Virus record (IMG/VR): IMGVR_UViG_3300005337_000001
Location: 64,001-128,000 of that record
DNA: 64,000 nucleotides
Reading direction: 5' to 3' (one strand)
From: a virus
Shown: piece after piece, positions 1 through 64,000 of the stretch
How the letters are laid out: each line of letters opens with the position of its first letter
Numbering within the stretch: the stretch's first letter is position 1
Notes under the pieces: model-generated
Seen by the model: the letters and a program-made list of their open reading frames with translations, nothing else
Database searches by the model: none
What the model was told of the DNA's origin: nothing
Position numbers and translations under genes: made by a program

Positions 1-333
1 GCCAGAGCAGCGGCATAGCCGCGGGTGCACAGCCTCTGGCGGCTTGTACACGTGCCCGGTGATGGGAAACTCGTTGGTCAGCGGAGCGACAGGGGCTTCG
101 AGCACGCTGAAGTTCTGCACGGGGTAAAGCGAAAACTTTGTCTTGAAGAAACGCGCTTGGTAGCTCACTGGTGCTAGCAGGTTGAACAGCACCTTGCCGT
201 CCGCATCGCTAGTGCCCTGCATGAGAAACGTGACGCCCGTGCTGTCGAAGACTCGAACCACCACACCGGGCACCGGCGTCTTAGCTGGATCGTCGTCGGT
301 GCAGATGATGGTGACGAGCTCGAAAGACGACAT
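1..333 (-). CDS. Putative virion structural protein (beta-rich), partial, runs off window
   Basis: Own translation: MSSFELVTIICTDDDPAKTPVPGVVVRVFDSTGVTFLMQGTSDADGKV...; ATG overlaps the upstream TGA (TGATG); open to base 1. Confidence 0.55.
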   Translation of the reverse strand, partial: MSSFELVTIICTDDDPAKTPVPGVVVRVFDSTGVTFLMQGTSDADGKVLFNLLAPVSYQARFFKTKFSLYPVQNFSVLEAPVAPLTNEFPITGHVYKPPEAVHPRLCRCSG

Positions 334-764
334 CAGGAATTCCTCCACTCCATAAGCGGGACCATCGGTGGAACCATATTGAGCGTGTCGCCAGCTGCCG
401 GTACGTACGACATCTGCACGCGCTTCAAGCCATTGATGTTCAGAGCCAGGCGCATGCGCGCGCCGATGAGCCCGGCCTCGCGTAGGTACTGCTTTAGAGC
501 CACGCCCGTGCGGTGCGGGACTCGAATCGTACGCAGCTGGCGCGCGACCATGAGCCGAATGATTAGGGTGGGGGGCGTCTCCGAGTCGTTCTGATCTTCG
601 GCGTCCGAATTACCCATCGGCGCCGCTTGGACCTGCAAAGGGATGAACGTAACGCCGCTTGCCAGCGGAGTTGGTCGACCAACGCCTTTGGCCTCGAATT
701 CGTCTCGAGAGACTTGTTCAGGCCACATCCCACCGGTTCTCGGAGAGCCCCCCATAGGTTGCAT
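333..764 (-). CDS. Protein with C-terminal ubiquitin-like (ThiS/MoaD-type beta-grasp) domain
   Basis: LIIRLMV-LRTIRVP-ALKQYLREAGL-LALNING-YVPAAGDTLNMVPP pattern; no terminal GG. Confidence 0.5.
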   Translation of the reverse strand: MQPMGGSPRTGGMWPEQVSRDEFEAKGVGRPTPLASGVTFIPLQVQAAPMGNSDAEDQNDSETPPTLIIRLMVARQLRTIRVPHRTGVALKQYLREAGLIGARMRLALNINGLKRVQMSYVPAAGDTLNMVPPMVPLMEWRNS

Positions 765-1798
765 CAGAAACTCCTGCGCTCCATGGTCGGGATCTGGGGG
801 ACGCGAGCGCGGAAGTAATCGTCTTGCGTAGCGAACTTGGCGTCGACTAGCAAGAAAGAAGTGACGGTCTGGTCTGTCGGGGTAACGATCTCCTTGGCGA
901 GGTTGGTGCCAGCAATGGCCAGCGTGTACGTTTGCCCACGCACCAGCGTGAATTCAACGTGGCCGTTGACATCCGTCTTCCTCATCAAGTCCTGGCCAGC
1001 CACGAGCTTGCCGGAGATGAGCTGCCCAACGAAAGGCGAACGCAGTGAAACTTCGATGCCAATCACCGGTGTGCCGTCGAGCGCAATCAGGTCGAGGTAG
1101 CCGAGCACTACGCTGGTCGAGTCGATACCGACCGCCAAGCTGGCGCTGTAGGTCTGGCTGAACGCGCTGGCGGTGTTGGTGAAGCGATTGCGGAAGCGTG
1201 TCTTGTAGAAGAAGGTACTGGCGCCCGCTTTGTCGTTGAAGGTGTAGCGGTTGACGCCTACCAAAAGAGGGATGCGAGCTTCGGTACCGAACGCGAAGTC
1301 GTCGGGCGCTGTCGTAGGCAGGCCTAGAAAAGAAGCTGCGTCGCTGGCGATCACGCGGAGCGTGGCTCCAGTGCCAGGCTCCGCTGTCTCCACAACCAGC
1401 TTCACGTTTTCGTCCACCCAGGAGCGCAGAAGGCCGAGGCTCTGCGCTGCGATTTGAACAGCGGCTTGCGCCAAGGTGAGCGGGTCCGAGCCGGTGAACG
1501 TGATGGACACCGGAGTCTTCTCGTTGAGCAAGAACTCGAGTGTCAGCCCAACCACGTTCACGTCGGGCCCCGTTTCCGGTGAAGCCGGAGGATCGAGGCC
1601 CACTCGTGGTAGGCGCGCGCCGCGCCACACGTCGCCGGTCAGCTCTTCGTACGGTCCACTCTCCGTGCCCCGCGACCGCCACACTTCGATGGTGTCGAAG
1701 CGTCCGACGAAATCGCCGTCGAGGGCGGTGATGTTCAGCGTCACCACCTCGAAGGCTGTGGAGCTCAGCGGACCTGGAGGGCTGACCGTGAAAAACAT
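764..1798 (-). CDS. Putative virion structural protein
   Basis: 344 aa, Thr/beta-rich, contains a module shared with the tail sheath; coupled to neighbours. Confidence 0.55.
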   Translation of the reverse strand: MFFTVSPPGPLSSTAFEVVTLNITALDGDFVGRFDTIEVWRSRGTESGPYEELTGDVWRGARLPRVGLDPPASPETGPDVNVVGLTLEFLLNEKTPVSITFTGSDPLTLAQAAVQIAAQSLGLLRSWVDENVKLVVETAEPGTGATLRVIASDAASFLGLPTTAPDDFAFGTEARIPLLVGVNRYTFNDKAGASTFFYKTRFRNRFTNTASAFSQTYSASLAVGIDSTSVVLGYLDLIALDGTPVIGIEVSLRSPFVGQLISGKLVAGQDLMRKTDVNGHVEFTLVRGQTYTLAIAGTNLAKEIVTPTDQTVTSFLLVDAKFATQDDYFRARVPQIPTMERRSF

Positions 1799-1801
1799 GA
1801 A

Positions 1802-2197
1802 CTATCTTCGCACGAGAGGAACGCGTGGCACCAAGTAGCCGTCGTCGGTGACTTTGTTGGCGCGCATGTCGACCCCGTACTTCGCCCCGAGCTTAGTGAG
1901 AAGCTCGCTGGCTTCGAAGCCAATCTGGTTTGCCTCACCCTGCGATCGTTGAAGCTCCCTGGTGTACATGGTGACCTGGAGCTCCGCGTAACTGGCGCGA
2001 GACCCCAGCAGTTTGTACTCCAGAAGATCTTCCCTGTCGATCTTGATGGGCGCCGACGGCTCGGTGGGCGTGGACGCCTCTTGTGCGCCAAAAGCTGCTT
2101 CGGCCTGCTGTACGACGCGGTCGAGTTGATCCTCCATTCCCTGCGCCACTTCGGGACTCGGCGGCCCTCCACCCAATCTATTTTCTGAGCTTTCCAT
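1802..2197 (-). CDS. Hypothetical protein
   Basis: 131-aa ORF in operon, natural composition. Confidence 0.6.
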   Translation of the reverse strand: MESSENRLGGGPPSPEVAQGMEDQLDRVVQQAEAAFGAQEASTPTEPSAPIKIDREDLLEYKLLGSRASYAELQVTMYTRELQRSQGEANQIGFEASELLTKLGAKYGVDMRANKVTDDGYLVPRVPLVRR

Positions 2198-2199
2198 GG

Positions 2200-2415
2200 T
2201 TATCCTGTCAAGAATTCATCGATTTTGCCAACGACCAGACCCACTGACTGCTGCACCGAAGCTTGGGCCAGGCGGTCTGAACCCGTACGTCCGCGCAGAA
2301 TCTGTTTGTTTTGGTCAACCCTGTGGGTGAGCGTCTTACGTTGTGCGGCAGCGTACTGCTTTACAGCTTTCTCGAGCTCGTCGAGACGCGCATTCCTCTC
2401 GGCGGTTGTCGCCAT
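2200..2415 (-). CDS. Hypothetical helical protein
   Basis: 71 aa; TAAGAT hexamer 6 nt upstream of ATG (leaderless-type). Confidence 0.55.
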   Translation of the reverse strand: MATTAERNARLDELEKAVKQYAAAQRKTLTHRVDQNKQILRGRTGSDRLAQASVQQSVGLVVGKIDEFLTG

Positions 2416-3119
2416 CCCAAGATCTTACCCGGCTGGGTCTTGGTTTGCGACGGTTTTGATGAAGCGGTGCCGTTCATCCCGAACTTCGCAGCCACTTCTT
2501 GAACGTTTCGGTAGCTGAACCGATGAATCGGGCAGGGCCCCCACCGCTGTAGGCCCGCCATGTGCTGGTCGGTGCCGTAGCCCACGTTGGTGTGGAAGCC
2601 GTAGTTTTTGTACTCATCGGCTGCCAAGATCATGAGCTCGTCGCGGTCGGCCTTTGCCAGGATGCTCGCTGCGCTCACGGCTTTCACCAGGTTGTCGGCC
2701 TTGGGCATGCAGATGACGTTCTGCACGTCGGACGGCAATGAGCTGCCGTCCATGACTGCCAAAGCGTCTGGGTAGAGCACACGGCAAGCTTCAATCGTTT
2801 TACGAACAAGGTCGTCGCGCGCGCGGATCACCCCTATGTAATCGATGACCATGCTGCTGTGGTTCATGATGACGTGGAACGGAACCGCCGGCGGCAAGAG
2901 CACCTCTTTCACCAGACGTACGTGCTGCGGACGCTCGAGCTTCTTCGAGTCCATCACCTGCGGGTGGTTCCAATCTGCGTAGGCCACGGCCGCACACACA
3001 GTCACAGGACCTGCGATGCAGCCGTAACCCACTTCGTCGACGCCGATGATGAGCTGGTGCCCACGCTTTCGAATCTCAGCAAGCCCTCGCTCTTGTAGCT
3101 GCCGCGTTGTTGGTTGCAT
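2361..3119 (-). CDS. rnhB: Ribonuclease HII
   Basis: IIGVDEVGYGCIAGP, DSKKL, MDG, KAD, VSAASILAK, GYGT, PIHRFSY motifs. Confidence 0.9.
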   Translation of the reverse strand: MQPTTRQLQERGLAEIRKRGHQLIIGVDEVGYGCIAGPVTVCAAVAYADWNHPQVMDSKKLERPQHVRLVKEVLLPPAVPFHVIMNHSSMVIDYIGVIRARDDLVRKTIEACRVLYPDALAVMDGSSLPSDVQNVICMPKADNLVKAVSAASILAKADRDELMILAADEYKNYGFHTNVGYGTDQHMAGLQRWGPCPIHRFSYRNVQEVAAKFGMNGTASSKPSQTKTQPGKILGWRQPPRGMRVSTSSRKL

Positions 3120-3136
3120 GAGCCTCCAGCTCGTCT

Positions 3137-4162
3137 CTACTCTTTCTTCTTAACCACGGGTACGTACTTTGCAGCCTCGTTGGCGAAGTACTGCGCCGTC
3201 TTGGCCTTGCTCAAGTCGAGCTCGAATGCTTCCGGCTCCCAGCTGACAGCTGGGTCGAAGGCCGCCAACAAGTCTTCCCATTCACGCTTGGATAGACCGG
3301 CTTCCGTAGCTTCCGTCTCGAAGAGCTGTTGATTGCCTGAAACCAACCGAACAATACCCTCAGCTGGTGTGCACTTCGAGATGAAGTAGTTGTTCAGCAG
3401 CTTCATCTCCATGCGGCTGAACGTACGTGATTGGTACTTGTAGTCGACCCAGGCTTCGAAGGCCATTGGCGCCAGGATCTTGGCAATGGCGGCCTTGATG
3501 CGAGCCGTCTCTTGAATCTCCCACTGCGCGTGCTTGTCGACACGTAGCTTCAAGAAGTCGAGGCAGTTCTTCAGGTCGATCTTCCAGTACCACTCGGTGT
3601 AAAGCGAGAGCGGCAGGTGCATGCGCGCCAGCTCACGCGCTAGGTCCACTTCTTCCGCAATCATTGCCTCATACAGCTCAGCGGACTCACGCTGCAGACG
3701 CCGCGTGTTCAAGTCGAACACCTTCTGCGCCATCGCGCTGATGGGCTCGCCACGCCCCTGCTTGTTCTTCTTGCTCTGCGATCCCAGGTTCTCGGGCAGC
3801 GGGTTGTAGAACTGCATCGGTGCCAACGAGTACCTCATTGAGTACTCGTTCACGCTGGCGGTCCGGTGACGAATTAGCTGCCGCGCTACGAATATGGGTA
3901 GCTTCACGTGGAACTTCAGCTCCACCATCTCAAAAGGCGTGGTGTGGTTGTGGCGCATGAGGTAGCGCAGCACGCCCCGCGTCTCGCTGATCTTGCGCGT
4001 GCCGGCGCCATAGCTCACGCGCGCGGCCTGCTCGATGGCAAGGTCGTCGCCCATCGAATCCACCAAGGCAACGAAGCCGTGATCAAGCACGGGGAAATAC
4101 ATCCCCTTCAAACGGTCACGCAGCGGCAGCTGCTCTTCCATAGCTTCATTTAGGTCCGACAT
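3137..4162 (-). CDS. thyX: Flavin-dependent thymidylate synthase
   Basis: HTTPFE, PIFVARQLIRHRTASVNEYSMRY (RHRx7S), ELARMHLP, HAQWEI. Confidence 0.95.
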   Translation of the reverse strand: MSDLNEAMEEQLPLRDRLKGMYFPVLDHGFVALVDSMGDDLAIEQAARVSYGAGTRKISETRGVLRYLMRHNHTTPFEMVELKFHVKLPIFVARQLIRHRTASVNEYSMRYSLAPMQFYNPLPENLGSQSKKNKQGRGEPISAMAQKVFDLNTRRLQRESAELYEAMIAEEVDLARELARMHLPLSLYTEWYWKIDLKNCLDFLKLRVDKHAQWEIQETARIKAAIAKILAPMAFEAWVDYKYQSRTFSRMEMKLLNNYFISKCTPAEGIVRLVSGNQQLFETEATEAGLSKREWEDLLAAFDPAVSWEPEAFELDLSKAKTAQYFANEAAKYVPVVKKKE

Positions 4163-4514
4163 AGTCTTCGTTCTCCACTGGGTTGCCTGTGAAATAGATC
4201 TCGGTTGTGTTCCACTGCGATTCGAGAGAGCGCCACACTATTACGTAGCGCACCTTACCGTCGGGTCCGGGTGTGCCCTTCTCCGATACCATGACGAGCT
4301 TGCCTTCTTTTCTAGCTGGAGAGTGGGCCTGCTCGTCGCTGAGCGCCTCTTCCATCTCTTCGAGCAAGGCGCACTCGAGCGGAGCTCGTTGGTACGCCTC
4401 AGGCGGAGAGCCGCAAGTGCGGTCAGGGGTTGGTGACGTCCGACCGCACATCCTGCACACGAAGAGCGTCTTGCCACTCGGTGAAGTGGCGTAGAGCTCA
4501 ATCCAACGGCTCAT
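4146..4514 (-). CDS. Hypothetical Zn-binding protein
   Basis: CRMC...C...C; coupled to neighbours. Confidence 0.55.
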   Translation of the reverse strand: MSRWIELYATSPSGKTLFVCRMCGRTSPTPDRTCGSPPEAYQRAPLECALLEEMEEALSDEQAHSPARKEGKLVMVSEKGTPGPDGKVRYVIVWRSLESQWNTTEIYFTGNPVENEDYVGPK

Positions 4515-4801
4515 GCGCCGGGTACGGGACCCGGCGCGGGGGCTTGCGTCGCTGTCATTTGAGCCATGACAGCGTCCGTGAACGCTTTGGACGCGCGCTC
4601 ACCGAGCAGCATGGGGTTGAACAGAACGACGTCGTAGAAGACGGCAACACGCGGGCCGGCAGGCTCATCATACTTACGCTTAAACTGGTCGATGCGATAA
4701 GCCTGCATGCCCTCATCGACGTGTGCGTTGAGCACGTCTTCGAGCTTCTCGGCTTCCACGCCGAGCAAGACCTTCCAAACCTTCTTCGTTTCTTCAGCCA
4801 T
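4511..4801 (-). CDS. Hypothetical protein
   Basis: 96 aa, SD-like GGAAG upstream, ATGA coupling. Confidence 0.6.
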   Translation of the reverse strand: MAEETKKVWKVLLGVEAEKLEDVLNAHVDEGMQAYRIDQFKRKYDEPAGPRVAVFYDVVLFNPMLLGERASKAFTDAVMAQMTATQAPAPGPVPGA

Positions 4802-4809
4802 GTGCTTCC

Positions 4810-6015
4810 TTACTTCGACTTCTCTTCGATTTTCAAGAAGGTTCCTGCAGCCTGCTTCAACTGCATGCTTTCCGTAGCATCAGCCGTCTTCTCCGATAGG
4901 TGCGCCAGGATGGAAGCCGCCCACCACTTGGTAAGCAGGGGCTCGCCGTCGCTGCCAACGCCGGCCGAGGGGAGCTCTTGGATACGCTCCTTCATCATAT
5001 TTTCCACCGTGCCCATGTCCTTCTTGGACAAGAACTTGCTGAGGTGCTGCTTCATGTCGACCCAAGGCACCTTCTCGTCATGCGCAGCAGCTATGGCGTC
5101 AAGCACCTTCTTCACCTGCTCGGGCTTCATGACCTCGCGCACCGCGCTGATCGTGGCGGCAGCCACAGCCTCGAGCTCCTTCTTTGCCACCAGCTCGTCG
5201 AGCACTAGGTCCGTGTCTTCGACAACGGAGCCAAGATGCATGCGGCTGAAAGCGTCGTCGGTGACGAGGTTGCCCATGCCGTTCAGGCGCAGCACCGTGT
5301 GGCTGATCTTGAGCTTGCCCTGACCGAAGTCGCTATTGCTCCACGCTGTGCCAAGCGCCACGAATTCACCGGGGATGGGCTCGAAGGCGTAGGGCATGTA
5401 GCACTGCAGGTGCACCCGCATGTCTGTGATGGTGGCCTTGGCCGGCTCCACACCCACCGACTTGATGGCGGCCAGGAACGGCTGGAGCATGACATTGCTC
5501 AAGAGGTGGCGGTTGTAGCTCTGCGTGAGCACGGCGCGCAGCTCATCGTTCACGATGCGGTGCAGGAACTCAGCCGGCTTCTTCAACCGATTGATAAACT
5601 TCTGGTGCGAGAAGAGCTCGTTCAGGTTCTCCGCCAGGAGGCTGCGCTTCCACGCACCTTCGCTAGCTTCATCCAACTTACCGGCGTACTGACGAGGCAT
5701 CCCACCGTAGTCACAAAGCTGGCCTAGGGCGTGCCTGTGGATGCGGAGCGCTTCATGCCGACCTCCTCCCAAGTCGTAGTCGATGACGAGGGGACCGTTC
5801 TTCACCTCTTCGGTGGTGTTCATCTTGTCGGTGAACGGCGTGTCGAAGTGCATCTTACTGGGCGGTACGTACCGATCGCGCGGGATGTTCTTCGCACAGT
5901 ATTCGATGAGGCGCGTCTGCTCGTTCGCCCCCACTCGGATGTAAGCAAGCACACGGTCACGTGCTGCTTTGGATGCAGCAGTGTCCTTCAAATCGTAGTC
6001 GGCGGCTGTGGGCAC
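4810..6015 (-). CDS. DUF932-like phage protein
   Basis: 401 aa, GTG start after AAAGGAG; HALGQLCDYGGMPRQYAGKL, ELRAVLTQSY, AWSNSDFGQG resemble DUF932-type proteins (recalled, not searched). Confidence 0.5.
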   Translation of the reverse strand: MPTAADYDLKDTAASKAARDRVLAYIRVGANEQTRLIEYCAKNIPRDRYVPPSKMHFDTPFTDKMNTTEEVKNGPLVIDYDLGGGRHEALRIHRHALGQLCDYGGMPRQYAGKLDEASEGAWKRSLLAENLNELFSHQKFINRLKKPAEFLHRIVNDELRAVLTQSYNRHLLSNVMLQPFLAAIKSVGVEPAKATITDMRVHLQCYMPYAFEPIPGEFVALGTAWSNSDFGQGKLKISHTVLRLNGMGNLVTDDAFSRMHLGSVVEDTDLVLDELVAKKELEAVAAATISAVREVMKPEQVKKVLDAIAAAHDEKVPWVDMKQHLSKFLSKKDMGTVENMMKERIQELPSAGVGSDGEPLLTKWWAASILAHLSEKTADATESMQLKQAAGTFLKIEEKSK

Positions 6016-6057
6016 AGTCGCTCCTTTCTAACGTAGGTCACCGCTTGCGCGGCTACG

Positions 6058-6819
6058 TCACATGTGTTTCTTGATTTTGGCTGCGATGGACGTCTTGAGC
6101 CGAGAGATCTTCGGCTGCGAATGTCCCAGCTGCGTAGCGAGTGTCGTCGTATCGGTGATGCGCTTCACCCCGTTGCCGTAAATGTGGTTGAACACCTGCG
6201 CCTCGTCGGGCGTCAGGTAGTCGTGTGGCGTGCGCTGCATGAGTCGGATGACGTCCGCCTCACGTGAAGTACCGAAGGCGCCTGGGTCCGTCTCGAACTT
6301 GCTGGACGGCACGTCGTTGCGCATCGCCTTCATCAAGCTCGTGACCTTGGCCGTAGGCATGTCCAGGCGCTCGCCGAGCTCGGCGTGCGTCGGGGCGCGC
6401 CCGAACTCCTCGGTCAGCTGGTTCTGCGCCTGCTGCAGCGGGCCAATGTTCTTGGCTTGTCCCTCGGGGATGTAGCCAACGTTCTGGTGCTTGGCGTTGA
6501 ATCGCTTGGCCTTTTGGATGCGGTTCTGCACGTGCGTGTTGAAAGCCACGCCGCGCTCGGGGTCGAATGTCTGCGCTGCACCGATAAAATGCTTCGTGAG
6601 CTCGGCCTTGAACGCAGCCGGTGCCACCGCCGGCGCGCGCCACTCCCGCTCCTTGCGGTTGATGAGCGGCTGATAGCGCTGCATCAATGGTTGCAGCAGC
6701 TCCGGCGTACGCCCGCCCTGATCCCAGGCATGCCAAAGCCGGAGGTCGCCTTCTGCCTTGTCGGCGGCAACCTTCGTCTTCAAGCTGAGGAAATCCTCAG
6801 CTGGATTCGTCTTGGGCAC
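6058..6819 (-). CDS. RNA polymerase sigma factor (group 3, FliA/WhiG/SigF-like)
   Basis: Region 2 FDPERGVAFNTHVQNRI; region 3 LTEEFGRAPTHAELGERLDM; region 4 HTH LATQLGHSQPKISRL. Confidence 0.9.
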   Translation of the reverse strand: MPKTNPAEDFLSLKTKVAADKAEGDLRLWHAWDQGGRTPELLQPLMQRYQPLINRKEREWRAPAVAPAAFKAELTKHFIGAAQTFDPERGVAFNTHVQNRIQKAKRFNAKHQNVGYIPEGQAKNIGPLQQAQNQLTEEFGRAPTHAELGERLDMPTAKVTSLMKAMRNDVPSSKFETDPGAFGTSREADVIRLMQRTPHDYLTPDEAQVFNHIYGNGVKRITDTTTLATQLGHSQPKISRLKTSIAAKIKKHM

Positions 6820-6824
6820 GGCGT

Positions 6825-7301
6825 TCAGAAGCGACCAGTGGCGCGACGCACGCGGTCGGCCAGCGTCGGGGCTGGGGCAGCTGCTTCCTTGGCTTTGCCT
6901 AGAAGCAGAGCGGAGTGAGTAGTGAAGCGCCCGGTCTTGGCGTGGTCGAAGAGCGCGTTCACAGCAGCGCCGTCTTGCCGCTCGGCGGCTGGCATCTTGG
7001 CGAACGCCTTGCCCAGCGCTCCCGTGCGATCCTTCTGGCTCTCGGCGTAGGTGGCATCGTTGTGGTGGTTGAGCTCACCCTTGGTCTCCACGCCCCAGCG
7101 CGAGTCTAGGTTCTGACCATCCTTGCGGTCCGGTGGGTCAGCGTACAAGTCCACTGCCGGTTTCTTCGGCGTGGCCTCGTTGTCATCCGGCTTGATACCA
7201 CCCTCCGCTTCTTTTTGAAGCCAAGCACCAAGCTCGCTCTGGTGAGCGGGACGGTAGTTGGCAGCCAAAATCTCGATGGGCTTATCGTCGGTTAGGGCCA
7301 T
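6825..7301 (-). CDS. Hypothetical protein, possible head-associated (K-x-A motifs)
   Basis: 158 aa; GAGGA SD; WLQKEAE motif; TATCAT at 7318-7323. Confidence 0.55.
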   Translation of the reverse strand: MALTDDKPIEILAANYRPAHQSELGAWLQKEAEGGIKPDDNEATPKKPAVDLYADPPDRKDGQNLDSRWGVETKGELNHHNDATYAESQKDRTGALGKAFAKMPAAERQDGAAVNALFDHAKTGRFTTHSALLLGKAKEAAAPAPTLADRVRRATGRF

Positions 7302-7339
7302 TGATTCCTCACTGTGAATGATACACCACCTTTTCGTAG

Positions 7340-7750
7340 TTACCCACCTGCCTTGCGCCTACGCTTATACTGCTCACGTTCGAGCGCATTATCTTCGAGG
7401 TCGTCTTCGATACTTTGTAGTAGCCCACGAAGCCGCGCGTTCTCTGTTTCTTTCTCGGCGTTGAGTGCTTCCAGCTGGGTGCAGCGGCGCTGCGCCTGCT
7501 GGAGCGTCTCCATGGTCCTGTCGAGCTCGGCGCCGATGGCGTCCACTATTTCCTCGGCGAGCTCCCCGAAGATCTTGAAGCCGTCGAGCTTCTTGACCGC
7601 TTCATCCCACATGCGTGGGTCGGTGAACTCGCAGCGCAGCTTGATGATGCCGTGCTGCGTACCAGCGACTGTTTTACCAGCCTTGGTGGCGTCTTCCACC
7701 CGCAGCTGCAGGCCCGGCATTTCCTTCTTTACGTCGGCAGTGGTTCCCAT
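7340..7750 (-). CDS. Hypothetical coiled-coil protein
   Basis: 136 aa, heptad-rich C-terminus. Confidence 0.55.
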   Translation of the reverse strand: MGTTADVKKEMPGLQLRVEDATKAGKTVAGTQHGIIKLRCEFTDPRMWDEAVKKLDGFKIFGELAEEIVDAIGAELDRTMETLQQAQRRCTQLEALNAEKETENARLRGLLQSIEDDLEDNALEREQYKRRRKAGG

Positions 7751-8319
7751 GCGCGTCGACCCATTCCTTCATTTTGTGCCAGCAGCTCCTCGGCGAAGCG
7801 CAGCATGTCTTCGATATGAAACTTCGAGACGTGCGCAGCAAGCGCCAATCGCTTGCCGACACGAGTCAAAGTCACCTCGGGATTTTTCAGAGACTGACGC
7901 AAGATGACGCACGCCTCACAGACCAGCTTGAAGAGCTCAGCGTTCTGATGATTTGTATCGTGCTTGATTTGCTCAACACCACGAGGACGTGACGCCAGGT
8001 AGTAGTACTCGGTCACCTCCGCCAGTAAGTCATCGCGCACCTCGTTGGCCTGCTCGAGCACATAGTTCAAGCCCTCGCGTGAGCGCTCCCAGGAAAGCCA
8101 CTTCAAAGTTTGCGGATCTTTCACGAAGCGCCACACCATGAGCTCGATGCTATAGAAAGCGCGTAGGTGCTGAACGCTACGAGAGCTGCCACCGTGAGCA
8201 GCACGCTCTCCCATCTCTTCAAGCGGCTCGAGCCACAGCTCGTTCTGCACCAACGTCAAATCGTAGAGGTTCCGCACGGTGTTGAGATACGCGCGCGTCA
8301 CCGGGCATGTAGTGTCCAT
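7729..8319 (-). CDS. Hypothetical helical protein
   Basis: 196 aa, GGAGGT SD, follows ATAAGA promoter motif. Confidence 0.55.
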   Translation of the reverse strand: MDTTCPVTRAYLNTVRNLYDLTLVQNELWLEPLEEMGERAAHGGSSRSVQHLRAFYSIELMVWRFVKDPQTLKWLSWERSREGLNYVLEQANEVRDDLLAEVTEYYYLASRPRGVEQIKHDTNHQNAELFKLVCEACVILRQSLKNPEVTLTRVGKRLALAAHVSKFHIEDMLRFAEELLAQNEGMGRRAWEPLPT

Positions 8320-8335
8320 GCATCACCTCCATGGG

Positions 8336-8364
8336 TCTTATCCCGGGGGTAGTGCAGGAGTTGC
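8336..8364 (-). promoter_or_regulatory. Class I promoter motif GCAACT-N17-ATAAGA
   Basis: Matches the motif at 22242, 22855, 23862 and 40259 with identical spacing; TAA is also the stop of the upstream gene. Confidence 0.6.
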
Positions 8365-9486
8365 CAGCGGTGCGACGTGGTCGATCATGCGCTCGAGCCC
8401 GCGCTTCATCCCGTGGTACGCAAGCGAGGCCCCAGGCACGGGGATCGCGTTGCTAGCCAGGGTGCCGATAGGGTCCTGCGCTACGAGCTTGGCGCCGCTG
8501 GTAGCTACGTTCTTGAGCTTGCCTTCCGGCAGCTTGCTCAAGCCCTTGTTCGCCACGTTCATCACGGGCTGCGTCACCTTCTTACCCCACCAGCTCTCGA
8601 CGCCGTGCTGCAAACCTGCAAGCTCTTGCGGAGAGCGCCGCTTCATCAGCAGCCGCGGCGTCTGCGGAATGTCGGTGGCACCTAGGCGCACAAGCCTTTC
8701 CAGAAGCGCCTCCTTGGCAAGGCCAGCGACCTTCATCCCGTGCCCGAGCGACTGCCCAAGCAGACCTGGTACCGCGGCCATCGGGATCTGCGAGGCGTAC
8801 GAACCGTAAGCGCGCAGCAGTTGCGACTTGGCGCGGGCCACCTGTTCTTCGGTAGCCCCGTTGTCGCGCATGTGTTGGATTGCTTTGTAACTGGCAACAA
8901 TCTCAGGGATGTTGCTGATAGCATTCACGAGCATGGGGGCTGCGATCGAGGCCATGCTCAGGGCCTTTCCTCCATGACCGGCGCCAGCGAACATCCCAGC
9001 TGCGACTCCACCGACATTGGCGAGGGATGAAGCGTCGTCGCCATGCCGTTGCAGCAGCCTACCGATGGTGCTCTTGTCGAAGTCGCCGTGCCCTATCTCG
9101 TGCGCCAGCACGCCGGGCACATTGGCCTTCGGGTTCATGATGATGCTCGTTTTGTCGGCGCTTGGTTTGAACCCGAACTCTTTCTCAACGGCCTCGAGCA
9201 CCTCAGGCGGCGCACCTGGCAGCAAAGCCGCGCCGTGCTCCATCTTCGGCGTCTTGTGCACCTTGTACTCGGAGTTATCGACGATACGCTCCGTAAGCAA
9301 GCGGTCGTCTTTGCTGCGTCGACTCTTGCTGATGTGCTTGTCCATCGAGTTGATGGCCATGCTGTTCAACCCCAAGCTTGCACCACCAACGCCGAGGCCG
9401 ACCAGCAGCTTCAGAACCTGCGCCTTGGTGTCCGCGGGCATCTCCGCCAACGTCGCGCGCATGGAGTTTAACGCGCGTGACTCCAT
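8338..9486 (-). CDS. Putative head-packaged zinc metallopeptidase (YugP/Zn_peptidase_2-like)
   Basis: GVLAHEIGHG (HExxH), hydrophobic Gly-rich segments, downstream PEIVASYKAIQHM third-ligand Glu. Confidence 0.7.
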   Translation of the reverse strand: MESRALNSMRATLAEMPADTKAQVLKLLVGLGVGGASLGLNSMAINSMDKHISKSRRSKDDRLLTERIVDNSEYKVHKTPKMEHGAALLPGAPPEVLEAVEKEFGFKPSADKTSIIMNPKANVPGVLAHEIGHGDFDKSTIGRLLQRHGDDASSLANVGGVAAGMFAGAGHGGKALSMASIAAPMLVNAISNIPEIVASYKAIQHMRDNGATEEQVARAKSQLLRAYGSYASQIPMAAVPGLLGQSLGHGMKVAGLAKEALLERLVRLGATDIPQTPRLLMKRRSPQELAGLQHGVESWWGKKVTQPVMNVANKGLSKLPEGKLKNVATSGAKLVAQDPIGTLASNAIPVPGASLAYHGMKRGLERMIDHVAPLATPALPPG

Positions 9487-10529
9487 CAGATCTGGTTCTT
9501 CTGCGCTCCGGGCATCGGCGTGCCGAAGCCCTTGGGTTTCGCCACATCGGCGATGCTAGGCCCAGAAAAGCCAGTGGTCTTCGGTCCTGCCACACGCTGT
9601 GTAGCGTTGAGACTCGCTGCCGGCGACATGGCACCCGTAGCCGCAGTCGATGAAGCTTCCTTGCCGAAGAGCCGCACGAGCGCACGCGCCGCCGACTCCT
9701 TGTTCTGGCCGGTCATGTAACCGGGGGCGTCGAGCGATTCATCGTGCCTTGTAGCCGACGTGCGCCTGAAGGGCGGGATGCCGCTCGTCATCTTGAACGC
9801 GCCGTACGAAAGTGGGCCCGAGTACTGCGACGTCGACATACCAGCACCGACGCCTACGCCAGCTGCTTTCACTGCCAGCGGTGGTCTCGTGAACGCAGGC
9901 AGCTGGCTGTGAGACTTCATCCCCGGTCCGTTCTGCGCCACGTTACCTGCGTAAGCTGAATTGGCGAACGCGTGCTTGATTCTGGCTAGTGCAGGGCCGG
10001 CCAGCATGCCGAGGCCGCCCACTTCAAGAGCAGCGTGCCCACCTTCGCCCATGAGCTGCCGCTTCTCCACGGCGTGCTCTGAGCGATCACCAGCGATACG
10101 AGCTCGAGCCAAGGCCTGCATCTTGTCGATCGAAGGCACAGCCAGGACGCCGAGGCCACCAATCTCATTCAGGTGCTCCAAGTGCGGTGTGGCGCCGGTC
10201 ATGAGGTTCTTCGCTGCGCCGGGCAGCGCCTTCATCGCCGTCGGCGCTTGACGCGCCACGTCCATGAGCCCGGCCTGCTTCACGATGAGCACGAGGGCCG
10301 ACGCGAGCTTGGGGCTATCGAGCCCACCAGGGTTGGCGCGCTGCTCGTCGTTCTTCGGCGTGTCGAACTTCGCCTTCGCAGTCGCCTTGCCTTCAGCCGT
10401 ACCAAAACTTTTGGGCGTGTGCCCCGTAGCGTGAGCCTGCTGTGTGGCAATGGCGAACGCCATGCCCTTCGGCATCGAAGGGTTCTTTGCGAGGATGTGC
10501 TCGGCTCGATTGTGGACCCACTCAGGCAT
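9486..10529 (-). CDS. Putative internal head/ejection protein
   Basis: Start MPEWVHNRAEH; multiple K-x-A motifs (KLA, KQA, KHA, KAA, KEA); Gly-zipper segments. Confidence 0.6.
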   Translation of the reverse strand: MPEWVHNRAEHILAKNPSMPKGMAFAIATQQAHATGHTPKSFGTAEGKATAKAKFDTPKNDEQRANPGGLDSPKLASALVLIVKQAGLMDVARQAPTAMKALPGAAKNLMTGATPHLEHLNEIGGLGVLAVPSIDKMQALARARIAGDRSEHAVEKRQLMGEGGHAALEVGGLGMLAGPALARIKHAFANSAYAGNVAQNGPGMKSHSQLPAFTRPPLAVKAAGVGVGAGMSTSQYSGPLSYGAFKMTSGIPPFRRTSATRHDESLDAPGYMTGQNKESAARALVRLFGKEASSTAATGAMSPAASLNATQRVAGPKTTGFSGPSIADVAKPKGFGTPMPGAQKNQI

Positions 10530-11082
10530 TGGGACTCTCCTGCATGAACTTCCGCAGCGTACCCATCTCAGCGTGGCGGTCGCTGTGCGAGCGCAGCAGC
10601 GGCAGCGCGCCGCCGCCAATGGCGCCCTTCGCCGCAGCGGACACCAGGTTCAACGCCTTGGCTTTGGGCGTCGCCCCTTTGAGCGCGGTGCCGTGCTCAA
10701 TGGCGTTGCCGAGAGCACCAGCAGCGGCGCCGCCGAGCGCACCGATCCCGCCGTAGCGAGCGACCTGCCCCACGTTGGGCTTGTTCCGCTCGAGCGTGTC
10801 GAGCCGGTCGAGGCTGCGGCGCGCGGCGTCGGGGGAGACAGCGGCCGATTTCGCGAGCGCCAGAGCCTGGTCGGCCGTGACCGCGTTCAGGCGCAGGAGC
10901 TCGCGCGCGCAGGCGACCTTAACGGCCGGGTCGATTGCAGGCGCGCTGGACTTTTTCTTCTCCCACGGGAACGGCTCGTCGTGCGACGGCCGCTTGAACA
11001 TGAACATGTCGGCCAGCTTGCGCATCGACGTGCTGTACGCGCGCCCCAGCCCCTCCAGCTCATTCGGCTCGAGCAGATCCAT
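10522..11082 (-). CDS. Putative internal head/ejection protein
   Basis: K-x-A motifs; GGIGALGGAAAGALG Gly-zipper. Confidence 0.6.
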   Translation of the reverse strand: MDLLEPNELEGLGRAYSTSMRKLADMFMFKRPSHDEPFPWEKKKSSAPAIDPAVKVACARELLRLNAVTADQALALAKSAAVSPDAARRSLDRLDTLERNKPNVGQVARYGGIGALGGAAAGALGNAIEHGTALKGATPKAKALNLVSAAAKGAIGGGALPLLRSHSDRHAEMGTLRKFMQESPNA

Positions 11083-11858
11083 CAGTGGGCTCCCGCCGCC
11101 ATTGGGGGCGGCATCACGCTGTAGCCGGTGACGGGTTTGGCTACCGCCTTCGGTGCAAAGCCTGCAATGCGCCGTACCCTGTCAGCGACGTTGTGGGTGG
11201 CGTTGCCGACGACGTCGTGCGCCGCGTGCGCGGCGACGTGCCCGGCGCTGTGCAGGGCCTCGCCGACGGCAGGAGCCGCAGCAGAGGCGGCGCCCATGAC
11301 CTTGCCGCCGACGGCGCCGGCGAGCGACAGCGGCGCGTGCACGGCGCTGCCCAGGCCCGCGAGCCCAGCTACCTCGCCGGCCATCCCCATCGGCTTGGCA
11401 GCGCGCTGCAGGCCTTTACCGGCAGACTGCATAGCGCCGCCCAGGCCGCCGCCGACGTTGCCGCCGGCGCCGTGAAGCTCCTTACCCGCGCTGCGCGTCA
11501 GGCCCTCGGAGATACCACCGAGCGCGCCGCCGAGCGGGTTCATGAGGTTGCCGAGTGTGCTCTTGTGCGCGTAATGGTTACCAGCGGACTGCGCCACCTC
11601 ACTGGCGACGCGTGAGCCGATACCCGCCGGCGTGAACTTACCGACGCCAGTGAGCTTCTTGCTGCCGAGCATGGCTCCGCCGGCCATCAGGTCCTGGCCG
11701 AAGCGTTGGAACACGCCGGGCCCGCCCTTGAAGGGATTTGCGGCGCCGCCGGCTCCGAACAGCGCCACCTTCTCGAGCCCCGGCAACACACCGCCGTGCG
11801 CCGCTGCGATTTTCTGGAGCTCGTCGAGAAACGCTTGGTGAATGATCGATTCCATCAC
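11082..11858 (-). CDS. Putative internal head/ejection protein (Gly/Ala-rich)
   Basis: N-terminal FLDELQKIAA and LEKVAL. Confidence 0.6.
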   Translation of the reverse strand: MMESIIHQAFLDELQKIAAAHGGVLPGLEKVALFGAGGAANPFKGGPGVFQRFGQDLMAGGAMLGSKKLTGVGKFTPAGIGSRVASEVAQSAGNHYAHKSTLGNLMNPLGGALGGISEGLTRSAGKELHGAGGNVGGGLGGAMQSAGKGLQRAAKPMGMAGEVAGLAGLGSAVHAPLSLAGAVGGKVMGAASAAAPAVGEALHSAGHVAAHAAHDVVGNATHNVADRVRRIAGFAPKAVAKPVTGYSVMPPPMAAGAH

Positions 11859-12874
11859 AGCCTCGTTGTGGCCCCAGTACCAGACGACGCCTGTGCCCCG
11901 TTGGTGGGTAGTGTAGTGGCACTGCCGCGCCCGTCTTCAGTTTTCTCGGAGCCAACGGTACCAGGATTAGTGCCGTCCATCGAAGGTACATCACCGCGCT
12001 TGCCAGGCTCTGGTTGTGCGTCACGGTCCACATACGGAGAAATCAGCGACGCCGTCGCGAGCTTCGTATGCTTGCGCTTCTCCTCGAGTTTGCGTTTGAG
12101 CTCGTCGACGGTGATGGTCGAGATGGGCCCGAGCAGCTTCGGCCCCACCTTGTTGTAGTGGTCGAGGTAGGCCCCACGCGCATCGTCCTTCGAATCGAAG
12201 CCGAGCATGACCTTATCCTCGTCGTGGCCACGCCCGTCGAGGTTGCGCTGGTGCACGACGAAAGCATGCGGCGCGCTCTTGTTCGGGCCGACGTAGGCGT
12301 CGATCTCCTCGCCGTCTTTGCCCTCAGTGTTCTTGATGTAGCCGTACGGGTGCTTGAAAATTGTGCGCCACTTCTTGCCGTCTTTGTCGATGCCCTTACG
12401 CACCGAGCCTCGATCGTTCTCGATGGCGAGCGACAAGCCCTGGTGCACTACATGCCCGTGTAGCTTGTGCTCCGTCTTCAGAGCGCCGTGCTCTTTAGCC
12501 GCACCTTTGTACAGGTCGCCGAAGCCAAGTCGCTTGAGCTCATCGCCACCAATGCTGGTCACACCATTCATCGTGCGCGTGCCGCTCACAGTTCGCAGCG
12601 GCGCCTTCTTCGCAATGCGCGCAGCGCCCTGCAACCCCTGCTTGCCGGTGTTGACCACCCAATCCTTGGTGCCAGGGATAGGCGTCTTCAACAGATCCAT
12701 GAGGCCTGCGTGCTTCTTGAAGAGCGTGCCTTCTTTGTCCTTCTTGAGCAGTGTCGACACGCTTAGTGAACGACGCCCGCTGCGCGCCTTAGAGATGGAG
12801 AGCCTACCCTTGGAGGCTGCAATCTTTTGCAACTCATCCAAGAAACTCTCGAGGAGAGCGAGGTCTGTGGCCAT
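11855..12874 (-). CDS. Putative head-packaged protein with inorganic pyrophosphatase-like (InPase) domain
   Basis: N-terminal FLDELQKIAA; IENDRGSVRKG...HPYGYIKNTEGKDGEEIDAYVG...DEDKVMLGF. Confidence 0.75.
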   Translation of the reverse strand: MATDLALLESFLDELQKIAASKGRLSISKARSGRRSLSVSTLLKKDKEGTLFKKHAGLMDLLKTPIPGTKDWVVNTGKQGLQGAARIAKKAPLRTVSGTRTMNGVTSIGGDELKRLGFGDLYKGAAKEHGALKTEHKLHGHVVHQGLSLAIENDRGSVRKGIDKDGKKWRTIFKHPYGYIKNTEGKDGEEIDAYVGPNKSAPHAFVVHQRNLDGRGHDEDKVMLGFDSKDDARGAYLDHYNKVGPKLLGPISTITVDELKRKLEEKRKHTKLATASLISPYVDRDAQPEPGKRGDVPSMDGTNPGTVGSEKTEDGRGSATTLPTNGAQASSGTGATTRL

Positions 12875-13155
12875 TACGCAGCTACGGAGCCAAGGCCGGG
12901 TGCCGAGCGAGGCATGGAGAGCGTGGCACGGCTCTCTGCCGGGCCCTTCAAGAAGCCGCGCACGCTGTTGGCTATTTCAGCGGCACGTCCACGGTTGCCA
13001 GCAGCGGCGATGTTGCCGACCTGCTTGATGCCTGGCACCTGCGCAGGGTTCACGCCCTTGCGCGTTGCCAGCGAGGTAAGGAGCTGCCCGATGTCACGCC
13101 CTGCCGCGATCTTCGAGAGCTCATCCTGAAACGCACGGAACATCAGGTCGTCCAT
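12874..13155 (-). CDS. Small putative internal head protein
   Basis: MDDLMFRAFQDELSKIAAG. Confidence 0.6.
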   Translation of the reverse strand: MDDLMFRAFQDELSKIAAGRDIGQLLTSLATRKGVNPAQVPGIKQVGNIAAAGNRGRAAEIANSVRGFLKGPAESRATLSMPRSAPGLGSVAA

Positions 13156-13192
13156 GCCACTATTTGTACCATTACGGCACGGCTGAACGGAA

Positions 13193-16100
13193 TCAACCGA
13201 TGATTGCGCGGCCAATTCCTAGGCCTGCGAGGAAGTCCTTCACCGCATCCTGCTTCACCTTGCGGGTGTCACCCTTCTGCGCTGCGGTGGTTCCGCGCTT
13301 CAGCCCAACCACATCTTCGATCTCGGGGGTGACCAGACCGAAGAGGTTGTTGTACTGACCGAACGCGCGTGAGTGAAACCCTTCGATGCCCTGCACGACG
13401 AAGTTACCGTCGGGGCTTAGCTGCAGGTCGCGCGTGCCGAAGATGTCGACCATCGTGGCGATGGGCCGCCAGGTGTAGGCGCGGATGAACTCTTCGACGT
13501 CGAGCCCGGCGAGCTTGATGTGGCTGTACGTAGCCTGCAGAAACGCAGAAGCCTGCTCGATAGAAGCGCCGGCCAAAAGCTGATAGGCGACGGGCGCGTC
13601 CTTGCGCGCGTCGTTCGGATCGTCAGTCTCTGCAGCGGAGTTCAGCGCGTCCTGCGCTTGGTCGTTCGACCTGAAGACGTTGTGCGGGTCGGTGATAGCA
13701 CCGGTTGCGAAGAACAGATCGTAAGCCTCGCCAATCTTGGACGGGTGCCAGATGTCGCCGTACCAGCCTGGCCGGATGTACTCCTCGGCGGGCAGGTCCA
13801 CTACATCTTGCCTGAATCGTGGCACCTCTTCCTCGATGCGGAAGACACGGATGGTGACAAGGTGTGACTGCGCGTAGAAGTTGGTGGTCTTCCCCGTATA
13901 ACTAGGCTTGGTGGCCACACCAGTCTGGCGCGGCTGGTCCGGGGTGATTCCGAGCTCGGCGATGACGTTCTTGTCGAGCAGGCGCGCGTCGACTTCAATA
14001 CCCACCGGCACTCGAGCGCGCACACGCTGTGAAGCAGGGCGCGGCTTTTGTCCCGGTACAGAGTTGCTGAAGAGTAGGAGCGGCTTCGAGCTCGTCGAGT
14101 TCTCGATAGTCTTCGTCTCGCCGGCGGCGCGGTAAAGCTGGGTCACTTCCTGCACGCGCGTGATGCGACCAAGGTTTGGGCCGAGCGACTGCACCCGCGG
14201 CTGGTCAATAGAAGCCACATCGGTAGAGCGTGTCGCGTCGTCATCAAAGCGTTTGCTGACACTGACTTCGTCGATGTCCGTAGCGCCCAAGAACTCCACG
14301 CTCTCGTCAGGCTGGCGTGGGTAGCTGAGTACGACCTCGGTTGAACCGGACTGCTGGTTCACCGAGATCGTGACCTGCGTCGCATTACCGAGGAACGCGG
14401 TGCCTAGCAGCTTGTTGACGTCACGCGTCGGCTGTCCGATCTTCTGCAGCAGCTCGTTGTGCAGCGCCAGGATGTTGGCGTCGACGTACTTGTCGATAAC
14501 CAGCGTGGGGAAGCCGAGCGCTAGATACGGGTTGAACCGACCGCTCACCACCATCTGACGCGAGGCGAAGCGGTACTTGAAGTAGAGAAAGTTGGCCGAG
14601 CGCTGAGCCAAGCCCACCTGCGGGACACGGTCCTTCACCACACCGCCGCGTGCGGCGAAGATGTTGAGCTCGCCCATCTTCTCGAACACCGGCAAGATGC
14701 CCGTGAAAAGCTCGTGTTCGAGCAGGTCGTTGGTGAGTAGTGCCTGCAGGTTAACCTGGCTCTTCTTCAAGCTCTTGGTCTTCGGCGCAAAGTAGAAGCG
14801 GTCGAAGAGCTCATCCTCTCCAAAGAACTCGTCGTTGGTCTTGAGCAGCAAGCGCGTCGGCTCTTCCATGAAAGCGCGACGGTAGTTGAGCCTGTTGTAA
14901 TGCTCGGGGAAAATGACGTTGCAGCGCGGCGGCGCGCTGAACCACACGTCGGGACGCAGGATCTGTTGTACCAGCCGCGCCGGCGTGCGGTTCTTGCGTG
15001 AGTTCGTGACTACGCTGAGGTTCGCCACGCGTCGTAGCTTGTCGATGGCGTCGTCGATTGGGGTGATGCAAGCGGCAATGGACTTGTCGTTGTTAGGACT
15101 CCAGCGCGCCGTCAATGTAGCGGCCGTACCGATGCGCTGCTGCGCCGTGTTCAAGAGCGAGCTCGCCGACGGCACGGCTGGCTTCACCTTGCTCAGCTGC
15201 ATGATCGTGCTCTTCAAAAACGTCTGCTGCTTCTTGAGGCGGGTGATGATTTGATCGCGCAGGTTCTTCTGCACACTGGTGCTGTTGGCGAACAGTGCCA
15301 CATCACCACGGTTGGACGCCACATTCAGCTGCAGCTTGATGTCGGCGAGAGCATCGGCGACGCCTGTGGCGTTACGCACAATGAAGACCGTGTTCGGAGA
15401 CTGGTCGAGGCGCTTGCGCACTTGGCCGCTCACCGTTCCCTCGGTACCAGGAATGTACTTGGGGCACGGCTGGGCGTAGGTTTCGTGGAAGATGATGCCC
15501 TGCAGCGCCGTGATGCTCTGCCGAATCGAGGTCTGCCCGCCCATACCACCGAGCAGGCGGTTCAAGAGCCCGCCGTAGCCTTGCAGCGCGAGCAGCCGCG
15601 ACGCCGTCGGGTCGTCTTCTACCGCCACAATCATCTGGTTGATGTGCAGGCGGAGCTCGGCGAGCGTGAAGAAGATGTTCTGCCCGGCAATCTTCTTGTC
15701 GTAGTAGTAGCTGCCGCCAATCGACTCGAGCAGGTGAATGATGCCGCCGCCCAGGCCCTTCAGGTTGGGGAAGCTGATGCTCGGCGTACGCAGGACATTG
15801 GTGATGACCTCAGCCGAGCTCGACAAGAAGTCGGTGAAGAGGTTCGTCGAACCGCCGCTGAACAGCGCCTTGATGCCAGGGCCGAAGAGCCCAGTGTTGG
15901 TCCACTGGTAGGCGTAGTCCCAGTAGTTCGAAAGGTCAGCACACTGCAGCACCAGCGCGCGCTGGCTCGAGTCCTTGGTCCACTCGAACCCCAAGATCTC
16001 CCCCATGAAGAGAACCTTGTAGCGGGTGAGGTCCTCCTCCATGCTTTGCGTATCCCCGCCACTCTCGGTGTCAGTGGCGTTGCGTGTGTTGAGCACGTTC

Positions 16101-16366
16101 TGGTAGGCGGTCGGGTCACGCTGATCGGTGGCTGCAGTGCTTGCACGTTGAGCTGCCAGAAAGGGGCTCTCTTCCTCGTAGCCGTCGAGGAAGAAGACGT
16201 GCACCAACGTGCGCGGCAGCAAGCGCGTGCCTTCTGGCACGGGCGGTACTTGAATCGCGCCTAGCAGCGGGGCGTTCGGCAGGCCCTGGATTTGGATGCC
16301 GACGATGGGGACTTCAACCCCTTCAAGAAACATCCGAAGGCGAAGACGTTGGGCTCTGGCCGACAT
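13193..16366 (-). CDS. Putative baseplate hub / large tail protein
   Basis: 1057 aa downstream of tape measure; N-terminal RLRMFLEGVEVPIVGIQI beta pattern typical of hub proteins; assignment mostly by synteny. Confidence 0.55.
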   Translation of the reverse strand: MSARAQRLRLRMFLEGVEVPIVGIQIQGLPNAPLLGAIQVPPVPEGTRLLPRTLVHVFFLDGYEEESPFLAAQRASTAATDQRDPTAYQNVLNTRNATDTESGGDTQSMEEDLTRYKVLFMGEILGFEWTKDSSQRALVLQCADLSNYWDYAYQWTNTGLFGPGIKALFSGGSTNLFTDFLSSSAEVITNVLRTPSISFPNLKGLGGGIIHLLESIGGSYYYDKKIAGQNIFFTLAELRLHINQMIVAVEDDPTASRLLALQGYGGLLNRLLGGMGGQTSIRQSITALQGIIFHETYAQPCPKYIPGTEGTVSGQVRKRLDQSPNTVFIVRNATGVADALADIKLQLNVASNRGDVALFANSTSVQKNLRDQIITRLKKQQTFLKSTIMQLSKVKPAVPSASSLLNTAQQRIGTAATLTARWSPNNDKSIAACITPIDDAIDKLRRVANLSVVTNSRKNRTPARLVQQILRPDVWFSAPPRCNVIFPEHYNRLNYRRAFMEEPTRLLLKTNDEFFGEDELFDRFYFAPKTKSLKKSQVNLQALLTNDLLEHELFTGILPVFEKMGELNIFAARGGVVKDRVPQVGLAQRSANFLYFKYRFASRQMVVSGRFNPYLALGFPTLVIDKYVDANILALHNELLQKIGQPTRDVNKLLGTAFLGNATQVTISVNQQSGSTEVVLSYPRQPDESVEFLGATDIDEVSVSKRFDDDATRSTDVASIDQPRVQSLGPNLGRITRVQEVTQLYRAAGETKTIENSTSSKPLLLFSNSVPGQKPRPASQRVRARVPVGIEVDARLLDKNVIAELGITPDQPRQTGVATKPSYTGKTTNFYAQSHLVTIRVFRIEEEVPRFRQDVVDLPAEEYIRPGWYGDIWHPSKIGEAYDLFFATGAITDPHNVFRSNDQAQDALNSAAETDDPNDARKDAPVAYQLLAGASIEQASAFLQATYSHIKLAGLDVEEFIRAYTWRPIATMVDIFGTRDLQLSPDGNFVVQGIEGFHSRAFGQYNNLFGLVTPEIEDVVGLKRGTTAAQKGDTRKVKQDAVKDFLAGLGIGRAIIG

Positions 16367-16367
16367 G

Positions 16368-18338
16368 TCACAGCAAGCTCAACAGGTTTATTGCGCCGCG
16401 GGTAGTGTCTAGGCACGGTACATTGAACGGATTGGTGTTTGTGCGGCCAATTCGACGTCCTGTTGCTGTGAGCGCGTTGCCGTCCGGGTTGATTGTCCCC
16501 GGAGCTGCAAGCATGGAGAAGGCGGTGATGGAGCCGCCGACGAACACGGACGCACCCGCGCCAGCGCCAGCAAAGCTGTCGGCAGCACCCACGCCGCCAA
16601 AGCCAGAGCCGAAGCCGGGCGACGGCTTGAGCAGACGCTCGAGGTCACTACGCTGGTCTTCCGCGCCAGCGAACGTGAAGTCGGAGGGCGGAAGGTAGCC
16701 AGGATCGCCGGTGACGCCGAGGCTCGAGCCAAAACCCAGACCGCCGTAGTCGCCGTACCCAGCTTTGCCGAAGCCCGGCCCGCCGTAGGGACTGTCGTAG
16801 CCGTAGGTAGGGTCGCCGAAGCCTGTGTCGAATGGGTTCTGCTGCGCGAGGTTCGAAGAGCGTGAGCCTGCGCCTGCGCTGAAGAGAACGCCGGCGCCGG
16901 CGTCTACACCAAGCTGCCCAGGTGTGAACGCGTTCGATGGAGGGGCCACGGCCGGCGCGAAGCCGTTGGCCGTGCGGCCTGCCTGCGATCCGTTGGAGCC
17001 GAAGGTGCCAGGGCCGGCGAACACACCGCTGGTAAAACCCGATCCGGCGCCGGCGCCCCAGCCAAAGCCGGCCCCGGCGCTGCCGCCAAAGCCGACGCCC
17101 GCGCGTGCGACAGCACCAAAGGTGGCCCCAGCTCCAATGCCTGACCCCATGCCTACGCCATTGCCGATACCTACGCCCGCACCGGCGCCGAAGCTAACGC
17201 CCATACCGAGCCCAGCGATTGCCGTGTAGTTGTTGATGTCGGCGCCGAAGCACGCCATCCAGCTGATGGCCTCCTTGAACAGGTCTTCGACTTCCAGAGC
17301 GCCGCGTACGCGCGGATCGAACACCTCGGGAAGCGTGCCATGCAAGTAGTCAGTGGTGATGTTGCCGTTTCCTGTGAACTCATCCTGGTTGTCGGCGATG
17401 AGCGAACGCAGTGGCTTGGAATGCAAGCGGTCGAAGACATCGAGGGCAGGAATGTCTTGTTGGTTCGACGTACGCAAGTAGTCGATGTACGCCTGCACTG
17501 AGCCAGGGAAGGCGATGGAGCGCGTGCCGCGCGTCAAAGTGTCCGCGAGCCTGCCACGCGAACCGAATTGAGCCGGGTTTGCGTTGCGGTTCACTTCATC
17601 GTCCCAGGCTGCGTACTGGCCCTGCACGTCCGACGCTGACCTGAAAGCCTGGGTGAGCTCTCCGTAGGCGTCGGCGTCGGTGAGCGTGACGTCGGGCGGC
17701 AGCTCCACCGAAGCATGCACTGGGAAGTTCGGGTCGCCGACGAACGAGACGTTGCGCGTGCTCGACACGAACATGCGCCAGGTGAGCATGATTTGAAACG
17801 GCTCGGTGCTCACCTTCACGGCTTGCGCCATGAGCATGTACCCCTCGACCACGTTGTCGTCGTAGAAAAGGTACGTGCGCGCGCCCTGCTCCACGCTCTT
17901 CGAACCGCGCAGCGTGTTCTCCCAGTTCGCCCACCACTCCGCTTCCCAGTTGAAGTCGTGGCTGTTGATGAGCACCGCCTGAATGTCCAAGAAGCGCGGC
18001 GCCTCACCGAAGAAGTAGATGAACGGCTCGCCGAACGTCTCGATGATCTGGTGCTTCTCCATGCGCGCTTCCTGCACGCTCTGAAGAATGAAGTTCGAGT
18101 AGGCACGCGACTCACCGGTGGCCGAGCTCGAGTCGATGAACGGGACCTCGCTGCCGTCGGCACGAATCACCTTGAGCGAAGCGTAGGTGTCTTCTTTGAT
18201 CTCAAGGCCACGCAGTGGACGGCGCACGTTCGTCAAACCAGCGCGTCCGGGGCGCGACAGCGACGGGTCGTTGCGATCCTTCAAGCGCTTGTAGTTTGCT
18301 TCGAAGGGGTCGGTGGTGAGCTCAATGAAGACGGCCAT
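16368..18338 (-). CDS. Putative baseplate/tube-initiator protein with Gly-rich tail
   Basis: Start MAVFIELTTDPF coupled by TAATG; folded N-terminal half, GAG/GFG-rich C-terminal half. Confidence 0.55.
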   Translation of the reverse strand: MAVFIELTTDPFEANYKRLKDRNDPSLSRPGRAGLTNVRRPLRGLEIKEDTYASLKVIRADGSEVPFIDSSSATGESRAYSNFILQSVQEARMEKHQIIETFGEPFIYFFGEAPRFLDIQAVLINSHDFNWEAEWWANWENTLRGSKSVEQGARTYLFYDDNVVEGYMLMAQAVKVSTEPFQIMLTWRMFVSSTRNVSFVGDPNFPVHASVELPPDVTLTDADAYGELTQAFRSASDVQGQYAAWDDEVNRNANPAQFGSRGRLADTLTRGTRSIAFPGSVQAYIDYLRTSNQQDIPALDVFDRLHSKPLRSLIADNQDEFTGNGNITTDYLHGTLPEVFDPRVRGALEVEDLFKEAISWMACFGADINNYTAIAGLGMGVSFGAGAGVGIGNGVGMGSGIGAGATFGAVARAGVGFGGSAGAGFGWGAGAGSGFTSGVFAGPGTFGSNGSQAGRTANGFAPAVAPPSNAFTPGQLGVDAGAGVLFSAGAGSRSSNLAQQNPFDTGFGDPTYGYDSPYGGPGFGKAGYGDYGGLGFGSSLGVTGDPGYLPPSDFTFAGAEDQRSDLERLLKPSPGFGSGFGGVGAADSFAGAGAGASVFVGGSITAFSMLAAPGTINPDGNALTATGRRIGRTNTNPFNVPCLDTTRGAINLLSLL

Positions 18339-18607
18339 TAAATCACCGTGTCCGTCTTGATGAGGAAGTCCTTCACGCTGCGCGGCGGCGGGGTGCCGGC
18401 GTAGGGCTCGCCCTGACTGATGGCAAAGGCGGTGGCCTTCACCATGATAGAGAGCAAGTCTTCCGGTACGATTTTGTCGCGCAGCATGAAGCGGTAGATG
18501 CGCCCATTCTTGCGCAGAGAAATCGGCACTTCGATGCGCTCGCCGAGCGCGCAGCCCGGCGGGATGCGGAGCTCGGTCACGTCTTGGAACAGCAGAGACT
18601 TGGCCAT
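18338..18607 (-). CDS. Hypothetical protein
   Basis: 89 aa, coupled at both ends (TGATG/TAATG). Confidence 0.6.
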   Translation of the reverse strand: MAKSLLFQDVTELRIPPGCALGERIEVPISLRKNGRIYRFMLRDKIVPEDLLSIMVKATAFAISQGEPYAGTPPPRSVKDFLIKTDTVI

Positions 18608-21600
18608 CAGGGTGTCTTTTCGGGGTCTGTCTTGCCGGTGTTGCCGGCGATCTCGGCGAGCTTGGCGCGCGCGGCCTCGTTGGACTTGACCATGGCTTCC
18701 AAATATCGGTTGCTCTCGCCGATCTTGTCGATGATCTTTTCCTCGGGGGACTGGTTGCTTTTCGCCTGCTCCTCGAGCTTCTTCTTTGTCTCGTCGGTAG
18801 CACCAGCCATGGCCCGCGACAGGATGGCGCCGCCCTGAATACCGCCGCCCTTCTTGCTGGCTGCTGCGATGGATTCTTCGAGGCTCTTGACGAAGTTCTC
18901 GTCGCCGCCCACGCCGAGTCGTGCGGCCAGAGCTGCGGCAGCGCCGGCAGCGTCCTTGCCCTTGAGGCCCTTGAGCTCGTCGGCCCCGAACTGCAGGCCC
19001 AGCTGCGACGCAATAGCTCCCGCCGCACCCATCTTTCGCTTCGAGCCCTCGATGGCCTGGCCGCGCATGATCATCTCAGATGCCTGACCTCCGACCTCCG
19101 TACCGGCCATCTGCGAGCCAAGCGCGCGCAAGCTCTTCACGTCCATGCCGGACATCTGGTTGTACAGGTCTCCGCCCTTAGCGGTCATCTTCTCGTAGAT
19201 CGCCGCCTTCTCTTCCGGCGTCGACGCCTTGCTCATCTCCATGCCCAACGACTGCACTTCGAGCGCCATCTGCGCTGCCTGTACCGCACCCTGGCCGCCC
19301 TGCTTGGCCAGTTTCATCTTGGCGTCGTCAGTGAGCATGAGCGTGTCGACGACGGTGCCGCCGGCGCCACGACCGTCGCTGCCTGTGCGCACGCCCACGA
19401 GCTTGGCGATGCCGCCAGCACGCAGCGCCTGCATTTCTTGACGCGCGCTCTTACCAACCTGGCTTGCCAGCTGGTTGATGATCTCTTTGCGCTGCTCAGA
19501 AGCTGCGCCTTGCACCCCCTGCGCCTGGGCCAAGATGCTCTCCTTGGTGACAGCGTCGGGGTCGCCGCCCATCTCAGACACGGTCTTCTTGCGACGAGCG
19601 ATGAGCTTGCCCCAGTCCGCGTTCGACATCTTGTCGACGCCACCCTTGGCGTTGGCGGTCTTCATGAGGTCGGCAGTCAGTCGTACCGACTCGAGCGCGC
19701 CGAGTCGGCCCTGCTCATCCTCGCTCAGCTTGTCGATACCACCACGCTCGGCGCCGGCGCCACGGATGTTCGAGATAGCGCTGAGCAGGCTTTCTTCAGA
19801 ACCAGCGGCGCCCGAGAGCGCGTCGAACGCAACGCGGCGCATCTCAGGGTCGTCGAGCGCAGCGCCGGCGGCACGGGCGCGCTTGGCGTTGCCGTTCCAC
19901 TCTTCGAGCATTTGGCCACCCAAACCGCCAAGCTTTTTACCCAGGAAACCACCAGCGGCCATGCCGGCTGCGCCGCCTAGAAAACCACCAGCAGCGCCGA
20001 GCGCGCTGCCGATCGCACCGGAAGCGCGGGCCATCCCGCTCTTACCAAGGCCGAGCATCGAACGACCCATCACCTCTTGGCGTTGAGCTTCCGTACGCAA
20101 GCTGCCGCCGCCCACCATGTCCGACAGACCAGGGACCTGGAAGGTCTCGCTCAAACGTCCGGACTTGATACCAATCTCGCCTTCCATCTGCTGCATGAAC
20201 TCGGCCTGCTCACGCTGGTCCATGCCGCGGAACTTCTTCCCCATCGCCGTGTCTTTGCCAAAGTGGCGCTTGAATGCAGCCATGCGGTCCTCGCCGCCCA
20301 GACCGCTGAGCTCGTCAGCGTACGCGCGCTTGAGCTCGAGCGAGTTGCCCTTCACCAAGCCGGCCATCTCGTCGCTCATGCTGCCAGCGGTGCCAAGGCG
20401 TGCGGAGAACTGCAGGTCCTCCACGTGCTCTTTGTAACGAGATTGGCTGAAGTTCTCGCGGGGGCCACCCATCCCGGTCATGGCACCACCGCCCAGGTTG
20501 CGGATGAAGCCATTGCTGCCGGTCAGGCTGCCGCGCGCTGCCGCGCCTTCACGCCCGCCCATCATAGCCACGCGGTGCGCCTCGCGCACACCGGTGATGA
20601 TGTGCTCCTCGTAGGTACCGGCGATGCGGTTGCCCCACTCAGAAATCTTGTCGGTGGCCACGTTCAAGATGTCCTGCCCGGCCTTGTTCATCTCGTTGTT
20701 GACCTTGTCGCGCGCAGCCTCGAGCTTGCGCTTCACACCTTCGATGCCCGAGTTCTGAGCGCGAAGACCATGCTCGCGCACCATCGAGTCGTCCTGCTGC
20801 GCCTCGCGCCGGTGCTGCATCATCTCCGGCATCTTCCGGACCATCTTCATCATCGAGTCCATCTCGTCGCGCCCCATGCCGAGCTGCCGCTGCATGAACA
20901 GCATTTCGCGGTCGCCCATCGAGTGAACGTCGATCCCCTTGCCCTGCGCCCAGCCCATCATCGCCATGGCCGGAGCCATGCCACCGAACTCTTCCATCAC
21001 AGCACCACGCAGGCGCCCTTCGTTACGGATGAAGTTGGCGCGGCCCACACCAGCCAGGTTCTTGTGCGCGGCGTTGCGTGTGTCGTTCACGCTCATGCCG
21101 CCCGTGAGAAAGTCGTTGACTGAGCCTTGGTTGAGCTTCCCGTCCTTGCCGGCGAGCGAAGCCAGAAGCCAGCGGCCTTTGCTGGACTTCAAAAAGCTAC
21201 CCGTCTGCATCATGTTCTGCTGCGCCATGGCAGCACGGCCTTCAGCCCCGGTTTGGCCCGTGGCTTGGAAGATGTCCTCTTCGCTCAGCGCGCCGACCTG
21301 CTGCGCGATGCCGACTTGCTCGATGGCTTTGATGCCGCCCATCGCGCCCTGTCTGCCGGTACCGCCGAACATGCGGCTGATCTGCGAGCCGGCGTTCATC
21401 ATGCCGGTGACTTCGGTCGTAGCCAGACCGCCGCTCACTGACGCAGCACGGATCGCTCCGCTCACACCAGCCTGGTTACGGAAGACGCCCGACCCTTTCA
21501 TGGAGGCCATCGTCTTTTGCGCCTCCTCGAGCGTCGTACCCATGTCCTCGGCGATGGCCTTCACCGACTTCATCATCTCGCGAAACTTCTCGGTGAACTC

Positions 21601-22209
21601 CTTGGAGTTGCGCACGCCGTCGGCGAGACCCATACGACCCATGTTCGACGCGAGACGACCGAGCTCGTTGAAGCTAGGCCCTAGCTCGGTGAGGCCACCC
21701 TCACCTGCCATGCTGCGCATGTTGCCGCCGATGGATCGAATATCACCTTCGGAGAAGCCACGACCGTGGCTAGCGCCAGGATTGAAGAACGAGTAGCCGT
21801 TGCGCATCGACTGGTTGAATTGCTGGCCCTGCTGCATGCCCTGCATGACCTGGTTGCCCATGTAGCTGATGGCGCCGATGCCAAGAGCCATACCGCCGCC
21901 TACTGCAGCACCAGTCAACGCAGCTCCACCAAACCCAGCACCTGCCCCCATCGCTCCGGCGCCGGCGCGCACGCCTATTGACATCGGGTCGAGCCCCATC
22001 ATGCCAAGGCCGAGCATTGCCGCGGGAGCGCCGATAGCACTCGACGTGTTGAGCGCGCTGGCGGCCATACCTTCGCTCTGTCCACGCGTGTTCATCCCGC
22101 CGAAGTTGTAGCCGTTCGGTTGAATCATCCCCGCGTACTGCATCTGCTGCATGTGCTGCTGGGTGAAGGACCCATTCAGCTGGGCGATTTGTGCGGAGGA
22201 AAGCGGCAT
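18607..22209 (-). CDS. Tape measure protein
   Basis: 1200 aa, helical, Ala/Gly/Met-rich with Gly-rich hydrophobic stretches, upstream of baseplate genes. Confidence 0.8.
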   Translation of the reverse strand: MPLSSAQIAQLNGSFTQQHMQQMQYAGMIQPNGYNFGGMNTRGQSEGMAASALNTSSAIGAPAAMLGLGMMGLDPMSIGVRAGAGAMGAGAGFGGAALTGAAVGGGMALGIGAISYMGNQVMQGMQQGQQFNQSMRNGYSFFNPGASHGRGFSEGDIRSIGGNMRSMAGEGGLTELGPSFNELGRLASNMGRMGLADGVRNSKEFTEKFREMMKSVKAIAEDMGTTLEEAQKTMASMKGSGVFRNQAGVSGAIRAASVSGGLATTEVTGMMNAGSQISRMFGGTGRQGAMGGIKAIEQVGIAQQVGALSEEDIFQATGQTGAEGRAAMAQQNMMQTGSFLKSSKGRWLLASLAGKDGKLNQGSVNDFLTGGMSVNDTRNAAHKNLAGVGRANFIRNEGRLRGAVMEEFGGMAPAMAMMGWAQGKGIDVHSMGDREMLFMQRQLGMGRDEMDSMMKMVRKMPEMMQHRREAQQDDSMVREHGLRAQNSGIEGVKRKLEAARDKVNNEMNKAGQDILNVATDKISEWGNRIAGTYEEHIITGVREAHRVAMMGGREGAAARGSLTGSNGFIRNLGGGAMTGMGGPRENFSQSRYKEHVEDLQFSARLGTAGSMSDEMAGLVKGNSLELKRAYADELSGLGGEDRMAAFKRHFGKDTAMGKKFRGMDQREQAEFMQQMEGEIGIKSGRLSETFQVPGLSDMVGGGSLRTEAQRQEVMGRSMLGLGKSGMARASGAIGSALGAAGGFLGGAAGMAAGGFLGKKLGGLGGQMLEEWNGNAKRARAAGAALDDPEMRRVAFDALSGAAGSEESLLSAISNIRGAGAERGGIDKLSEDEQGRLGALESVRLTADLMKTANAKGGVDKMSNADWGKLIARRKKTVSEMGGDPDAVTKESILAQAQGVQGAASEQRKEIINQLASQVGKSARQEMQALRAGGIAKLVGVRTGSDGRGAGGTVVDTLMLTDDAKMKLAKQGGQGAVQAAQMALEVQSLGMEMSKASTPEEKAAIYEKMTAKGGDLYNQMSGMDVKSLRALGSQMAGTEVGGQASEMIMRGQAIEGSKRKMGAAGAIASQLGLQFGADELKGLKGKDAAGAAAALAARLGVGGDENFVKSLEESIAAASKKGGGIQGGAILSRAMAGATDETKKKLEEQAKSNQSPEEKIIDKIGESNRYLEAMVKSNEAARAKLAEIAGNTGKTDPEKTP

Positions 22210-22241
22210 CTACTTCCCAAGATCCTAACACGTGGCACCAA

Positions 22242-22280
22242 GCAAAAAGCTCGGGGCATCGGAGATAAGAATGATGAAGG
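22242..22280 (+). promoter_or_regulatory. Class I promoter motif GCAAAA-N17-ATAAGA-N4-TGAAGG
   Basis: Intergenic, divergent from tape measure; exact spacing shared with four other sites. Confidence 0.65.
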
Positions 22281-22425
22281 CGCTGGAAGCCCTCTCTTCG
22301 GAGAACCTCCTGCGAGATTGCTCCTCCTTCTTGGGCCAGCGCCTCGGCGTGCCCTTCGGCAAGGCACGTCATCGTGTCCCCCACACCCCCACCAGCAGGA
22401 CTCGTCATCCTGTTGGTGGGGTGCC
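22276..22425 (+). ncRNA. Candidate structured ncRNA / 5' leader
   Basis: 9-bp stem 22278-86/22336-44; TCTC-TTCG-GAGA 22293-304; 8-bp stem 22346-53/22363-70 with CTTCGG; 14-bp hairpin 22387-22421. Confidence 0.55.
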
Positions 22426-22462
22426 GCTTGCTGTGAAAGTCGACCAAGCTTCAAAACTAGCC

Positions 22463-22900
22463 ATGCATCGAAACCAAACATCCATCATCTTCACGCCGGA
22501 CCAGCTGCTACGAGCCGTCAAAGGCTGGTGCTGGGACTGCGGCGAGAGAGTGCCTGACTACATCGTGCAGAAAGAGGTTTGGAATGCAGCCTGGCCCGGC
22601 GACGATCGAATGGGTACTAAACGTCTCAAGCGTCTGAAGCAAGCAGCGACCAGGGTCTTTCCTGAACGCGCTCGCTCCATCGACAGCAACCTCGTGCACG
22701 TTCACGTCCACCTGTGCTTCCCCTGCTTGGAGAAGAGGCTGGGCAGGAAACTAGTCATCACCGACTTCACCACCAAGACCAGAGCGGGGAAGATCGTCAA
22801 GGAGAACGCTGGGATCTTCCTCGGCTTCATGTTGGGGCAGAAGGTAGAGCGTGCGAAAAAAGGCGAGGAAACCGGGGATAAGAAAGATGAAGGAGGATAG
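22463..22900 (+). CDS. Hypothetical Zn-binding phage protein
   Basis: CWDC...Y.V...VW..A...LCFPCLEKRLGRKLVITDF pattern seen in small phage proteins; start uncertain. Confidence 0.55.
   Translation: MHRNQTSIIFTPDQLLRAVKGWCWDCGERVPDYIVQKEVWNAAWPGDDRMGTKRLKRLKQAATRVFPERARSIDSNLVHVHVHLCFPCLEKRLGRKLVITDFTTKTRAGKIVKENAGIFLGFMLGQKVERAKKGEETGDKKDEGG
22855..22893 (+). promoter_or_regulatory. Class I promoter motif GAAAAA-N17-ATAAGA-N4-TGAAGG
   Basis: Same spacing; followed by AAGGAGG SD and ATG 22903. Confidence 0.55.
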
Positions 22901-22931
22901 CAATGTCCCAACAATCAGGTGAGCTGGCGCC

Positions 22932-23045
22932 GTGCTGAGCGTAGCCAGCCTCATCGCCGCCGAGTGGTTAGTTGAATTCGCCATCGGCTGGCACAACGGT
23001 TTCATGCGGAAGTACCGCCAAGCGCAAAAGGAAGGACGACTCTGA
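22932..23045 (+). CDS. 37-aa hydrophobic small protein
   Basis: GTG start, MLSVASLIAAEWLVEFAIGWHNGFMRKYRQAQKEGRL, TGATG coupling to next gene. Confidence 0.4.
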   Translation: MLSVASLIAAEWLVEFAIGWHNGFMRKYRQAQKEGRL

Positions 23046-23365
23046 TGCTGACCCCCGTACGTGAGATGGCTGAGCCGGAGCGTCGCCGCCACCAACAGAA
23101 CCTAGGCCTGGTCATTGTGACCCGGCGTTCCGATCCACCACTAACCGAGAAGAGAAAAAGAATGGACGAGACGGCACGACCCCAAACCCCTCGCGCTGGC
23201 ATGAGCCGCGCTGCCCAGACCCTCGAGCGAATGACGGAGACGCCGACCTTCAAAGAGGTCGCGCTCCACGAGCTCCAGCGCGCGTCGGTCTACGTGCCGA
23301 TGCTGTTTTCAGCAGGAATTGGGCTGCTTTGGCTCAACAAGCGCTTCTTCCTGAAGGTCATCTGA
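23045..23365 (+). CDS. Hypothetical protein with C-terminal TM segment
   Basis: AAGGAAGGA SD; VYVPMLFSAGIGLLWL. Confidence 0.55.
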   Translation: MLTPVREMAEPERRRHQQNLGLVIVTRRSDPPLTEKRKRMDETARPQTPRAGMSRAAQTLERMTETPTFKEVALHELQRASVYVPMLFSAGIGLLWLNKRFFLKVI

Positions 23366-23387
23366 CCGACGCCAGGCAGAGGCGGAG

Positions 23388-23420
23388 AAGGCACAAGACC
23401 AATCGGTCACGTGCCTTTTC
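23388..23420 (+). terminator. Rho-independent terminator
   Basis: AAGGCAC-AA-GACC-AATC-GGTC-AC-GTGCCTT-TTC after the stop at 23365. Confidence 0.5.
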
Positions 23421-23559
23421 GTAGCCCTGTGGCGGACATGTGGCGCCTCAATTGTGGTGATGAGCTGCCCACACCCCAAGATGAATTCCCTTGAACTTCG
23501 CTGAGAATTCCCCAAACTACGGACCAGGCAATCAAGCCTATCCGAAATGCAGGTGCACC

Positions 23560-23853
23560 ATGGCCAAGCAGACCTTCTTCCAGATGGGTATGAACCCGCT
23601 CGGAAATGCCGAGGTGATGCTGGACGTGTGCCGTAAAGAGTATGAGAAAGCTGGTCGCGCTGCGGATGTCGAGGAGCTCAAGAGCATCTCGGTCCGTAAC
23701 GCAGACGGCGCTCGTCTCGCGCTGCTCACCGTCTGGCACCTCCCGGAAGACATTCACGTCACCGACATCAAGCGCTACACCGTCGTAGCAATGCGCTTGG
23801 CGGTACGTGCGACCGATCGCCAGCGTGGTTCGCAGCTTCAGCTAGCCAGCTGA
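23560..23853 (+). CDS. Hypothetical protein
   Basis: MAKQTFFQMG..., AGGTG SD. Confidence 0.55.
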   Translation: MAKQTFFQMGMNPLGNAEVMLDVCRKEYEKAGRAADVEELKSISVRNADGARLALLTVWHLPEDIHVTDIKRYTVVAMRLAVRATDRQRGSQLQLAS

Positions 23854-23861
23854 CAGCAGCT

Positions 23862-23920
23862 GCAAAACACCTCCTTCGCACGGAATAAGAGAAGTGAAGG
23901 CACAGACGTGGGGTCTGTGC
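23862..23920 (+). promoter_or_regulatory. Class I promoter motif plus 5' hairpin
   Basis: GCAAAA-N17-ATAAGA-GAAG-TGAAGG; perfect hairpin GCACAGAC/GTCTGTGC 23900-23920; AAGGAGG SD. Confidence 0.65.
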
Positions 23921-23934
23921 GAAGGAGGTTCCAC

Positions 23935-24546
23935 ATGTTGCTGTTCGAAGTACACGAAAGCGTGCGCCCAGGTTTCAACTTAGTCTTGGACGATGGTGAA
24001 GCAGGCGTGCCAATGGGCTACGACGACAAGGTCGGCGGTAAAACTTGGTTGCCGCTCGGCAACTCCGTCGAGCGGTGGCTGACTCATCCCGAAGATCAAC
24101 GGGAAGAGTTCAAGCTGCTGCACGCGCATCTCGAAGAGAAGAACATCGGCTTCTGCCTGACGGGGCAGACCGCCGAAGAAGCAGCGCTAGAAAAAAGAGC
24201 GCTGGTGTTGATCGACGGCTGTACCGATCCCGAGGTAGGCGTCACCATCATCGCAGAGGCTTTCGGAAAGACCATGCCGGAGCTGGTGACGCACACACAC
24301 GGCGATGGACATTCGAGGCAGCTCTACATCTTCAATCACGGCGACGCGCTGTTCATCAGCTGGTCTGCTGCGTCGTTGGAGGCGAGCCGCCCCAAACGTT
24401 TCATCGTTACCTGGGACGCGGAGAAGAAGCAGTTGTTGGAGACGTCCGTTGGCCGCCCGCGCCGGAACTCGAGGCCGACGAAGAAGCAGGAGAAGAAGCG
24501 CCAACAGCAGGCACCTGCGGTGGGTCAGGAGTTACGACCGGAATGA
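23935..24546 (+). CDS. Hypothetical protein
   Basis: Strong SD AAGGAGGT; 203 aa. Confidence 0.65.
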   Translation: MLLFEVHESVRPGFNLVLDDGEAGVPMGYDDKVGGKTWLPLGNSVERWLTHPEDQREEFKLLHAHLEEKNIGFCLTGQTAEEAALEKRALVLIDGCTDPEVGVTIIAEAFGKTMPELVTHTHGDGHSRQLYIFNHGDALFISWSAASLEASRPKRFIVTWDAEKKQLLETSVGRPRRNSRPTKKQEKKRQQQAPAVGQELRPE

Positions 24547-24820
24547 CAGGCGGGTCGGTGGACGAGGGCTTTCCCTTGTCTGCCGATTCCTCTTTTTTCT
24601 TAGCCCTGGGCGCGCGTGGCTTGGTGAAGTCCTTGGCGATCGACTTCAGCAGACTGGTCACGGTCTTGGTACACCCGTCACACAGGCAGCCGTACTTGGC
24701 TTCGAACTTTTCGCCTGCGAGCTCGGCCACCAACTCGAGCTTCACCTCGACTGCTTTGTCGGTATACCAAACGCGCGTACAGCGCTCACACGCGTTCTGA
24801 ACTACTGTCTTGCTCGGCAT
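24407..24820 (-). CDS. Hypothetical Zn-binding protein
   Basis: CERC...CLCDGC; low-complexity tail. Confidence 0.5.
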   Translation of the reverse strand: MPSKTVVQNACERCTRVWYTDKAVEVKLELVAELAGEKFEAKYGCLCDGCTKTVTSLLKSIAKDFTKPRAPRAKKKEESADKGKPSSTDPPVIPVVTPDPPQVPAVGASSPASSSASSSGAGGQRTSPTTASSPRPR

Positions 24821-25049
24821 CGTGCTTCTCCGGATGGGTTTTCCACCAAAGGTAGGTCTTGAGAATCGCCTTCTCAGACTTGCTGAGTGGTTCATCGTTC
24901 TTGAGCTCCCGCTGGAAGTACTCGCCGAAGGCTGCGATGTCGGCGTCGACTACGGCTGCGATGAAGTCACCTTCCGTCGTAGTGAAAGAGCGATGGGCGT
25001 CGTCCTCTAAGTAAACGACGACTTTGTAATTCTCAGGTGTACCAGCCAT
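24786..25049 (-). CDS. Hypothetical protein
   Basis: 87 aa, natural composition. Confidence 0.6.
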   Translation of the reverse strand: MAGTPENYKVVVYLEDDAHRSFTTTEGDFIAAVVDADIAAFGEYFQRELKNDEPLSKSEKAILKTYLWWKTHPEKHDAEQDSSSERV

Positions 25050-25072
25050 AGACCCTGATGTACCATGCCTTC

Positions 25073-25501
25073 ATGCGTACTGTCACGGTGGACGACGCTG
25101 ATGAACTTGCCGAGCTGGACAAGCAGCTCTTCCCGAACAACTGCCTCAACGAGTTTACGTTGGCCAGGGAGATTGCCTTGGGCTCCGGCTGGTGCTTCGT
25201 CGAAGCCGGTGACATCGTCGCGTACATACTGTGCCGCGGAGACAGCTACCTCACCGACATTATGCGGCTCGGCGTGCTACCTGCGTACGAGGGGCGCGGC
25301 CTTGGTCGCTCGCTACTGCTGCGCGGCATGATGACGACGCCGCACACCATGCTCACGGTCGCCACTGACAACACCCGCGCCCTACGTCTCTACCACCACT
25401 TGGGCTTTGAGATCGTAGGGCGACTTCTCGGCGACAGCGCTTGGGTAATGGGCAAGGCCCAGCAGAACATGACCCGCTACTTCATCGGCTTGGACCGGTA
25501 G
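25073..25501 (+). CDS. GNAT acetyltransferase (RimI-like)
   Basis: IMRLGVLPAYEGRGLGRSLL (motif A), LTVATDNTRALRLYHHLGF (motif B); TACCAT 6 nt upstream of ATG 25073; alternative start 25058. Confidence 0.85.
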   Translation: MRTVTVDDADELAELDKQLFPNNCLNEFTLAREIALGSGWCFVEAGDIVAYILCRGDSYLTDIMRLGVLPAYEGRGLGRSLLLRGMMTTPHTMLTVATDNTRALRLYHHLGFEIVGRLLGDSAWVMGKAQQNMTRYFIGLDR

Positions 25502-25677
25502 GTCCTGCCGTCGGGCGACTTCAAAACGGTCGATCCGTCACGAGCCCTGGTCTCTACCGCCAGCTGGTGCCCCGGCGTGCGAATCTTTCGCATACCACCG
25601 GGGGCCGACTCGTGGATGATGACCTTGCCGCCTTCAACCCGTCGAGCTTGCCTCGAGTCCGGTACTAGTCTCGCCAT
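25477..25677 (-). CDS. Hypothetical protein
   Basis: 66 aa, AAGGA SD, end of leftward operon. Confidence 0.4.
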   Translation of the reverse strand: MARLVPDSRQARRVEGGKVIIHESAPGGMRKIRTPGHQLAVETRARDGSTVLKSPDGRTYRSKPMK

Positions 25678-26230
25678 TGCTACTGTCCTTTCCGCCGAAC
25701 ACGACGTCGTCGTCGGCTGATTCTGTTTCGCCCTCGGGCGTGATGAGTGGATCGAAGGGCTCCGTCTGCGGCGCCGCCGAAGCGTGCTTCGCCTTCAGCT
25801 CCTCGAGCTCTTCGTTCACCTGCGTCAAGTACATCTTGATGTACCCAGGCCAGTGTACTCCACCAACCGAACGGTGCTGAAGGCTCGGCGCTTCGAGAGC
25901 GCTCAGCTTGGAAATGTTGTCGACGCCACCACGCACGAGGTCGTCGAGGATCAAGGAGATGGCACCGACGCGTGAGTCGAGGTGCTGGATCGAGTTGCCG
26001 AAGCCCTGCCAATTTGCGTTGTAGGCTTCGACGAGCTCGTTATGACCTTTGACCACCAGCTGCAGCTGCTGGTTGAGCTGCTGGATGTGCGGGTTTTTGT
26101 CCCCCGCGTCCAGGTCCTGCAGCCTTTTGATGTGGGTGGCTACCTTTGCCCTTTCCTTTTCCTGCTGACGGGCTAGAGCCTTTTTGACTTGGCTGGGGCG
26201 CGGGCGGTTCCTCTGTCCATTCCTGCTCAT
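25634..26230 (-). CDS. Hypothetical coiled-coil protein
   Basis: GGAGAG SD; 198 aa. Confidence 0.6.
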   Translation of the reverse strand: MSRNGQRNRPRPSQVKKALARQQEKERAKVATHIKRLQDLDAGDKNPHIQQLNQQLQLVVKGHNELVEAYNANWQGFGNSIQHLDSRVGAISLILDDLVRGGVDNISKLSALEAPSLQHRSVGGVHWPGYIKMYLTQVNEELEELKAKHASAAPQTEPFDPLITPEGETESADDDVVFGGKDSSNGETSTGLEASSTG

Positions 26231-26486
26231 CGTTTCTCTCCGCTAGTACGTGGTTGAACTTCGACATCTCGAGCTCGCGGTTCTTCGCAAGCCTCTGAAG
26301 CTTCATCACCACGTCGATGATGACGTCTTCAGGTACGGTACTCTCATTCCGCGTAAGCTCCTCACATTCGAGGCGCCGCTGCGGGTCTTCTTCGCCCTCA
26401 GGCGGCAGCAGGTACTCGTGCGCCAATCCGATCAGCGCGAGGATTGCGGTCCGTTCGTAGGCGAGCTTTCTGTATTCGGAGTTCAT
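26040..26486 (-). CDS. Hypothetical protein
   Basis: Start MNSEYRKLAY via ATGA coupling; 3' part overlaps next gene. Confidence 0.5.
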   Translation of the reverse strand: MNSEYRKLAYERTAILALIGLAHEYLLPPEGEEDPQRRLECEELTRNESTVPEDVIIDVVMKLQRLAKNRELEMSKFNHVLAERNDEQEWTEEPPAPQPSQKGSSPSAGKGKGKGSHPHQKAAGPGRGGQKPAHPAAQPAAAAGGQRS

Positions 26487-27151
26487 GCGACTAGGAAGGC
26501 GTAGAACCTGGACAGGAGGTCGGCACCGGCCGAGGTATCCTTGATTATGTTCCGAAGGGGGTAGATGTGTCGAGCCCGCCGGGCCCGGGTCCGCTCCAGA
26601 GCCTGGCTGCCCTTCCACGTCGCTTTGTCCACTTGAGCCAAGGAAATCGAGCGGATGTCCTCCTTGGCGTGCTTCAGGTAGATGTCGGCGTTGTAGTCGC
26701 AGAGCCGGTAGTACCGGTAGATTACCTCCGCCCACTTGCGCATAGGCAGGTTGAAGAACAGCTCCCCGATGACATCCTCGTGCCTCCACATCGTGCCACA
26801 GGCGGGGCACACGATCCCCTGCGAGTTGTTGTACTGGTCGAGCAGCAGCGCCTGGCACTGGTTCTTGCCAAGGCGTGAGCCCGGGCACAGGTAGAGCTTG
26901 TCGTCGCCACCACCATGCAGCTTGGCGCCACTTCCCCAGAAGCTCATCACCCCGGGCGTTGGGTTCGACGTCGACCGCTGCTTGCCGAACAGGATTTCGA
27001 TCTTGAACTTGGCCTTGACCTCTTTGTCCGCCAGCAGCTTGGCGAGCACGGTCGCCTGCTTGGCAAAGCGTTCAGCCTCCTCGTTCGTGAGGATGATCTC
27101 GCCGTCACGCACGTCGTCGTAACGAATCGCTCCTTCATGCTGCTCGGTCAT
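26483..27151 (-). CDS. Hypothetical Zn-ribbon protein
   Basis: YLCPG...C...IVCPACG. Confidence 0.65.
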   Translation of the reverse strand: MTEQHEGAIRYDDVRDGEIILTNEEAERFAKQATVLAKLLADKEVKAKFKIEILFGKQRSTSNPTPGVMSFWGSGAKLHGGGDDKLYLCPGSRLGKNQCQALLLDQYNNSQGIVCPACGTMWRHEDVIGELFFNLPMRKWAEVIYRYYRLCDYNADIYLKHAKEDIRSISLAQVDKATWKGSQALERTRARRARHIYPLRNIIKDTSAGADLLSRFYAFLVA

Positions 27152-27615
27152 CCGCGTTGCCTTGTCTGTGCCATGACGGGCGAGCCAGCTGACTGCGAGC
27201 CCTTGCCCCTGGCGTTCACACCACCACGCACGTCACCTTCCTTGTAGCCAGGTAGCAACTGCCGGGTGAGCTCGACGCGCGCGGGCTGCGACGACGACAT
27301 GATGGTGGCCACGATGTTCTGGTACTGCGCGGCCAGGTCTGGGCTCTGGAAGATGAGTCGCCAGACGTAGCGAATTTTGTCGCCGTGGATGATGTACTTC
27401 TTGGAGATGTCCAGCGTCCACGGGTTACCGGGCTTCTCCGACGTGGTGAGCAGCTGGTAGATGACCGGAGCGAAGAACGCCCAGCGGTCCTGGTGGCTAC
27501 GCCCGGAGATGCGCAGCTGCTTGGCCCCCTCCAGCTCCTCGAGAACCTCGAAGCCACACTTCTGCATGAGCGCAGCGTAAACGTTAGCCTTGGTGATCGG
27601 TGCTGCGTTTGGCAT
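27148..27615 (-). CDS. Hypothetical protein
   Basis: Start MPNAAPITK; operon context. Confidence 0.6.
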   Translation of the reverse strand: MPNAAPITKANVYAALMQKCGFEVLEELEGAKQLRISGRSHQDRWAFFAPVIYQLLTTSEKPGNPWTLDISKKYIIHGDKIRYVWRLIFQSPDLAAQYQNIVATIMSSSQPARVELTRQLLPGYKEGDVRGGVNARGKGSQSAGSPVMAQTRQRG

Positions 27616-28093
27616 TGCCTTCTCGAATGGGGGTGCAGATGATGAACGCTTTGGTGTCTTCGAAGTAGAGGTCCAGCACGGACGAGAAGAAAACCTTCTT
27701 TTTATCGTCGAGCAAGTACGACTCACCGTTGGTGAGCATCGCCTCGATAGAATCGTTGTTCCATGGGATGATGTAGTCGATGTAGTTGCGCCGGTTGATG
27801 GTGCCGAAAGTAACGTTCAGCGTACCGCTCGAGCCGTTCTCAGTGACGAGATGAAGCTTCCCAGACTTGCGGGTCTGCAAAAAGTTCTTGAGGATGTCCA
27901 AGTCGGTGACGCGCACCTCAACCTGGTTGGCGCTGGTCATCGCTTCTTCGATGGCTTCGATCGCTTCCTCCGGCGACTTGAACCCATCACCCTCAGGTAC
28001 CACCACGCCTGGCAGCTTCCACTTCTTGAGCTCCTGCAGCATGGTCTCGTCGAGAGCTCCAGACTGCGTGACAGCGCGCGCTAGTTCACTCAT
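27584..28093 (-). CDS. Hypothetical protein
   Basis: Start MSELARAVTQ; operon context. Confidence 0.6.
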   Translation of the reverse strand: MSELARAVTQSGALDETMLQELKKWKLPGVVVPEGDGFKSPEEAIEAIEEAMTSANQVEVRVTDLDILKNFLQTRKSGKLHLVTENGSSGTLNVTFGTINRRNYIDYIIPWNNDSIEAMLTNGESYLLDDKKKVFFSSVLDLYFEDTKAFIICTPIREGNAKRSTDHQG

Positions 28094-28641
28094 GATTTTG
28101 GTCTTTCCTTCAGGAAGGGGATGGTGATCTTGTAGGAGCGCACCGTATCCGGCAAGGCGGCGCGCCGGCCGTACCCAGCGCACAGGAACAATGCCTCGTC
28201 CGGAAGCTCGGGATCGGCCAAGAACGACAGGCCGTAGCACTCCTCCTTGGCCAGCACTACGTTCGTCGTCCGCGCGTGCCAGGGGAAGAAGAGAGAGTTC
28301 GGCCCGCCGGCGAACGCGATGGGGTTCATCCCATCCATATGCGCCTTGGCGAAGAGCTGGCCCACAGCCGCCGCCGCGTTGGTCTCTGTGAGAAGCCGAA
28401 GCTCTTCCAGCTGCGAGTTACGGATCACAGCGAACGGCATCAGCGTGGCCAGGTCTATCTCGAGCTCGGTCTCCGCTTCATCATCACGACGGAAGCGACG
28501 GTACGTGATCTTGTCCTTGCTCAGAACAATCTCCTGCACCCGCGGGCGCTCGAGGATGCCGGCTACGACCTTCAAGAAACCAGGAACGCCGGTAGCCGGC
28601 GGTACGGGGATCTCTTTCGTCTCTTCGATGTAAGCTGGCAT
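28090..28641 (-). CDS. Hypothetical protein
   Basis: 183 aa; coupled at both ends. Confidence 0.6.
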   Translation of the reverse strand: MPAYIEETKEIPVPPATGVPGFLKVVAGILERPRVQEIVLSKDKITYRRFRRDDEAETELEIDLATLMPFAVIRNSQLEELRLLTETNAAAAVGQLFAKAHMDGMNPIAFAGGPNSLFFPWHARTTNVVLAKEECYGLSFLADPELPDEALFLCAGYGRRAALPDTVRSYKITIPFLKERPKS

Positions 28642-28835
28642 CAGACTTGCTCCGCGTCGTACTTGACCTGTTCCTCGGCGGCTAGTAGCTGCTCAAAGAG
28701 CTGCGTTGCCACAGCGGACAGGCTAGTGCTGTGCCGCTCCACGTAGTCGTGCATCTTCTGCTCGAGCGCTTCAGACACTCTAAGGTGAATCCGCCCGGCC
28801 TTCTTCTTGGCGCGGACCTTCTTGGGTTTTGACAT
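28641..28835 (-). CDS. Ribbon-helix-helix DNA-binding protein
   Basis: RIHLRVSEALEQKMHDYVERHSTSLSAVATQLFEQ matches the beta-alpha-alpha RHH pattern. Confidence 0.65.
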   Translation of the reverse strand: MSKPKKVRAKKKAGRIHLRVSEALEQKMHDYVERHSTSLSAVATQLFEQLLAAEEQVKYDAEQV

Positions 28836-29088
28836 CGGTCTCCACGTACTTTAGGCCATCGAGGTACTCGAAGATGCCCTTGATGTTGGGGAACTTACCG
28901 GACAAGTACTGCACCACCGCGTCGCCAGCGCGGTCGAGTATCTCATCGGTGAGCGGCTGCCCTACGAAGATAGGCGAGATGTGCTCACCGATTTCCTTGA
29001 TGAGCTGCCCGTTCATGCCAATCCACGTGGGCAGCCACATGTAGTTGAGGCTGACCTCACCGGGACCTGTGCGTTGAACGAGCTTCAC
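28780..29088 (-). CDS. Hypothetical protein
   Basis: 102 aa; GAGG SD. Confidence 0.55.
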   Translation of the reverse strand: MKLVQRTGPGEVSLNYMWLPTWIGMNGQLIKEIGEHISPIFVGQPLTDEILDRAGDAVVQYLSGKFPNIKGIFEYLDGLKYVETDVKTQEGPRQEEGRADSP

Positions 29089-29423
29089 AACGTGACCTCG
29101 ACCTCTCCCTCTTCGAGAATGAAGAGCACGTCGCTGGCGCGGATCATGACCTCGTTGTCTTCGAGCAGCATGGCAAAGGCGTGGCCCTGCTTGGTTTCGC
29201 TCGCGCCCTTGAAGAACGGGAAGCGGTCACCCGGCTTCACCTCGGACGGCACGAGGTACTCGCGCTTGAGCTTCTTGCTGTAGAAGCGACGGCCAGGCCC
29301 CACCTCTTTGCATACGGCAAAGCGAATGGGGTCAGGCCCTACTTTGATGATGCCGCCTTTCGTAGTCTTCGGCGCAGGCTCGACTACGGCCACCATCCAA
29401 TCGCTCCAGAGCTCGATCTTCAT
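29085..29423 (-). CDS. groES: Co-chaperonin GroES-like protein
   Basis: DWMVAV..PKTTKGGII..EVGPG..EVKPGDR..MIRASDVL. Confidence 0.8.
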   Translation of the reverse strand: MKIELWSDWMVAVVEPAPKTTKGGIIKVGPDPIRFAVCKEVGPGRRFYSKKLKREYLVPSEVKPGDRFPFFKGASETKQGHAFAMLLEDNEVMIRASDVLFILEEGEVEVTL

Positions 29424-29776
29424 AGCGAAGGTGCAGCTCCGCCGAGGACGTCGACCGTGTCGTCCTTCGGGATGTTCACCGGCGCGCTGTCCTTCTGGAA
29501 CTCGGCGACGCCAGCGGCGAGCCAGTCGGTCATGGGCTTGAGCGTGGAGCACCAGGCGACGGTGTCGCTCGGCGCGTAGTGTTGGCCGCCGACCTCGAAG
29601 AACATGGCCACCGTGGGGCGGCCTTGCTCGTCGTTGTAGTTGACGAAGATCACCTTGCCCTCCACGACGTGCATGACCTTCTGCGAAGGCCCAACGGATG
29701 CGCCGGTGGCGTCGCGCGCCGTGCGTACACCTTGCATACGAGCCGCGAGTGGATTGTTCTGATTACCTAGAGACAT
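29420..29776 (-). CDS. Hypothetical protein
   Basis: Start MSLGNQNNPL. Confidence 0.55.
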   Translation of the reverse strand: MSLGNQNNPLAARMQGVRTARDATGASVGPSQKVMHVVEGKVIFVNYNDEQGRPTVAMFFEVGGQHYAPSDTVAWCSTLKPMTDWLAAGVAEFQKDSAPVNIPKDDTVDVLGGAAPSL

Positions 29777-30464
29777 TTGCTTTGTCCTTCCTGAATTTCT
29801 CGATCTTCGCTTGCAGCTGTTCCTTGGTGATCCAGCTGCCAAATTCGTTCCACTCGCGGGGGTAGTAGAACCGCTCCGCGTGGGTCTTGAGCAAGAGCTC
29901 CACCTTGATGAGGAGCCAACCGCCGGTATCACTCGACGGTCGTACTTCCGTATCGTGAGAACTGAGCCAGTGCTCGATGGTCTGTAAGTCCGACCAGCGC
30001 CCAGTGGCTGGGTGCTCGTAGCGCCAATAACCACCGGCCATGGGCTTGGCTTTGGCGTAGAGCACTTCGCCGAATGCATCGGCCAGGGTGTCGAGACCGT
30101 GGCGCAAGCCCACGCTCTTCGGCACTACATGATCATCGCTCTCGGCGAGTTTGCTCTTGCGTGTGGAGTCACGCAGGTCCAGCACACGGTCGGGCACCGA
30201 GTTGGCCTTGATGTAAGCCACCGGGTCCGTGCGCAGTAGATGCAGCAGCTGTGGCTCAAGCCGCGCTGGTAGCAGGCCCTTACGATCCGTTCGCTTGATG
30301 ACCAAACCTACATGGGGGTCGACTAGCTGAAGACGAAGCGACGCTTCCGTCATCATTTTGGCGAAGCTCCAGTCGCTGAACGCCACAGTAATACTGCTGG
30401 CGGTGATCTCACCTTCGTAATGCTCACCCACGCGCTTGTACGTGAGCTCCACGTCATTCGACAT
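29763..30464 (-). CDS. Hypothetical protein
   Basis: Start MSNDVELTY after AAAGG. Confidence 0.6.
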   Translation of the reverse strand: MSNDVELTYKRVGEHYEGEITASSITVAFSDWSFAKMMTEASLRLQLVDPHVGLVIKRTDRKGLLPARLEPQLLHLLRTDPVAYIKANSVPDRVLDLRDSTRKSKLAESDDHVVPKSVGLRHGLDTLADAFGEVLYAKAKPMAGGYWRYEHPATGRWSDLQTIEHWLSSHDTEVRPSSDTGGWLLIKVELLLKTHAERFYYPREWNEFGSWITKEQLQAKIEKFRKDKANVSR

Positions 30465-30918
30465 CGTTTGCCTTTCGATAGCTGTGCGGCTTGGTGATGC
30501 GATAGATGGCCGCACCCTGTGGACTCGCACCAAAGTGAAACTTGGTTCCGTCTGGCAGCTCGAGCTCGTCCAAGAAGTAGCGCGTCATGCCCCGATACTC
30601 CTTGCCCTTCACCTTCAGGCCGAGCGCCGTCAGCATAGGAACGATGACGTCGGCACAGCACACACGCTCCTCAGGGATGCCAAGACCGTTCAACGCAGCG
30701 AATGCCTCCTGCACCGTCACATCGTAGATGTCGAGCTCGCCGAGCGCTGCTGCACTGATCTGCGGTGTAAGAAAACCTGTGGCTACGCCACCACACGAGA
30801 AGCACGTGTACTTGTTGGGCCAGTACTCGCTGCGCTGACCAACGAGCTGGTCCACTTCGGACATCTCGCCGACTACGTTCAGCGCCTTCTTGCAGTCAGT
30901 GCAGACAATCGAGATCAT
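30454..30918 (-). CDS. Hypothetical Zn-binding protein
   Basis: CTDC...CFSC...CC. Confidence 0.6.
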   Translation of the reverse strand: MISIVCTDCKKALNVVGEMSEVDQLVGQRSEYWPNKYTCFSCGGVATGFLTPQISAAALGELDIYDVTVQEAFAALNGLGIPEERVCCADVIVPMLTALGLKVKGKEYRGMTRYFLDELELPDGTKFHFGASPQGAAIYRITKPHSYRKANDVE

Positions 30919-31607
30919 ATTTGACCGGCGTCTTCTTCACCTTCGGTGTTGCCACCCACGAGGCTGCGTGGGTCCACCAGGCCCGCGCCTTTGATGACAG
31001 GGTTGCCGAAACTGTCGGCCTCGACATGCGGAGCCGTCTTGAGCGGTGAGCGCGCCATGATGTTCGGCACAGGCATGGCCGGCCCCGAGTTGGTGATGCG
31101 AGACACCACCTGGCGAAGCTCTGCCGGACTCGCGGTGGTAGTGTCGCCGATGGCGCTAGCCAACTTGCTTTCGGCTTGAGCCAGCTGTTGTTCGATAGCA
31201 TGCAGCTGAGCTTGATCTTCTCCGGTGTAGTCCCCTCCGAATGGCACGACGTCATCGCCGCCACCACCATCAGAGAAGTCCACCGGCGAGAACGATCGCT
31301 TCTGCAATCCTTCTGACTGAGCGCGCTCCATCTGGCTGAACGCCCCGTCCTCTGGCTCCGACTGCGCCTGAATTGAGGGTGGGGGAGAGGGTGCCCCATC
31401 CACCGAAGCCTGCACGCGCGCGGTCGCTGCCTGAGCTGCAGGGCTGCCACTGTTCATGAAGACGGCGGTCAGCTCAGCGATGACGTCGTCAGCCACAGTG
31501 GCGCGTACCTCCTTGCCCGTAGGTAGCAAAAGCGTGAGGTAGCTGTACGTCTCACCCGTTTGGAACGAGAGAGCTTGGGCAATGCCCACGATTTGAACGA
31601 GCATCAA
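30915..31607 (-). CDS. Hypothetical protein, low-complexity C-terminus
   Basis: 230 aa; ATGA coupling. Confidence 0.55.
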   Translation of the reverse strand: MMLVQIVGIAQALSFQTGETYSYLTLLLPTGKEVRATVADDVIAELTAVFMNSGSPAAQAATARVQASVDGAPSPPPSIQAQSEPEDGAFSQMERAQSEGLQKRSFSPVDFSDGGGGDDVVPFGGDYTGEDQAQLHAIEQQLAQAESKLASAIGDTTTASPAELRQVVSRITNSGPAMPVPNIMARSPLKTAPHVEADSFGNPVIKGAGLVDPRSLVGGNTEGEEDAGQI

Positions 31608-31906
31608 CCAACTCCCGGCGGCGTCTTCTGCCGTACTGCTTCAGCCTCAGCTTTGCGCTGAACGCTAACGAGCTTCGAACCGACGTCAGCCAGCACCACC
31701 AGGTGGCGGCCTTGCCGATCCATGTTCACGAGCACGTGGCAGTGAGCCCACTGCTCGCCGATGTATGCCTTGCCTTCCGGCTTCTGCGGTAGATACGCCA
31801 TGCAGTCTGGCCCGCAGATGCGCGCCTGGTCGCGGTAGCAGCTAGCGCCTTTTATAGGTCCGTCGCTACCTTCCAGAGCTACTTCTTCAGCTTGCTGCAC
31901 CATCAC
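31604..31906 (-). CDS. Hypothetical Cys-containing protein
   Basis: CY...C...C...HC. Confidence 0.55.
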   Translation of the reverse strand: MMVQQAEEVALEGSDGPIKGASCYRDQARICGPDCMAYLPQKPEGKAYIGEQWAHCHVLVNMDRQGRHLVVLADVGSKLVSVQRKAEAEAVRQKTPPGVG

Positions 31907-32315
31907 TCTTCTCCTTGGTTTGTAAAGCCTTGCCCTCGCTCTGCTTCGTGCGCTCGAGAATCACGGCCGTGAGGATGGAATGGCCGATGACTGCGAGGTA
32001 GCGCGCGAACTTCTTGCGGTCGAGCGTGCCCGCCAAGTTGTCGATGTTGCCTTCCAAAAAGCCCCACTTCAACATGAAGCGTAGGTAAGGCAGACCGAGC
32101 TCGCCGGCGAGCAGCCGGCGCACATCGTTCATCATCTCGACGAGCATCGAAGCGTTGCCGAACGTGAACTCGTGTTGGATGGGAACGATCAACAGCTCGT
32201 CGTCCTTGCCTTCCCAGTGGCAGCCACGGCAGCGTGCAGTACTGCCAGCCAACACCGAGAAGTCGACGCTGGCGCTGCCACACTGCGGACAAAACTTGAC
32301 GGTGTCGTTGGTCAC
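31887..32315 (-). CDS. Hypothetical Zn-ribbon protein
   Basis: FCPQCGS...CRGCHW. Confidence 0.65.
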   Translation of the reverse strand: MTNDTVKFCPQCGSASVDFSVLAGSTARCRGCHWEGKDDELLIVPIQHEFTFGNASMLVEMMNDVRRLLAGELGLPYLRFMLKWGFLEGNIDNLAGTLDRKKFARYLAVIGHSILTAVILERTKQSEGKALQTKEKSDGAAS

Positions 32316-32740
32316 AGATGGCCGCCAATCTTCTTCGTGATTCTTCGTGTCGATGCCAATTCTTCCTCCGCGCTACGCGCTACGTGCCGCGTCTTGAGCT
32401 TGCTCTTGACCTGCTTCTGCATCACGGGTGCGATCGACATCGGACCGCGTGCCACCTCGTCCATGAGGTGCTTGATGTGTTGGTTCCTGTCGCTCTTCTG
32501 GATGCGCGACAGGTACGGCATGAGCGTGTCGCGATAGACCTTGAGCGCCTCGTCGGCGGCGTCCTTGTTGATGGTTGCCTGAATGATGGCGCGCGTGCGC
32601 GTGTACTCGACTTGGTCGCGGCGTAAGAGGAGTGCCTGTAGAACGTACGCTTGTACGGACCCCCGAGGAGGCGGCCTCCTCAGCGTCGCAAGCATCAGAT
32701 TCGCTTGCGCCCAACCCTCGGGGGTATCTAGCCATTTCCC
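32312..32740 (-). CDS. Tail assembly chaperone GT-type frameshift extension
   Basis: -1 frame opens at GGGAAAT (32740-32734): GKWLDTPEGWAQANL...; no SD-led start of its own. Confidence 0.65.
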   Translation of the reverse strand, partial: GKWLDTPEGWAQANLMLATLRRPPPRGSVQAYVLQALLLRRDQVEYTRTRAIIQATINKDAADEALKVYRDTLMPYLSRIQKSDRNQHIKHLMDEVARGPMSIAPVMQKQVKSKLKTRHVARSAEEELASTRRITKKIGGHL

Positions 32741-34134
32741 AGGGCCTCGGCTTTGAACAGGTGGCGTACTCGAAGGTCGAACCAAAACCAGTTCACCACC
32801 AAGCTTCCAATCATGTGGAAGTTGAACTTGGCCACCAACCTGTACTTCTTCCAGAAGAGGTCGTTGTCCCAGTTCCCGTTGGCGTCATAGATGTCAGGTA
32901 ACTGACGCTTGTTGATCGCCTTCATCGAAACCGAGAGGCCCATGATGGTGTAGCGGTCGGTGATGTAGCGCTCCATGCCAGCGTTCATCGGCTTGAGATT
33001 CTCCATCTCCTCGCCGAGCAGTCGCTTGATAATGAGGTCCTCGTCGCCGCCGTACGATTGAAACTCCGGCTCAAATTTGCCTGGGATGATCGGCACAGTC
33101 TGCGTCACACGTCCGTTGATGACCAGGTCGCTCAGGTCCAGGGGCGCGAGCCGCGCTTCGATGATCTTTTTTTGGTCTTCGTTGTTGAGCAGATCCTTGT
33201 AGATGGCGTTGCGCAGACGAGTGATGTCGAACTCGTCCATCTCGTCCAGGAGGTTCTTCTTTTCCTCGCCCGACATCGCAGCCTTCGTAACGCCAGCGCC
33301 CTGCCCTGCGACGCCGCGCTGCGCCTCTTCCGCAATGCGCTGGTCCTCACCGACGAGACCACGCTCGGCGCGGTCTCGTTCCGCGTTGAACTTCTCGAGC
33401 GCAGCGAGTCCTGCAGCTGTCTCCGCGCTGACCTGAGGCACGTTCTGCTGCGTCTTGGCACCACCAACCTGACGCGCACCAGGTTGCATGCGCTGTTGGA
33501 AATGCTGCGGTGCAATGAATTGGCCGCTGCGAAGCACACCGTACTTCACCGCCATCTCAGGCTGGTTCATGGCGACCATGTCACCTTGCCCCTGGCGGAA
33601 GGCTGGGTCTTGGCGCGCGGTAGCGGGCAGCATGTCACCTGGAGCCAAGCCGCTTGGCATGGCGGGTCCGCCCGCACGCTGCTGTTGCGGAGGCGGCACC
33701 AAGTGCTCGACGCCCGACACGATGCCCGCCGGCGCTGGCAGCCCAGCAGGCCGACCGAGCGCTGGCTCCGACGGCACCATGGCAGGGTCGAAGGAAGGCT
33801 GCGGCAGAGGGCGCATCGCCGCCGCCTGCGCCGCCATGGTCAGCCCGCCGACGGCTTCGCTGTCGAGCCGCGGGATGGACATGTCGGGACCACCGGCGAC
33901 AGGGTCGGTGTAGCGCGGGATCGGCGCCGGCCGGCGCCGCTCAGCAGCGCCAGCGGCGTACCGCAGCGCAGCTGGGTCGGAGATGCCAGGGTGTACGAAA
34001 GGCTGCGGAGCTGTGGGGTCGCCGCCGAGCCGCGTGGGATTTGACGGGTCCCTGCGCGTCGTCGTGGAGGGTATCCCCGGACCGCCAGGTGACTCGATTA
34101 TGGTGCCGCTACCGCCGTCTTCACGCTTCGCCAT
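32728..34134 (-). CDS. Putative tail assembly chaperone (G-type) with Pro-rich N-terminal extension
   Basis: Ends CTG GGA AAT GGC TAG (G GGA AAT slippery heptamer); folded C-terminal domain. Confidence 0.6.
   Translation of the reverse strand: MAKREDGGSGTIIESPGGPGIPSTTTRRDPSNPTRLGGDPTAPQPFVHPGISDPAALRYAAGAAERRRPAPIPRYTDPVAGGPDMSIPRLDSEAVGGLTMAAQAAAMRPLPQPSFDPAMVPSEPALGRPAGLPAPAGIVSGVEHLVPPPQQQRAGGPAMPSGLAPGDMLPATARQDPAFRQGQGDMVAMNQPEMAVKYGVLRSGQFIAPQHFQQRMQPGARQVGGAKTQQNVPQVSAETAAGLAALEKFNAERDRAERGLVGEDQRIAEEAQRGVAGQGAGVTKAAMSGEEKKNLLDEMDEFDITRLRNAIYKDLLNNEDQKKIIEARLAPLDLSDLVINGRVTQTVPIIPGKFEPEFQSYGGDEDLIIKRLLGEEMENLKPMNAGMERYITDRYTIMGLSVSMKAINKRQLPDIYDANGNWDNDLFWKKYRLVAKFNFHMIGSLVVNWFWFDLRVRHLFKAEALGNG
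32734..32740 (-). other. -1 programmed ribosomal frameshift site GGGAAAT
   Basis: X XXY YYZ in the correct frame, one codon before the stop; overlapping -1 ORF. Confidence 0.7.
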
Positions 34135-34145
34135 GCATCTCCATT

Positions 34146-34168
34146 CTTGGCGTACACTTGGCGTACAC
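34146..34168. repeat. 11-bp tandem direct repeat (CTTGGCGTACA x2), possible operator
   Basis: Intergenic, immediately upstream of the 34134 start. Confidence 0.5.
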
Positions 34169-34184
34169 CAAAACAAGTAGCTAG

Positions 34185-34210
34185 AAAAAAGGCCTCGGTC
34201 AAGCCGGGGC
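34185..34210 (-). terminator. Possible Rho-independent terminator
   Basis: GCCCCGG-CTTGA-CCGAGGC (one mismatch) followed by C-T6. Confidence 0.4.
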
Positions 34211-34669
34211 AGAGTCTGAGACCAGCGCTGCCAGCAATTCCGTGGGGGAAATGCCGACAGGAACCTCGCCCAGCTGGGCCAGGACCAAGCCGGTGAGCCG
34301 CGAAACCGGACGCCACGGCTCCCATGGATCCACACGCAGCAGCAGGTGGGCGAGCTGCACACGCGTCTCGCCGAGCTCCACGCTGTGGTTGGGGATGAGC
34401 AGCTGCGACAGCGACTTGCCCTGCAGTAGCAGCAACGCGGTGGTGCGCTCGAGCACGAGCTCGGGGATGTCGACGCGCATCCACGAGATCCACTTGCCCT
34501 GCACGTTGGAGCGCAGCGCCGTCGTCTGCATGAAGTCGAATGAAGCGACCGGGTTGGGCCAGTCGCTTCGTCTCCAGATTACTTGTCCGGGACTTTTGAA
34601 AAGCCCTTCGGTGGTGGTGGGAGCGGTGGCTCCGGAGCCTTGATAATCCTGAGCGAGTACCTCTTGCAT
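34199..34669 (-). CDS. Hypothetical protein (start uncertain)
   Basis: Leu-rich C-terminal part looks coding. Confidence 0.4.
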   Translation of the reverse strand: MQEVLAQDYQGSGATAPTTTEGLFKSPGQVIWRRSDWPNPVASFDFMQTTALRSNVQGKWISWMRVDIPELVLERTTALLLLQGKSLSQLLIPNHSVELGETRVQLAHLLLRVDPWEPWRPVSRLTGLVLAQLGEVPVGISPTELLAALVSDSAPA

Positions 34670-34727
34670 CGTGGACACTTTCCGAACTCTGAATCGCTGG
34701 GCGACGGCGGCACCATGTCGCCAGGCT

Positions 34728-35120
34728 TCAGCCCCGCGGAGAGTCCTTGTTCGAAGACACGGGTGCCGCCGCATGGATGCGTGCCAACGTGCGTACATGC
34801 GGCGGTGTAGCTTCCGTAGAGGGGGTGGGTTGGCATGACTTTTCTTTCGCGCGGTGCTCTTCCATCTTCAAGATTTCCTCGAGCACCTGCCGTTTCGACG
34901 GTTCACCAGCTGGCCCCTCGGGGAAAGAGAACTTGCCCTCGACCAGAGAGATTCGAATCGACTCCCTAGCAATGACGAGCAGGTACTTGAGCTCGCGCTC
35001 GAGGCGTTCATGGAAGTGCTGCGCCATCGTGTGGCAGCTCTCGCACAAGAACACCTCAGCGAAAAACTTACCGGCGCCAGGCGCTACGTCGGCTTTGCAA
35101 TTCAGACAGGGCAGGTTCAT
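34728..35120 (-). CDS. Hypothetical Zn-finger protein
   Basis: CLNC...LCESC. Confidence 0.6.
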   Translation of the reverse strand: MNLPCLNCKADVAPGAGKFFAEVFLCESCHTMAQHFHERLERELKYLLVIARESIRISLVEGKFSFPEGPAGEPSKRQVLEEILKMEEHRAKEKSCQPTPSTEATPPHVRTLARIHAAAPVSSNKDSPRG

Positions 35121-35392
35121 CCGGTTTGTTGCACCTTGTCAGAGGTGCGTTCCCAAAGAGTAGACCACGCATCATCACGCTCTTCGGCCTCGGCGGGTAC
35201 ATAAATGATGCGCTTGATGAGCCTCCAGGGAATTACCAGGGCGCAGCTGTCCTTGTTCACTAGCGACAGAACCGAGCTGTCGGCGAGCGCGTTGGCCAGC
35301 GCCTTCCTCAGATCGGCAGCGCGCACGTTCAAGAATTGGAAGAAGTCCCCCTCTTCCGTCTCGATAGCAACGTCTTGTACTTCAGTCATCAC
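35117..35392 (-). CDS. Hypothetical protein
   Basis: 91 aa; operon context. Confidence 0.55.
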   Translation of the reverse strand: MMTEVQDVAIETEEGDFFQFLNVRAADLRKALANALADSSVLSLVNKDSCALVIPWRLIKRIIYVPAEAEERDDAWSTLWERTSDKVQQTG

Positions 35393-35891
35393 GGGCTTTC
35401 GCTAAGCGCTCGATCAGGTCGCGCTTGATTTCTTCAGCATCGAGCCTATCAAATGTCTGTCCAACCAATTGGCGAGCGACGGCAGACAGATGAGAAGTCG
35501 GTGCTACTGCACCAACGACAAGTTTCCCGACGTCTAGCTTTACTACATCGCTTTCCTGCACACCTTGGTGGACGAAGTCCGCCTTCGGCAGCGACGTTTC
35601 AATGCGTTGCTCCTGCCTGGCGGCGATGATCTCGACAAGCTTCTCCGGGATCTCACCGTGATTCAGCAGAATAAATTCGACGAGCGTGTCGAACGCCACG
35701 CACAGAGTCTTGAGCTGCTCGTCTGCTTCGTCTGCACTCTTCTTGTGCAAGGCCCTAGCGTCGACTAAATCCTGCTCTGCCTTACGCGCCCACGTTTGAG
35801 CATCTTTCTCACGCTGCTGTGCACGTTGCAACAGCGTGTTGTTCGTCTGCTCTCGAATCCTGGCGGCACTATCTCTACTTGAAGAACTCAT
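35382..35891 (-). CDS. Hypothetical coiled-coil protein
   Basis: Helical heptads; GGAG SD. Confidence 0.55.
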   Translation of the reverse strand: MSSSSRDSAARIREQTNNTLLQRAQQREKDAQTWARKAEQDLVDARALHKKSADEADEQLKTLCVAFDTLVEFILLNHGEIPEKLVEIIAARQEQRIETSLPKADFVHQGVQESDVVKLDVGKLVVGAVAPTSHLSAVARQLVGQTFDRLDAEEIKRDLIERLAKARDD

Positions 35892-36270
35892 CGAGCTCCG
35901 TCCAGCCCACAAGTGCAGCTGGATCTCTGGTTACGAGGATGCTGGTCGGCTTCTTGGCGCGTACGGCCAGCAGACTGGTGACGTCCGACTTAGCAATGGC
36001 ACGAGACACCAACGACAGTGGAGCGCGCAGCTCAGGCGGCCACTTCTTTGGGAAGTTGACACCAGGCGGAAGCGGGGCGTCTTGTTCCTGCCACTGCACC
36101 CACACAAAGCTTCGCACCACGCCGTTCTTCTGTTCGATCATTCGGAGCCAGGCGTTCAGGCCGATGGCCTTGTCCTGGTTCACCGTACCGTCAGAGTTCA
36201 GCGTACCCTGACGCGCGAACTCGATGATGGTTTCGTATTCGCCTTGTTCTAGTTGTAGTGGGAATCCCAT
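35875..36270 (-). CDS. Hypothetical protein
   Basis: 131 aa; AAGG SD. Confidence 0.6.
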   Translation of the reverse strand: MGFPLQLEQGEYETIIEFARQGTLNSDGTVNQDKAIGLNAWLRMIEQKNGVVRSFVWVQWQEQDAPLPPGVNFPKKWPPELRAPLSLVSRAIAKSDVTSLLAVRAKKPTSILVTRDPAALVGWTELDEFFK

Positions 36271-36274
36271 GTGG

Positions 36275-36670
36275 TTACCTTCGCTGCAGCAGCTGCTCTT
36301 CAGTATAGCCGGCCAAGGCGTCGAGGATGCTGGACGGGGGCTCCTTGCCCTCTATGTAGTTGCGGATGGCGCGCGTACGCACCTTGGAAGAGATGCCGTA
36401 CCTGATGAGGTACTTGTTCAAGCGCACGAGGTACGCCGGCGCCCACCACTGGCCTTCCGACCTGAGGCCGATGTTGCGCTCCTCGCCAATCCCAAGTGCT
36501 CTGAAGAACGGGGCCTCCTTGCCTGCGCTCAGAAGCCCAGACCGTTCAATAGACTCACGCTCCTCCGCTAGTTTGCGCTCCTGCTCCTTACGCTTCCACC
36601 GTTTAGCTACGGTCATCTCACGTCGATGGTTGGCGTAGAAACGGCGGAACGTCCTTCTGGTCTTCATCAT
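36275..36670 (-). CDS. Hypothetical basic protein
   Basis: 131 aa, Arg/Lys-rich. Confidence 0.5.
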   Translation of the reverse strand: MMKTRRTFRRFYANHRREMTVAKRWKRKEQERKLAEERESIERSGLLSAGKEAPFFRALGIGEERNIGLRSEGQWWAPAYLVRLNKYLIRYGISSKVRTRAIRNYIEGKEPPSSILDALAGYTEEQLLQRR

Positions 36671-37550
36671 ACGGACGGATCTTCCCAGTGAACACGTCGA
36701 CCATCCTATCGACGTTCATGGCAAGGTCGTGGAGCGACCCGCTATTGTCGATGATGTAGTCGAACTGGTCATCGCCGTAGCCAGACAGTTGCGTCTCGCT
36801 GGCGTGCTGCTTGTCGACCGCTGTGTTGAACTTCGTCCAGCTGAAACGACGCACGCGCACCATCTTGCCGCCGGCGTCTTTGATGGCCTTGTACTCATTG
36901 AAAAAGCGCACGTCGGAGAAGACCACGCCCTTCAACGGCTTCGGCCAATTCTCAACAGCCTCGAACTCACCCTGCGGGTACTGCTGCACGAGCGGTATCA
37001 GCCCATCCTTGGCGGTGTACGCCATGGACTTATCCTTGAGCAGCTCGTGGGCAATGCGCAAGCCGTAGTTGATCCAGACGTCGCCGTAACAGTCGCGGCC
37101 CCACTGCGTGCCGAGCTGCTGCAGAGCATGACGCGGCGTGAGCCAGCCCCAGCTTTCGTAGTTGTTGATTTCTTCGCGAAGCTTTTTGAGATCGAACTCC
37201 GACATCGGCTTCAAGTCGGTGGCTGGTAAGTTGGTACCAGCTGGAGGACCGTTCAACCGCCTGTCTAACTCTTGGCTCAGCTCGTTGTACTTATTACGAT
37301 TGGCTGCGCCGTGCTCATGCCCACGCGGATAGCGTTTGTCTGGCGCGTTGCGGCTGTCGCTCGGACCCCACAGCTGGTCGTCGCTGAAGTCGAAGACCTC
37401 GCGGCAGATACGCTTCAACGGGTCGGCCAGGCCGATGCGGACGAAGCCGTGCTTGCTGATAAGCACCTCGGCAGTAGCGTCCTTGCCAGCGCCGATGGTC
37501 TGCCTCGAGCCAGCTTCATCACGATGTAACCCTGTGATACCTACGATCAT
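36618..37550 (-). CDS. Deoxynucleoside monophosphate kinase (T4 gp1-like)
   Basis: IVGITG...GAGKDATA, LADPLK, TPRHALQQLGTQWGR, SDVRFFNE, HASE. Confidence 0.9.
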   Translation of the reverse strand: MIVGITGLHRDEAGSRQTIGAGKDATAEVLISKHGFVRIGLADPLKRICREVFDFSDDQLWGPSDSRNAPDKRYPRGHEHGAANRNKYNELSQELDRRLNGPPAGTNLPATDLKPMSEFDLKKLREEINNYESWGWLTPRHALQQLGTQWGRDCYGDVWINYGLRIAHELLKDKSMAYTAKDGLIPLVQQYPQGEFEAVENWPKPLKGVVFSDVRFFNEYKAIKDAGGKMVRVRRFSWTKFNTAVDKQHASETQLSGYGDDQFDYIIDNSGSLHDLAMNVDRMVDVFTGKIRPYDEDQKDVPPFLRQPST

Positions 37551-37813
37551 AAAACTCCTCGCTTCTCGAGCACCTCTTTCACGAAGGCTCGAGCGTAATC
37601 TTTTGTACAACCACGCGTTCCCTGACGCAGCACACCGGCTACGTCGTACAACTTCTCGTGCTCCCCGTCTGCCCACTTTGCCACAAGCTTGAAGGCGTTG
37701 CCCTGCCCGGTGGGCGCGATGCGCACCTCGGCCTTGGTGGCAATCTTCAACCAGGGTAGCCAGGCTGCGAACCTTCGTCGCAATTGTTGCAGCACCTGCT
37801 CTTGGTAGGGCAT
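37547..37813 (-). CDS. Hypothetical protein
   Basis: Start MPYQEQVL; ATGA coupling to kinase. Confidence 0.5.
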   Translation of the reverse strand: MPYQEQVLQQLRRRFAAWLPWLKIATKAEVRIAPTGQGNAFKLVAKWADGEHEKLYDVAGVLRQGTRGCTKDYARAFVKEVLEKRGVL

Positions 37814-37822
37814 ATTGGACAC

Positions 37823-38254
37823 GTGGACCAAGAGTACATCCATGGCTCCTACTTCATCCATGAAGAACTACTTCGGCGTTGCGCTACGCTCACCGACCGC
37901 GTCACACAGATGTTCCGGAAGGACAAGCGCATCTACCCGACGCTGCTCATCTGGCCCTCCGACTCAGTGAAAGCTGTCGACGGCACGCAATTCACCGGAG
38001 TTATCTTCACCGAGCTCTCTGAAGACCCGACTCTGCGCAAGGAGGAGATCAAGAACTCCATCCTCAGCACCGCCGCTTTCGCCGCGCTCGTCACTGAGCA
38101 GCTCGAGACCGACATCCGCATGATCTTCGAGAGCGGACACGGTACGAGGACCTGGAGACTCCCCATCAGAAACCACGGGGACATCCAGATCCTCGGCCGT
38201 GCCGTGCAGCGCGACAACGCCGAGAGCATCGGCGTGTTGTGGAAAGCGAACTAA
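37823..38254 (+). CDS. Hypothetical protein
   Basis: 143 aa, natural composition; start uncertain. Confidence 0.55.
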   Translation: MDQEYIHGSYFIHEELLRRCATLTDRVTQMFRKDKRIYPTLLIWPSDSVKAVDGTQFTGVIFTELSEDPTLRKEEIKNSILSTAAFAALVTEQLETDIRMIFESGHGTRTWRLPIRNHGDIQILGRAVQRDNAESIGVLWKAN

Positions 38255-39096
38255 CCTTCGGGATTCGCCTGCGTCGTACGAGCCAGGCGCAGTTGCTCCT
38301 GCTCTTCTTCACTGAGGTCGTTCTCGTCCTGCGAGCCATTCGCCGGCGGCTCTGCCGGGGCAGGTGGGCTGGCCTTGGCCCTTGTGCCCTTCTTCGATCC
38401 CTTCTTGCGACCCGCCGGCGCTGTGGCGGAGGCAGGCGCATCGTCACTGAGGCGTGGCGCCATGATTTCTTGGTCGATGATTCTGACCGCTCGAGTCATG
38501 GCGCCCGTGGCTACACCCACGTCATGCTCGAGCTGTGCTTTTGGGAAGAGACGCTTCGCAGTCTCCATCGCCTTGAGCGCCTCGGCAGCGGTGCTGATGA
38601 CCTGGCCCATCTCCAGCACGACGTTGCTCTTCGGTGCGGGGTGCGCGCTCTTCAGCGGGTTCCCTTTGACTACCGCATCTTTCTTTTGATCTTCTACGAC
38701 CTCCGGAGTTGAGCCGCCTTGGTCGCCCTCCGCTGAAGCCGCCGGCTTCGAGCGCCTCGTCTTCTTCGCAGCCTTCTTGGCCACTGCTTTCTTCGGAGCA
38801 GCGGCAGCCACAGGCTTGGCCGCTTTGGCTCGCGCAGCCTTGGGCTTCGTCGCCGCTTTCTTCGCGGCTTTCTTTGCCGCCTTCTTGGCAGCCTTCTTCG
38901 CGCGCGGCGCCTTGGTCTTCGGCGCATCCTCTACGCCGAAATGCTTTCGCACCATGGCGCGGGCCTTTTCCTTGTCGCCTTCGCTGAGCTCCTGCGTCTT
39001 ACCGATAGCACGCATGGCGCCGACGGGGGCTTCGTACTCGCCGTTCTTGAGCTTCTGCTTGATGGTGTCGAGGGTGAATTTCTTGTAGTTGCTCAT
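38251..39096 (-). CDS. Histone H1-like Lys/Ala-rich DNA-binding protein
   Basis: AKKAAKKAAKKAAKKAATKPKAARAKAAKP tract between two folded-looking regions. Confidence 0.65.
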   Translation of the reverse strand: MSNYKKFTLDTIKQKLKNGEYEAPVGAMRAIGKTQELSEGDKEKARAMVRKHFGVEDAPKTKAPRAKKAAKKAAKKAAKKAATKPKAARAKAAKPVAAAAPKKAVAKKAAKKTRRSKPAASAEGDQGGSTPEVVEDQKKDAVVKGNPLKSAHPAPKSNVVLEMGQVISTAAEALKAMETAKRLFPKAQLEHDVGVATGAMTRAVRIIDQEIMAPRLSDDAPASATAPAGRKKGSKKGTRAKASPPAPAEPPANGSQDENDLSEEEQEQLRLARTTQANPEG

Positions 39097-39518
39097 GTAG
39101 TTCCTGCTTTTTCTCTCAGCGTTCGCCGCGTTGGTACTACGGCCTCAAAATACTCGTAAAGTTTGTTGAACGTGCCCGGGTCGCTAGGTCTGCCAGTCTT
39201 CTCGTCGACGGGCAACATGCCGGCCGAAGTTTCAATGCAGTCGAGGAGCTCGCGCGTGTCGTAGTGCAGCTCTACCTTGCCATCGAGTGAAGGCATGATC
39301 GAGACGATGGGCACGAAGCCCAAGACCATCTTGTCCATCAAGAACCAGAGCAGGTCGCGGCCACCGCCTAGCTCATAGCCCTCGAAGTCATCCTCCGGTA
39401 CGGGCACGTACGCCATACCGTCGACATCCCACTTGTAGTAGAAGAACCAGCTCTTGGTGTCACCGCCGGTGGCGGGAGCCGGGTCTACGGAGTTCATGGA
39501 GTAGATGAAGTGGTTCAT
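39093..39518 (-). CDS. Hypothetical protein
   Basis: Start MNHFIYSMNS; ATGA coupling. Confidence 0.55.
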   Translation of the reverse strand: MNHFIYSMNSVDPAPATGGDTKSWFFYYKWDVDGMAYVPVPEDDFEGYELGGGRDLLWFLMDKMVLGFVPIVSIMPSLDGKVELHYDTRELLDCIETSAGMLPVDEKTGRPSDPGTFNKLYEYFEAVVPTRRTLREKAGTT

Positions 39519-39556
39519 GGTTGTATACTGGGGTGGTTCATCACAGAGGAGCAAGC

Positions 39557-40285
39557 ATGCCGAACACATTGACGGGGAGCAAGCGTCTTGAAGTAGCCGA
39601 CCTCATGAATTCGTCCGTCATCCTGTCGGAATACGACGAAGACAGCCAAAGGGAGTACTTCGGCAGCCTGGCGCACATGTACGTAGGGGCTAAGGTTGGA
39701 GACGAGAAGTTCAAAGAGATATGCCAAGGTCGCGCTGAAGCGCCGGCTGCCGCTGGTCACCTCTTCAGTACTTGCGGAGAGTGGGCGCAGTTCCTGCTCG
39801 AGCGCGCCGGCTACCGCGGGCCAATATTGAACCGTGATCTGTGGTACGCGGGGCAGAAAAGCCAAGCGTGGCAGGACGGTAAGAACATCGAGTACCTGTT
39901 CAGTCGTGCGCGCAAGGCCGGCGCATTCTCCGAGTACCTGTTGAGCAAACAAAAGAGCAAGCGACCGCAGTGCGGCGACATCTGCTACATCGCGGTTCAA
40001 GGCCAACCGTCGACGGAACACGTCTTCATGTTCGAAGGTAACGACCCGCTGGACGGTTCGACTTACGAACTGTGGACCAGCTTCGACGGTGGTCAAGGCG
40101 GCCTCACTACCCAGCACATCGCCGAGTGTCATCGAATGTTCAAGGACGGCATCCTGTACGGCGCCCACCAAGATGCGAACGGGCGCTGGTTGCCCGCAGG
40201 TGAAGGCAGGCCGCTCATCGGCTGGCTCAACATCGCGCTGCTCGAGTTCACAGCACCGGCAAACCTCATCGTGCCGTCGGCATAA
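39557..40285 (+). CDS. Putative CHAP/NlpC-P60-like cell-wall hydrolase
   Basis: STCGEWAQ (catalytic Cys), GDICYI, EHVFMF (His), SFDGGQG; GAGGAG SD. Confidence 0.55.
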   Translation: MPNTLTGSKRLEVADLMNSSVILSEYDEDSQREYFGSLAHMYVGAKVGDEKFKEICQGRAEAPAAAGHLFSTCGEWAQFLLERAGYRGPILNRDLWYAGQKSQAWQDGKNIEYLFSRARKAGAFSEYLLSKQKSKRPQCGDICYIAVQGQPSTEHVFMFEGNDPLDGSTYELWTSFDGGQGGLTTQHIAECHRMFKDGILYGAHQDANGRWLPAGEGRPLIGWLNIALLEFTAPANLIVPSA

Positions 40286-40287
40286 GA
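40259..40287 (+). promoter_or_regulatory. Class I promoter motif GCAAAC-N17-ATAAGA
   Basis: Same spacing; precedes the 40.4-44.1 kb cluster of small genes. Confidence 0.55.
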
Positions 40288-40311
40288 GAGACAGCAACAC
40301 GTCTGCGCGCA

Positions 40312-40345
40312 AGGGCTGTCGGTAACACGGCGGCCCTTTTCATTT
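40312..40345 (+). terminator. Rho-independent terminator / possible attenuator
   Basis: AGGGCTGTCG-GTAACA-CGGCGGCCCT-TTTCATTT. Confidence 0.55.
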
Positions 40346-40357
40346 CTGGAGGACACG

Positions 40358-40636
40358 ATGAGTGATCTACGAGGAGCGACTATGGTTCGCTTCGGCCCAT
40401 TCGACGCCATGGTTACGGCTGGGAAGCTGGAAGATAGCGATGCTGGCAAACCGGTCTGGAAGGTTTGGTGGCCAGTCGAAGACGAAAGTCAGGCCACCAA
40501 GCTGGCGGAAGGCATGACCAGAGAGGCTGCAGTGCAACTCGCACAGCGCACGGCGGAGCTCTGGCGCACAGCAGGACGTCCTACGTTAACCCCTGAGCTA
40601 GCCAAGAGCCTGATCGCTAAAGCCAATGAACTATGA
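40358..40636 (+). CDS. Hypothetical protein
   Basis: GGAGG SD. Confidence 0.6.
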   Translation: MSDLRGATMVRFGPFDAMVTAGKLEDSDAGKPVWKVWWPVEDESQATKLAEGMTREAAVQLAQRTAELWRTAGRPTLTPELAKSLIAKANEL

Positions 40637-41513
40637 AGAGGCGAAAGAGATCATCGACAAGCAGGGACGCCGCGTGCGTGGCGGCGTCGGCATTGTCTCG
40701 ACGCACAACCCGACAGCCAAGAAGCTGAAGAACCAGACGTGGTTGCACTACGACAAGGACGGCCACTACACCCTCGCCTACTTCAACAAGCAGATCATCG
40801 AGTTCCATCCGAAGTACATGGTGTTCAACGACCACGACTACTTCAGCAGCTCGACGATGCAGCGCTTCAACGAGTACATGCCGCGTGGCTTTCACATCAG
40901 AGGTTGTACTTACCCTGCGTTCAAGCTGCAGCGACCGCTTGGTTTTATAACCACGCCGGTGGGTACCTACCCCTACCGAATGCCGTGCTCGTACACCTAC
41001 GAAGGTGAATCGTTCGACCATGGTGGGCTATACGCCGATGCACGCACTGTGCTCATGAAGATCCCCAAGTACGTCGACGTCTACTTGGATGAACTATTGA
41101 AGAACAAGCCTTGTTTCATCGACGACGAGGAGACAACGCAACGTGCCTTCCAAGAACAGTTAGTAGGCCGCAACTTCGAGGAAGAGAAGTTCCGCATCAG
41201 CAGGCTCATAGGAACCAGCATCGAACAGGGGCGCACGTACAAGCACCTCGCTGTGTTGGCCGCAGAGAACTCCGGTACTTCGCTGGAAGGCTTGCGCATC
41301 GAAGGTATAGCTCGTGCGGTTGCTGACTACGGCGCCGTCATCTTCAAGACGCAGACTCCTGCTGGCCAGATGGAGTCGGCGCTTCGCTTCGCCATGAAGC
41401 TGCCGCCTATCAAAGAGCCGCAGATACGAAAAACCATTCGGTACTTAGTCATCGAGCACATCATAAACCTTCTCGGCTTCGACGTCGTGCAGTGGAACAG
41501 GAGAGAAAGATGA
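40626..41513 (+). CDS. Hypothetical protein
   Basis: 295 aa, natural composition. Confidence 0.65.
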   Translation: MNYEEAKEIIDKQGRRVRGGVGIVSTHNPTAKKLKNQTWLHYDKDGHYTLAYFNKQIIEFHPKYMVFNDHDYFSSSTMQRFNEYMPRGFHIRGCTYPAFKLQRPLGFITTPVGTYPYRMPCSYTYEGESFDHGGLYADARTVLMKIPKYVDVYLDELLKNKPCFIDDEETTQRAFQEQLVGRNFEEEKFRISRLIGTSIEQGRTYKHLAVLAAENSGTSLEGLRIEGIARAVADYGAVIFKTQTPAGQMESALRFAMKLPPIKEPQIRKTIRYLVIEHIINLLGFDVVQWNRRER

Positions 41514-42040
41514 AAGTACTTCTAGGTGATCACGTCGTAATCCATCGCTATGTGGAGCTGCCGGACGTGTGTCCACGTTGTCGAGCCAAGATCGAGCCGG
41601 GGGAGATAGTCACCGGCTGGCAGCTGCGTCCGCGTTTCGAAAAGATGCGGTTGACCACGTTGAAAGACAAGAACAAGCTCACCGAACTGGCTGGCACCAT
41701 CAACGCCGTGCGCTGGGGAGACAAGTGGTCGGTGCGTATACCACTGGACTACCGATGCAAGTGCAACCACATCTTGGCCTCTGCGCACAACCGTGCGTAC
41801 GAGCTCGTCTCCATGAACATGCTCACTGCATTCAAGCTGCGCGGCTTGCTCTACGATTCGAACGCCGAAGATCCCCAGGTCCAGCGCAAGTGCTACGACG
41901 AAACGCAGGGCTATCACGGTGACTGCGTCGCCTGTAATATCGAGGCAGACATCGGCACCGAAGAGGTACCTCATCCTATTGACCTACGCGTGCACACCTG
42001 CGTAAGAAACCCAGAGCATGTCCAGCACGAACCGCGGTGA
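41510..42040 (+). CDS. Hypothetical Zn-binding protein
   Basis: CPRC, CKC, CVAC; AGGAG SD. Confidence 0.6.
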   Translation: MKVLLGDHVVIHRYVELPDVCPRCRAKIEPGEIVTGWQLRPRFEKMRLTTLKDKNKLTELAGTINAVRWGDKWSVRIPLDYRCKCNHILASAHNRAYELVSMNMLTAFKLRGLLYDSNAEDPQVQRKCYDETQGYHGDCVACNIEADIGTEEVPHPIDLRVHTCVRNPEHVQHEPR

Positions 42041-42752
42041 AGAATCGACAGAGAACTGGGAGACACCCTTCTGGACAGTACGCAGGCTGCTCGAAGAAGT
42101 GTGGTTCCCCGCCGGCGAGTGGCTCGAGCCCATGGCGGGTACCGGACGGCTCATCCAAGCAGTGAACGAGAATGGGCCGTCGGGCATTCGCTGGACAGCG
42201 TGCGAGCTACGCGCCGAGTGCGCGCCACGTCTGAAGAACCTACAGCTGGCCAAGGTTAGCTGCCCCGAAGACTTCATCCTCGATTTCAGCCCAAACCTCA
42301 ACCGTGGGAAGAAGCCAATCGACGTCGACCCGCTGGTGTCGATGTACGACGTCGGCATCGCCAACCCAGCCTTCTCGCTCACCTTCGAGACGCTCAGCAA
42401 AATGCTGGTGTGCTGCGAGCACGTAGCGATCTTGCAGCGCGCCAACTGGCTGGGCAGCGGCGTGAACAACGGCAAGTACGACTTCCTCAGGAACTTCCAC
42501 CCCGACGTCTACCAGCTGCCTGACCGCGTGAAGTTCTTGCTCGACGGCAAGTTCCCGCGACACCCACCAGGTACCAAGGATGCCAACGGCGTGAACATCG
42601 GCGGTCACCTCAAGTCGGGCGACTCCATCGAGTACGCCTGGTTCGTGTGGGGACCGAAGGCCACACGCCGACGTCTGAAAGGTCAAATCATGCAGCTAGC
42701 TGCAACACGCAAAGAAGAACGTACGTTCATGGAGGAGGCCATCGCAGCATGA
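42018..42752 (+). CDS. DNA amino-methyltransferase (m6A/m4C type)
   Basis: WETPFW, LEPMAGTG (SAM motif I), IANPAF (motif IV variant), YAWFVW. Confidence 0.75.
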   Translation: MSSTNRGEESTENWETPFWTVRRLLEEVWFPAGEWLEPMAGTGRLIQAVNENGPSGIRWTACELRAECAPRLKNLQLAKVSCPEDFILDFSPNLNRGKKPIDVDPLVSMYDVGIANPAFSLTFETLSKMLVCCEHVAILQRANWLGSGVNNGKYDFLRNFHPDVYQLPDRVKFLLDGKFPRHPPGTKDANGVNIGGHLKSGDSIEYAWFVWGPKATRRRLKGQIMQLAATRKEERTFMEEAIAA

Positions 42753-43240
42753 AACCAGCGGTCAGACAGAAGGCACTGCTGTTCATCTCGAAGCACCCTG
42801 GCACGCGACACAAAGCGTTCCCCGCAGGGCATGCCTATCACTTCGATGCGCCAGAGCTGGGGCGCGCGCCGTTCCGTGCGTCGACCATCAACCAGCTCAT
42901 CGCAGAAGGCTTCGTTACAGACAAAGGCCCAGTCACACTTACAGCGAAAGGTGAGCACGAGCTACACAAGCCACCCAACCTTTCGCCTGCGGTGAAAGGT
43001 CGCGTCATCTACAGCATGATCAGGCAAGGCACCCGTCGAAACTTCTCGCTACAAGCCACGCTACTGAATGGAAGTGGTCTTGAAGTGCACGGGGCTAAGT
43101 TCTACCCCACGTACGCAGACATCGTGGCGCACATCAGGAACATGCCGAAGCGTGACAAGCAGCGCGTGCTGCGCGAGCTCATCAAAGACCTGGCTGAGCA
43201 AGCGACGAAGAGGAGCGAAGATGTCCGAGCTGAAGAGTAG
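42749..43240 (+). CDS. Hypothetical protein (possible winged helix)
   Basis: GGAGGAGG SD; STINQLIAEGFV...VTLTAKG pattern. Confidence 0.55.
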   Translation: MKPAVRQKALLFISKHPGTRHKAFPAGHAYHFDAPELGRAPFRASTINQLIAEGFVTDKGPVTLTAKGEHELHKPPNLSPAVKGRVIYSMIRQGTRRNFSLQATLLNGSGLEVHGAKFYPTYADIVAHIRNMPKRDKQRVLRELIKDLAEQATKRSEDVRAEE

Positions 43241-43811
43241 GAGGGGCATCCCGCTCATCTGGACGCACGTCGCAGTCGAGCTGCCGCACAGAGGTACGCT
43301 GACAGCTGAGCTCTACGTGAAGTGGTACACGCTGTACCTCGTAGACACTGACGGGCGTGCGTACCCGATCGACTTCTGGGACTTGGAGCCGTACGCACCG
43401 GAGGGTGAGTCGGCTTTCGTCGACCACGTGCCCAACCCTCGCGCAATCGAAGAGTACTGCGAGCAGCGCAGCATCAGCGTAGACCCGGTGTTCTTGGAGG
43501 TGGCACACGGGCGCTGGCTACTGGAAGTGAAGCAGCTCTATCAAGAACCCCAAGCCGCCACGCCAGAGCGCAGTCCGAGCAAGGCAGCACTATCCTCCGC
43601 TATCGATCGGCTTTACCAGCAGGTCGAAGGTCGCACGCCGCAACCTGGGGTTGTTTCGCACCACACAGCAATCTGCACGCGAGGCTGTTGCTGCCTGGCT
43701 TGTAACCTGCATTGTGATTGCGGCGCAGCGCGAGGGAAGCCCCACACGTCAGCATGCCGTTTGACGCATGAATGCCGGAAAGCGCACGAGGAAGTCAAAG
43801 AAACCTCATGA
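43221..43811 (+). CDS. Hypothetical protein with Cys/His-rich C-terminus
   Basis: AGGAG SD; HTAICTRGCCCLACNLHCDC...H...C...HEC. Confidence 0.55.
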   Translation: MSELKSRRGIPLIWTHVAVELPHRGTLTAELYVKWYTLYLVDTDGRAYPIDFWDLEPYAPEGESAFVDHVPNPRAIEEYCEQRSISVDPVFLEVAHGRWLLEVKQLYQEPQAATPERSPSKAALSSAIDRLYQQVEGRTPQPGVVSHHTAICTRGCCCLACNLHCDCGAARGKPHTSACRLTHECRKAHEEVKETS

Positions 43812-44107
43812 GCGAAGAACAACCAGACGTTGCCTTGGAGTCGCGTCTCGAATCATGGCAGGTGCGCTTCCGCTGTCCGTTCTCTGGCCGATGGGAGTGG
43901 AGCGACTTCTTCAAAGCTAGGCGTGCTGACGCGGCTGAAAAAGAAGCTCCGGCCGCACTGGCTAAATTGATTCGCGAAAGTGCAGAGCGCTGCGAGGCCG
44001 AGGCGCGCAAGTTCCTGAACATGGCCGCTAACCTGCGCACCCGCGCCCACCTAATCGAACACGGCGAAGAACCAGGGCCCAAAGCCATCCGGCGTCGACG
44101 CCGGTAA
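43808..44107 (+). CDS. Hypothetical protein
   Basis: ATGA coupling. Confidence 0.55.
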   Translation: MSEEQPDVALESRLESWQVRFRCPFSGRWEWSDFFKARRADAAEKEAPAALAKLIRESAERCEAEARKFLNMAANLRTRAHLIEHGEEPGPKAIRRRRR

Positions 44108-44146
44108 GTAGCGGCCAGACAGAACAGCAGGTACACTGGATAGCTC

Positions 44147-44650
44147 ATGAAGCTGCTCACGAAGTACCACGCAGCAGGGCCTGCCATGTTCCCCCAAGTG
44201 TGGGAGCTGCTTCGCATGTACACGTTCGTGGTCAACGAAAAGATGAAGCGCCGCGGGTTGCCTCACAGGAGTCAGCTCGCGGTGATGGGCGCAATCTGCT
44301 CGCGCTTTCTTCTAGCCATGCGTTCGAGGATTATCGATGAGTACCAAACCGAAATGGCAGCCAGGACCATCCGAAACCACGGCGCTCCTCTCTCTGCCAA
44401 AGATAGAGCCGCTCTCACCGCCAACATTCCCGACATTCCAACAGCTGGTGGAAGCCGATCGCGTAAGCCAGCTGTCGACCTCATCTGTCCCGAAGAAGAT
44501 GAACGACCTATTCGATGGCATTCTGGGAACCCTCGAACCATTACTGGCGGACTTCCAGGATCACCCGGAGAAGTACGGCGAAGAGACGCACGAGCTCCTC
44601 GGGCAGCTGACCCTTGGGAGCAAATCACTCGAGCAGCTCTCACCGAATGA
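44147..44650 (+). CDS. Hypothetical protein (3' half overlaps next gene)
   Basis: TACACT 9 nt upstream; first ~65 aa look natural. Confidence 0.4.
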   Translation: MKLLTKYHAAGPAMFPQVWELLRMYTFVVNEKMKRRGLPHRSQLAVMGAICSRFLLAMRSRIIDEYQTEMAARTIRNHGAPLSAKDRAALTANIPDIPTAGGSRSRKPAVDLICPEEDERPIRWHSGNPRTITGGLPGSPGEVRRRDARAPRAADPWEQITRAALTE

Positions 44651-44888
44651 ACGCAGGCTCTTGAACCTGGCGACGTTCGACTTCTACCAAGCACCGAAGC
44701 CCAAGCCGCCGGAGGAGCCAGAGCCGCTGGTGAAAGAAGCTGAAGCCGAGGACGGCGAGGACACGCTCGACGAGCTCGAAGAAGAGGCCGTGGAAAGACT
44801 GGCCGCCAAAAACGGCGAAGGCCGGGGCCCAATCCCAGGGGTTGATGTCCCTGTGACCGAGCTCCCGGCCTACTGGTGGCTCAGCTGA
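44337..44888 (+). CDS. Acidic hypothetical protein
   Basis: GAGGA SD; 183 aa; LVKEAE motif. Confidence 0.6.
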   Translation: MSTKPKWQPGPSETTALLSLPKIEPLSPPTFPTFQQLVEADRVSQLSTSSVPKKMNDLFDGILGTLEPLLADFQDHPEKYGEETHELLGQLTLGSKSLEQLSPNERRLLNLATFDFYQAPKPKPPEEPEPLVKEAEAEDGEDTLDELEEEAVERLAAKNGEGRGPIPGVDVPVTELPAYWWLS

Positions 44889-44891
44889 GCC

Positions 44892-45917
44892 TTACGGCGC
44901 CGTGAAATCGCCTTCGTAGAAGATGGCGTAGTCGTGCACGTCATTGGGTGCAGCGTTCGGCGTGTAGCTGCCGTTCGGCAGGTCGGTAGTGGTCGGAGCC
45001 GCGAAGGTACCGTTGGTCACGACCGCGCCGTCCACGATCTCTTTGAGCGGCGAGACCAAGCCCGCACGCGTCTTGATCTTGCGGCGCAAGCCCACCGGAG
45101 CTGCGTAACCGATGGCAATGGTGCCGCCGGTGCCGTCGCCTGCCGGGAAGGCAAGGCTGATGATCTTGGACCAGTACTTCACCGACGTCGCCGTCGTTGC
45201 GGTCTGAGCCAGGGTCACCGTTTCCGTCTGCGGGTTGCCGTTCGGATCGAGGCCCGTGATGAGCACGTTGGCTGGCACGTCAGCAGCAGTGCCGCCGGCG
45301 GTCGTGAACACCAGCTGGCGCGGGGCGTCCGCGAAGCTGGACTGCACGAGCTGCGCACCTTGAATCGTCGTCGCCGCGCGCACCGAAGCCGTTGCCGGAT
45401 AGACGAAGGCCGCGCCGATACCCACCGCGATGGTGGCGCCAGTACCGTCAGCAGCTGGGTACACCAGACTGACGATGGTCTTGTACGCCTTCACGCTGGT
45501 GACGGTCGCTGCGGTCTGCGCCAAGTTCAGAGTCTCGCTCTGCGCAGCGCCGTTGAAGTCGGTGCCCGTGATGACCACGTTCGCCGGCGCGTCGGCAGCG
45601 GTACCGCCCGCCGTGGTGAACGTGATTTGCCGGGGATGCTTCACCAGCATTGCGAGGCCAGCGGCCAAGAGACCAGCGGTTAGCACCGTCACCGGTGCAG
45701 CAACCGTCGCCGTGGCTGCCTTGAGCACCGCGGTGCCCGGCGCGGCAGCGCCTGGAAGATTGGTGTACTCTTCGACCACGAAGGCAGCCGACGAGCTCAT
45801 CTCGCGGACCAGGTCCCTTCGAAGGTCGAAAATCTCACCAGAGAGACCGCTGCCTGGGTTCACCAGGTGGTCAAACTTTTCCTTCATCCTGCTGAAAAAA
45901 CCAGAACCTGCGGTCAT
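44892..45917 (-). CDS. Putative virion decoration/fiber protein with tandem duplicated domain
   Basis: Two ~95-aa copies of PRQ.TFTTAGGTAAD.PANV.ITG.D.NG..Q.ET..LAQTA; GGAGG SD. Confidence 0.65.
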   Translation of the reverse strand: MTAGSGFFSRMKEKFDHLVNPGSGLSGEIFDLRRDLVREMSSSAAFVVEEYTNLPGAAAPGTAVLKAATATVAAPVTVLTAGLLAAGLAMLVKHPRQITFTTAGGTAADAPANVVITGTDFNGAAQSETLNLAQTAATVTSVKAYKTIVSLVYPAADGTGATIAVGIGAAFVYPATASVRAATTIQGAQLVQSSFADAPRQLVFTTAGGTAADVPANVLITGLDPNGNPQTETVTLAQTATTATSVKYWSKIISLAFPAGDGTGGTIAIGYAAPVGLRRKIKTRAGLVSPLKEIVDGAVVTNGTFAAPTTTDLPNGSYTPNAAPNDVHDYAIFYEGDFTAP

Positions 45918-46016
45918 GTGACTTCCTCCATGAATTACCCGGAACTTCTTACGTTTCGGGCTTCCGGAAGCCCTTTCAAACCTGATCGTAAACCAGAGTC
46001 AGTGAGCAAGAGAAGA

Positions 46017-46700
46017 CTAGCCCATCGTCGGCACGCCGTACTGGTTTACGTACGACGGCAGAGCCGCGGAATGCCCGCCCAAAGCGTGCTCTTGCGGCGG
46101 CGCCATGCCGAATTCACCAGCCTTCTTTGCGCCCTTCGCCGCCAGCATTCCGGCTCCCAGCACGCCTGCGCCGATGGCTGCCTTACCTAGCAAGCCAGGG
46201 CCTGGGATGGCGCTCACCACCGGCTTCAAGAGCTTCTGAGCTCCACTGACCAGCGCGTTAGGTGCCTTGTTCACCGCGCCGAGCGCTGAGCCAAGCATGC
46301 CTCCGATCCCCGCGGTCTTGGCCAAGACCCGACCGGCTTCTTCGCCGATGGCAGCTGCGGCTTTGTCGAACAAGCTCATGTCACCGGGTATGTCGCTGTC
46401 GGAACGCTCACCCTGGTAAAGCATCGATCCCATCGGATCGAGCGGCACGCCGCCGCGCAGCGCCGCATTCATCGGCGCGTTGCGGTTGGCCTCCTCGAAG
46501 CGCTGGACGTTGTGCTTCAGCTCCGCTTTGGCAACGCCGGCGTCAGCGCTACGGCTCATGCCGCGCGCAAGCAGCAGCCCGCCTACCAGCGCAGCCAGGG
46601 GTAGTCCGCCCTTCATCGGCGACCACTTGGCCTGCGCTTCGGCGACTTTCTCCATGTCGCCCGTGCCCATGTACGCGGCCAAAACCGTGTGCAAGCTCAT
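46017..46700 (-). CDS. Putative internal head protein
   Basis: MEKVAE, FDKAAA, LAKTAG motifs; Gly-rich hydrophobic segments; TATCCT 6 nt upstream. Confidence 0.6.
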   Translation of the reverse strand: MSLHTVLAAYMGTGDMEKVAEAQAKWSPMKGGLPLAALVGGLLLARGMSRSADAGVAKAELKHNVQRFEEANRNAPMNAALRGGVPLDPMGSMLYQGERSDSDIPGDMSLFDKAAAAIGEEAGRVLAKTAGIGGMLGSALGAVNKAPNALVSGAQKLLKPVVSAIPGPGLLGKAAIGAGVLGAGMLAAKGAKKAGEFGMAPPQEHALGGHSAALPSYVNQYGVPTMG

Positions 46701-46712
46701 ACCCAGAGGATA

Positions 46713-47360
46713 CTACTTCGGCGGCGGCGTCGGAACAGGGGTCCGCACCGTGACTGGAGTCTGCCGGCGCGCGCCGAGCGGAAGCGGGTCGGACAGAATG
46801 GGGCTGCCGGTACCGGGCACATTCACGCCTGCCTTGGGCAACACACCTACCAAGAAGCCAGCCAGATTGGCCTGCGTCTCACGGAGCTCGGCAATCTCCC
46901 GGCTCTGTTCGGTGAGGCGCTTGTCCTGCTCGTCGAGACGCGTGTCCTTGGAGGTGCTCAAGGTCACCAGCGCTTTCACCTGGCGCTGCAGCTCGAGGTA
47001 CTGCTGCACGACAGCCCAACCAGCGGCCAAGACCGGCACCAGAATAGCCAGCGGGATGCCGACCTTCAGGCCCTTAGCCTGCACAGTGAGCACACCAGGG
47101 CGCATCGAAGACTTGGGCGTGTCGTTGGCGAGCTCGACCTTGGGCGTCGCTGCCGCCTTGGCCACAGCATCGAGCTGGCGCTGCACCTCCGCTGCCTTGT
47201 AGCGCTCGAGCTCGGCCTCTGCGTCCTCACGCGCCATTCGCTCGTCGTTCATCAGACGCAGCGCTGCCGTAGCGCGGGACTCAGCGGCGTCTATCGCAGC
47301 GACCCCTTCCAGGTCGTCAGAGCTTTGGCTCTTGGGGCGCGGGGGCAGTGGCTTCTGCAC
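46713..47360 (-). CDS. Membrane-anchored coiled-coil protein (lysis/spanin-like possible)
   Basis: TM VGIPLAILVPVLAAGWAVV followed by heptads. Confidence 0.5.
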   Translation of the reverse strand: MQKPLPPRPKSQSSDDLEGVAAIDAAESRATAALRLMNDERMAREDAEAELERYKAAEVQRQLDAVAKAAATPKVELANDTPKSSMRPGVLTVQAKGLKVGIPLAILVPVLAAGWAVVQQYLELQRQVKALVTLSTSKDTRLDEQDKRLTEQSREIAELRETQANLAGFLVGVLPKAGVNVPGTGSPILSDPLPLGARRQTPVTVRTPVPTPPPK

Positions 47361-47375
47361 AACCCCGGTAGAGTA

Positions 47376-47762
47376 TCAGCCGAAGAGCCGTACTCGAACC
47401 ACGCCGTCAGTGGTGCGCACTAGCGAGATCTCCGTGATGCTCGTGGCCGGCGACGGGTTCGTGTACAGGATGAGCCCGCCGGGCTTCAGCTCGATGCCGT
47501 CGGCCGACCCGTTGAACTTCACGAGGATGGAATCTGCAGCAGGGTCGGCTTCGTACTCGATGATCGCCACCTTGACGCCGGGCGTGTCGATGGAGCCGAA
47601 CGGCACTGCCGTGGTACCTGAACCGACGAGGCTGAGCCTCGAGTCGACGACCTGCGTGTACTGTCCGGAGAAGCCGAACTGCACCGGCACCGGCTGTTGC
47701 CCCTCGTCTGGGGGAAACTGCACGGTGCCTTGCACGATGATCGGGTTCGTAGAAGCTGACAT
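47376..47762 (-). CDS. Putative virion structural protein
   Basis: Beta-rich 128 aa directly after tail tube. Confidence 0.55.
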   Translation of the reverse strand: MSASTNPIIVQGTVQFPPDEGQQPVPVQFGFSGQYTQVVDSRLSLVGSGTTAVPFGSIDTPGVKVAIIEYEADPAADSILVKFNGSADGIELKPGGLILYTNPSPATSITEISLVRTTDGVVRVRLFG

Positions 47763-47776
47763 GTAGCGCCCTCAGA

Positions 47777-48541
47777 TCACGAGCCAGGAATGCCGAGGAA
47801 TGTCGCCGAGACGTTGGAGCCTCCGGCGTTCGGGTTGGTCGCGCTCGAGATGAGCGTGAGCGCCGAGATGGCCACTGGCACGGCGCGCTCGAATTGCACC
47901 GCCACCGACTCTTGGATGAGCACGCCTTGCGCGTCCGTCGCCCAGGTGTGGTTCGGCAGGTAGCAAGCTTCGAAGTACACGGCGCCGAGCGCGTCCTGAT
48001 TGATGTCGCGGATGTACATCAACAAGCCGATGGGCTGCGTGAACAGGTCGGACGCCAAGTTGAGGTAGATGTTCTCGTAGCCCGGCGGGATGATGACGTT
48101 GTGCGGGTTGGAGACCGACGCCGCGCCAGCGTTGAGGAACATCGCCGGCACCACGGTGGGCGGCAGCAGGTCCTGGTAGTACGAGTACAGCAGCCGCAGC
48201 AGCGACGCGCCGTGGTAATAGATGCGGCCGAGGCCGATCTGTCCGACGGTGCGACCGGTGATGAAGTAGCTGCGCTCCGAACCGATTTCGAAGATGCGGT
48301 TGAACTGGCGCGTGTGCGACAGCTGGAAGTTCTGCACGATGCCGATGGGCAGAACGATTTGGTTGGCAGCCTGCCCGGTACCGCTCACCGCTTGTGCGAA
48401 CGCGGCGGCACCGCCGATGTTGGCGATGCGAGGCGGGCCGGCAGCGAGCATGGTGAAGCCGGCGTTCGCGTACGCGCCATCCACCAAACCTGCCTGCACG
48501 TAGTTGGTGTAGGGACTCCAGTCGGAAAAGTTGCCGGCCAT
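47777..48541 (-). CDS. Tail tube protein
   Basis: After sheath; PIGIVQNFQLSHTRQFNRIFEIGS, AVYFEACY, LIQESVAVQFE. Confidence 0.8.
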   Translation of the reverse strand: MAGNFSDWSPYTNYVQAGLVDGAYANAGFTMLAAGPPRIANIGGAAAFAQAVSGTGQAANQIVLPIGIVQNFQLSHTRQFNRIFEIGSERSYFITGRTVGQIGLGRIYYHGASLLRLLYSYYQDLLPPTVVPAMFLNAGAASVSNPHNVIIPPGYENIYLNLASDLFTQPIGLLMYIRDINQDALGAVYFEACYLPNHTWATDAQGVLIQESVAVQFERAVPVAISALTLISSATNPNAGGSNVSATFLGIPGS

Positions 48542-48568
48542 CTTGCTGTTGCTCCTTCTCTCAGAATA

Positions 48569-48868
48569 TCACGGCGTCTGCGTCTGCTTGCCGCCCAAGA
48601 TCTCATCCCACTTCTTCGTGCTCACGCCTTTGGGCGGCGGGGGCTCGGCGACCTTGAACTTCCCACCGAGCTTCACGTAGTACTCGAGCGGGGCTTCTGG
48701 GCTGTACGTCGCCGCCAGCTTCAGGAGCTCGGGGTCTTCAGCCGCGCCGGCGCGCGCGAGGTTCGCGAGCTGCACAGCAGAAACGGCCGGAGCCGAGGCA
48801 GCCTTCTCTTGCAAAAGCTGCTCGGCTCGAACGCGGCCCACGGCCGCTATGAACGGCGCGCGGTCCAT
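48569..48868 (-). CDS. Hypothetical protein
   Basis: 99 aa, PELLKLAA motif. Confidence 0.5.
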   Translation of the reverse strand: MDRAPFIAAVGRVRAEQLLQEKAASAPAVSAVQLANLARAGAAEDPELLKLAATYSPEAPLEYYVKLGGKFKVAEPPPPKGVSTKKWDEILGGKQTQTP

Positions 48869-51800
48869 TAGATCACCAGGGTGACGCGGATGTAGTTGCA
48901 GGGGAAGGGCGGGTCGATCAACACGTCGACCAGCACCGTATCGGGCGCGTCCTCGTCCTGGATGATGTTGTTCAGGTTGAAGCCGACGAGCACGCCGACC
49001 TCGACCAGGTACCCGCCGACGCCACCGATGACGGTGCCGAGCTGGTCCAGGAAGGCCTGGGTGATGTTGAACCGACCGATGAAGTTCTTCAGCGAACGGC
49101 GCAGGAACTTGGCCGTGAAGTCGACCACTTTCGTGATCGAGTCCGTGCGGGTCTCCACCGAGGTGAGGTCGGTGGTGAGCGCCATACGGCTGATGAGCGG
49201 TGCCGATGGCGCGTCTTGCACGATGATGTACGTGCCGCCTGCCGCCATGATGTTCATCTGCGACTCGGAGAAGAAGTCGTTGCTTCCGAGCACGCGGGTG
49301 AACCCAGCCATCGGGAAGTTCGTGAACGACTGCTGGGGCGGTTGCTGCCCGATCATGCCCGCGATGGCCGCGTTCATGTAGAAGCCGTTGACGATCTGTT
49401 CGATGCCCTCGATGGTGGCCGCAGCCTGGTCCGGCGCCGTGTGCCAGAAGCGGCGGTCGCCGAAGCTCTGGCTGAGCGCCTGGTAGGTCTCGGCAATCTT
49501 GGCCTTGTCGGGCGCGCCCTCGGACGTGACCAGGGCCGCGCCGCGTACGCGAACGGCAAAGGCCTCGCTGATGAGCTGGCTTGGCAGCGGCGGGGTGTTG
49601 AGTGCCGTCGTCGCATAGTAGCCGTCGTCATTGTCGCCGGCGTTGAACGACGTGCGGATGGTGACGACCGAGCCACTGATGCCAGCCACCGAGTAGCGCT
49701 TGGCGTCGCTCGCGATGTCGATGAACACCCCCGACGTGGCCAAGATGGTGCCGACGGGGCTCACACCCTTGGCCAACAGCAGAGCGCTCAGGTTGGGGAT
49801 ACCGGTGTCGAAGGTCAGGCCGGACGAGCCGGTCGTGTTGCCGTCGGCGCCGGAAGCCACCAACGTGTCGAGCATGTTGGCCGGCTGCTCACTGTTGAAC
49901 AGCGTGATGCGCTCGCCCTTCTGAGCAGGTTCGCTCATGAAGTCGGTGTGGGTCTTGAAGATCTGCGCGACGGTCTGGTCGTGCGTGAGCGGCGCCAGCG
50001 CGTAGACCTCGAAGGCTTCGAGCAATTCAGCGGCGCGCGTGAAGGCCTCGGGCGTGCCGAACGGCGCATCCGCGCTCACTGCGTCGATGCCCAAGCCCGT
50101 GATCTGCACGCCGGGGGCGTTGACCAGGGCGAAGAACATACCGAGCGCCAGCGGGTTCTGCGTGGTGATGGGAGCCATCACCGACTCGAGCTGGGTCTGG
50201 CTGTCGATGCGAATGAGCGAGGCCTGGTCGGCCAGAGCCGACAGGTCCTTGCGGATGGCCGTGTACGACAGGTACACCGGCGCGCGGCCCTGCGACGGGT
50301 GAATCGCAGCGCCCGTGGTGTCGCGCAGCAGATTGTTCTTCAGCGTCGCCGTCTTGTTGGCGTCGACCACCAAGCTCGGCACCGGCCGGTCAGAGCCGAG
50401 ACCCGTCAGGTTCTTGGCGATGATGTACCAGTACCGGCCCGCGTTGAGCGTGATGGTCTTCTGCTCGCTCATCTTCAGGATGGAGACCTGCCCACCTGGG
50501 GCGACCTGACTGATGATGCCGGCGGACACACCATCGACGATGAGCTCGTCGCCGGGCTCCGCGTGGCCGAGGGCGCCGTACGCGCGCGTGTCGGCGACCA
50601 AACCGAGAGTCGTGAGCGCAGTGCCGCTCTTGATCCAGATGAAGGCGTCGGCGCCCGTGAGGCTGTGCGTAAAACGCAGGAAGTTGGTGCTGAGCGAAGC
50701 CGTGAGGCGTCCGCCTGCAGCCGTACCCATCACCGCGTTGATCTCGGAGAGCACCGCCGCAGCGTTGGCGATACCAGACGAGAAGGTGATGGTCTGCAGC
50801 TGCTGACCATCGCTGATCTCGATGGTCTTGCCGGCGAGGTCGCCCGGGTAGGATAGCGCCGTGATGTTGACGTTGCCCGTCACGACCGCCGCAGTGCTGA
50901 CCGCCGTGAAGTCGTAACCGAGGAACTTCATGAGCGGCGAGAAGTTGTCGCCGTTGCCATCGTCGGTCACTTCGATGGACTGGCCGACGTCGGTCTCGTT
51001 CGTGGTGAAACCGAGCGTAGTGTTGGCGGTACCGACCTTGATGACGAGCTTCGAGTCAGCGCCACCGTTGTCGTCGAGCAATTGCAAGAAGTTGGTAGTA
51101 GGCGTCAGCGAAGCAGTGAGCCCCGTGGTAGACGAGTTGACGCGAGCTACGACCAGTGAGGGCGTCGTGTCGCCCACCTGGAACGTGACCGTCTGGTCAG
51201 CACCATCGTCTACCGAAATGACGAGAGTCTTGGCCGTGAGATCGCCAGGCAGCGTGAGCGTGGTGACGTCGACGGTACCGACCAGGACAGCCGCGTCATC
51301 GACTACGCCGTTGCGAAGGAAGGCCTCCGTACGCAGCTCTTCGATGAAGTTGTTCGCTGCCATCGCGAGGAACGCGCGCACGCTGTTCGACTCGATGACG
51401 AGCTCTTCGATGTTGCCGCGAGGGTCCGGAAAGTTGGTCGCCGGGATGGGCTCCTCGAGCTGCGAGTAGCTGTCGACACCCGTCGCCGTACGCGCTGCAC
51501 CGAAGCCGAAGGCAGAGAGCACTGCGGGCGAGCTCGTACCGATGATCTGCAGCGTCTGAAATTCACCGACGCCAACGGTGCGCAGGCGCCACACCGTGGA
51601 GCTCAGCACCTCAGCCTTCGACGACGTAACGCCAGCAGCGGCGAGCGCCTTGTTGATCGCAGTCACCACCGACGCGGGCGTGAGCCCGGTCGTAGTCGGA
51701 TCGGCGAAGAGAACGGTGACGTTCGGTCCGTGATTTGTCGAGAAGATGAGCTGCAAGCCGTCGAGCCCGGTGTAGACGGGCGGGCTGCCCGTAGCTGCCT

Positions 51801-52002
51801 TCGCGTCGAAGAACGCGGGCAGGTTGATGAGCGCGTCACCGTTCAATACCGACGTGCCGCTACCATCGGGGACCAAAAGGTCGACGACTTGGCGAGCCAC
51901 ACCGATGATGCACGGCACCAGCGTAGGGGTAACGACCGACGGCGTCGTCGTACGGATGACTTGAATTACTTCTACGCCGGGGCGGGGCAGCTGAGCGGCC
52001 AT
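48868..52002 (-). CDS. Contractile tail sheath protein
   Basis: N-terminal LPRPGVEV; C-terminal GGTYIIVQ...SITKVVDFTAKFLR...PDTVLVDV..PPFPCNYIRVTL. Confidence 0.9.
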   Translation of the reverse strand: MAAQLPRPGVEVIQVIRTTTPSVVTPTLVPCIIGVARQVVDLLVPDGSGTSVLNGDALINLPAFFDAKAATGSPPVYTGLDGLQLIFSTNHGPNVTVLFADPTTTGLTPASVVTAINKALAAAGVTSSKAEVLSSTVWRLRTVGVGEFQTLQIIGTSSPAVLSAFGFGAARTATGVDSYSQLEEPIPATNFPDPRGNIEELVIESNSVRAFLAMAANNFIEELRTEAFLRNGVVDDAAVLVGTVDVTTLTLPGDLTAKTLVISVDDGADQTVTFQVGDTTPSLVVARVNSSTTGLTASLTPTTNFLQLLDDNGGADSKLVIKVGTANTTLGFTTNETDVGQSIEVTDDGNGDNFSPLMKFLGYDFTAVSTAAVVTGNVNITALSYPGDLAGKTIEISDGQQLQTITFSSGIANAAAVLSEINAVMGTAAGGRLTASLSTNFLRFTHSLTGADAFIWIKSGTALTTLGLVADTRAYGALGHAEPGDELIVDGVSAGIISQVAPGGQVSILKMSEQKTITLNAGRYWYIIAKNLTGLGSDRPVPSLVVDANKTATLKNNLLRDTTGAAIHPSQGRAPVYLSYTAIRKDLSALADQASLIRIDSQTQLESVMAPITTQNPLALGMFFALVNAPGVQITGLGIDAVSADAPFGTPEAFTRAAELLEAFEVYALAPLTHDQTVAQIFKTHTDFMSEPAQKGERITLFNSEQPANMLDTLVASGADGNTTGSSGLTFDTGIPNLSALLLAKGVSPVGTILATSGVFIDIASDAKRYSVAGISGSVVTIRTSFNAGDNDDGYYATTALNTPPLPSQLISEAFAVRVRGAALVTSEGAPDKAKIAETYQALSQSFGDRRFWHTAPDQAAATIEGIEQIVNGFYMNAAIAGMIGQQPPQQSFTNFPMAGFTRVLGSNDFFSESQMNIMAAGGTYIIVQDAPSAPLISRMALTTDLTSVETRTDSITKVVDFTAKFLRRSLKNFIGRFNITQAFLDQLGTVIGGVGGYLVEVGVLVGFNLNNIIQDEDAPDTVLVDVLIDPPFPCNYIRVTLVI

Positions 52003-52018
52003 GTACTGGCTCCTTCCT

Positions 52019-52987
52019 TCAAACCTTCGTCTTGATAGGCGGTGACGGTTTCGATTCTTCCACGGCGCATTCGGCTATGGGAATAGCGCGTCCTCCCATG
52101 GAAGGTGGGCGAAGCCCTGGTCGAAACGGGTGAATGGTGCGCACGCGCACTTGGCGCGCAGGATCGAGTGGGTGTGTCGCGTAAGTCGGCGCCGCCGGCA
52201 GTAATCCAGCAGGATCTGGCGAGCGCCCACGAGCATCCGATGCCAGCGGATCAAAGGCAGGCGGACCGTCGACACAGAAATGAAGCGGCAGCTCGACGCC
52301 GTTGTGGCTCATTGCCGGACCGCCAGTTTGCAGCTCACGCGTCTTCAACAGCTGGGTGCGAATCTGTAGTTCAATGGACTGCACGATGTGCTGGTTCAAC
52401 GGCGTGTACTGACTCATGCGCGGGAACTGGAATGGCGATGAAACAACCGTGGCGTACCAGCCTTCAGCGTTATCACCAGCAACGATGCCTTCCGCCGGTG
52501 ATGGCGAAGAGATTTGCGGCTGCCGTCCCACTTCGAAGAACAAGTTCGAACCGATGAGCTGCTGACGCAAAAGCCAGAGGTGCTCGGCTACGACGAAGGC
52601 AATCTTGTCGCACTCAAGCGTGACACGCGACACGCAGTTGATGCTCATTACACCGGGGATGAGCACGCCCTTCGTCTTCTGGCCAGTGTCGAACTGGAAG
52701 GCCAGCATGTCGTCCTGGCCAAGCGAATAGAACTGCACCGGCCCGCGCGTGAACGAGATGGCGGGGCGCGCGCCGATGGTGTCGCTGTTGATCGCACCCT
52801 CGCCGACGATGAAGATTTCCGTACGGTCGTTGTCCGGCGACCAGTGATAGCTACCGGGCGGAGCTGCCGCAAAGAGACCCTGCACGAAAGCCACGTAGAG
52901 CATACGCAGCTGTGTGAGCGGGTCGTCTTTGAAACTACTCTGCGGAAACTGCCCGTGAGGGTTGACTCTTGTAGGCTTCGTGGGCAC
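52019..52987 (-). CDS. Putative tail terminator/completion protein
   Basis: Upstream of sheath; RPAISFTRGP, INCVSR...CDKIAFVV. Confidence 0.6.
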   Translation of the reverse strand: MPTKPTRVNPHGQFPQSSFKDDPLTQLRMLYVAFVQGLFAAAPPGSYHWSPDNDRTEIFIVGEGAINSDTIGARPAISFTRGPVQFYSLGQDDMLAFQFDTGQKTKGVLIPGVMSINCVSRVTLECDKIAFVVAEHLWLLRQQLIGSNLFFEVGRQPQISSPSPAEGIVAGDNAEGWYATVVSSPFQFPRMSQYTPLNQHIVQSIELQIRTQLLKTRELQTGGPAMSHNGVELPLHFCVDGPPAFDPLASDARGRSPDPAGLLPAAPTYATHPLDPARQVRVRTIHPFRPGLRPPSMGGRAIPIAECAVEESKPSPPIKTKV

Positions 52988-53345
52988 GACCGAGCTCCTT
53001 GCTCGCGCGCGAGTGGTACTGCTGCATGGCCAAGGCCAGGCCGCCGCCCATGAACGGAGCTACCTTGCGCATGGTAGGCGCCGCCGACGGACTGAGGCCA
53101 AGGCCGTGCGTGATCCCGCGTCCAGCAAGTGCGCCGGCCGCTGTGCCAACACCGAACGCCGCTGCCGGCGCCATCACCGCTTTGAGCGCATGAAGGATGG
53201 GGTGCTTGATGTCTCCAGGCTGGTTCTTCACCTCTTCCTGCGGCACCTCACCCGAGTCGGGCGGCGGCTCCGGCAGGTTGGCGAGCTTGAGCAACTCGCG
53301 CGCCATCGGGGCGCGGTCGTAGGTGAAGGGGAGAGCCAAGCTCAT
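52935..53345 (-). CDS. Putative head-associated protein with Gly-zipper
   Basis: Start MSLALPF; RELLKLAN; AAAFGVGTAAGALAG. Confidence 0.55.
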   Translation of the reverse strand: MSLALPFTYDRAPMARELLKLANLPEPPPDSGEVPQEEVKNQPGDIKHPILHALKAVMAPAAAFGVGTAAGALAGRGITHGLGLSPSAAPTMRKVAPFMGGGLALAMQQYHSRASKELGRAHEAYKSQPSRAVSAE

Positions 53346-54247
53346 GGTTCTTTCGGGTACGACGTCGGGTACAACGCAAAGATACCAGGGATTTCCTCGT
53401 CCTCGAAGTTGGCCAGGTTGAAGGGGTTTGTGTAGTTGCGCGCCGGCGTGATGAAGAGGTTCTTGAGCGCAGAGGAGAAGCTCACTGGGATAGAGAACTC
53501 GATGTCCTTCGTCTCGATGGCATGAACCTGCACCTCTTGATGAACCGCCGCCCGGCTGTGCTCGGTCTGCGTCTGGCCAACGACCTTCCAACGCAGGTTC
53601 TCCGCCTCGATCACCAGGTCGCCGGGTTTGAGGATGGGGTAGAAGCCCAACCGCAACGTCGTGTTGTCCTGCTGCGTCTCGCCCGTGTTCAAGTGCTGTG
53701 TGCTCTTCGAGCTCGGATCGATCTGAATGAACGTCTCGATGGGATGCAGATAGCCGCGCACAAAGCCGGTGCAAAAACAGGTGATGCAGCCGCTCTTTGT
53801 CACCTGGTTCAGCGTTTCATTCCAGCAATCTGGGCAGCGCTGGCCAAAAGTGCGTCGTGGCAGCACGATGCAGCGGCGCCCAGCGAACTCCCGCATCAGC
53901 AGGCGGATATGCCGCCGAAGCTCAGTAGCGATGATGTCGGCCTCGGGCTCATGTGCCACAGGCCCGAAGTCCTTCACGTCGCCCGAGCTCTTCTCACGCA
54001 CACGGATGAGGTACTGGTACTCGCGCCAGCGATGCGCGATCTGAATCACGTTGTCGACGAACGTGTACTGGTCCTGAAAGGGCGGCGTGAGCGTGTCCCA
54101 CGGGCCTTCCGGCGACTCGGACCGCAACACCTGAAACTCGAAGTCGAAGATGTCGCGTGTCGTCGGCGCGACGCGCCAAGTCACCTCGTGGAAGTCGATG
54201 TCCAGCGAGATGACTCGGAGCTTGTCGAGCTCGATCGGTACCGGCAT
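53342..54247 (-). CDS. Putative neck/head-closure protein
   Basis: FN3-like N-terminus; CPDC...CITCFCTGF; GDLVIEAENLRWKV. Confidence 0.6.
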   Translation of the reverse strand: MPVPIELDKLRVISLDIDFHEVTWRVAPTTRDIFDFEFQVLRSESPEGPWDTLTPPFQDQYTFVDNVIQIAHRWREYQYLIRVREKSSGDVKDFGPVAHEPEADIIATELRRHIRLLMREFAGRRCIVLPRRTFGQRCPDCWNETLNQVTKSGCITCFCTGFVRGYLHPIETFIQIDPSSKSTQHLNTGETQQDNTTLRLGFYPILKPGDLVIEAENLRWKVVGQTQTEHSRAAVHQEVQVHAIETKDIEFSIPVSFSSALKNLFITPARNYTNPFNLANFEDEEIPGIFALYPTSYPKEP

Positions 54248-55404
54248 TACTGCCTGGGTTGCGTGTTCGACAGCATCTTGCCCGCAACCAGGCCGCCAGC
54301 GCCGGCGACGCCTGCCGCTGCGAGCGGGTTCTTCTGCGCGAAGTTCTTGGCGACGTTGCCGAACGAGCTGGCAACCTGACCCAGGCCGCCGCTCTTGTAG
54401 GCCGACGTAGCCAGGCTCTTGCCTGCGCTGAGCGCATTGCCGACGGCAGGCAGCGCAGCTTTACCAGCGTTCAGCGCGGTACCGAGGATGCCTGCGGTCT
54501 TGTCGGTCTTTTCCAGGCCGGGGAACTTCTTCGCCACCGCAGCACGCACCTTGCTCTTCTCCGAATCAGAGCCGTGCATGCCGACCAAGCCCAGCGCCGA
54601 GCGCGCGTGCTTGGCGTCGGGGATTGGGTACTTGCCGGTGTCACCAGGGCCGTCTGCCTTAGGCTCGGCGAAGTTCTTGTCGGCGATGTGCTCACGCGCA
54701 TTCAACGTGAGTGGCGCCGCCGTCTTCGCGAGGAAGCGACCGGCTTCGATGATGGCAGCGACCTTGGCGGCCGATTGCTTCACCTCTTCCTCTTTCGGCA
54801 GTGCTTTCGGTTTCGCCTTCGGAGGTTGCGGAGGCGCACCTTCACCGCCGCCAGCGTGCGCCTGCTCGAGCAGCTTGATGGCCTCGTCCTCGGTCGCTTC
54901 ATGAGCGGCATCTTCACCGCCACCGACAGCAGCTTCTTCCTGCTGCGCGCCCTCGAGCTCAGCGATAGCCTTCTCTTCCTTGGCCTCCGGAGAAGCCGCC
55001 GGCTCGCCGGCGCCGCCGTTCTGAGCCATGACCAGGTCTAGATCCAGCATACGCTTCTGCAGCTGGATGGCGTCGCGCTTGGCCCAGGTGTCGCTGGGCT
55101 GCGGCTTCATCGCTCGCTCCTGCTCACGCAGCTGCTGATCTTCCATGTCGAGCTGCAGCAGCGCCTTCTCGAGCTCCACCGCCTTAGCGAATAGCGGAGT
55201 GCCCGTGTACTTGCCGAGCCAGGTGTTGTCGCTGCCGCCAGGACCGCAGGCGTCCATGCCGTAGGCAAGCTTGCAGGTCTCGTCGCCGCTTGCGAGCTTC
55301 TGTAGCTCCTCGAGCGGGAACTGCTTGAGCTTGTCGACGAGCTGGCGCGAAGCCGTCTTCTCGGTGGCAGAGCGGTAAGAAACTTCCAGGAATTTGTCGA
55401 GCAT
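54247..55404 (-). CDS. Putative internal head protein with DUF6582-like module
   Basis: EELQKLAS and many K-x-A; NFAEP...KYPIPDAKHARSAL. Confidence 0.6.
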   Translation of the reverse strand: MLDKFLEVSYRSATEKTASRQLVDKLKQFPLEELQKLASGDETCKLAYGMDACGPGGSDNTWLGKYTGTPLFAKAVELEKALLQLDMEDQQLREQERAMKPQPSDTWAKRDAIQLQKRMLDLDLVMAQNGGAGEPAASPEAKEEKAIAELEGAQQEEAAVGGGEDAAHEATEDEAIKLLEQAHAGGGEGAPPQPPKAKPKALPKEEEVKQSAAKVAAIIEAGRFLAKTAAPLTLNAREHIADKNFAEPKADGPGDTGKYPIPDAKHARSALGLVGMHGSDSEKSKVRAAVAKKFPGLEKTDKTAGILGTALNAGKAALPAVGNALSAGKSLATSAYKSGGLGQVASSFGNVAKNFAQKNPLAAAGVAGAGGLVAGKMLSNTQPRQ

Positions 55405-55413
55405 GATGGTCTC

Positions 55414-57210
55414 CTACGCGCCACGATGAAATGAGGCGGCTTGTCGAACGAGGTCGGCAATCTTGGGTCCAGCTGAGGCACCAACCGTGGCGCCACCGAT
55501 ACCTCCAGCAATGGTAGCGGGGATGGGATGCGCGCGCGTAGCCTCGCCCAGGCCGAGACGCATCTTCTCTTCGACCTGCAACAGCGCGTCGGCAAAGCCG
55601 CGTAGACCAGGGCGCTTCGGCGCTGCTTCACGCTCCGCGATGCTCGCGCGCATCTTGTCGAGGTCCGGGCCGTGTCCAGCTGCTTCGAGCCCAGCAGCAC
55701 CAGCGCCTAGTGCGCCGCCGGCAAGAGCGCCGACCGTCGACGCCGTGCTGGCGGTCTTGAAGAGCTCGGGCATAGCTGCGGCAAGCTTCTCGCGTCGAGA
55801 CTCAGCGCTCGCCTTGCCTGCAGCCACGCCAGCTGCCCCCGCGAGTGCGCCGCCAGCGAGGGCGCCACGCACGCCGCTGGTAAGTGCCCGTTCTTTGGAC
55901 GCATTACCGACGGCCGCACGGCCTACCTCGCCCAATTGCGGCGCAAACCGATCGGCTTCCCCCTGCCACGCGCGCGCGGTAGAGCCGCTCAACACGCGGG
56001 CCGTACGGTCCAGCCCTTTGCGCAGGCCTTTGCTGATCGCGCTTCCAACCTTGATGGAAACCTGGCCTGTGGGTTTCCTGGGAGCGGGCTGGCCTTCCTC
56101 GCTGGCGTTCGCCTGCGGGGGCGCGCTGGCGCCGCCTCCAGTCCCGCCGCCGCCGGCGCCGGGCGGCACAGCTCCAGGCGCAGCCTCAGCTGGCGTGCCC
56201 TCGGGAGCTGGCGCTTCCTCCTGCTCTGCAATGCCGTCGCTCGACGCCGTGGCGCCCTGCTCAGCGTCGGTGGTGGGGACGTCGCCGCCTTCGGCCGGAG
56301 CACCCTCCGTGCCTTCCCCGCTACCTGGTACCGGAGCACCACCTTCAGCAGGGGCTTCCTCGCCCGGCGCACCCTCGGCGCCCTCGGCACCAACCTCCTG
56401 CGGTGCCAGCGGCTCCATGCCGCCGGCAGCTCCACCTTCGCCGCCGAGCTCTGGCTCGGTGCCAGGTAGGCCTTGGGAAGCCAGGTCGAAGAGCTGTGAG
56501 CGCACGCCCTGCACCTCGATCTTGGCCGCCGCCTCTTGACCCTTGGCTTGTAGGGCCTGGTTGGACGCGCCGACGGCCTGTTGCATGGCCTGTGTCGCTG
56601 CCAGATTGGCTGTTTCGACCTGCTGCATGGCGGCCTGCTGCGCGATCTGGCCCTCCTGCTGCGCAGCCGACAGCTGCTGCTGGTGAGCTTCCTGCTCGGC
56701 GGTCAGCTGCTCAACCTGCTGCTGAGCCTGCGCTGCCTGCTCGGTGGCAGCAGCGGCCTGGGCGCGCGCTTCCTCGAGCCGCGCCTGGTAGTACTCGACT
56801 GCGCTCTGTTCCTCGGCCGCCATACCAGCCTGTTCGTTGGCCAGGTACTCGGCTTGCGCCGGCACCGCCGCCGGCGTCGGTGAAGAAATGGTAGCGGCAG
56901 ACGCGTCTTCGCTCGCCGCGGTCTCGTCGCCTGCCGTCTTCATGAACGTACGGCCGAGCAGCTTGAAGCGCAGCGAGGCGCTCTTCACGTTAAGGAACGG
57001 CTGCGGATCGGTCTGCGCGCTGTCCGCGGGTGCCTCTTCATGGAGCGGCACTTTCTGCGGCGCGCGGTCGGCGGCAGCTTGTTTCACGCACTCAGCCATG
57101 AGCGCGTCATCCTCGTGTGTCACCTTGCCGAAGTCTTTCAGCCCCACGAAGAACGAAGCCGCTTTGTCGAGCGGAATGGGACGGCTGAGACCACGTTCGA
57201 TGGCATTCAT
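55414..57210 (-). CDS. Putative prohead core/internal head protein
   Basis: KAA, KQA, KSA, KTA, KLA motifs; Gln/Ala coiled coil; acidic linker; Gly-zippers. Confidence 0.6.
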   Translation of the reverse strand: MNAIERGLSRPIPLDKAASFFVGLKDFGKVTHEDDALMAECVKQAAADRAPQKVPLHEEAPADSAQTDPQPFLNVKSASLRFKLLGRTFMKTAGDETAASEDASAATISSPTPAAVPAQAEYLANEQAGMAAEEQSAVEYYQARLEEARAQAAAATEQAAQAQQQVEQLTAEQEAHQQQLSAAQQEGQIAQQAAMQQVETANLAATQAMQQAVGASNQALQAKGQEAAAKIEVQGVRSQLFDLASQGLPGTEPELGGEGGAAGGMEPLAPQEVGAEGAEGAPGEEAPAEGGAPVPGSGEGTEGAPAEGGDVPTTDAEQGATASSDGIAEQEEAPAPEGTPAEAAPGAVPPGAGGGGTGGGASAPPQANASEEGQPAPRKPTGQVSIKVGSAISKGLRKGLDRTARVLSGSTARAWQGEADRFAPQLGEVGRAAVGNASKERALTSGVRGALAGGALAGAAGVAAGKASAESRREKLAAAMPELFKTASTASTVGALAGGALGAGAAGLEAAGHGPDLDKMRASIAEREAAPKRPGLRGFADALLQVEEKMRLGLGEATRAHPIPATIAGGIGGATVGASAGPKIADLVRQAASFHRGA

Positions 57211-57213
57211 TGC

Positions 57214-57660
57214 TTACTCCTCCGTCAACACGTAGAGCGTATCGCCTTGTGACTCGAATTGCATAACGCGCGGCGCCGCGCCGCTTGATGGCGCGTAAAC
57301 CTTGCCAGAGAGGGCTTCGTTGTTGGGCAGTCCAAGCTTCGCGCGCCCCGTCTCGTTCACGGCAGCAAGCGTCACAGCCGCCCCAGACGTTTGTTTGAAG
57401 ATGATCTTTCCGTCGAGCTGCAACACCACCAACGTGGCGATGGCAGCTTCGAGCTGCGTCTTGATCTCGGCGAAGGTGAGCCTGCCCTGGAACTGCGCAC
57501 CCTGCGTAAAGGTCTTGGTTCCAGCGGGTGAAGTAAAGGTAATGGTCGTGCCGACAATATCGTCGACAGCGGGGCCGATGTTGCCACCTTCCAACGCGCC
57601 GTTGAGCAGGAGGTTGGCCGTTTCGATGTTGCGGAACTTACGGAATTTGAGAGCTGCCAT
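57214..57660 (-). CDS. Putative virion structural (neck) protein
   Basis: Start MAALKFRKF after AAGAGG; contains module shared with sheath. Confidence 0.55.
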   Translation of the reverse strand: MAALKFRKFRNIETANLLLNGALEGGNIGPAVDDIVGTTITFTSPAGTKTFTQGAQFQGRLTFAEIKTQLEAAIATLVVLQLDGKIIFKQTSGAAVTLAAVNETGRAKLGLPNNEALSGKVYAPSSGAAPRVMQFESQGDTLYVLTEE

Positions 57661-57668
57661 GTTGCCTC

Positions 57669-58190
57669 TTAGTACTGAGCGTAGGTGCCGTTGACCGCCC
57701 AGTACTCGGAGAACACCCCCGAATTGCTCGGGCCAAGGATGCCTTCGATGTTGAGCGCTACCTTCACCCGCTGCTTCATCTGCTCGGTGGAGGCCTTGAA
57801 ATACTGCAGCCACTGCATGAGCATCGGCGTCTTGTCGTTCACACCAACGTTGATACCACCCGTCGAGTAGTTGATGTGGTTGCGCGTCTGCAGCAAGCCC
57901 ACCTGCTCGATCAAGCTGATGACCGTCATGCGTAAAAGCAACGCGTGTTGGTTGCGCTGCAGCAAGTCGTCGATCGACAACGACGTGAAGTGAGGCGTGC
58001 CGTTGAAATCAGCGAGAGCGTCGACGACCGACCAAGCAATCTGCCGGTCCGTCGACTCCTCACCTGCGATGATGCGATTGAGCTCCGGGAAGTCGCGCGT
58101 GTAGCCACGCACCATCTGCACGAACGCCCGGAACATCGGAGTGACGCCGGGCAGTCCTTGCAGATTTCTTGTGGTGGCTAGCGCGTCCAT
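57669..58190 (-). CDS. Putative head-tail adaptor
   Basis: Helical, then INYSTGGINV beta segment; position downstream of capsid. Confidence 0.6.
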   Translation of the reverse strand: MDALATTRNLQGLPGVTPMFRAFVQMVRGYTRDFPELNRIIAGEESTDRQIAWSVVDALADFNGTPHFTSLSIDDLLQRNQHALLLRMTVISLIEQVGLLQTRNHINYSTGGINVGVNDKTPMLMQWLQYFKASTEQMKQRVKVALNIEGILGPSNSGVFSEYWAVNGTYAQY

Positions 58191-58655
58191 TTACCGGTTC
58201 TTTTTCTGCTTCGATTGCCCTCCCACCGGCACTTGATTCGGCGGTGGGTCTTCTGCCATGGGCGGCGGCGTGCGTTCTTCAGGTGGCGGTGGTGGGTCGG
58301 GAGGCCCTAGTTCCTCGCGACCCAGAGTAACCTGCTCACCTTCGGCAGGTGGGCTGAGCGGCGGCTCGCCGGCGACCTTGGTCTCACCGACCTCCACGTG
58401 CTGCCTCATACGAGGCCCGCCGGCGCTCGCTTGAGCCTGCTGTCGTGCCAACACGTACGGCGGGGGCAGCTGGTCGATGGCAACGGCACCAACTTGGAGA
58501 AGGTACGCCAGGTTGCCGCGTGAAGTAGGTGTGTCCTCGACATCGACGAATTCGCCAGGGTTCACGATGCGCCCGGCAATGGCGATGCCCTGATCGGAGA
58601 GCCCGCGCTGCTCGAGCACGGGCGTTTTGATGTCGGTCAGGTTGTAGACCTTCAC
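58191..58655 (-). CDS. Hypothetical virion-associated protein
   Basis: Folded N-terminus, Pro-rich tail. Confidence 0.5.
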   Translation of the reverse strand: MKVYNLTDIKTPVLEQRGLSDQGIAIAGRIVNPGEFVDVEDTPTSRGNLAYLLQVGAVAIDQLPPPYVLARQQAQASAGGPRMRQHVEVGETKVAGEPPLSPPAEGEQVTLGREELGPPDPPPPPEERTPPPMAEDPPPNQVPVGGQSKQKKNR

Positions 58656-59743
58656 CGGTGGCTACCTTTCTTGTGGCTCTTCGAAGAGCCACCCTTTGAG
58701 CTCGAGGACGACCCAGTCTTGGCCGGCTCATCCTTCGGAGGCTCGACGGCCTCAGCCTCGGTGTCGGTGTCAGCCAGGGCTGGGTCCTGTTGCTCTTCGG
58801 CTTCGCCTTTGAACGCCGGCGCCGTAGGGGTTTCCGTTGAAGTCTCGGTGTTGGTGTCGGGCGCCGGCTGAATTGGGGTGAGGTTGCCGTCCACGCCCAC
58901 GGGCGGCTGCTCGAGCTCGGTCGGTACCACCGGCGTCGTAGTAGCAGCAGCATCAGGCGCGGGCGTCGCCGCAGGCTTCGCAGGGTCTGCAGGATCGACG
59001 AAGTCACCAGACCCTTCGGTCGACGCTTCACCGGAGCCCGGGGACTCCTTCTTCGCAATTTCAGCCTCTTTCTCAGCCTTCATCGCGTCGACCGCATCGT
59101 CGGCCGCCGGGTCGTTGACGAAAGTGCCGTCCAGGTACTGCGGCATAGCCTCGCCCGCAGGCGTGTCGTTGGCGGCCGAGTCGAGCGGCGGGTTGGGCAT
59201 TGGCGGCGTTGGTGCCACAGCCGACATGACCACGCGGCCTGCCTTCAAAGCAGCCAGGTCGATGCGAGCTCCGTTCGGGGCGTGCACCGACAAGATGCCA
59301 ACGCGTTCCTTCTCGATTAGCTCGTCGAGATTGGCACGCACGAGCTCGGCGGAGACGCGCAGCGGACGCTTGCGCACCAGGCGCTTCGACGGGTCCGCAA
59401 AAAGGTACTGCTTGAAGCGATGCCGGGTGGGGTTCCGCGCGCGCTGCGTGCGGTTGCCGACGGCGCGTACTTGGCTGCGCACGTGCAGAAGGTCAGGCAG
59501 GCCGTCGCCGTCGGCGTCGACCATCTCGTCTTCGAGATCATCTTCGGCACGCGCGGCTACCTCGGCTTCGTACGCTTCATCCGTCAGCGCACCCGAGGTG
59601 TAAGCCACAGACAGTGCCGATTCGTACTCGGCCATGCTCTTCTCGTAGTTCTCCTCCGAGTAGCCTTGGCTGAGGTAACGCTTCAACGTCGGCCTCACAT
59701 AGGCCTTAGGGAACTTCAACTCGGTCTTCGTGTCTTCGCTCAT
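58652..59743 (-). CDS. Hypothetical acidic/low-complexity protein
   Basis: AAGGAG SD; DADGDGLPD motif. Confidence 0.55.
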   Translation of the reverse strand: MSEDTKTELKFPKAYVRPTLKRYLSQGYSEENYEKSMAEYESALSVAYTSGALTDEAYEAEVAARAEDDLEDEMVDADGDGLPDLLHVRSQVRAVGNRTQRARNPTRHRFKQYLFADPSKRLVRKRPLRVSAELVRANLDELIEKERVGILSVHAPNGARIDLAALKAGRVVMSAVAPTPPMPNPPLDSAANDTPAGEAMPQYLDGTFVNDPAADDAVDAMKAEKEAEIAKKESPGSGEASTEGSGDFVDPADPAKPAATPAPDAAATTTPVVPTELEQPPVGVDGNLTPIQPAPDTNTETSTETPTAPAFKGEAEEQQDPALADTDTEAEAVEPPKDEPAKTGSSSSSKGGSSKSHKKGSHR

Positions 59744-59778
59744 GACAACTCCTTACACGGCAGCGTACCCCGATCCCT

Positions 59779-59821
59779 AAAACCAAGAAAGGGCGCCGGG
59801 CCACTCGGCACCGACGCCCTT
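59779..59821 (-). terminator. Rho-independent terminator after major capsid gene
   Basis: AAGGGCGTCGG/CCGGCGCCCTT 11-bp stem followed by TCTTGGTTTT. Confidence 0.75.
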
Positions 59822-59848
59822 CTTCCGCCCTCACAAGGCGAACTCAGG

Positions 59849-60964
59849 TCAGAACTGAGTGACTTGCGGGAACTTCAAGCCCGCATCGACACGGTTGTTC
59901 ACCGCGCCCAGCTGATCCTCGGTCTTCGGGATGAAGCTCGAGAGCAAGCCGTCGGCGTTCGTGGTCGGGTTCGCGTCAGCCGAGTAGAGCTCGAGCTTGC
60001 GGACCGCCGCGATGTTGATCACCGACATGCCGATGTCCTCCCATGCCTGGAAGGTGATCATGTTCGCGATCTTGTCGATGTAGAACTTCGTGTTGTTGAG
60101 CACGTAGAACTTGCCGAAGAACTCCGGCTTCGTGAACACGTAGATGTTGCCGGGGCGCAGGATGTCCGTCTTGATCGTACGGATGTACGCACGGCCCAAG
60201 ATGGTGTTGTACTTGTAGCCGTCGACCGTCGTCTCCGACTGCACCCTGTCGCCGAAGTCCTCGACCGTCCACTGCAGCAGGTCGTCCCAGTCGACCTCGG
60301 TGCAGAGCAGGCGCTCCGACCGCAAGCGGTTGCCGTCGAGCATCTTGAACAGGTTCACGAAGTCGGGGCGCTGTACGGGCAGCACCTCGGCCGTGTTCGT
60401 GCTCGCGTTGCGCGCCAGCTCGCCCTTGCGAACCGAGAACTCCACCGTGGTGCCGATGGTCGACGCAGACAGGGCCGTGGCGGTACCGCCGTTGGCTTCC
60501 GTCTGCAGCGCTTGCACCGCCGCCTCGATGTGGATCGTGAACTCGCGGTCCTCGATCTCTTGGATGTCCTTCACCGAGTTCTCCTCGATGATCTTCGTGA
60601 TGGGCATCTCGTACGCCATCAACTCCTGCTCCGTCTTCTGGAACATCTCGGAGCTGATGGTGAAGAACGCCACCTCCGCGCGCGAGCCGCGGATGAATCG
60701 TGCGTCTGGGGTGCCACGAAAGGTGATCGCCATCGCGCGGCTCTGAGGCTCCACGTCGATGATCTTCACCAGGGTATCGTGGTTGACCGAGCGCTGGCAG
60801 TCTGCACGCGTGACCTGCTCCGGCGGAACGACTTTCCGAGCGAAGCTCACCTCACGGAGGCGGTCACGAATGTAAGAACCGCTGTACTCGGCGATCTTTT
60901 CCTTGCCCTCGGAGCTGTTCAGCTTCGATGCAAAGAGCTCGTTGATAACGCTCGCCGGAACCAT
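59849..60964 (-). CDS. Major capsid protein (HK97 fold)
   Basis: 371 aa; YIRDRLREVSFARKVVPP, IIDVEP, DIQEIEDREF; strong SD and terminator; head module context. Confidence 0.85.
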   Translation of the reverse strand: MVPASVINELFASKLNSSEGKEKIAEYSGSYIRDRLREVSFARKVVPPEQVTRADCQRSVNHDTLVKIIDVEPQSRAMAITFRGTPDARFIRGSRAEVAFFTISSEMFQKTEQELMAYEMPITKIIEENSVKDIQEIEDREFTIHIEAAVQALQTEANGGTATALSASTIGTTVEFSVRKGELARNASTNTAEVLPVQRPDFVNLFKMLDGNRLRSERLLCTEVDWDDLLQWTVEDFGDRVQSETTVDGYKYNTILGRAYIRTIKTDILRPGNIYVFTKPEFFGKFYVLNNTKFYIDKIANMITFQAWEDIGMSVINIAAVRKLELYSADANPTTNADGLLSSFIPKTEDQLGAVNNRVDAGLKFPQVTQF

Positions 60965-61002
60965 GTTCGTTTCTCCTTCTTCCTGTAGGGGTGGGTCGAG
61001 CG

Positions 61003-61527
61003 TTAGCTACGGTACCCCGAGATGAACCTGAGCTTACCACCGTTGCTGGCGGGAAGCCGAGTGACGTAGCCCACGATCGGGGCGGTATCGGCAGAACCAC
61101 CGTGGCCGACGAGGCCCGTGTAGCTGCGCGGACCGATGGCGATGGTCGCAACCTTGAGAGGCTGCATGACCGAAGTGATGGCCGCACCCGAACCGATGGC
61201 GGCGGTCGCGTCGTAGATGCGGGTGTCGCACTCGAACTCACCACGGAATAGGCAGGTGGTCTTCTTGTCTGCCATGCCCATGCGGTCCGAGCGACCACGC
61301 TCGTTGAACAGCGGGAAGCTGCGCACGGTTGCGGGGTCGGCGGGAGTGCCAACGACGCTCGCCCGTACCCACTGGTACGAGGCGTTCAACGTCATCCACT
61401 CGCCATCGACGAGCGCTACGGCGTTGAGGGGGTCGGCCAGCGTTTTGTCAGCCAGAGGAAGGTCTTTCCTCCAGATGTTCAAGACGTCGGTGACAGGCTC
61501 GAGGTTTACTTTTTGAACGGTCGACAT
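61003..61527 (-). CDS. Putative capsid decoration protein
   Basis: Beta-rich 174 aa immediately upstream of capsid gene. Confidence 0.65.
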   Translation of the reverse strand: MSTVQKVNLEPVTDVLNIWRKDLPLADKTLADPLNAVALVDGEWMTLNASYQWVRASVVGTPADPATVRSFPLFNERGRSDRMGMADKKTTCLFRGEFECDTRIYDATAAIGSGAAITSVMQPLKVATIAIGPRSYTGLVGHGGSADTAPIVGYVTRLPASNGGKLRFISGYRS

Positions 61528-61545
61528 GACTTCTTTCTACTCCTT

Positions 61546-61899
61546 TCAGCTCAGGAGAAACCGCTCGAGGTCACTTGACCCTGCGGCGCCCGAGAGCTCG
61601 TCGGACACGTGTGCACGTTTGCCCATGTCCGGGCCCACGAGCTCCACCGCTTTTTCCGTGACGTCGAGATTCAGAGAGCCTGCGGCGGCCTGCTTCTGAA
61701 GCTCGTCTGCAACCTCGTCGACCGTCCCGGACTTGATGCCCTTGTCGATCATCGAAGTTGCAATCTTTTCGACGCGCTGCCGCGACGCATTCTCGAGGAA
61801 CGCATCGCGGTAGAGGTCACGCTCACTTGCGAGCTTGCGGAGGGTCTCGGGGACTTCCGCGAGGACCTCGCGTTTCATTGCTGCACTCAGCTTGTCCAT
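61546..61899 (-). CDS. Putative scaffold-like protein
   Basis: Helical; LRKLAS, VEKIAT, DELQKQAA. Confidence 0.6.
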   Translation of the reverse strand: MDKLSAAMKREVLAEVPETLRKLASERDLYRDAFLENASRQRVEKIATSMIDKGIKSGTVDEVADELQKQAAAGSLNLDVTEKAVELVGPDMGKRAHVSDELSGAAGSSDLERFLLS

Positions 61900-61916
61900 C
61901 GTTTCTGTCCTCCGAC

Positions 61917-63332
61917 TTACGTGCCAGAGCCGGCGACACCGCCGACGGGGGGAGCTGTATAGGTGCCCATGCCACCCATCGACTCCTTTTTCTTGTCCTT
62001 GACGTCTTTGTCTTTCGCCGCCGCTTCAGCCATCTTTTCCAAGACGGCACGAGCAGCTGCGCTCCTGGTCGACGCCGAGATCTTCACCCCGGCTTGACCG
62101 GTGTGGACCAGGGTCTTCTGCAGCACGTTGTCGTGCGCAGCGGAGAGTGCGGGCTCGGAGAGCACCGCCTTGAGTTGCGGCTTCACCTGGGCCTTGGCGT
62201 CGCCCTTGGTGTAGTTGCGCGCGGCGTCGTTCGACGCGATGAGCCCGGTCGGGCCCTGGGGCTTGCCGCCCGCCGGCGCGCCGCCGTCTTCACCCGAAGC
62301 CGACGTGTCGGGCGGCACCGCAGCGCCGGCCGAAATCTTCGCGGGGTTGATGGCGTCCTCGGCGGTCTTCTCCACCGACGCACCCGCCTGCTTCACCGCG
62401 CCGAGCATGTAGTCGACCAAGCGAGGGTCGACAGCCGGCGTGGCTGCGGAAGCTTCCTTCGCGACAGCGACCGGCGCGATGACCTTCTCCGAGGCCTCCT
62501 TGCGCAGGAGCGCGATGGGCGCGGTGTACTGCGGTTGAGCCGCAGAGACCTTCTGCTTGCCGGCCACCGGCTTGTTGGTCTCGAGCGCCGTCGCCGGACC
62601 AGCAGGCTGATTGCCAGGATTCACCGTGCCGGTGCTCTTCGGCACTTGATGAGCCGGCGTCGCCGCACCCTGCTGACCAGGCGCGACGGTGTTCTTACCG
62701 CCAGGGCTCTCGAGCACCTTCAGCGGGTTCGGGCCGGTACCGGGGCCGATCTCGGCTGCGGTCTTCGCCGCCGCTGCCTCGACCTCTTCATCGATGAACG
62801 AGTTGCCGAGCACGTACTCGACAGCGGTCGCGAGCTTCTCGACGTAGTCGGTGGGGATGGAATCGACTTCGCTGTTGCGGCCGGCGGACGCCGTCTTTTC
62901 GACGGTTGCGGCCGGTGCGTCACCTTGCGAAGCAAGCTGACGAGCTGCTTCGAGCGTGACGGCGGTATGGTCGGCAGCACCAGCTGCAGCGGCCTTTACC
63001 ATTTCGTGAATCGTGAATCGGGGAGTGGCTGCGGGCATTGAAACCTCACTGTGCGCAATCTTCGGAGGGAGAAAACCTTGTTGGTCGGGAGTGGCGCTCT
63101 TCTGCGCCGACGAGCCCGCGTCGGAATTGATCGGCGACCCATTGTTGACGCGCGAGTAGTTGGTTCGCGGTGCCATCCCCTTCGGACCGGTCTGCCCTGG
63201 TGCGGGCTTGTTGCCGACGGCGAGGCCAGGAATGGGAGCAGACGAAGCCGTGTCCACCGACGAGTCGGGGAATGGCACCGATGTAGCTTCCGCTACCTTC
63301 GCTGCTGGCTGTCGTTGCTCCCATACCTTCAT
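61917..63332 (-). CDS. Putative prohead core/scaffold protein
   Basis: More than 10 K-x-A motifs separated by Pro/Gly-rich linkers; second in-frame start at 63038. Confidence 0.6.
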   Translation of the reverse strand: MKVWEQRQPAAKVAEATSVPFPDSSVDTASSAPIPGLAVGNKPAPGQTGPKGMAPRTNYSRVNNGSPINSDAGSSAQKSATPDQQGFLPPKIAHSEVSMPAATPRFTIHEMVKAAAAGAADHTAVTLEAARQLASQGDAPAATVEKTASAGRNSEVDSIPTDYVEKLATAVEYVLGNSFIDEEVEAAAAKTAAEIGPGTGPNPLKVLESPGGKNTVAPGQQGAATPAHQVPKSTGTVNPGNQPAGPATALETNKPVAGKQKVSAAQPQYTAPIALLRKEASEKVIAPVAVAKEASAATPAVDPRLVDYMLGAVKQAGASVEKTAEDAINPAKISAGAAVPPDTSASGEDGGAPAGGKPQGPTGLIASNDAARNYTKGDAKAQVKPQLKAVLSEPALSAAHDNVLQKTLVHTGQAGVKISASTRSAAARAVLEKMAEAAAKDKDVKDKKKESMGGMGTYTAPPVGGVAGSGT

Positions 63333-63354
63333 CTCACAGGTTGCTGATCTGAGT

Positions 63355-64000
63355 TTACGCCGAGGGCCAGGTCACCTGGAAGCCAGCGGCTTCGCAGATC
63401 TCCAACGCGCGCACGTGCAGACCAGTCTGCAGGTCCGGCGCCGACGCGATCTTCGTGCTCTCGCTGAGGCCGAGCACGTAGGCAGCGTTCACCTTGTTGT
63501 AGGCGATGTCCGGGCTCACGCCCGCTTCTTTGAGCAGCTCGATGGCGTGCCACGCCGCCTGCTCATCGAAGTTCGGCGTCGTGGTTCCCGACGCGGCTGC
63601 TGAAGCGGTCTTCGCCGTCTGGAACGCGGTAACGAGAGCGGAGATCTTGGCGGAGGCAGAAGCTTCCTTCTCCTCGCCTTCCTTCTTCTCCTTACCCTCT
63701 TTGCCGTCCTTGCCTTCGCCATCCTTCTTACCGAACGGAGGAGCCATGTCGCCCTTCTCGGCGATCTTGTTGAGCTCGGCAACGAACGAGTGCGCCATGA
63801 TGCGACCCATCGCGTCGGCTTCGGCGACCTTCTCGGCAGCGGCCCTCTTCTGGAGGAACTCGGACTCGGCAGCAGCCAGCTTCGCAGCGGCAGCTTCCTT
63901 CTCCTTTTCCTTCTCTTCTTTCTCCTTGCCCTCTTTGCCTTCAGGCTTCTTGCCTTCGCCTTCGCCGTCCTTCTTGCCGAAGTTCGGTGGGAACTCGGCC
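63355..64000 (-). CDS. Putative scaffold protein, partial (5' end beyond window)
   Basis: Frame open to window edge; EKVAEADAMGRIMAHSFVAELNKIAE; duplicated PPxFGKKDGEG charged block. Confidence 0.65.
   Translation of the reverse strand, partial: AEFPPNFGKKDGEGEGKKPEGKEGKEKEEKEKEKEAAAAKLAAAESEFLQKRAAAEKVAEADAMGRIMAHSFVAELNKIAEKGDMAPPFGKKDGEGKDGKEGKEKKEGEEKEASASAKISALVTAFQTAKTASAAASGTTTPNFDEQAAWHAIELLKEAGVSPDIAYNKVNAAYVLGLSESTKIASAPDLQTGLHVRALEICEAAGFQVTWPSA

Follow-up and report, generated by a model that had tools for sequence, protein, structure and literature searches.

A phage that encodes its own RNA polymerase carries a sigma-70-family factor whose N-terminal leader is common to a head-module protein

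The phage analysed here encodes a genuine sigma-70-family factor with regions 2, 3 and 4, and this factor begins with a short leader that also heads an unrelated protein of the head module. The same genome encodes a bacterial-type RNA polymerase. Judging from these sequence comparisons, the sigma factor may be carried in the virus particle. The window, by which we mean the whole stretch of 64,000 nucleotides that was analysed, comes from a complete record of 195,580 bp, which has direct terminal repeats, and an encoded sheath-like protein suggests a contractile tail. An earlier sequence-only reading had proposed that the factor bears a head-targeting motif, FLDELQKIA, and is packaged and injected. 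What it observed is confirmed in part, and how it was interpreted is supported in part. The features are collected in Table 1.

Table 1. Coordinates of the features in the window, with strand and remarks
Feature	Position	Strand	Remarks
Sigma-70-family factor gene	6058..6819	(-)	253 aa, GTG start
Sigma leader, codons 1-18	6766..6819	(-)	M-P-K-T-N-P-A-E-D-F-L-S-L-K-T-K-V-A, then A19
Hairpin with 9-bp stem in sigma codons 6-13	6783..6802	(-)	AGCTGAGGA-TT-TCCTCAGCT
158-aa gene	6825..7301	(-)	KEAA near C-terminus; stop 5 nt ahead of sigma start
TATCAT hexamer	7318..7323	(-)	in the 38-nt gap before the 158-aa gene
136-aa gene of the block	7340..7750	(-)	no Pfam/PHROG match
196-aa gene, first in the conserved block	7729..8319	(-)	no Pfam/PHROG match
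GCAA-N19-ATAAGA promoter-like site	8336..8364	(-)	heads the 196 aa / 136 aa / 158 aa / sigma block
258-aa protein	11082..11858	(-)	true FLDELQKIAA leader, 40.7 bits
339-aa protein	11855..12874	(-)	FLDELQKIAA leader, 37.9 bits; InPase domain
Small protein	12874..13157	(-)	FQDELSKIAA leader counted from an internal ATG, 34.0 bits
3' part of the 282-aa head-module ORF	63355..64000	(-)	continues past the window end

The sigma-factor call of the earlier reading is borne out, with Pfam and PHROG searches, profile comparison with the PDB and the fold of an AF2 model (mean pLDDT 82.8) all in agreement. Region 3 matches PF04539 (Sigma70_r3) with 38.5 bits, where the cut-off is 25.3, and 39 of 40 homologues match this family too; the protein also has a match to phrog_351. 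A profile of 40 homologues finds SigA chains in the PDB over regions 2.2-4.2 (E=3e-14). For region 2, this profile aligns from position 73-78 to regions 2.2-2.4 of SigA/RpoD chains, and model residues 18-114 superpose on the sigma-2 domains of RpoS and SigA with an rmsd of 2.2-2.8 A (Z ~10), while Pfam PF04542 is weak for the family (5 of 40 homologues at E<=5). Region 4, the helix-turn-helix, is matched by PF04545 in 31 of the 40 homologues (best E=5.1e-8), and the PDB profile alignments extend to position 250. The top whole-chain matches are S. aureus sigB, WhiG and FliA; VIA-align superposes the model on the sigB holoenzyme chain 8x6g_H with Z=13.0 over 208 aligned residues, and profile positions 14-252 align to residues 4-252 of this chain. 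By its size (253 aa) and by having sigma-2, sigma-3 and sigma-4 only, without region 1.1, the factor is group 3-like. Its translation begins MPKTNPAEDFLSLKTKVAA; since the homologues start with ATG at the position equivalent to the GTG, the annotated start is correct. More than 80 homologues were found, every one on phage contigs of ~170-200 kb.

Just beyond the window, the head module encodes, between terminase and capsid genes, a 200-aa Gly/Ala-rich protein unrelated to sigma, whose N-terminus reads MAKNPVDEFLSEKRAF. From its family we defined the NP-leader, M-x-K-N-P-h-[DE]-[DE]-[FY]-L-x-x-K-x-A; the portable leader of sigma and the 200-aa protein together has the form M-x-K-x-N-P-h-[DE]-[DE]-[FY]-L-x-x-K-(x-K)-x-A. 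A matrix built from 51 distinct N-termini of this family gives the sigma factor 17.0 bits, with the match at residue 5, against a maximum of 4.4 bits over 264 other N-termini. By N-terminal position and by matrix match, the sigma factor belongs to the NP-leader class. Across the sigma family the median score is 10.1 bits (44 of 86 members at >=10), and the reverse search with a sigma-leader matrix returns the 200-aa protein as the best non-self match (12.0 bits). Genome-wide, a DNA pattern for N-P-x-[DE]-[DE]-[FY]-L occurs in the sigma and 200-aa genes only, and the reversed control has 0 matches. The leader is conserved at the peptide level, because the two genes use different codons at nearly all of its synonymous sites. 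Among 25 diverse members of the 200-aa family, L10, K13 and A15 are invariant.

Aligning sigma homologues, a check that the sequence-only reading had proposed, showed the N-terminal leader conserved across them, but many family members start without it. These members, Arash Gp10 and the D69 sigma included, begin ~10 residues ahead of a W-x-x-W motif, and such starts roughly coincide with the end that a cut after K-V-A would leave. Sigma residues 1-18 thus appear, from sequence comparison, to be a portable add-on leader outside the sigma core. The third leader residue (A/V vs I/L) sorts 7 genomes into the same two groups for both proteins, and so does the aromatic residue (F vs Y or L); this co-variation is worth roughly a single evolutionary event. 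The AF2 model shows one continuous helix over residues 6-34 that takes in the first sigma-2 helix, its pLDDT climbing from 69 to 93, and as predicted this helix could make the leader a structural element. As for the 200-aa protein, it contains a glycine-zipper, membrane-like segment. Pfam and PHROGs, run on ~25 head-region proteins, gave no usable name for it, and the ESM Atlas returned only tape-measure-like rows with scores of 0.83-0.87, below the meaningful level.

The motif proposed earlier is a different one. F-L-x4-K-V-A is indeed present in the sigma N-terminus, in register with the FLDELQKIA leaders: sigma and the 11082 product agree position for position at F10, L11, K16, [I/V]17, A18 and A19. 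Across the six frames of the window there are just 4 matches to F[LQ]....K[IV]A, each within ~30 residues of a minus-strand ORF start (the sigma, 11082, 11855 and 12874 genes). As a member of the motif, the sigma N-terminus is nevertheless poor. With a weight matrix from 31 non-redundant FLDELQKIA leaders, the three true copies score 34-41 bits and sigma scores 1.5 bits, about rank 33 of 56,510 positions genome-wide. The near-invariant D-E-L core is replaced by S-L-K, and a conserved K stands for the conserved L; within the first ~30 residues, the core D-E-[LM]-x-K-[IVL]-[AG] was not found, the sigma reading S-L-K-T-K-V-A there. The sigma leader is thereby ruled out as a FLDELQKIA motif, and what it resembles is the N-terminus of the 200-aa protein. 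Sigma-family N-termini have a median of -2.7 with this matrix vs -14.6 for the null, and some homologues approach the motif, for example EAFLDEKTKVAAER at 19 bits. A fourth FLDELQKIA protein of the earlier list, the 63355 gene, drops out as an N-terminal case: in the whole genome its FVAELNKIA is internal, at residue 142 of the 282-aa ORF.

The sigma gene belongs to a block, kept throughout the clade, of genes for virion or ejected proteins. Its neighbourhood encodes products with FLDELQKIA leaders and ejected-protein domains. The 339-aa protein matches PF18823 (E=4.6e-39), and its PHROG matches are named minor head protein, DarB-like. InPase domains like the one in this protein are typical of ejected polyvalent proteins.

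Both the sigma and the 200-aa leaders terminate in a conserved K-x-A, and the K-V-A of the leader is the only K-x-A in the entire sigma protein. In head-region proteins K-x-A is enriched, with 14 observed vs 3.1 expected, 13 vs 3.3 and 15 vs 4.4 (p from 4e-6 to 6e-5), in the context h-E-K-x-A-[SA]; the 282-aa ORF has 13 vs 5.5 expected. The genome-wide observed/expected ratio is 1.2, compared with 0.9-1.13 for control dipeptide patterns. This enrichment suggests that cleavage may occur after K-x-A. A depletion of K-x-A in the polymerase, sought as a sign of life beside a protease, was not significant (8 vs 12.7 expected, p=0.11). No prohead protease family was recognised by Pfam and PHROGs in the ~25 head-region proteins, and the sole protease-like match nearby is a sub-threshold M48 with a HEIGH motif, in the 382-aa product of the gene at 8338-9486. 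At the N-terminus of the capsid protein, K-I-A-E is kept in four relatives and is K-E-A-G in Arash. This conservation says little, because the whole capsid N-terminus is conserved.

The sigma gene is the last of a four-gene block, and an ATAAGA site lies 16 nt ahead of the first of these genes, the 196-aa gene, which is syntenic in four relatives (L001, L003, L004 and L005). No minus-strand terminator-like site was found between this promoter and sigma, which places sigma downstream of the class that the sequence-only reading had called early. GCAA-N19-ATAAGA has 4 matches in the window vs 0.14 expected, others being at 22242-22270 and 23862-23890, and 16 intergenic copies genome-wide give the consensus GCAA-N13-tCGGGg-ATAAGA-N4-TG-AAGGAG. 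In most relatives ATAAGN is found 1.4-1.8 kb or 21-24 nt upstream of sigma, and in L005, L012, L020 and L070 an ATAAGA promoter stands directly 21-24 nt ahead of the sigma start. The class precedes many small genes without assigned function on both strands, and it is absent ahead of the genes for capsid, sheath, portal, terminase and polymerase; the polymerase gene has a TATACT region before it. The earlier reading had instead put sigma behind a late-type element. Its TATCAT hexamer does exist but may be a chance match: TANNNT is too loose to carry meaning, with ~0.2 expected per 38-nt gap from base composition. An ATAAGA promoter heads the sigma operon both here and in relatives.

The bacterial-type RNA polymerase is a single 2129-aa beta-beta' chain, whose one frame holds both an Rpb2 and an Rpb1 domain as well as NADFDGD. 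A single-chain polymerase is present in all ten related near-complete genomes that carry the sigma gene, and thus in 11 of 11 genomes checked. A second sigma resembling Arash gp196 was sought in the phage and was not found. Because the beta-beta' enzyme accompanies sigma in every genome checked, the sigma factor more likely serves the phage polymerase than that of the host, and redirecting the host RNA polymerase, as proposed earlier, becomes its less likely job.

We tentatively favour the view that this sigma factor is the specificity subunit of the phage's own transcription, bearing a leader like the capsid-targeting sequence of T4, and that it is packaged and injected. The factor would pair with the phage beta-beta' polymerase, as their co-occurrence suggests, and would most likely direct it to GCAA-N19-ATAAGA promoters, one of which heads the operon of sigma itself. 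By analogy with T4, the leader would bring sigma into the prohead, where a head protease would cut sigma behind K-x-A. Mature sigma and polymerase would be carried together in the particle and, once injected, would start early transcription. The full form of this scheme, in which a clipped pro-sigma and the single-chain polymerase are packaged and injected together and begin at their own promoters without any host transcription component, is more doubtful. Some observations count against this scheme. Should Gp10 of Arash be a real virion component, packaging can do without the leader; and the ATAAGA promoter of the operon is just as compatible with a sigma made early or midway that stays out of the virion.

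That last point belongs to a different explanation, which we consider somewhat unlikely: sigma would stay out of the particle, as an early or middle product of the ATAAGA promoter that works in the cell with the phage polymerase or the host core. The leader common to sigma and the 200-aa protein would then be an inactivating or membrane-tethering pro-sequence, a docking helix or a degradation tag. The position of the promoter, immediately before sigma in four relatives, and the kinds of gene that its class precedes agree with this, as does the membrane-like segment of the 200-aa partner. Residues 1-115 of the model also align with pro-sigma-K (8vjl_B, Z=10.4), a score common for helical proteins and here confined to the sigma-2 domain. 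The virion proteome of Salmonella phage Arash (OQ632216) can be read both ways. Its sigma, Gp10, was found in the virion preparation with 24 unique peptides and 467 spectra, one of the high counts, when most enzymes there had 2-11 unique peptides and the polymerase Gp206, the top protein, had 128 (PMC10585845). This preparation was nevertheless unselective, because 116 of 252 proteins were listed, ribonucleotide reductases, ligase and primase among them (PMC10585845). Its authors listed the proteins only (PMC10585845). Against a sigma that stays in the cell stand the clade-wide virion or ejected-protein block around its gene, the head-module location of the 200-aa gene, and the K-x-A that closes the leader, given its enrichment in head-region proteins.

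The N-terminus could also be plain sigma architecture, either region 1.2 or a piece built into the sigma-2 fold, and have no role in targeting or processing. In the structural alignments, model residues 18-21 superpose on residues 109-112 of E. coli sigma-70. Extending this offset towards the N-terminus pairs N-P-A-E-D-F-L (residues 5-11) with D-P-V-R-M-Y-L, which we take to be residues 96-102 and the start of region 1.2, and the continuous helix of residues 6-34 fits as well. These alignments start at residue 18-22, however, so the register of residues 5-11 is extrapolated. An identical type of peptide heads the non-sigma 200-aa family, many sigmas of the family do without it, and Pfam Sigma70_r1_2 (PF00140) matches neither the 40-sequence alignment, even at E<=5, nor sigma residues 1-50 at E<=1; we therefore regard this explanation as distinctly unlikely. 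Very unlikely, in our judgement, is the original proposal of a FLDELQKIA head-targeting motif, late loading and an injected sigma that redirects host RNA polymerase to ATAAGA promoters. It draws on the shared register and on the raised scores of the sigma family, but the most conserved motif positions are not kept in sigma, the phage has a core enzyme of its own so that the host core need not be the target, and the supposedly late TATCAT is putative as a promoter, with an ATAAGA promoter upstream. Lastly, codons 6-13 might be conserved as a 5' RNA hairpin of the sigma message, for instance for translational control, and not as a peptide signal. With an MFE of -14.9 kcal/mol the hairpin is more stable than 300 synonymous recodings are on average (mean -6.5, z=-3.2), and L007, L010, L046 and L038 retain arms of different sequence, their codons for residues 7 and 12 having changed in pairs (A/S, V/N, A/G, L/E). 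It is significant at the 5% level in only 5 of 30 relatives (mean z -0.67), however, and it leaves unexplained the conserved K-x-K-x-A-A that follows it. As the full cause of the conservation the hairpin is rejected, given that the peptide is preserved in the 200-aa gene although the codons differ and there is no local hairpin; we hold an RNA signal in place of a peptide signal to be extremely improbable.

Reviews divide large phages into those with their own sigma-less polymerase and those with sigma factors only for the host enzyme, and the present clade has both. Should the particle indeed deliver sigma, this would be the first sigma-70-type factor borne by a virion. The common leader offers a testable handle, a tag of 15-18 residues that may load arbitrary proteins into heads as the T4 targeting sequence does. 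Together, the sigma factor and the ATAAGA promoter class would be a simple pair for minimal bacterial-type transcription in vitro, built on a single-chain core that dispenses with alpha and omega subunits.

Among known systems, Arash is a distant cultured relative. Its Gp10 is homologous to the present sigma (31-34% identity over 135-162 aa), its polymerase (Gp206 + Gp216) is homologous at 33% identity, as are its portal, capsid and terminase, and its sigma gene lies inside a block annotated as structural. In contrast, the Arash polymerase is in two chains where the present phage has one, Arash has the second sigma-like gene gp196, its sigma is without the 18-residue leader, and its proteins are without N-terminal FLDELQKIA leaders. 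The sigma of Vibrio phage D69 also has no leader; since both sigmas lack it, the leader is not a general packaging requirement.

Other phage relatives of sigma-70 (T4 gp55, SPO1 gp28/gp34 and the sigmas of polymerase-less jumbo phages) likewise set a phage-specific promoter class, and to our knowledge they act on the host core and are not virion components. The present clade differs in encoding a phage core in every related genome checked here. Pro-sigma-E and pro-sigma-K of Bacillus are sigmas with a short N-terminal pro-sequence that a dedicated protease removes to activate them, but this pro-sequence has no similarity to the leader described here, and the proteases are membrane-bound sporulation enzymes. 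A precedent for the leader is the capsid targeting sequence of T4 internal proteins IPI-III (Mullaney and Black 1996), a short N-terminal leader on otherwise unrelated proteins, which is also what sigma and the 200-aa protein display. In T4 a 10-residue leader targets internal proteins to the head and is then cleaved; it ends at a head-protease site and delivers cargo that is injected with the DNA (PMC9026906). The T4 leader ends in L/I-x-E, whereas the present one has 15-18 residues and ends in K-x-A; here the cargo would be a sigma factor, with a putative protease and putative cleavage. Phages of the phiKZ/AR9 type and N4 make their polymerase late, package it and inject it to transcribe early genes (PMC7598289, PMC13282480). 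In reviews, polymerase-encoding phages are described as lacking sigma and sigma-encoding phages as lacking polymerases. The virion polymerases of phiKZ, AR9 and N4 have no sigma-70 homologue, whereas the present phage encodes a single-chain core together with a bona fide sigma-70-family protein.

ORF 6058-6819(-) encodes a member of the sigma-70 family. Pfam region 3 matches it with 38.5 bits (cut-off 25.3) and PHROG 351 matches it too, while a profile of 40 homologues, compared with solved holoenzymes, matched the SigA, RpoD and sigB chains from region 2.2 to region 4.2 (E=3e-14). The AlphaFold model (mean pLDDT 82.8) superposes on sigma chains, with S. aureus sigB (8x6g_H) as the best structural match (Z=13.0, 208 residues aligned). 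With 253 aa and without region 1.1, the protein resembles group 3 sigmas. The stop of the upstream 158-aa gene lies 5 nt before the GTG. The start is sound, because homologues begin at the equivalent position, with ATG. Downstream on the same strand, we notice a flavin-dependent thymidylate synthase gene (3137-4162(-)), ThyX-like by sequence; in relatives its place is taken by PF02511 or a ThyA gene. Genes for virion proteins, transcription and nucleotide metabolism thus stand together in the long run on the minus strand.

The complete virus record (195,580 bp, with direct terminal repeats), of which the window covers bases 64001-128000, also encodes a single-chain RNA polymerase, in which NADFDGD is intact (residues 1398-1404). 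Among related near-complete genomes with the sigma, 10/10 also have the polymerase gene; G001-G007 keep it as one frame (46-73% identity), and in G008-G010 it appears in several pieces inside a single open frame. A search for a second sigma in the genome found none. We conclude that this is a genuine sigma, one half of a phage polymerase and sigma pair present throughout the clade. Judging from this co-occurrence, the phage polymerase would be the natural partner to which the sigma binds. The pair extends to the distantly related cultured Salmonella phage Arash (identity 28% for the capsid protein, 32% for the portal and 33% for the polymerase), where the polymerase consists of two chains, Gp206 and Gp216.

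Features of the sigma system in window positions, or in genome positions where marked
Feature	Position	Strand	Remarks
Sigma gene	6058-6819	-	GTG start; product begins MPKTNPAEDFLSLKTKVAA
200-aa Gly/Ala-rich protein (P0237)	genome 129947-130549 (L033:6947-7549)	-	outside window; head module, between terminase and capsid gene; starts MAKNPVDEFLSEKRAFG
Single-chain beta-beta' RNA polymerase, 2129 aa	genome 140307-146696 (L034:2308-8697)	-	outside window; beta then beta' domains in order
Promoter-like GCAA-N19-ATAAGA	8336-8364	-	16 nt before 196-aa gene
Promoter-like GCAA-N19-ATAAGA	22242-22270	+	before small plus-strand gene
Promoter-like GCAA-N19-ATAAGA	23862-23890	+	before small plus-strand gene
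Promoter-like GCAA-N19-ATAAGA	40259-40287	+	before small plus-strand gene
K-x-A count, 446 aa	genome 155289		14 observed vs 3.1 expected, p 4e-6
K-x-A count, 441 aa	genome 130552		13 observed vs 3.3 expected, p 5e-5
K-x-A count, 745 aa	genome 136149		15 observed vs 4.4 expected, p 6e-5
K-x-A count, 282 aa (window 63355 ORF)	genome 127355		13 observed vs 5.5 expected, p 0.004

Of all hexamers, ATAAGA shows the strongest enrichment upstream of genes in the genome. Across the genome, 16 copies lie between genes, some of them as divergent pairs, and have the consensus GCAA-N13-tCGGGg-ATAAGA-N4-TG-AAGGAG, and GCAA-N15-20-ATAAGA matches 4 times in the window vs 0.14 expected. The 196-aa, 136-aa, 158-aa and sigma genes follow the minus-strand site at short intervals, and no terminator-like site was found on the minus strand within this block. 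Upstream of the sigma start, ATAAGN is found at 1.4-1.8 kb in most relatives and at 21-24 nt in 4 others. The class stands before many small genes without assigned function and before none of the capsid, sheath, portal, terminase and polymerase genes. The sequence-only reading placed the sigma behind a late-type TATCAT element. This hexamer is present at 7318-7323 but may be no more than a chance match, and the sigma stands instead under the ATAAGA class, which that reading called early. An ATAAGA site upstream of the sigma would fit positive feedback on its own promoter, and would equally fit a purely intracellular sigma.

The same reading aligned the sigma leader (residues 1-18) with the FLDELQKIA leader of neighboring head-cluster proteins. 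Translated in six frames, the window contains F[LQ]....K[IV]A 4 times, each time close to where a minus-strand ORF begins, namely the sigma and genes 11082, 11855 and 12874. The shared register stands, with F10, L11, K16, V/I17, A18 and A19 at equal positions in the sigma and the 11082 product. Among copies collected from related phage loci, the motif core D-E-[LM]-x-K-[IVL]-[AG] is near-invariant across widely differing relatives. With a matrix built from 31 distinct copies, the three true copies score 34-41 bits vs 1.5 bits for the sigma (about rank 33 of 56,510 genome positions), and S-L-K, whose K is conserved in the sigma family, occupies the D-E-L positions; this excludes the sigma as a member of the motif. 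Sigma-family N-termini nevertheless score a median of -2.7 vs -14.6 for other N-termini, and a few homologues approach the motif (e.g. EAFLDEKTKVAAER, 19 bits), so that the two leaders may be distant kin. The 63355 gene, cited as a further N-terminal example, is cut by the window edge; its full ORF in the genome has 282 aa and carries the motif internally, at residue 142.

Leaders of the FLDELQKIA type also begin an SNF2-type helicase and a DUF5661+InPase protein of a relative (L003:6684-8507 and L003:2946-4784). The stretch from the 1057-aa protein to the sigma is a region of variable cargo. Here, a 382-aa protein (8338-9486(-)), whose neighbors bear leaders, contains a HEIGH motif and matches Peptidase_M48 below the threshold (E=0.0047), and could be a candidate ejected or processing metalloprotease. 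By eye, the N-terminus of the 1057-aa protein (13193-16366(-); RLRMFLEGVEVPI...) is similar to that of Arash Gp8 (NFRLYIEGIEVPF...), annotated as a structural cell-wall hydrolase; tblastn at E<=1e-3 did not report this pair.

Applying a matrix of the homologous sigma leaders to the genome revealed one other protein, the 200-aa head-module protein. Its N-terminus is almost unchanged in about 75 homologues, and L10, K13 and A15 are invariant across 25 diverse members. In the reverse test, a matrix from 51 distinct N-termini of the 200-aa family gave this sigma 17.0 bits and the sigma family a median of 10.1 bits (>=10 bits in 44/86 members), vs at best 4.4 bits for 264 other N-termini of the genome. 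Searched with a degenerate DNA pattern that encodes N-P-x-[DE]-[DE]-[FY]-L, the genome gives only these two genes (reversed control 0). Because their codons differ throughout the leader, the likeness lies at the peptide level and is not recent gene conversion. More distant sigmas keep the exact 200-aa-family register, N-P-h-[DE]-[DE]-[FY]-h-x-x-K-x-A-A, and those of the window's close relatives have two extra residues. In 7 genomes with both proteins paired, the third leader residue (A/V vs I/L) and the aromatic one (F vs Y or L) sort into the same two groups in both proteins, a link that is only suggestive because it represents about one evolutionary event. The proposal that the sigma bears a portable N-terminal leader holds, better supported by this twin than by the weak match to the original motif. 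In the 200-aa protein, a hydrophobic segment at about residues 37-60 resembles a glycine zipper, and the middle part is conserved; a family search gave no match, and an Atlas search gave weak tape-measure-like leads only.

By sequence comparison, the leader is an add-on to the sigma. Many wider-family sigmas, including those of the cultured phages Arash and Vibrio phage D69, begin about 10 residues before the conserved W-x-x-W, and a putative cut after K16-V-A18 would give a similar N-terminus. This weakens the idea that residues 5-20 are simply region 1.2; we consider that identity, or another structural role, improbable. Model residues 18-21 do align with sigma-70 residues 109-112, and the extrapolated register puts N-P-A-E-D-F-L on the sigma-70 stretch D-P-V-R-M-Y-L; however, the Pfam region 1.2 model has 0 matches among 40 sigma homologues, even at E<=5. 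Several close relatives preserve a hairpin at 6783-6802(-), inside sigma codons 6-13, with residues 7 and 12 changing as a pair, but the sigma family as a whole does not, and it is most improbable that leader conservation comes from this RNA hairpin only.

Both leader types end in K-x-A. Genome-wide, its observed/expected ratio is 1.2 (control patterns 0.9-1.13), and the triplet is over-represented in a few head-region proteins, with the context h-E-K-x-A-[SA]-A. The mark is visible too in head-module proteins of Arash and D69, and the single K-x-A in the sigma is the leader's end. This is how a putative head-protease code would be expected to look; Pfam and PHROGs gave no recognisable protease among about 25 head-region proteins.

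We tentatively favor the possibility that the sigma would enter the particle, have its leader clipped and be injected. In the Arash particle preparation, Gp206 is the most abundant protein (128 unique peptides), accompanied by Gp216 (40 unique peptides) and the sigma Gp10 (24 unique peptides, 467 spectra, 100% coverage), and its authors proposed that the polymerase might serve early transcription (PMC10585845). This proteome is not selective, since it lists 116/252 proteins including many replication enzymes, mostly with 2-11 unique peptides (PMC10585845). Gp10 is without the leader, so that its packaging in Arash, should it occur, would not depend on the leader. The unselective list and the ATAAGA promoter class ahead of the sigma block agree with a sigma that stays intracellular and whose leader serves some other role, which we regard as rather unlikely. 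The original proposal, a late-made sigma carried by the FLDELQKIA leader and injected to redirect host polymerase, appears very unlikely given the matrix score, the promoter class and the phage polymerase as natural partner. According to reviews, polymerase-encoding phages are without sigma homologues, and sigma-encoding phages depend on the host core. In contrast, both genes are present here, and the polymerase and sigma clade falls outside this two-way split of phages.

Follow-up and report, generated by a model that had tools for sequence, protein, structure and literature searches.

The locus and its transcription unit

The window, meaning the whole stretch of 64,000 nucleotides that was analysed, spans bases 64001-128000 of a virus record that has 195,580 bp and direct terminal repeats. 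The element described here sits in a 253-bp gap between two divergent ORFs. On the left of the gap is a minus-strand ORF of 1200 amino acids (18607-22209, with its start at 22209), which the preliminary description took for a tape measure gene, and the product of which matches nothing in Pfam or PHROG. The ORF on the right, on the plus strand, had been extended back to 22274 by the gene caller, giving 208 amino acids. The true start is the ATG at 22463, and the gene (22463-22900, plus strand) encodes a protein of 145 amino acids with four cysteines in a CxxC...CxxC arrangement. Homologous proteins are mostly 140-148 amino acids long and start at the position of this ATG. The four-cysteine protein matches phrog_6053 (unknown function), a wide family of small viral proteins with 293 representatives, and searches for its function in Pfam, PHROG functions, Foldseek PDB, VIA-align and Atlas gave no match; its structure model has a mean pLDDT of 71. 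A zinc anti-sigma motif, HxxxCxxC, can be read in the window protein and was rejected, as it is not conserved in the family (e.g. in the protein of locus L059).

Three small ORFs follow on the plus strand: one of 11 codons (MSQQSGELAPC*, 22903-22938), a conserved one of 37 amino acids with a GTG start at 22932 (22932-23045), and one of 106 amino acids (23045-23365). Small ORFs also follow the four-cysteine gene in the homologous contigs, in the same gene order, and the 37-amino-acid ORF is found in most loci. In the window, the 11-codon ORF holds the position at which the 37-amino-acid ORF starts in the relatives, while the latter begins at 22932 and overlaps the end of the short ORF; its N-terminus here looks like the result of a local frame change. 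The unit ends with a plus-strand terminator at 23389-23427, where the hairpin AAGGCAC...GUGCCUU is followed by UUCG and then by UAGCCC. This is the form that terminators of this phage generally take, a GC hairpin and a U/C tract almost invariably followed by TAGCCC, and a related UAGCC adjoins the ATG at 22463. Terminator-like sites include those at 8420, 11983, 16356, 20430, 62662 and 151332 (genome numbering) on the plus strand, among others, and the combination of hairpin, U/C tract and TAGCCC may be a phage-specific termination or processing signal.

Directly upstream of the element is a phage promoter of a recurrent type, here called class I. It consists of GCAAAA (22242-47), a spacer of 16-17 nt and (G)ATAAGA (22264-69), occupies 22242-22270 on the plus strand, and is present in all homologues with enough flanking sequence. 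The order of motifs in front of the element is GCAAAA, about 17 nt, ATAAGA and N3-TGAAGG; the class-I motif recurs in the window at 22855 and 23862 and in matching places in the relatives. There are 14 copies of GGNATAAGA in the 195-kb genome, where shuffled sequences have 3.3, and the sites in the window are at 8344 (minus strand), 22265, 22875, 23882 and 40279. These sites have CAAA about 17 nt upstream and GAAGG or GGAGG about 5 nt downstream, and lie mostly 15-25 nt before start codons. At the usual class-I sites a purine-rich ribosome binding site (RBS) directly follows the -10-like box, and judging from this arrangement the Shine-Dalgarno sequence of class-I messages would be right at the 5' end. 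No sigma-70-like site was found at the promoter of the element. The start-site region (T)GATGAAGG (22272-22280, plus strand) is common to other class-I promoters, and RTGAAGG also stands after ATAAGA at 22878 and 23885 and in homologues. We infer a transcript start at about 22274-22277. The first helix of the element begins about 8 nt past ATAAGA, where the transcript would begin, and the earlier proposal of a structured RNA that begins at a predicted promoter start site is supported by a recurrent and conserved promoter some 7-8 nt upstream of that helix.

A second class-I promoter lies within the last 15 codons of the four-cysteine gene, together with GAAGGAGGAUAGC (22889-22901), the RBS for the ORF that follows; promoter and RBS span 22855-22901 on the plus strand. 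The promoter reads GCGAAAAAAG-N14-GGGGATAAGAAAGATGAAGG and overlaps the codons for AKK..GDKKDEGG*. The DNA of 22855-22901 is invariant in 9 of the 12 homologues, synonymous sites included, and the oddly conserved tail of the four-cysteine protein is accounted for by this second role of the sequence as promoter and RBS.

A conserved fold between promoter and start codon

The approximately 150 bases at the start of this phage transcript are a real, evolutionarily conserved folded RNA. The homologue set comprises 12 distinct loci, namely 11 relatives from a protein search with the long ORF and L059 from a DNA pattern scan, on contigs of related uncultured large phages from Logan, ENA, NCBI and JGI metagenomes. 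In all 12 loci the element occupies the same place, ahead of the four-cysteine gene. In most of them it comes straight after the same large minus-strand gene, and in L002, L013 and L014 an extra called ORF lies in between. The gap upstream of the four-cysteine gene can be aligned over its full length among the homologues and contains long invariant blocks. With a covariance model, a single copy is found in the genome and a single one per related contig, always before the four-cysteine gene. Even in a distant homologue, L279, where the contig begins only 60 nt upstream of the gene, GGUGGGG-UGCCGCUAC...UAGCCAUG is kept, with the 3' arm of the last helix, the tail GCCGCUAC and UAGCCAUG.

Relatives of this element are not easily found by other routes. 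A blastn search of 21700-23200 against public phage records returned nothing, and protein-based locus searches of IMG/VR gave no relatives. The first DNA pattern scan, with CTCCTTCT-N15-30-CCTTCGGCAAG, returned 13 stretches from viral contigs, 120 from metagenome contigs and 120 from genome contigs. Nearly all of these were chance matches (107 came from one conserved coding region reading SFWGSNIAFGKLQE), and the only true members were L059, L133 and L149. A second scan with a pattern from the last helix gave six IMG/VR stretches, none of which matched the covariance model, and a covariance match of 16.8 bits in L273 was rejected since it lies within an ORF of 823 amino acids. In Rfam 15, a cmscan of 21500-23500 with E-values up to 10 produced only a chance snoRNA match elsewhere, and four homologous loci gave no match at E-values up to 1. 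Literature searches found nothing on such an element. The preliminary description had been unable to assign the RNA to a known family, and the Rfam 15 covariance searches of the window and the four homologous loci agree with it: this is a genuine new family of structured RNA, of a known kind (a structured regulatory leader) and with a fold that has no match in Rfam 15.

The three helices that had been named at 22276-22425 from the sequence of the window are all present where they were placed. The first, P1, pairs AGGCGCTGG (22278-86) with CCAGCGCCT (22336-44) on the plus strand; three of its pairs have changed on both sides, and 97% of its cells are paired. Together with P1b (CCC 22290-92 with GGG 22333-35, plus strand) it closes a multi-branch domain, 22278-22344. 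Inside this domain, the P2 region (22294-22324, plus strand) has two competing local folds. Fold A consists of a CUC-UUCG-GAG hairpin (22294-22303) plus a variable hairpin, and fold B of a long stem, GGAG 22300-03 with CUCC 22321-24, which encloses the variable hairpin. When sequences are folded singly, fold B is the minimum-energy fold in 10 of the 12 homologues; covariation cannot separate the two because the bases involved are invariant. The variable hairpin, between GGAG and GCUCC, differs in sequence and length (about 15-55 nt) from lineage to lineage and forms a stem in every homologue, and a hairpin that varies in length while keeping its pairing is typical of structured RNAs.

The second named helix, P3, pairs GGCGTGCC (22346-53) with GGCACGTC (22363-70) on the plus strand, and four of its five counted pairs have changed on both sides. 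Its loop block of 11 nt, CCUUCGGCAAG (22353-63, plus strand), is invariant in all 12 homologues. This modifies the earlier reading of two C(UUCG)G tetraloops. Both UUCG sequences are there, but the first, in the hairpin at 22294-22303, is UUUCG, UUCAG or UUCA in three of the 12 homologues, and the second belongs to the invariant block of 11 nt rather than to a simple tetraloop. After P3 comes a single-stranded CCCCAC (22379-22384, plus strand), also invariant in 12 of 12, which copies the first six bases of the 5' arm of the next helix and could possibly pair, as an alternative, with GUGGGG 22416-21. That helix, P4, is a 14-bp hairpin of CCCCACCAGCAGGA (22387-22400) and TCCTGTTGGTGGGG (22408-21) on the plus strand with many G-U pairs; pairing holds in 98% of its cells, and in five pairs both partners have changed. 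Its loop of 7 nt (22401-07) includes the invariant UCGUCA (22402-07).

From P4 an A-rich linker (22422-22462, plus strand) leads to the AUG. It is predicted to be partly unpaired and contains the invariant GCCG (22423-26) and the invariant UAGCC (22458-62), which adjoins the AUG; no conserved Shine-Dalgarno sequence was found in it in the homologue alignment. The sequence UAGCCAUGC at the start codon (22458-22466) is invariant in 13 of 13 loci, though the first residues of the protein vary. The idea that UAGCCAUGC, or its UAG before the AUG, provides the stop codon of an upstream ORF was rejected, as conservation was not seen for any upstream ORF with this UAG as its stop, and TAGCCATG as a start context recurring in the genome was rejected too.

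Covariation, which the preliminary description had named as one way to check the RNA, was counted by splitting the homologues into modules by anchor motifs and scoring the hand-drawn structure on the resulting alignment. Standard pairs make up 97.3% of 408 cells across the 12 homologues. Changes on both sides were seen for 12 pairs in 30 cells, a count that was reached by none of 500 shuffles, and in a control in which the 3' partners were slid by 1-3 columns only 36-49% of cells paired. Compensatory changes across the 12 homologues occur in P1, P3 and P4, with several pairs per helix, and RNAalifold independently recovers the same three helices. The RNA is also under stronger constraint than the adjacent gene: averaged over pairs of homologues, identity reaches 82% in the RNA and 71.5% in the coding sequence next to it, and in the comparison with L059 the RNA is 92% identical, against 65% at the nucleotide level and 43% at the amino acid level for the gene. 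Pseudoknot candidates (5' UGAYGA with loop UCGUCA; loop CGGC with tail GCCG; GGGGAU with GUCCCC) consist of invariant or promoter-constrained bases and so are beyond the reach of covariation; the pairing GGGGAU/GUCCCC is broken without compensation in three of 11 homologues. A column-by-column covariation search for extra long-range pairs was swamped by the two-clade phylogeny and gave no usable output.

Strand and coding status

The element is a non-coding, structured RNA of the plus strand, with a fixed position between promoter and ATG. Folding energy supports a structure: the plus strand comes to -74.9 kcal/mol and dinucleotide shuffles to -56.1 +/- 4.1 (z -4.6), and none of 200 shuffles did as well. 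On the minus strand the fold is about equally good (z -5.05), and for this reason the strand was not chosen by fold energy. The equal folding of both strands, and the location in a divergent intergenic region, would also fit an element that acts as DNA, i.e. a cruciform, a protein-binding site or a replication signal. Against this, the plus-strand helices of the 12 homologues contain 27 G-U pairs and 10 A-C pairs, counts that would swap on the minus strand, so that pairing appears to be maintained on one strand only; a hairpin of variable length in combination with invariant loops is typical of RNA, and the conserved promoter fires into the element. A DNA-level role is thus very improbable. 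The excess of G-U over A-C (27 vs 10) and the rightward orientation of the conserved promoter favour the plus strand, as had been suggested from the G-U pairs of the window.

The second question is whether the region codes for protein, either as an N-terminal extension of the four-cysteine protein (208 amino acids from the ATG at 22274, or 209 from 22271) or as a leader peptide. In the window the frame is open from 22232, has ATGs at 22271 and 22274 with GGAG 7 nt upstream, and long genes have been called in the record of the window itself and in the homologues P0005 and P0006. However, 8 of the 12 homologues have this frame closed or shifted, with in-frame stops that in L008, L018 and L059 stand only 15-18 nt before the ATG. 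The distance from the pyrimidine tract (described below) to the ATG at 22463 is 137-143 nt in the homologues, with all three mod-3 classes represented. The ATG at 22274 is replaced by ACG in three of the 12 (L002, L012 and L016), no uORF is conserved in the leader across the homologues, and the two ATGs lie at or before the inferred transcript start. The probability left for a coding role is close to nil, and as a conserved feature it is already refuted. From the frame-breaking indels, the stops and the ACG at 22274 it follows that the open frame is incidental, a by-product of the G+C-rich sequence in the window, and that the gene starts at 22463. It had been remarked from the window sequence that the frame does not read naturally before about 22463, and the indels and stops of the homologues give the same answer.

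Candidate functions of the leader

The element makes up the first ~145 nt of a 5' leader of about 187 nt that precedes the four-cysteine gene and two or three small ORFs. The preliminary description left a choice between a small RNA that masks Shine-Dalgarno sequences and a regulatory leader. Here the evidence leans towards a leader rather than a free small RNA, because the linker is conserved, its length from P4 to the AUG is fixed (41 nt in the window and 37-41 nt across the homologues), and P4 is not followed by a terminator. No terminator-like site was found in the linker, and nothing of the phage's own terminator form. The idea of masking gains one candidate Shine-Dalgarno target, with one compensatory change.

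This target emerges from the pyrimidine tract, which resembles an anti-Shine-Dalgarno sequence. The CU tract CTCCTCCTTCTT (also written GCUCCUCCUUCU or GCTCCTCCTTCT; GCUCCUCCUUCUU at 22320-22332, plus strand) occurs once in the window and is present and unchanged in 11 of the 12 homologues. It had been described as unpaired; it is indeed there and nearly invariant, but its first 4-5 bases are paired in fold B of the P2 region. The tract is perfectly complementary over 9 nt to GAAGGAGGA, a 9-mer with only two sense-orientation occurrences in 195 kb, each immediately behind a class-I -10 box. The element's own transcription unit contains one of the two, at the RBS 22889-22901. The duplex of tract and RBS, including flanking GC, has 11 bp with a 2-nt bulge and -17.8 kcal/mol, and is the best site in the operon mRNA; a genome-wide duplex scan for targets of the tract was non-specific and gave no outstanding one. 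Tract and site have both changed in a single lineage, that of L014, L015 and L017, the tract from C to U and the site from GGA to GAC; neither has changed in any other. These changes turn one G-C pair into A-U and keep the pairing, with duplex energies of -17.8 and -16.1 kcal/mol for the matched and -14.5 and -15.2 kcal/mol for the mismatched combinations. This covariation is a single lineage event, with tract and site otherwise invariant over 12 lineages, and the same C-to-U change also fits a local pairing GAG/CUU in L014.

RBS masking is something that the phage appears to use elsewhere. The neighbouring class-I unit has a perfect 13-nt complement of anti-Shine-Dalgarno and Shine-Dalgarno sequences, ACCTCCTTCGCAC (23869-23881) with GTGCGAAGGAGGT (23917-23929); the anti-Shine-Dalgarno arm is part of the spacer in the class-I promoter at 23862, and thus only read-through transcripts would carry it. 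By analogy with this pair, we propose that the leader masks the RBS at 22889. According to this model the fold would display the tract GCUCCUCCUUCU, which on the full-length transcript would pair with the purine-rich RBS GAAGGAGGAUAGC (22889-22901) at the end of the four-cysteine gene, and the RBS would stay masked unless the duplex is opened or bypassed. Opening could come from ribosomes translating the four-cysteine gene (translational coupling), and a bypass from the internal class-I promoter (22855-85), which would make a short transcript without the leader. Tertiary contacts, or the binding of a factor that sets the switch, would probably be the task of the invariant P3 and P4 loops together with the CCCCAC repeat and the GCCG tail.

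A cis-acting translational control leader that masks a distant RBS is the reading we favour, at somewhat less than an even chance. Several points count against it. The partners are about 565 nt apart, and the tract is able to pair with any strong Shine-Dalgarno sequence. That 22855-22901 serves at once as promoter, RBS and coding sequence is reason enough for its invariance, and a simple anti-Shine-Dalgarno sequence needs no fold of 145 nt with invariant loops. Masking gives no account of the invariant P3 and P4 loops, of the CCCCAC repeat or of the UAGCC that precedes the AUG. Nor does the four-cysteine gene, which comes first after the leader, have a conserved Shine-Dalgarno sequence, and sequestration of its start region is not predicted.

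The same tract can be read as acting in trans. A stable RNA (a fragment processed from the leader, or the leader itself in abundance), whose C/U-rich segments mimic the 3' end of 16S rRNA, would pair with Shine-Dalgarno sequences, e.g. those of class-I mRNAs with short leaders, and would shut off or time their translation. An invariant anti-Shine-Dalgarno-like tract and two CCCCAC repeats fit such a role, as do the class-I promoters, most of which give leaders of 15-25 nt beginning with GAAGG or GGAGG and complementary to the tract, and the exact complement of 9 nt at two class-I sites. The RNA is also more conserved than the neighbouring gene, and P1 starts at the inferred 5' end, as in stable RNAs. 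On the other side, there is no terminator or recognisable 3' end after P4, the fixed spacing and the conserved linker to the AUG argue for a role in cis, target prediction is non-specific, and the tract may be partly paired internally. A trans-acting RNA is for these reasons about half as probable as the masking leader. The boldest form of the idea, a phage-made mimic of the 16S rRNA 3' tail that serves as a stable decoy in trans, with extended anti-Shine-Dalgarno tracts on a rigid scaffold, would occupy Shine-Dalgarno sequences (the 5'-terminal GAAGGAGG of class-I messages, or host messages) and so reprogram, during infection, the choice of messages on which ribosomes can initiate; this is less probable again.

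The fold could also be an operator or aptamer for a protein, most simply the four-cysteine protein in autogenous control, or for a small ligand, as in a riboswitch, and binding would set the translation or the stability of the mRNA. The invariant CCUUCGGCAAG, UCGUCA, CCCCAC and GCCG fit a specific recognition surface. The strict linkage to the same gene, in 12 of 12 loci and in the distant homologue, points in the same direction, though it partly reflects how most homologues were found. The gene is also without a conserved Shine-Dalgarno sequence, so that initiation may depend on the leader. Less in keeping with an operator, no Pfam, fold or Atlas assignment points to RNA binding by the four-cysteine protein, and no expression platform was found, neither a terminator nor a start-codon hairpin being consistently predicted. 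As regards riboswitches in particular, there is a conserved branched fold with one local alternative pairing (UUCG hairpin versus GGAG/CUCC) and no consistent pairing over the start region. An operator or aptamer is an unlikely but serious candidate, on a par with the trans-acting RNA.

Finally, the nascent fold could modify the RNA polymerase itself, of host or phage, and make it resistant to termination across the unit, in the manner of HK022 put. The position would suit this, since the element follows the promoter directly and starts where the transcript is inferred to start. However, it is carried by one of about 15 class-I promoters only, the unit of about 1.15 kb contains no internal terminator that was found and would have to be overridden, and Rfam shows no similarity to known elements. 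Such a role is doubtful, more so than that of the decoy.

It is worth noting that large uncultured phages with transcription machinery of their own are almost unexplored at the RNA level, and that the element is an RNA family supported by covariation, without a relative in Rfam, and linked to a class of promoters specific to the phage. A gene model is also corrected, in that the four-cysteine gene starts at 22463 and not at 22274 as gene callers had it. If the tract masks the distant RBS, promoter choice would be wired to translation, with a downstream gene that is silent from one promoter and active from the next; if the RNA instead is an anti-Shine-Dalgarno decoy in trans, a virus would be directing the host ribosome by a new means. 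Under either reading the element is a defined, short and testable RNA.

Among known systems, HK022 put RNA has about 70 nt in two stem-loops and acts on the host RNA polymerase. It shares with the element that a structured RNA is encoded immediately downstream of a phage promoter, but there is no similarity in sequence or structure, and no internal terminator was found in the unit here. The C-rich anti-Shine-Dalgarno small RNAs of Firmicutes, of the RsaE/RoxS type, similarly repeat unpaired C/U-rich motifs complementary to Shine-Dalgarno sequences in one structured RNA. In contrast to these, the element has no Rfam match, no terminator of its own and another architecture, and it is an mRNA leader encoded by a phage. 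The gene 32 pseudoknot of T4 and the operators of T4 gene 43 and regA are phage translational operators in 5' leaders. Like them, the element is a structured phage 5' leader with conserved loop nucleotides for which autogenous control is plausible, but it is much larger (~145 nt, with four or five helices), its fold leaves the start codon region outside, and the protein has no known RNA-binding activity. Parallels to the favoured masking model are the masking of an RBS over a long distance in RNA coliphages, as by the 'Min Jou' interaction of MS2, and other cases in which mRNA structure couples translation. There as here, a segment far upstream is complementary to a downstream RBS, and translation of the gene in between would open the duplex. 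The pairing proposed here, which would rest on one compensatory change, differs in that the genome is DNA with its own promoter class, that the internal promoter would provide a second bypass, and that the masking segment lies inside a large, independently conserved 5' fold.
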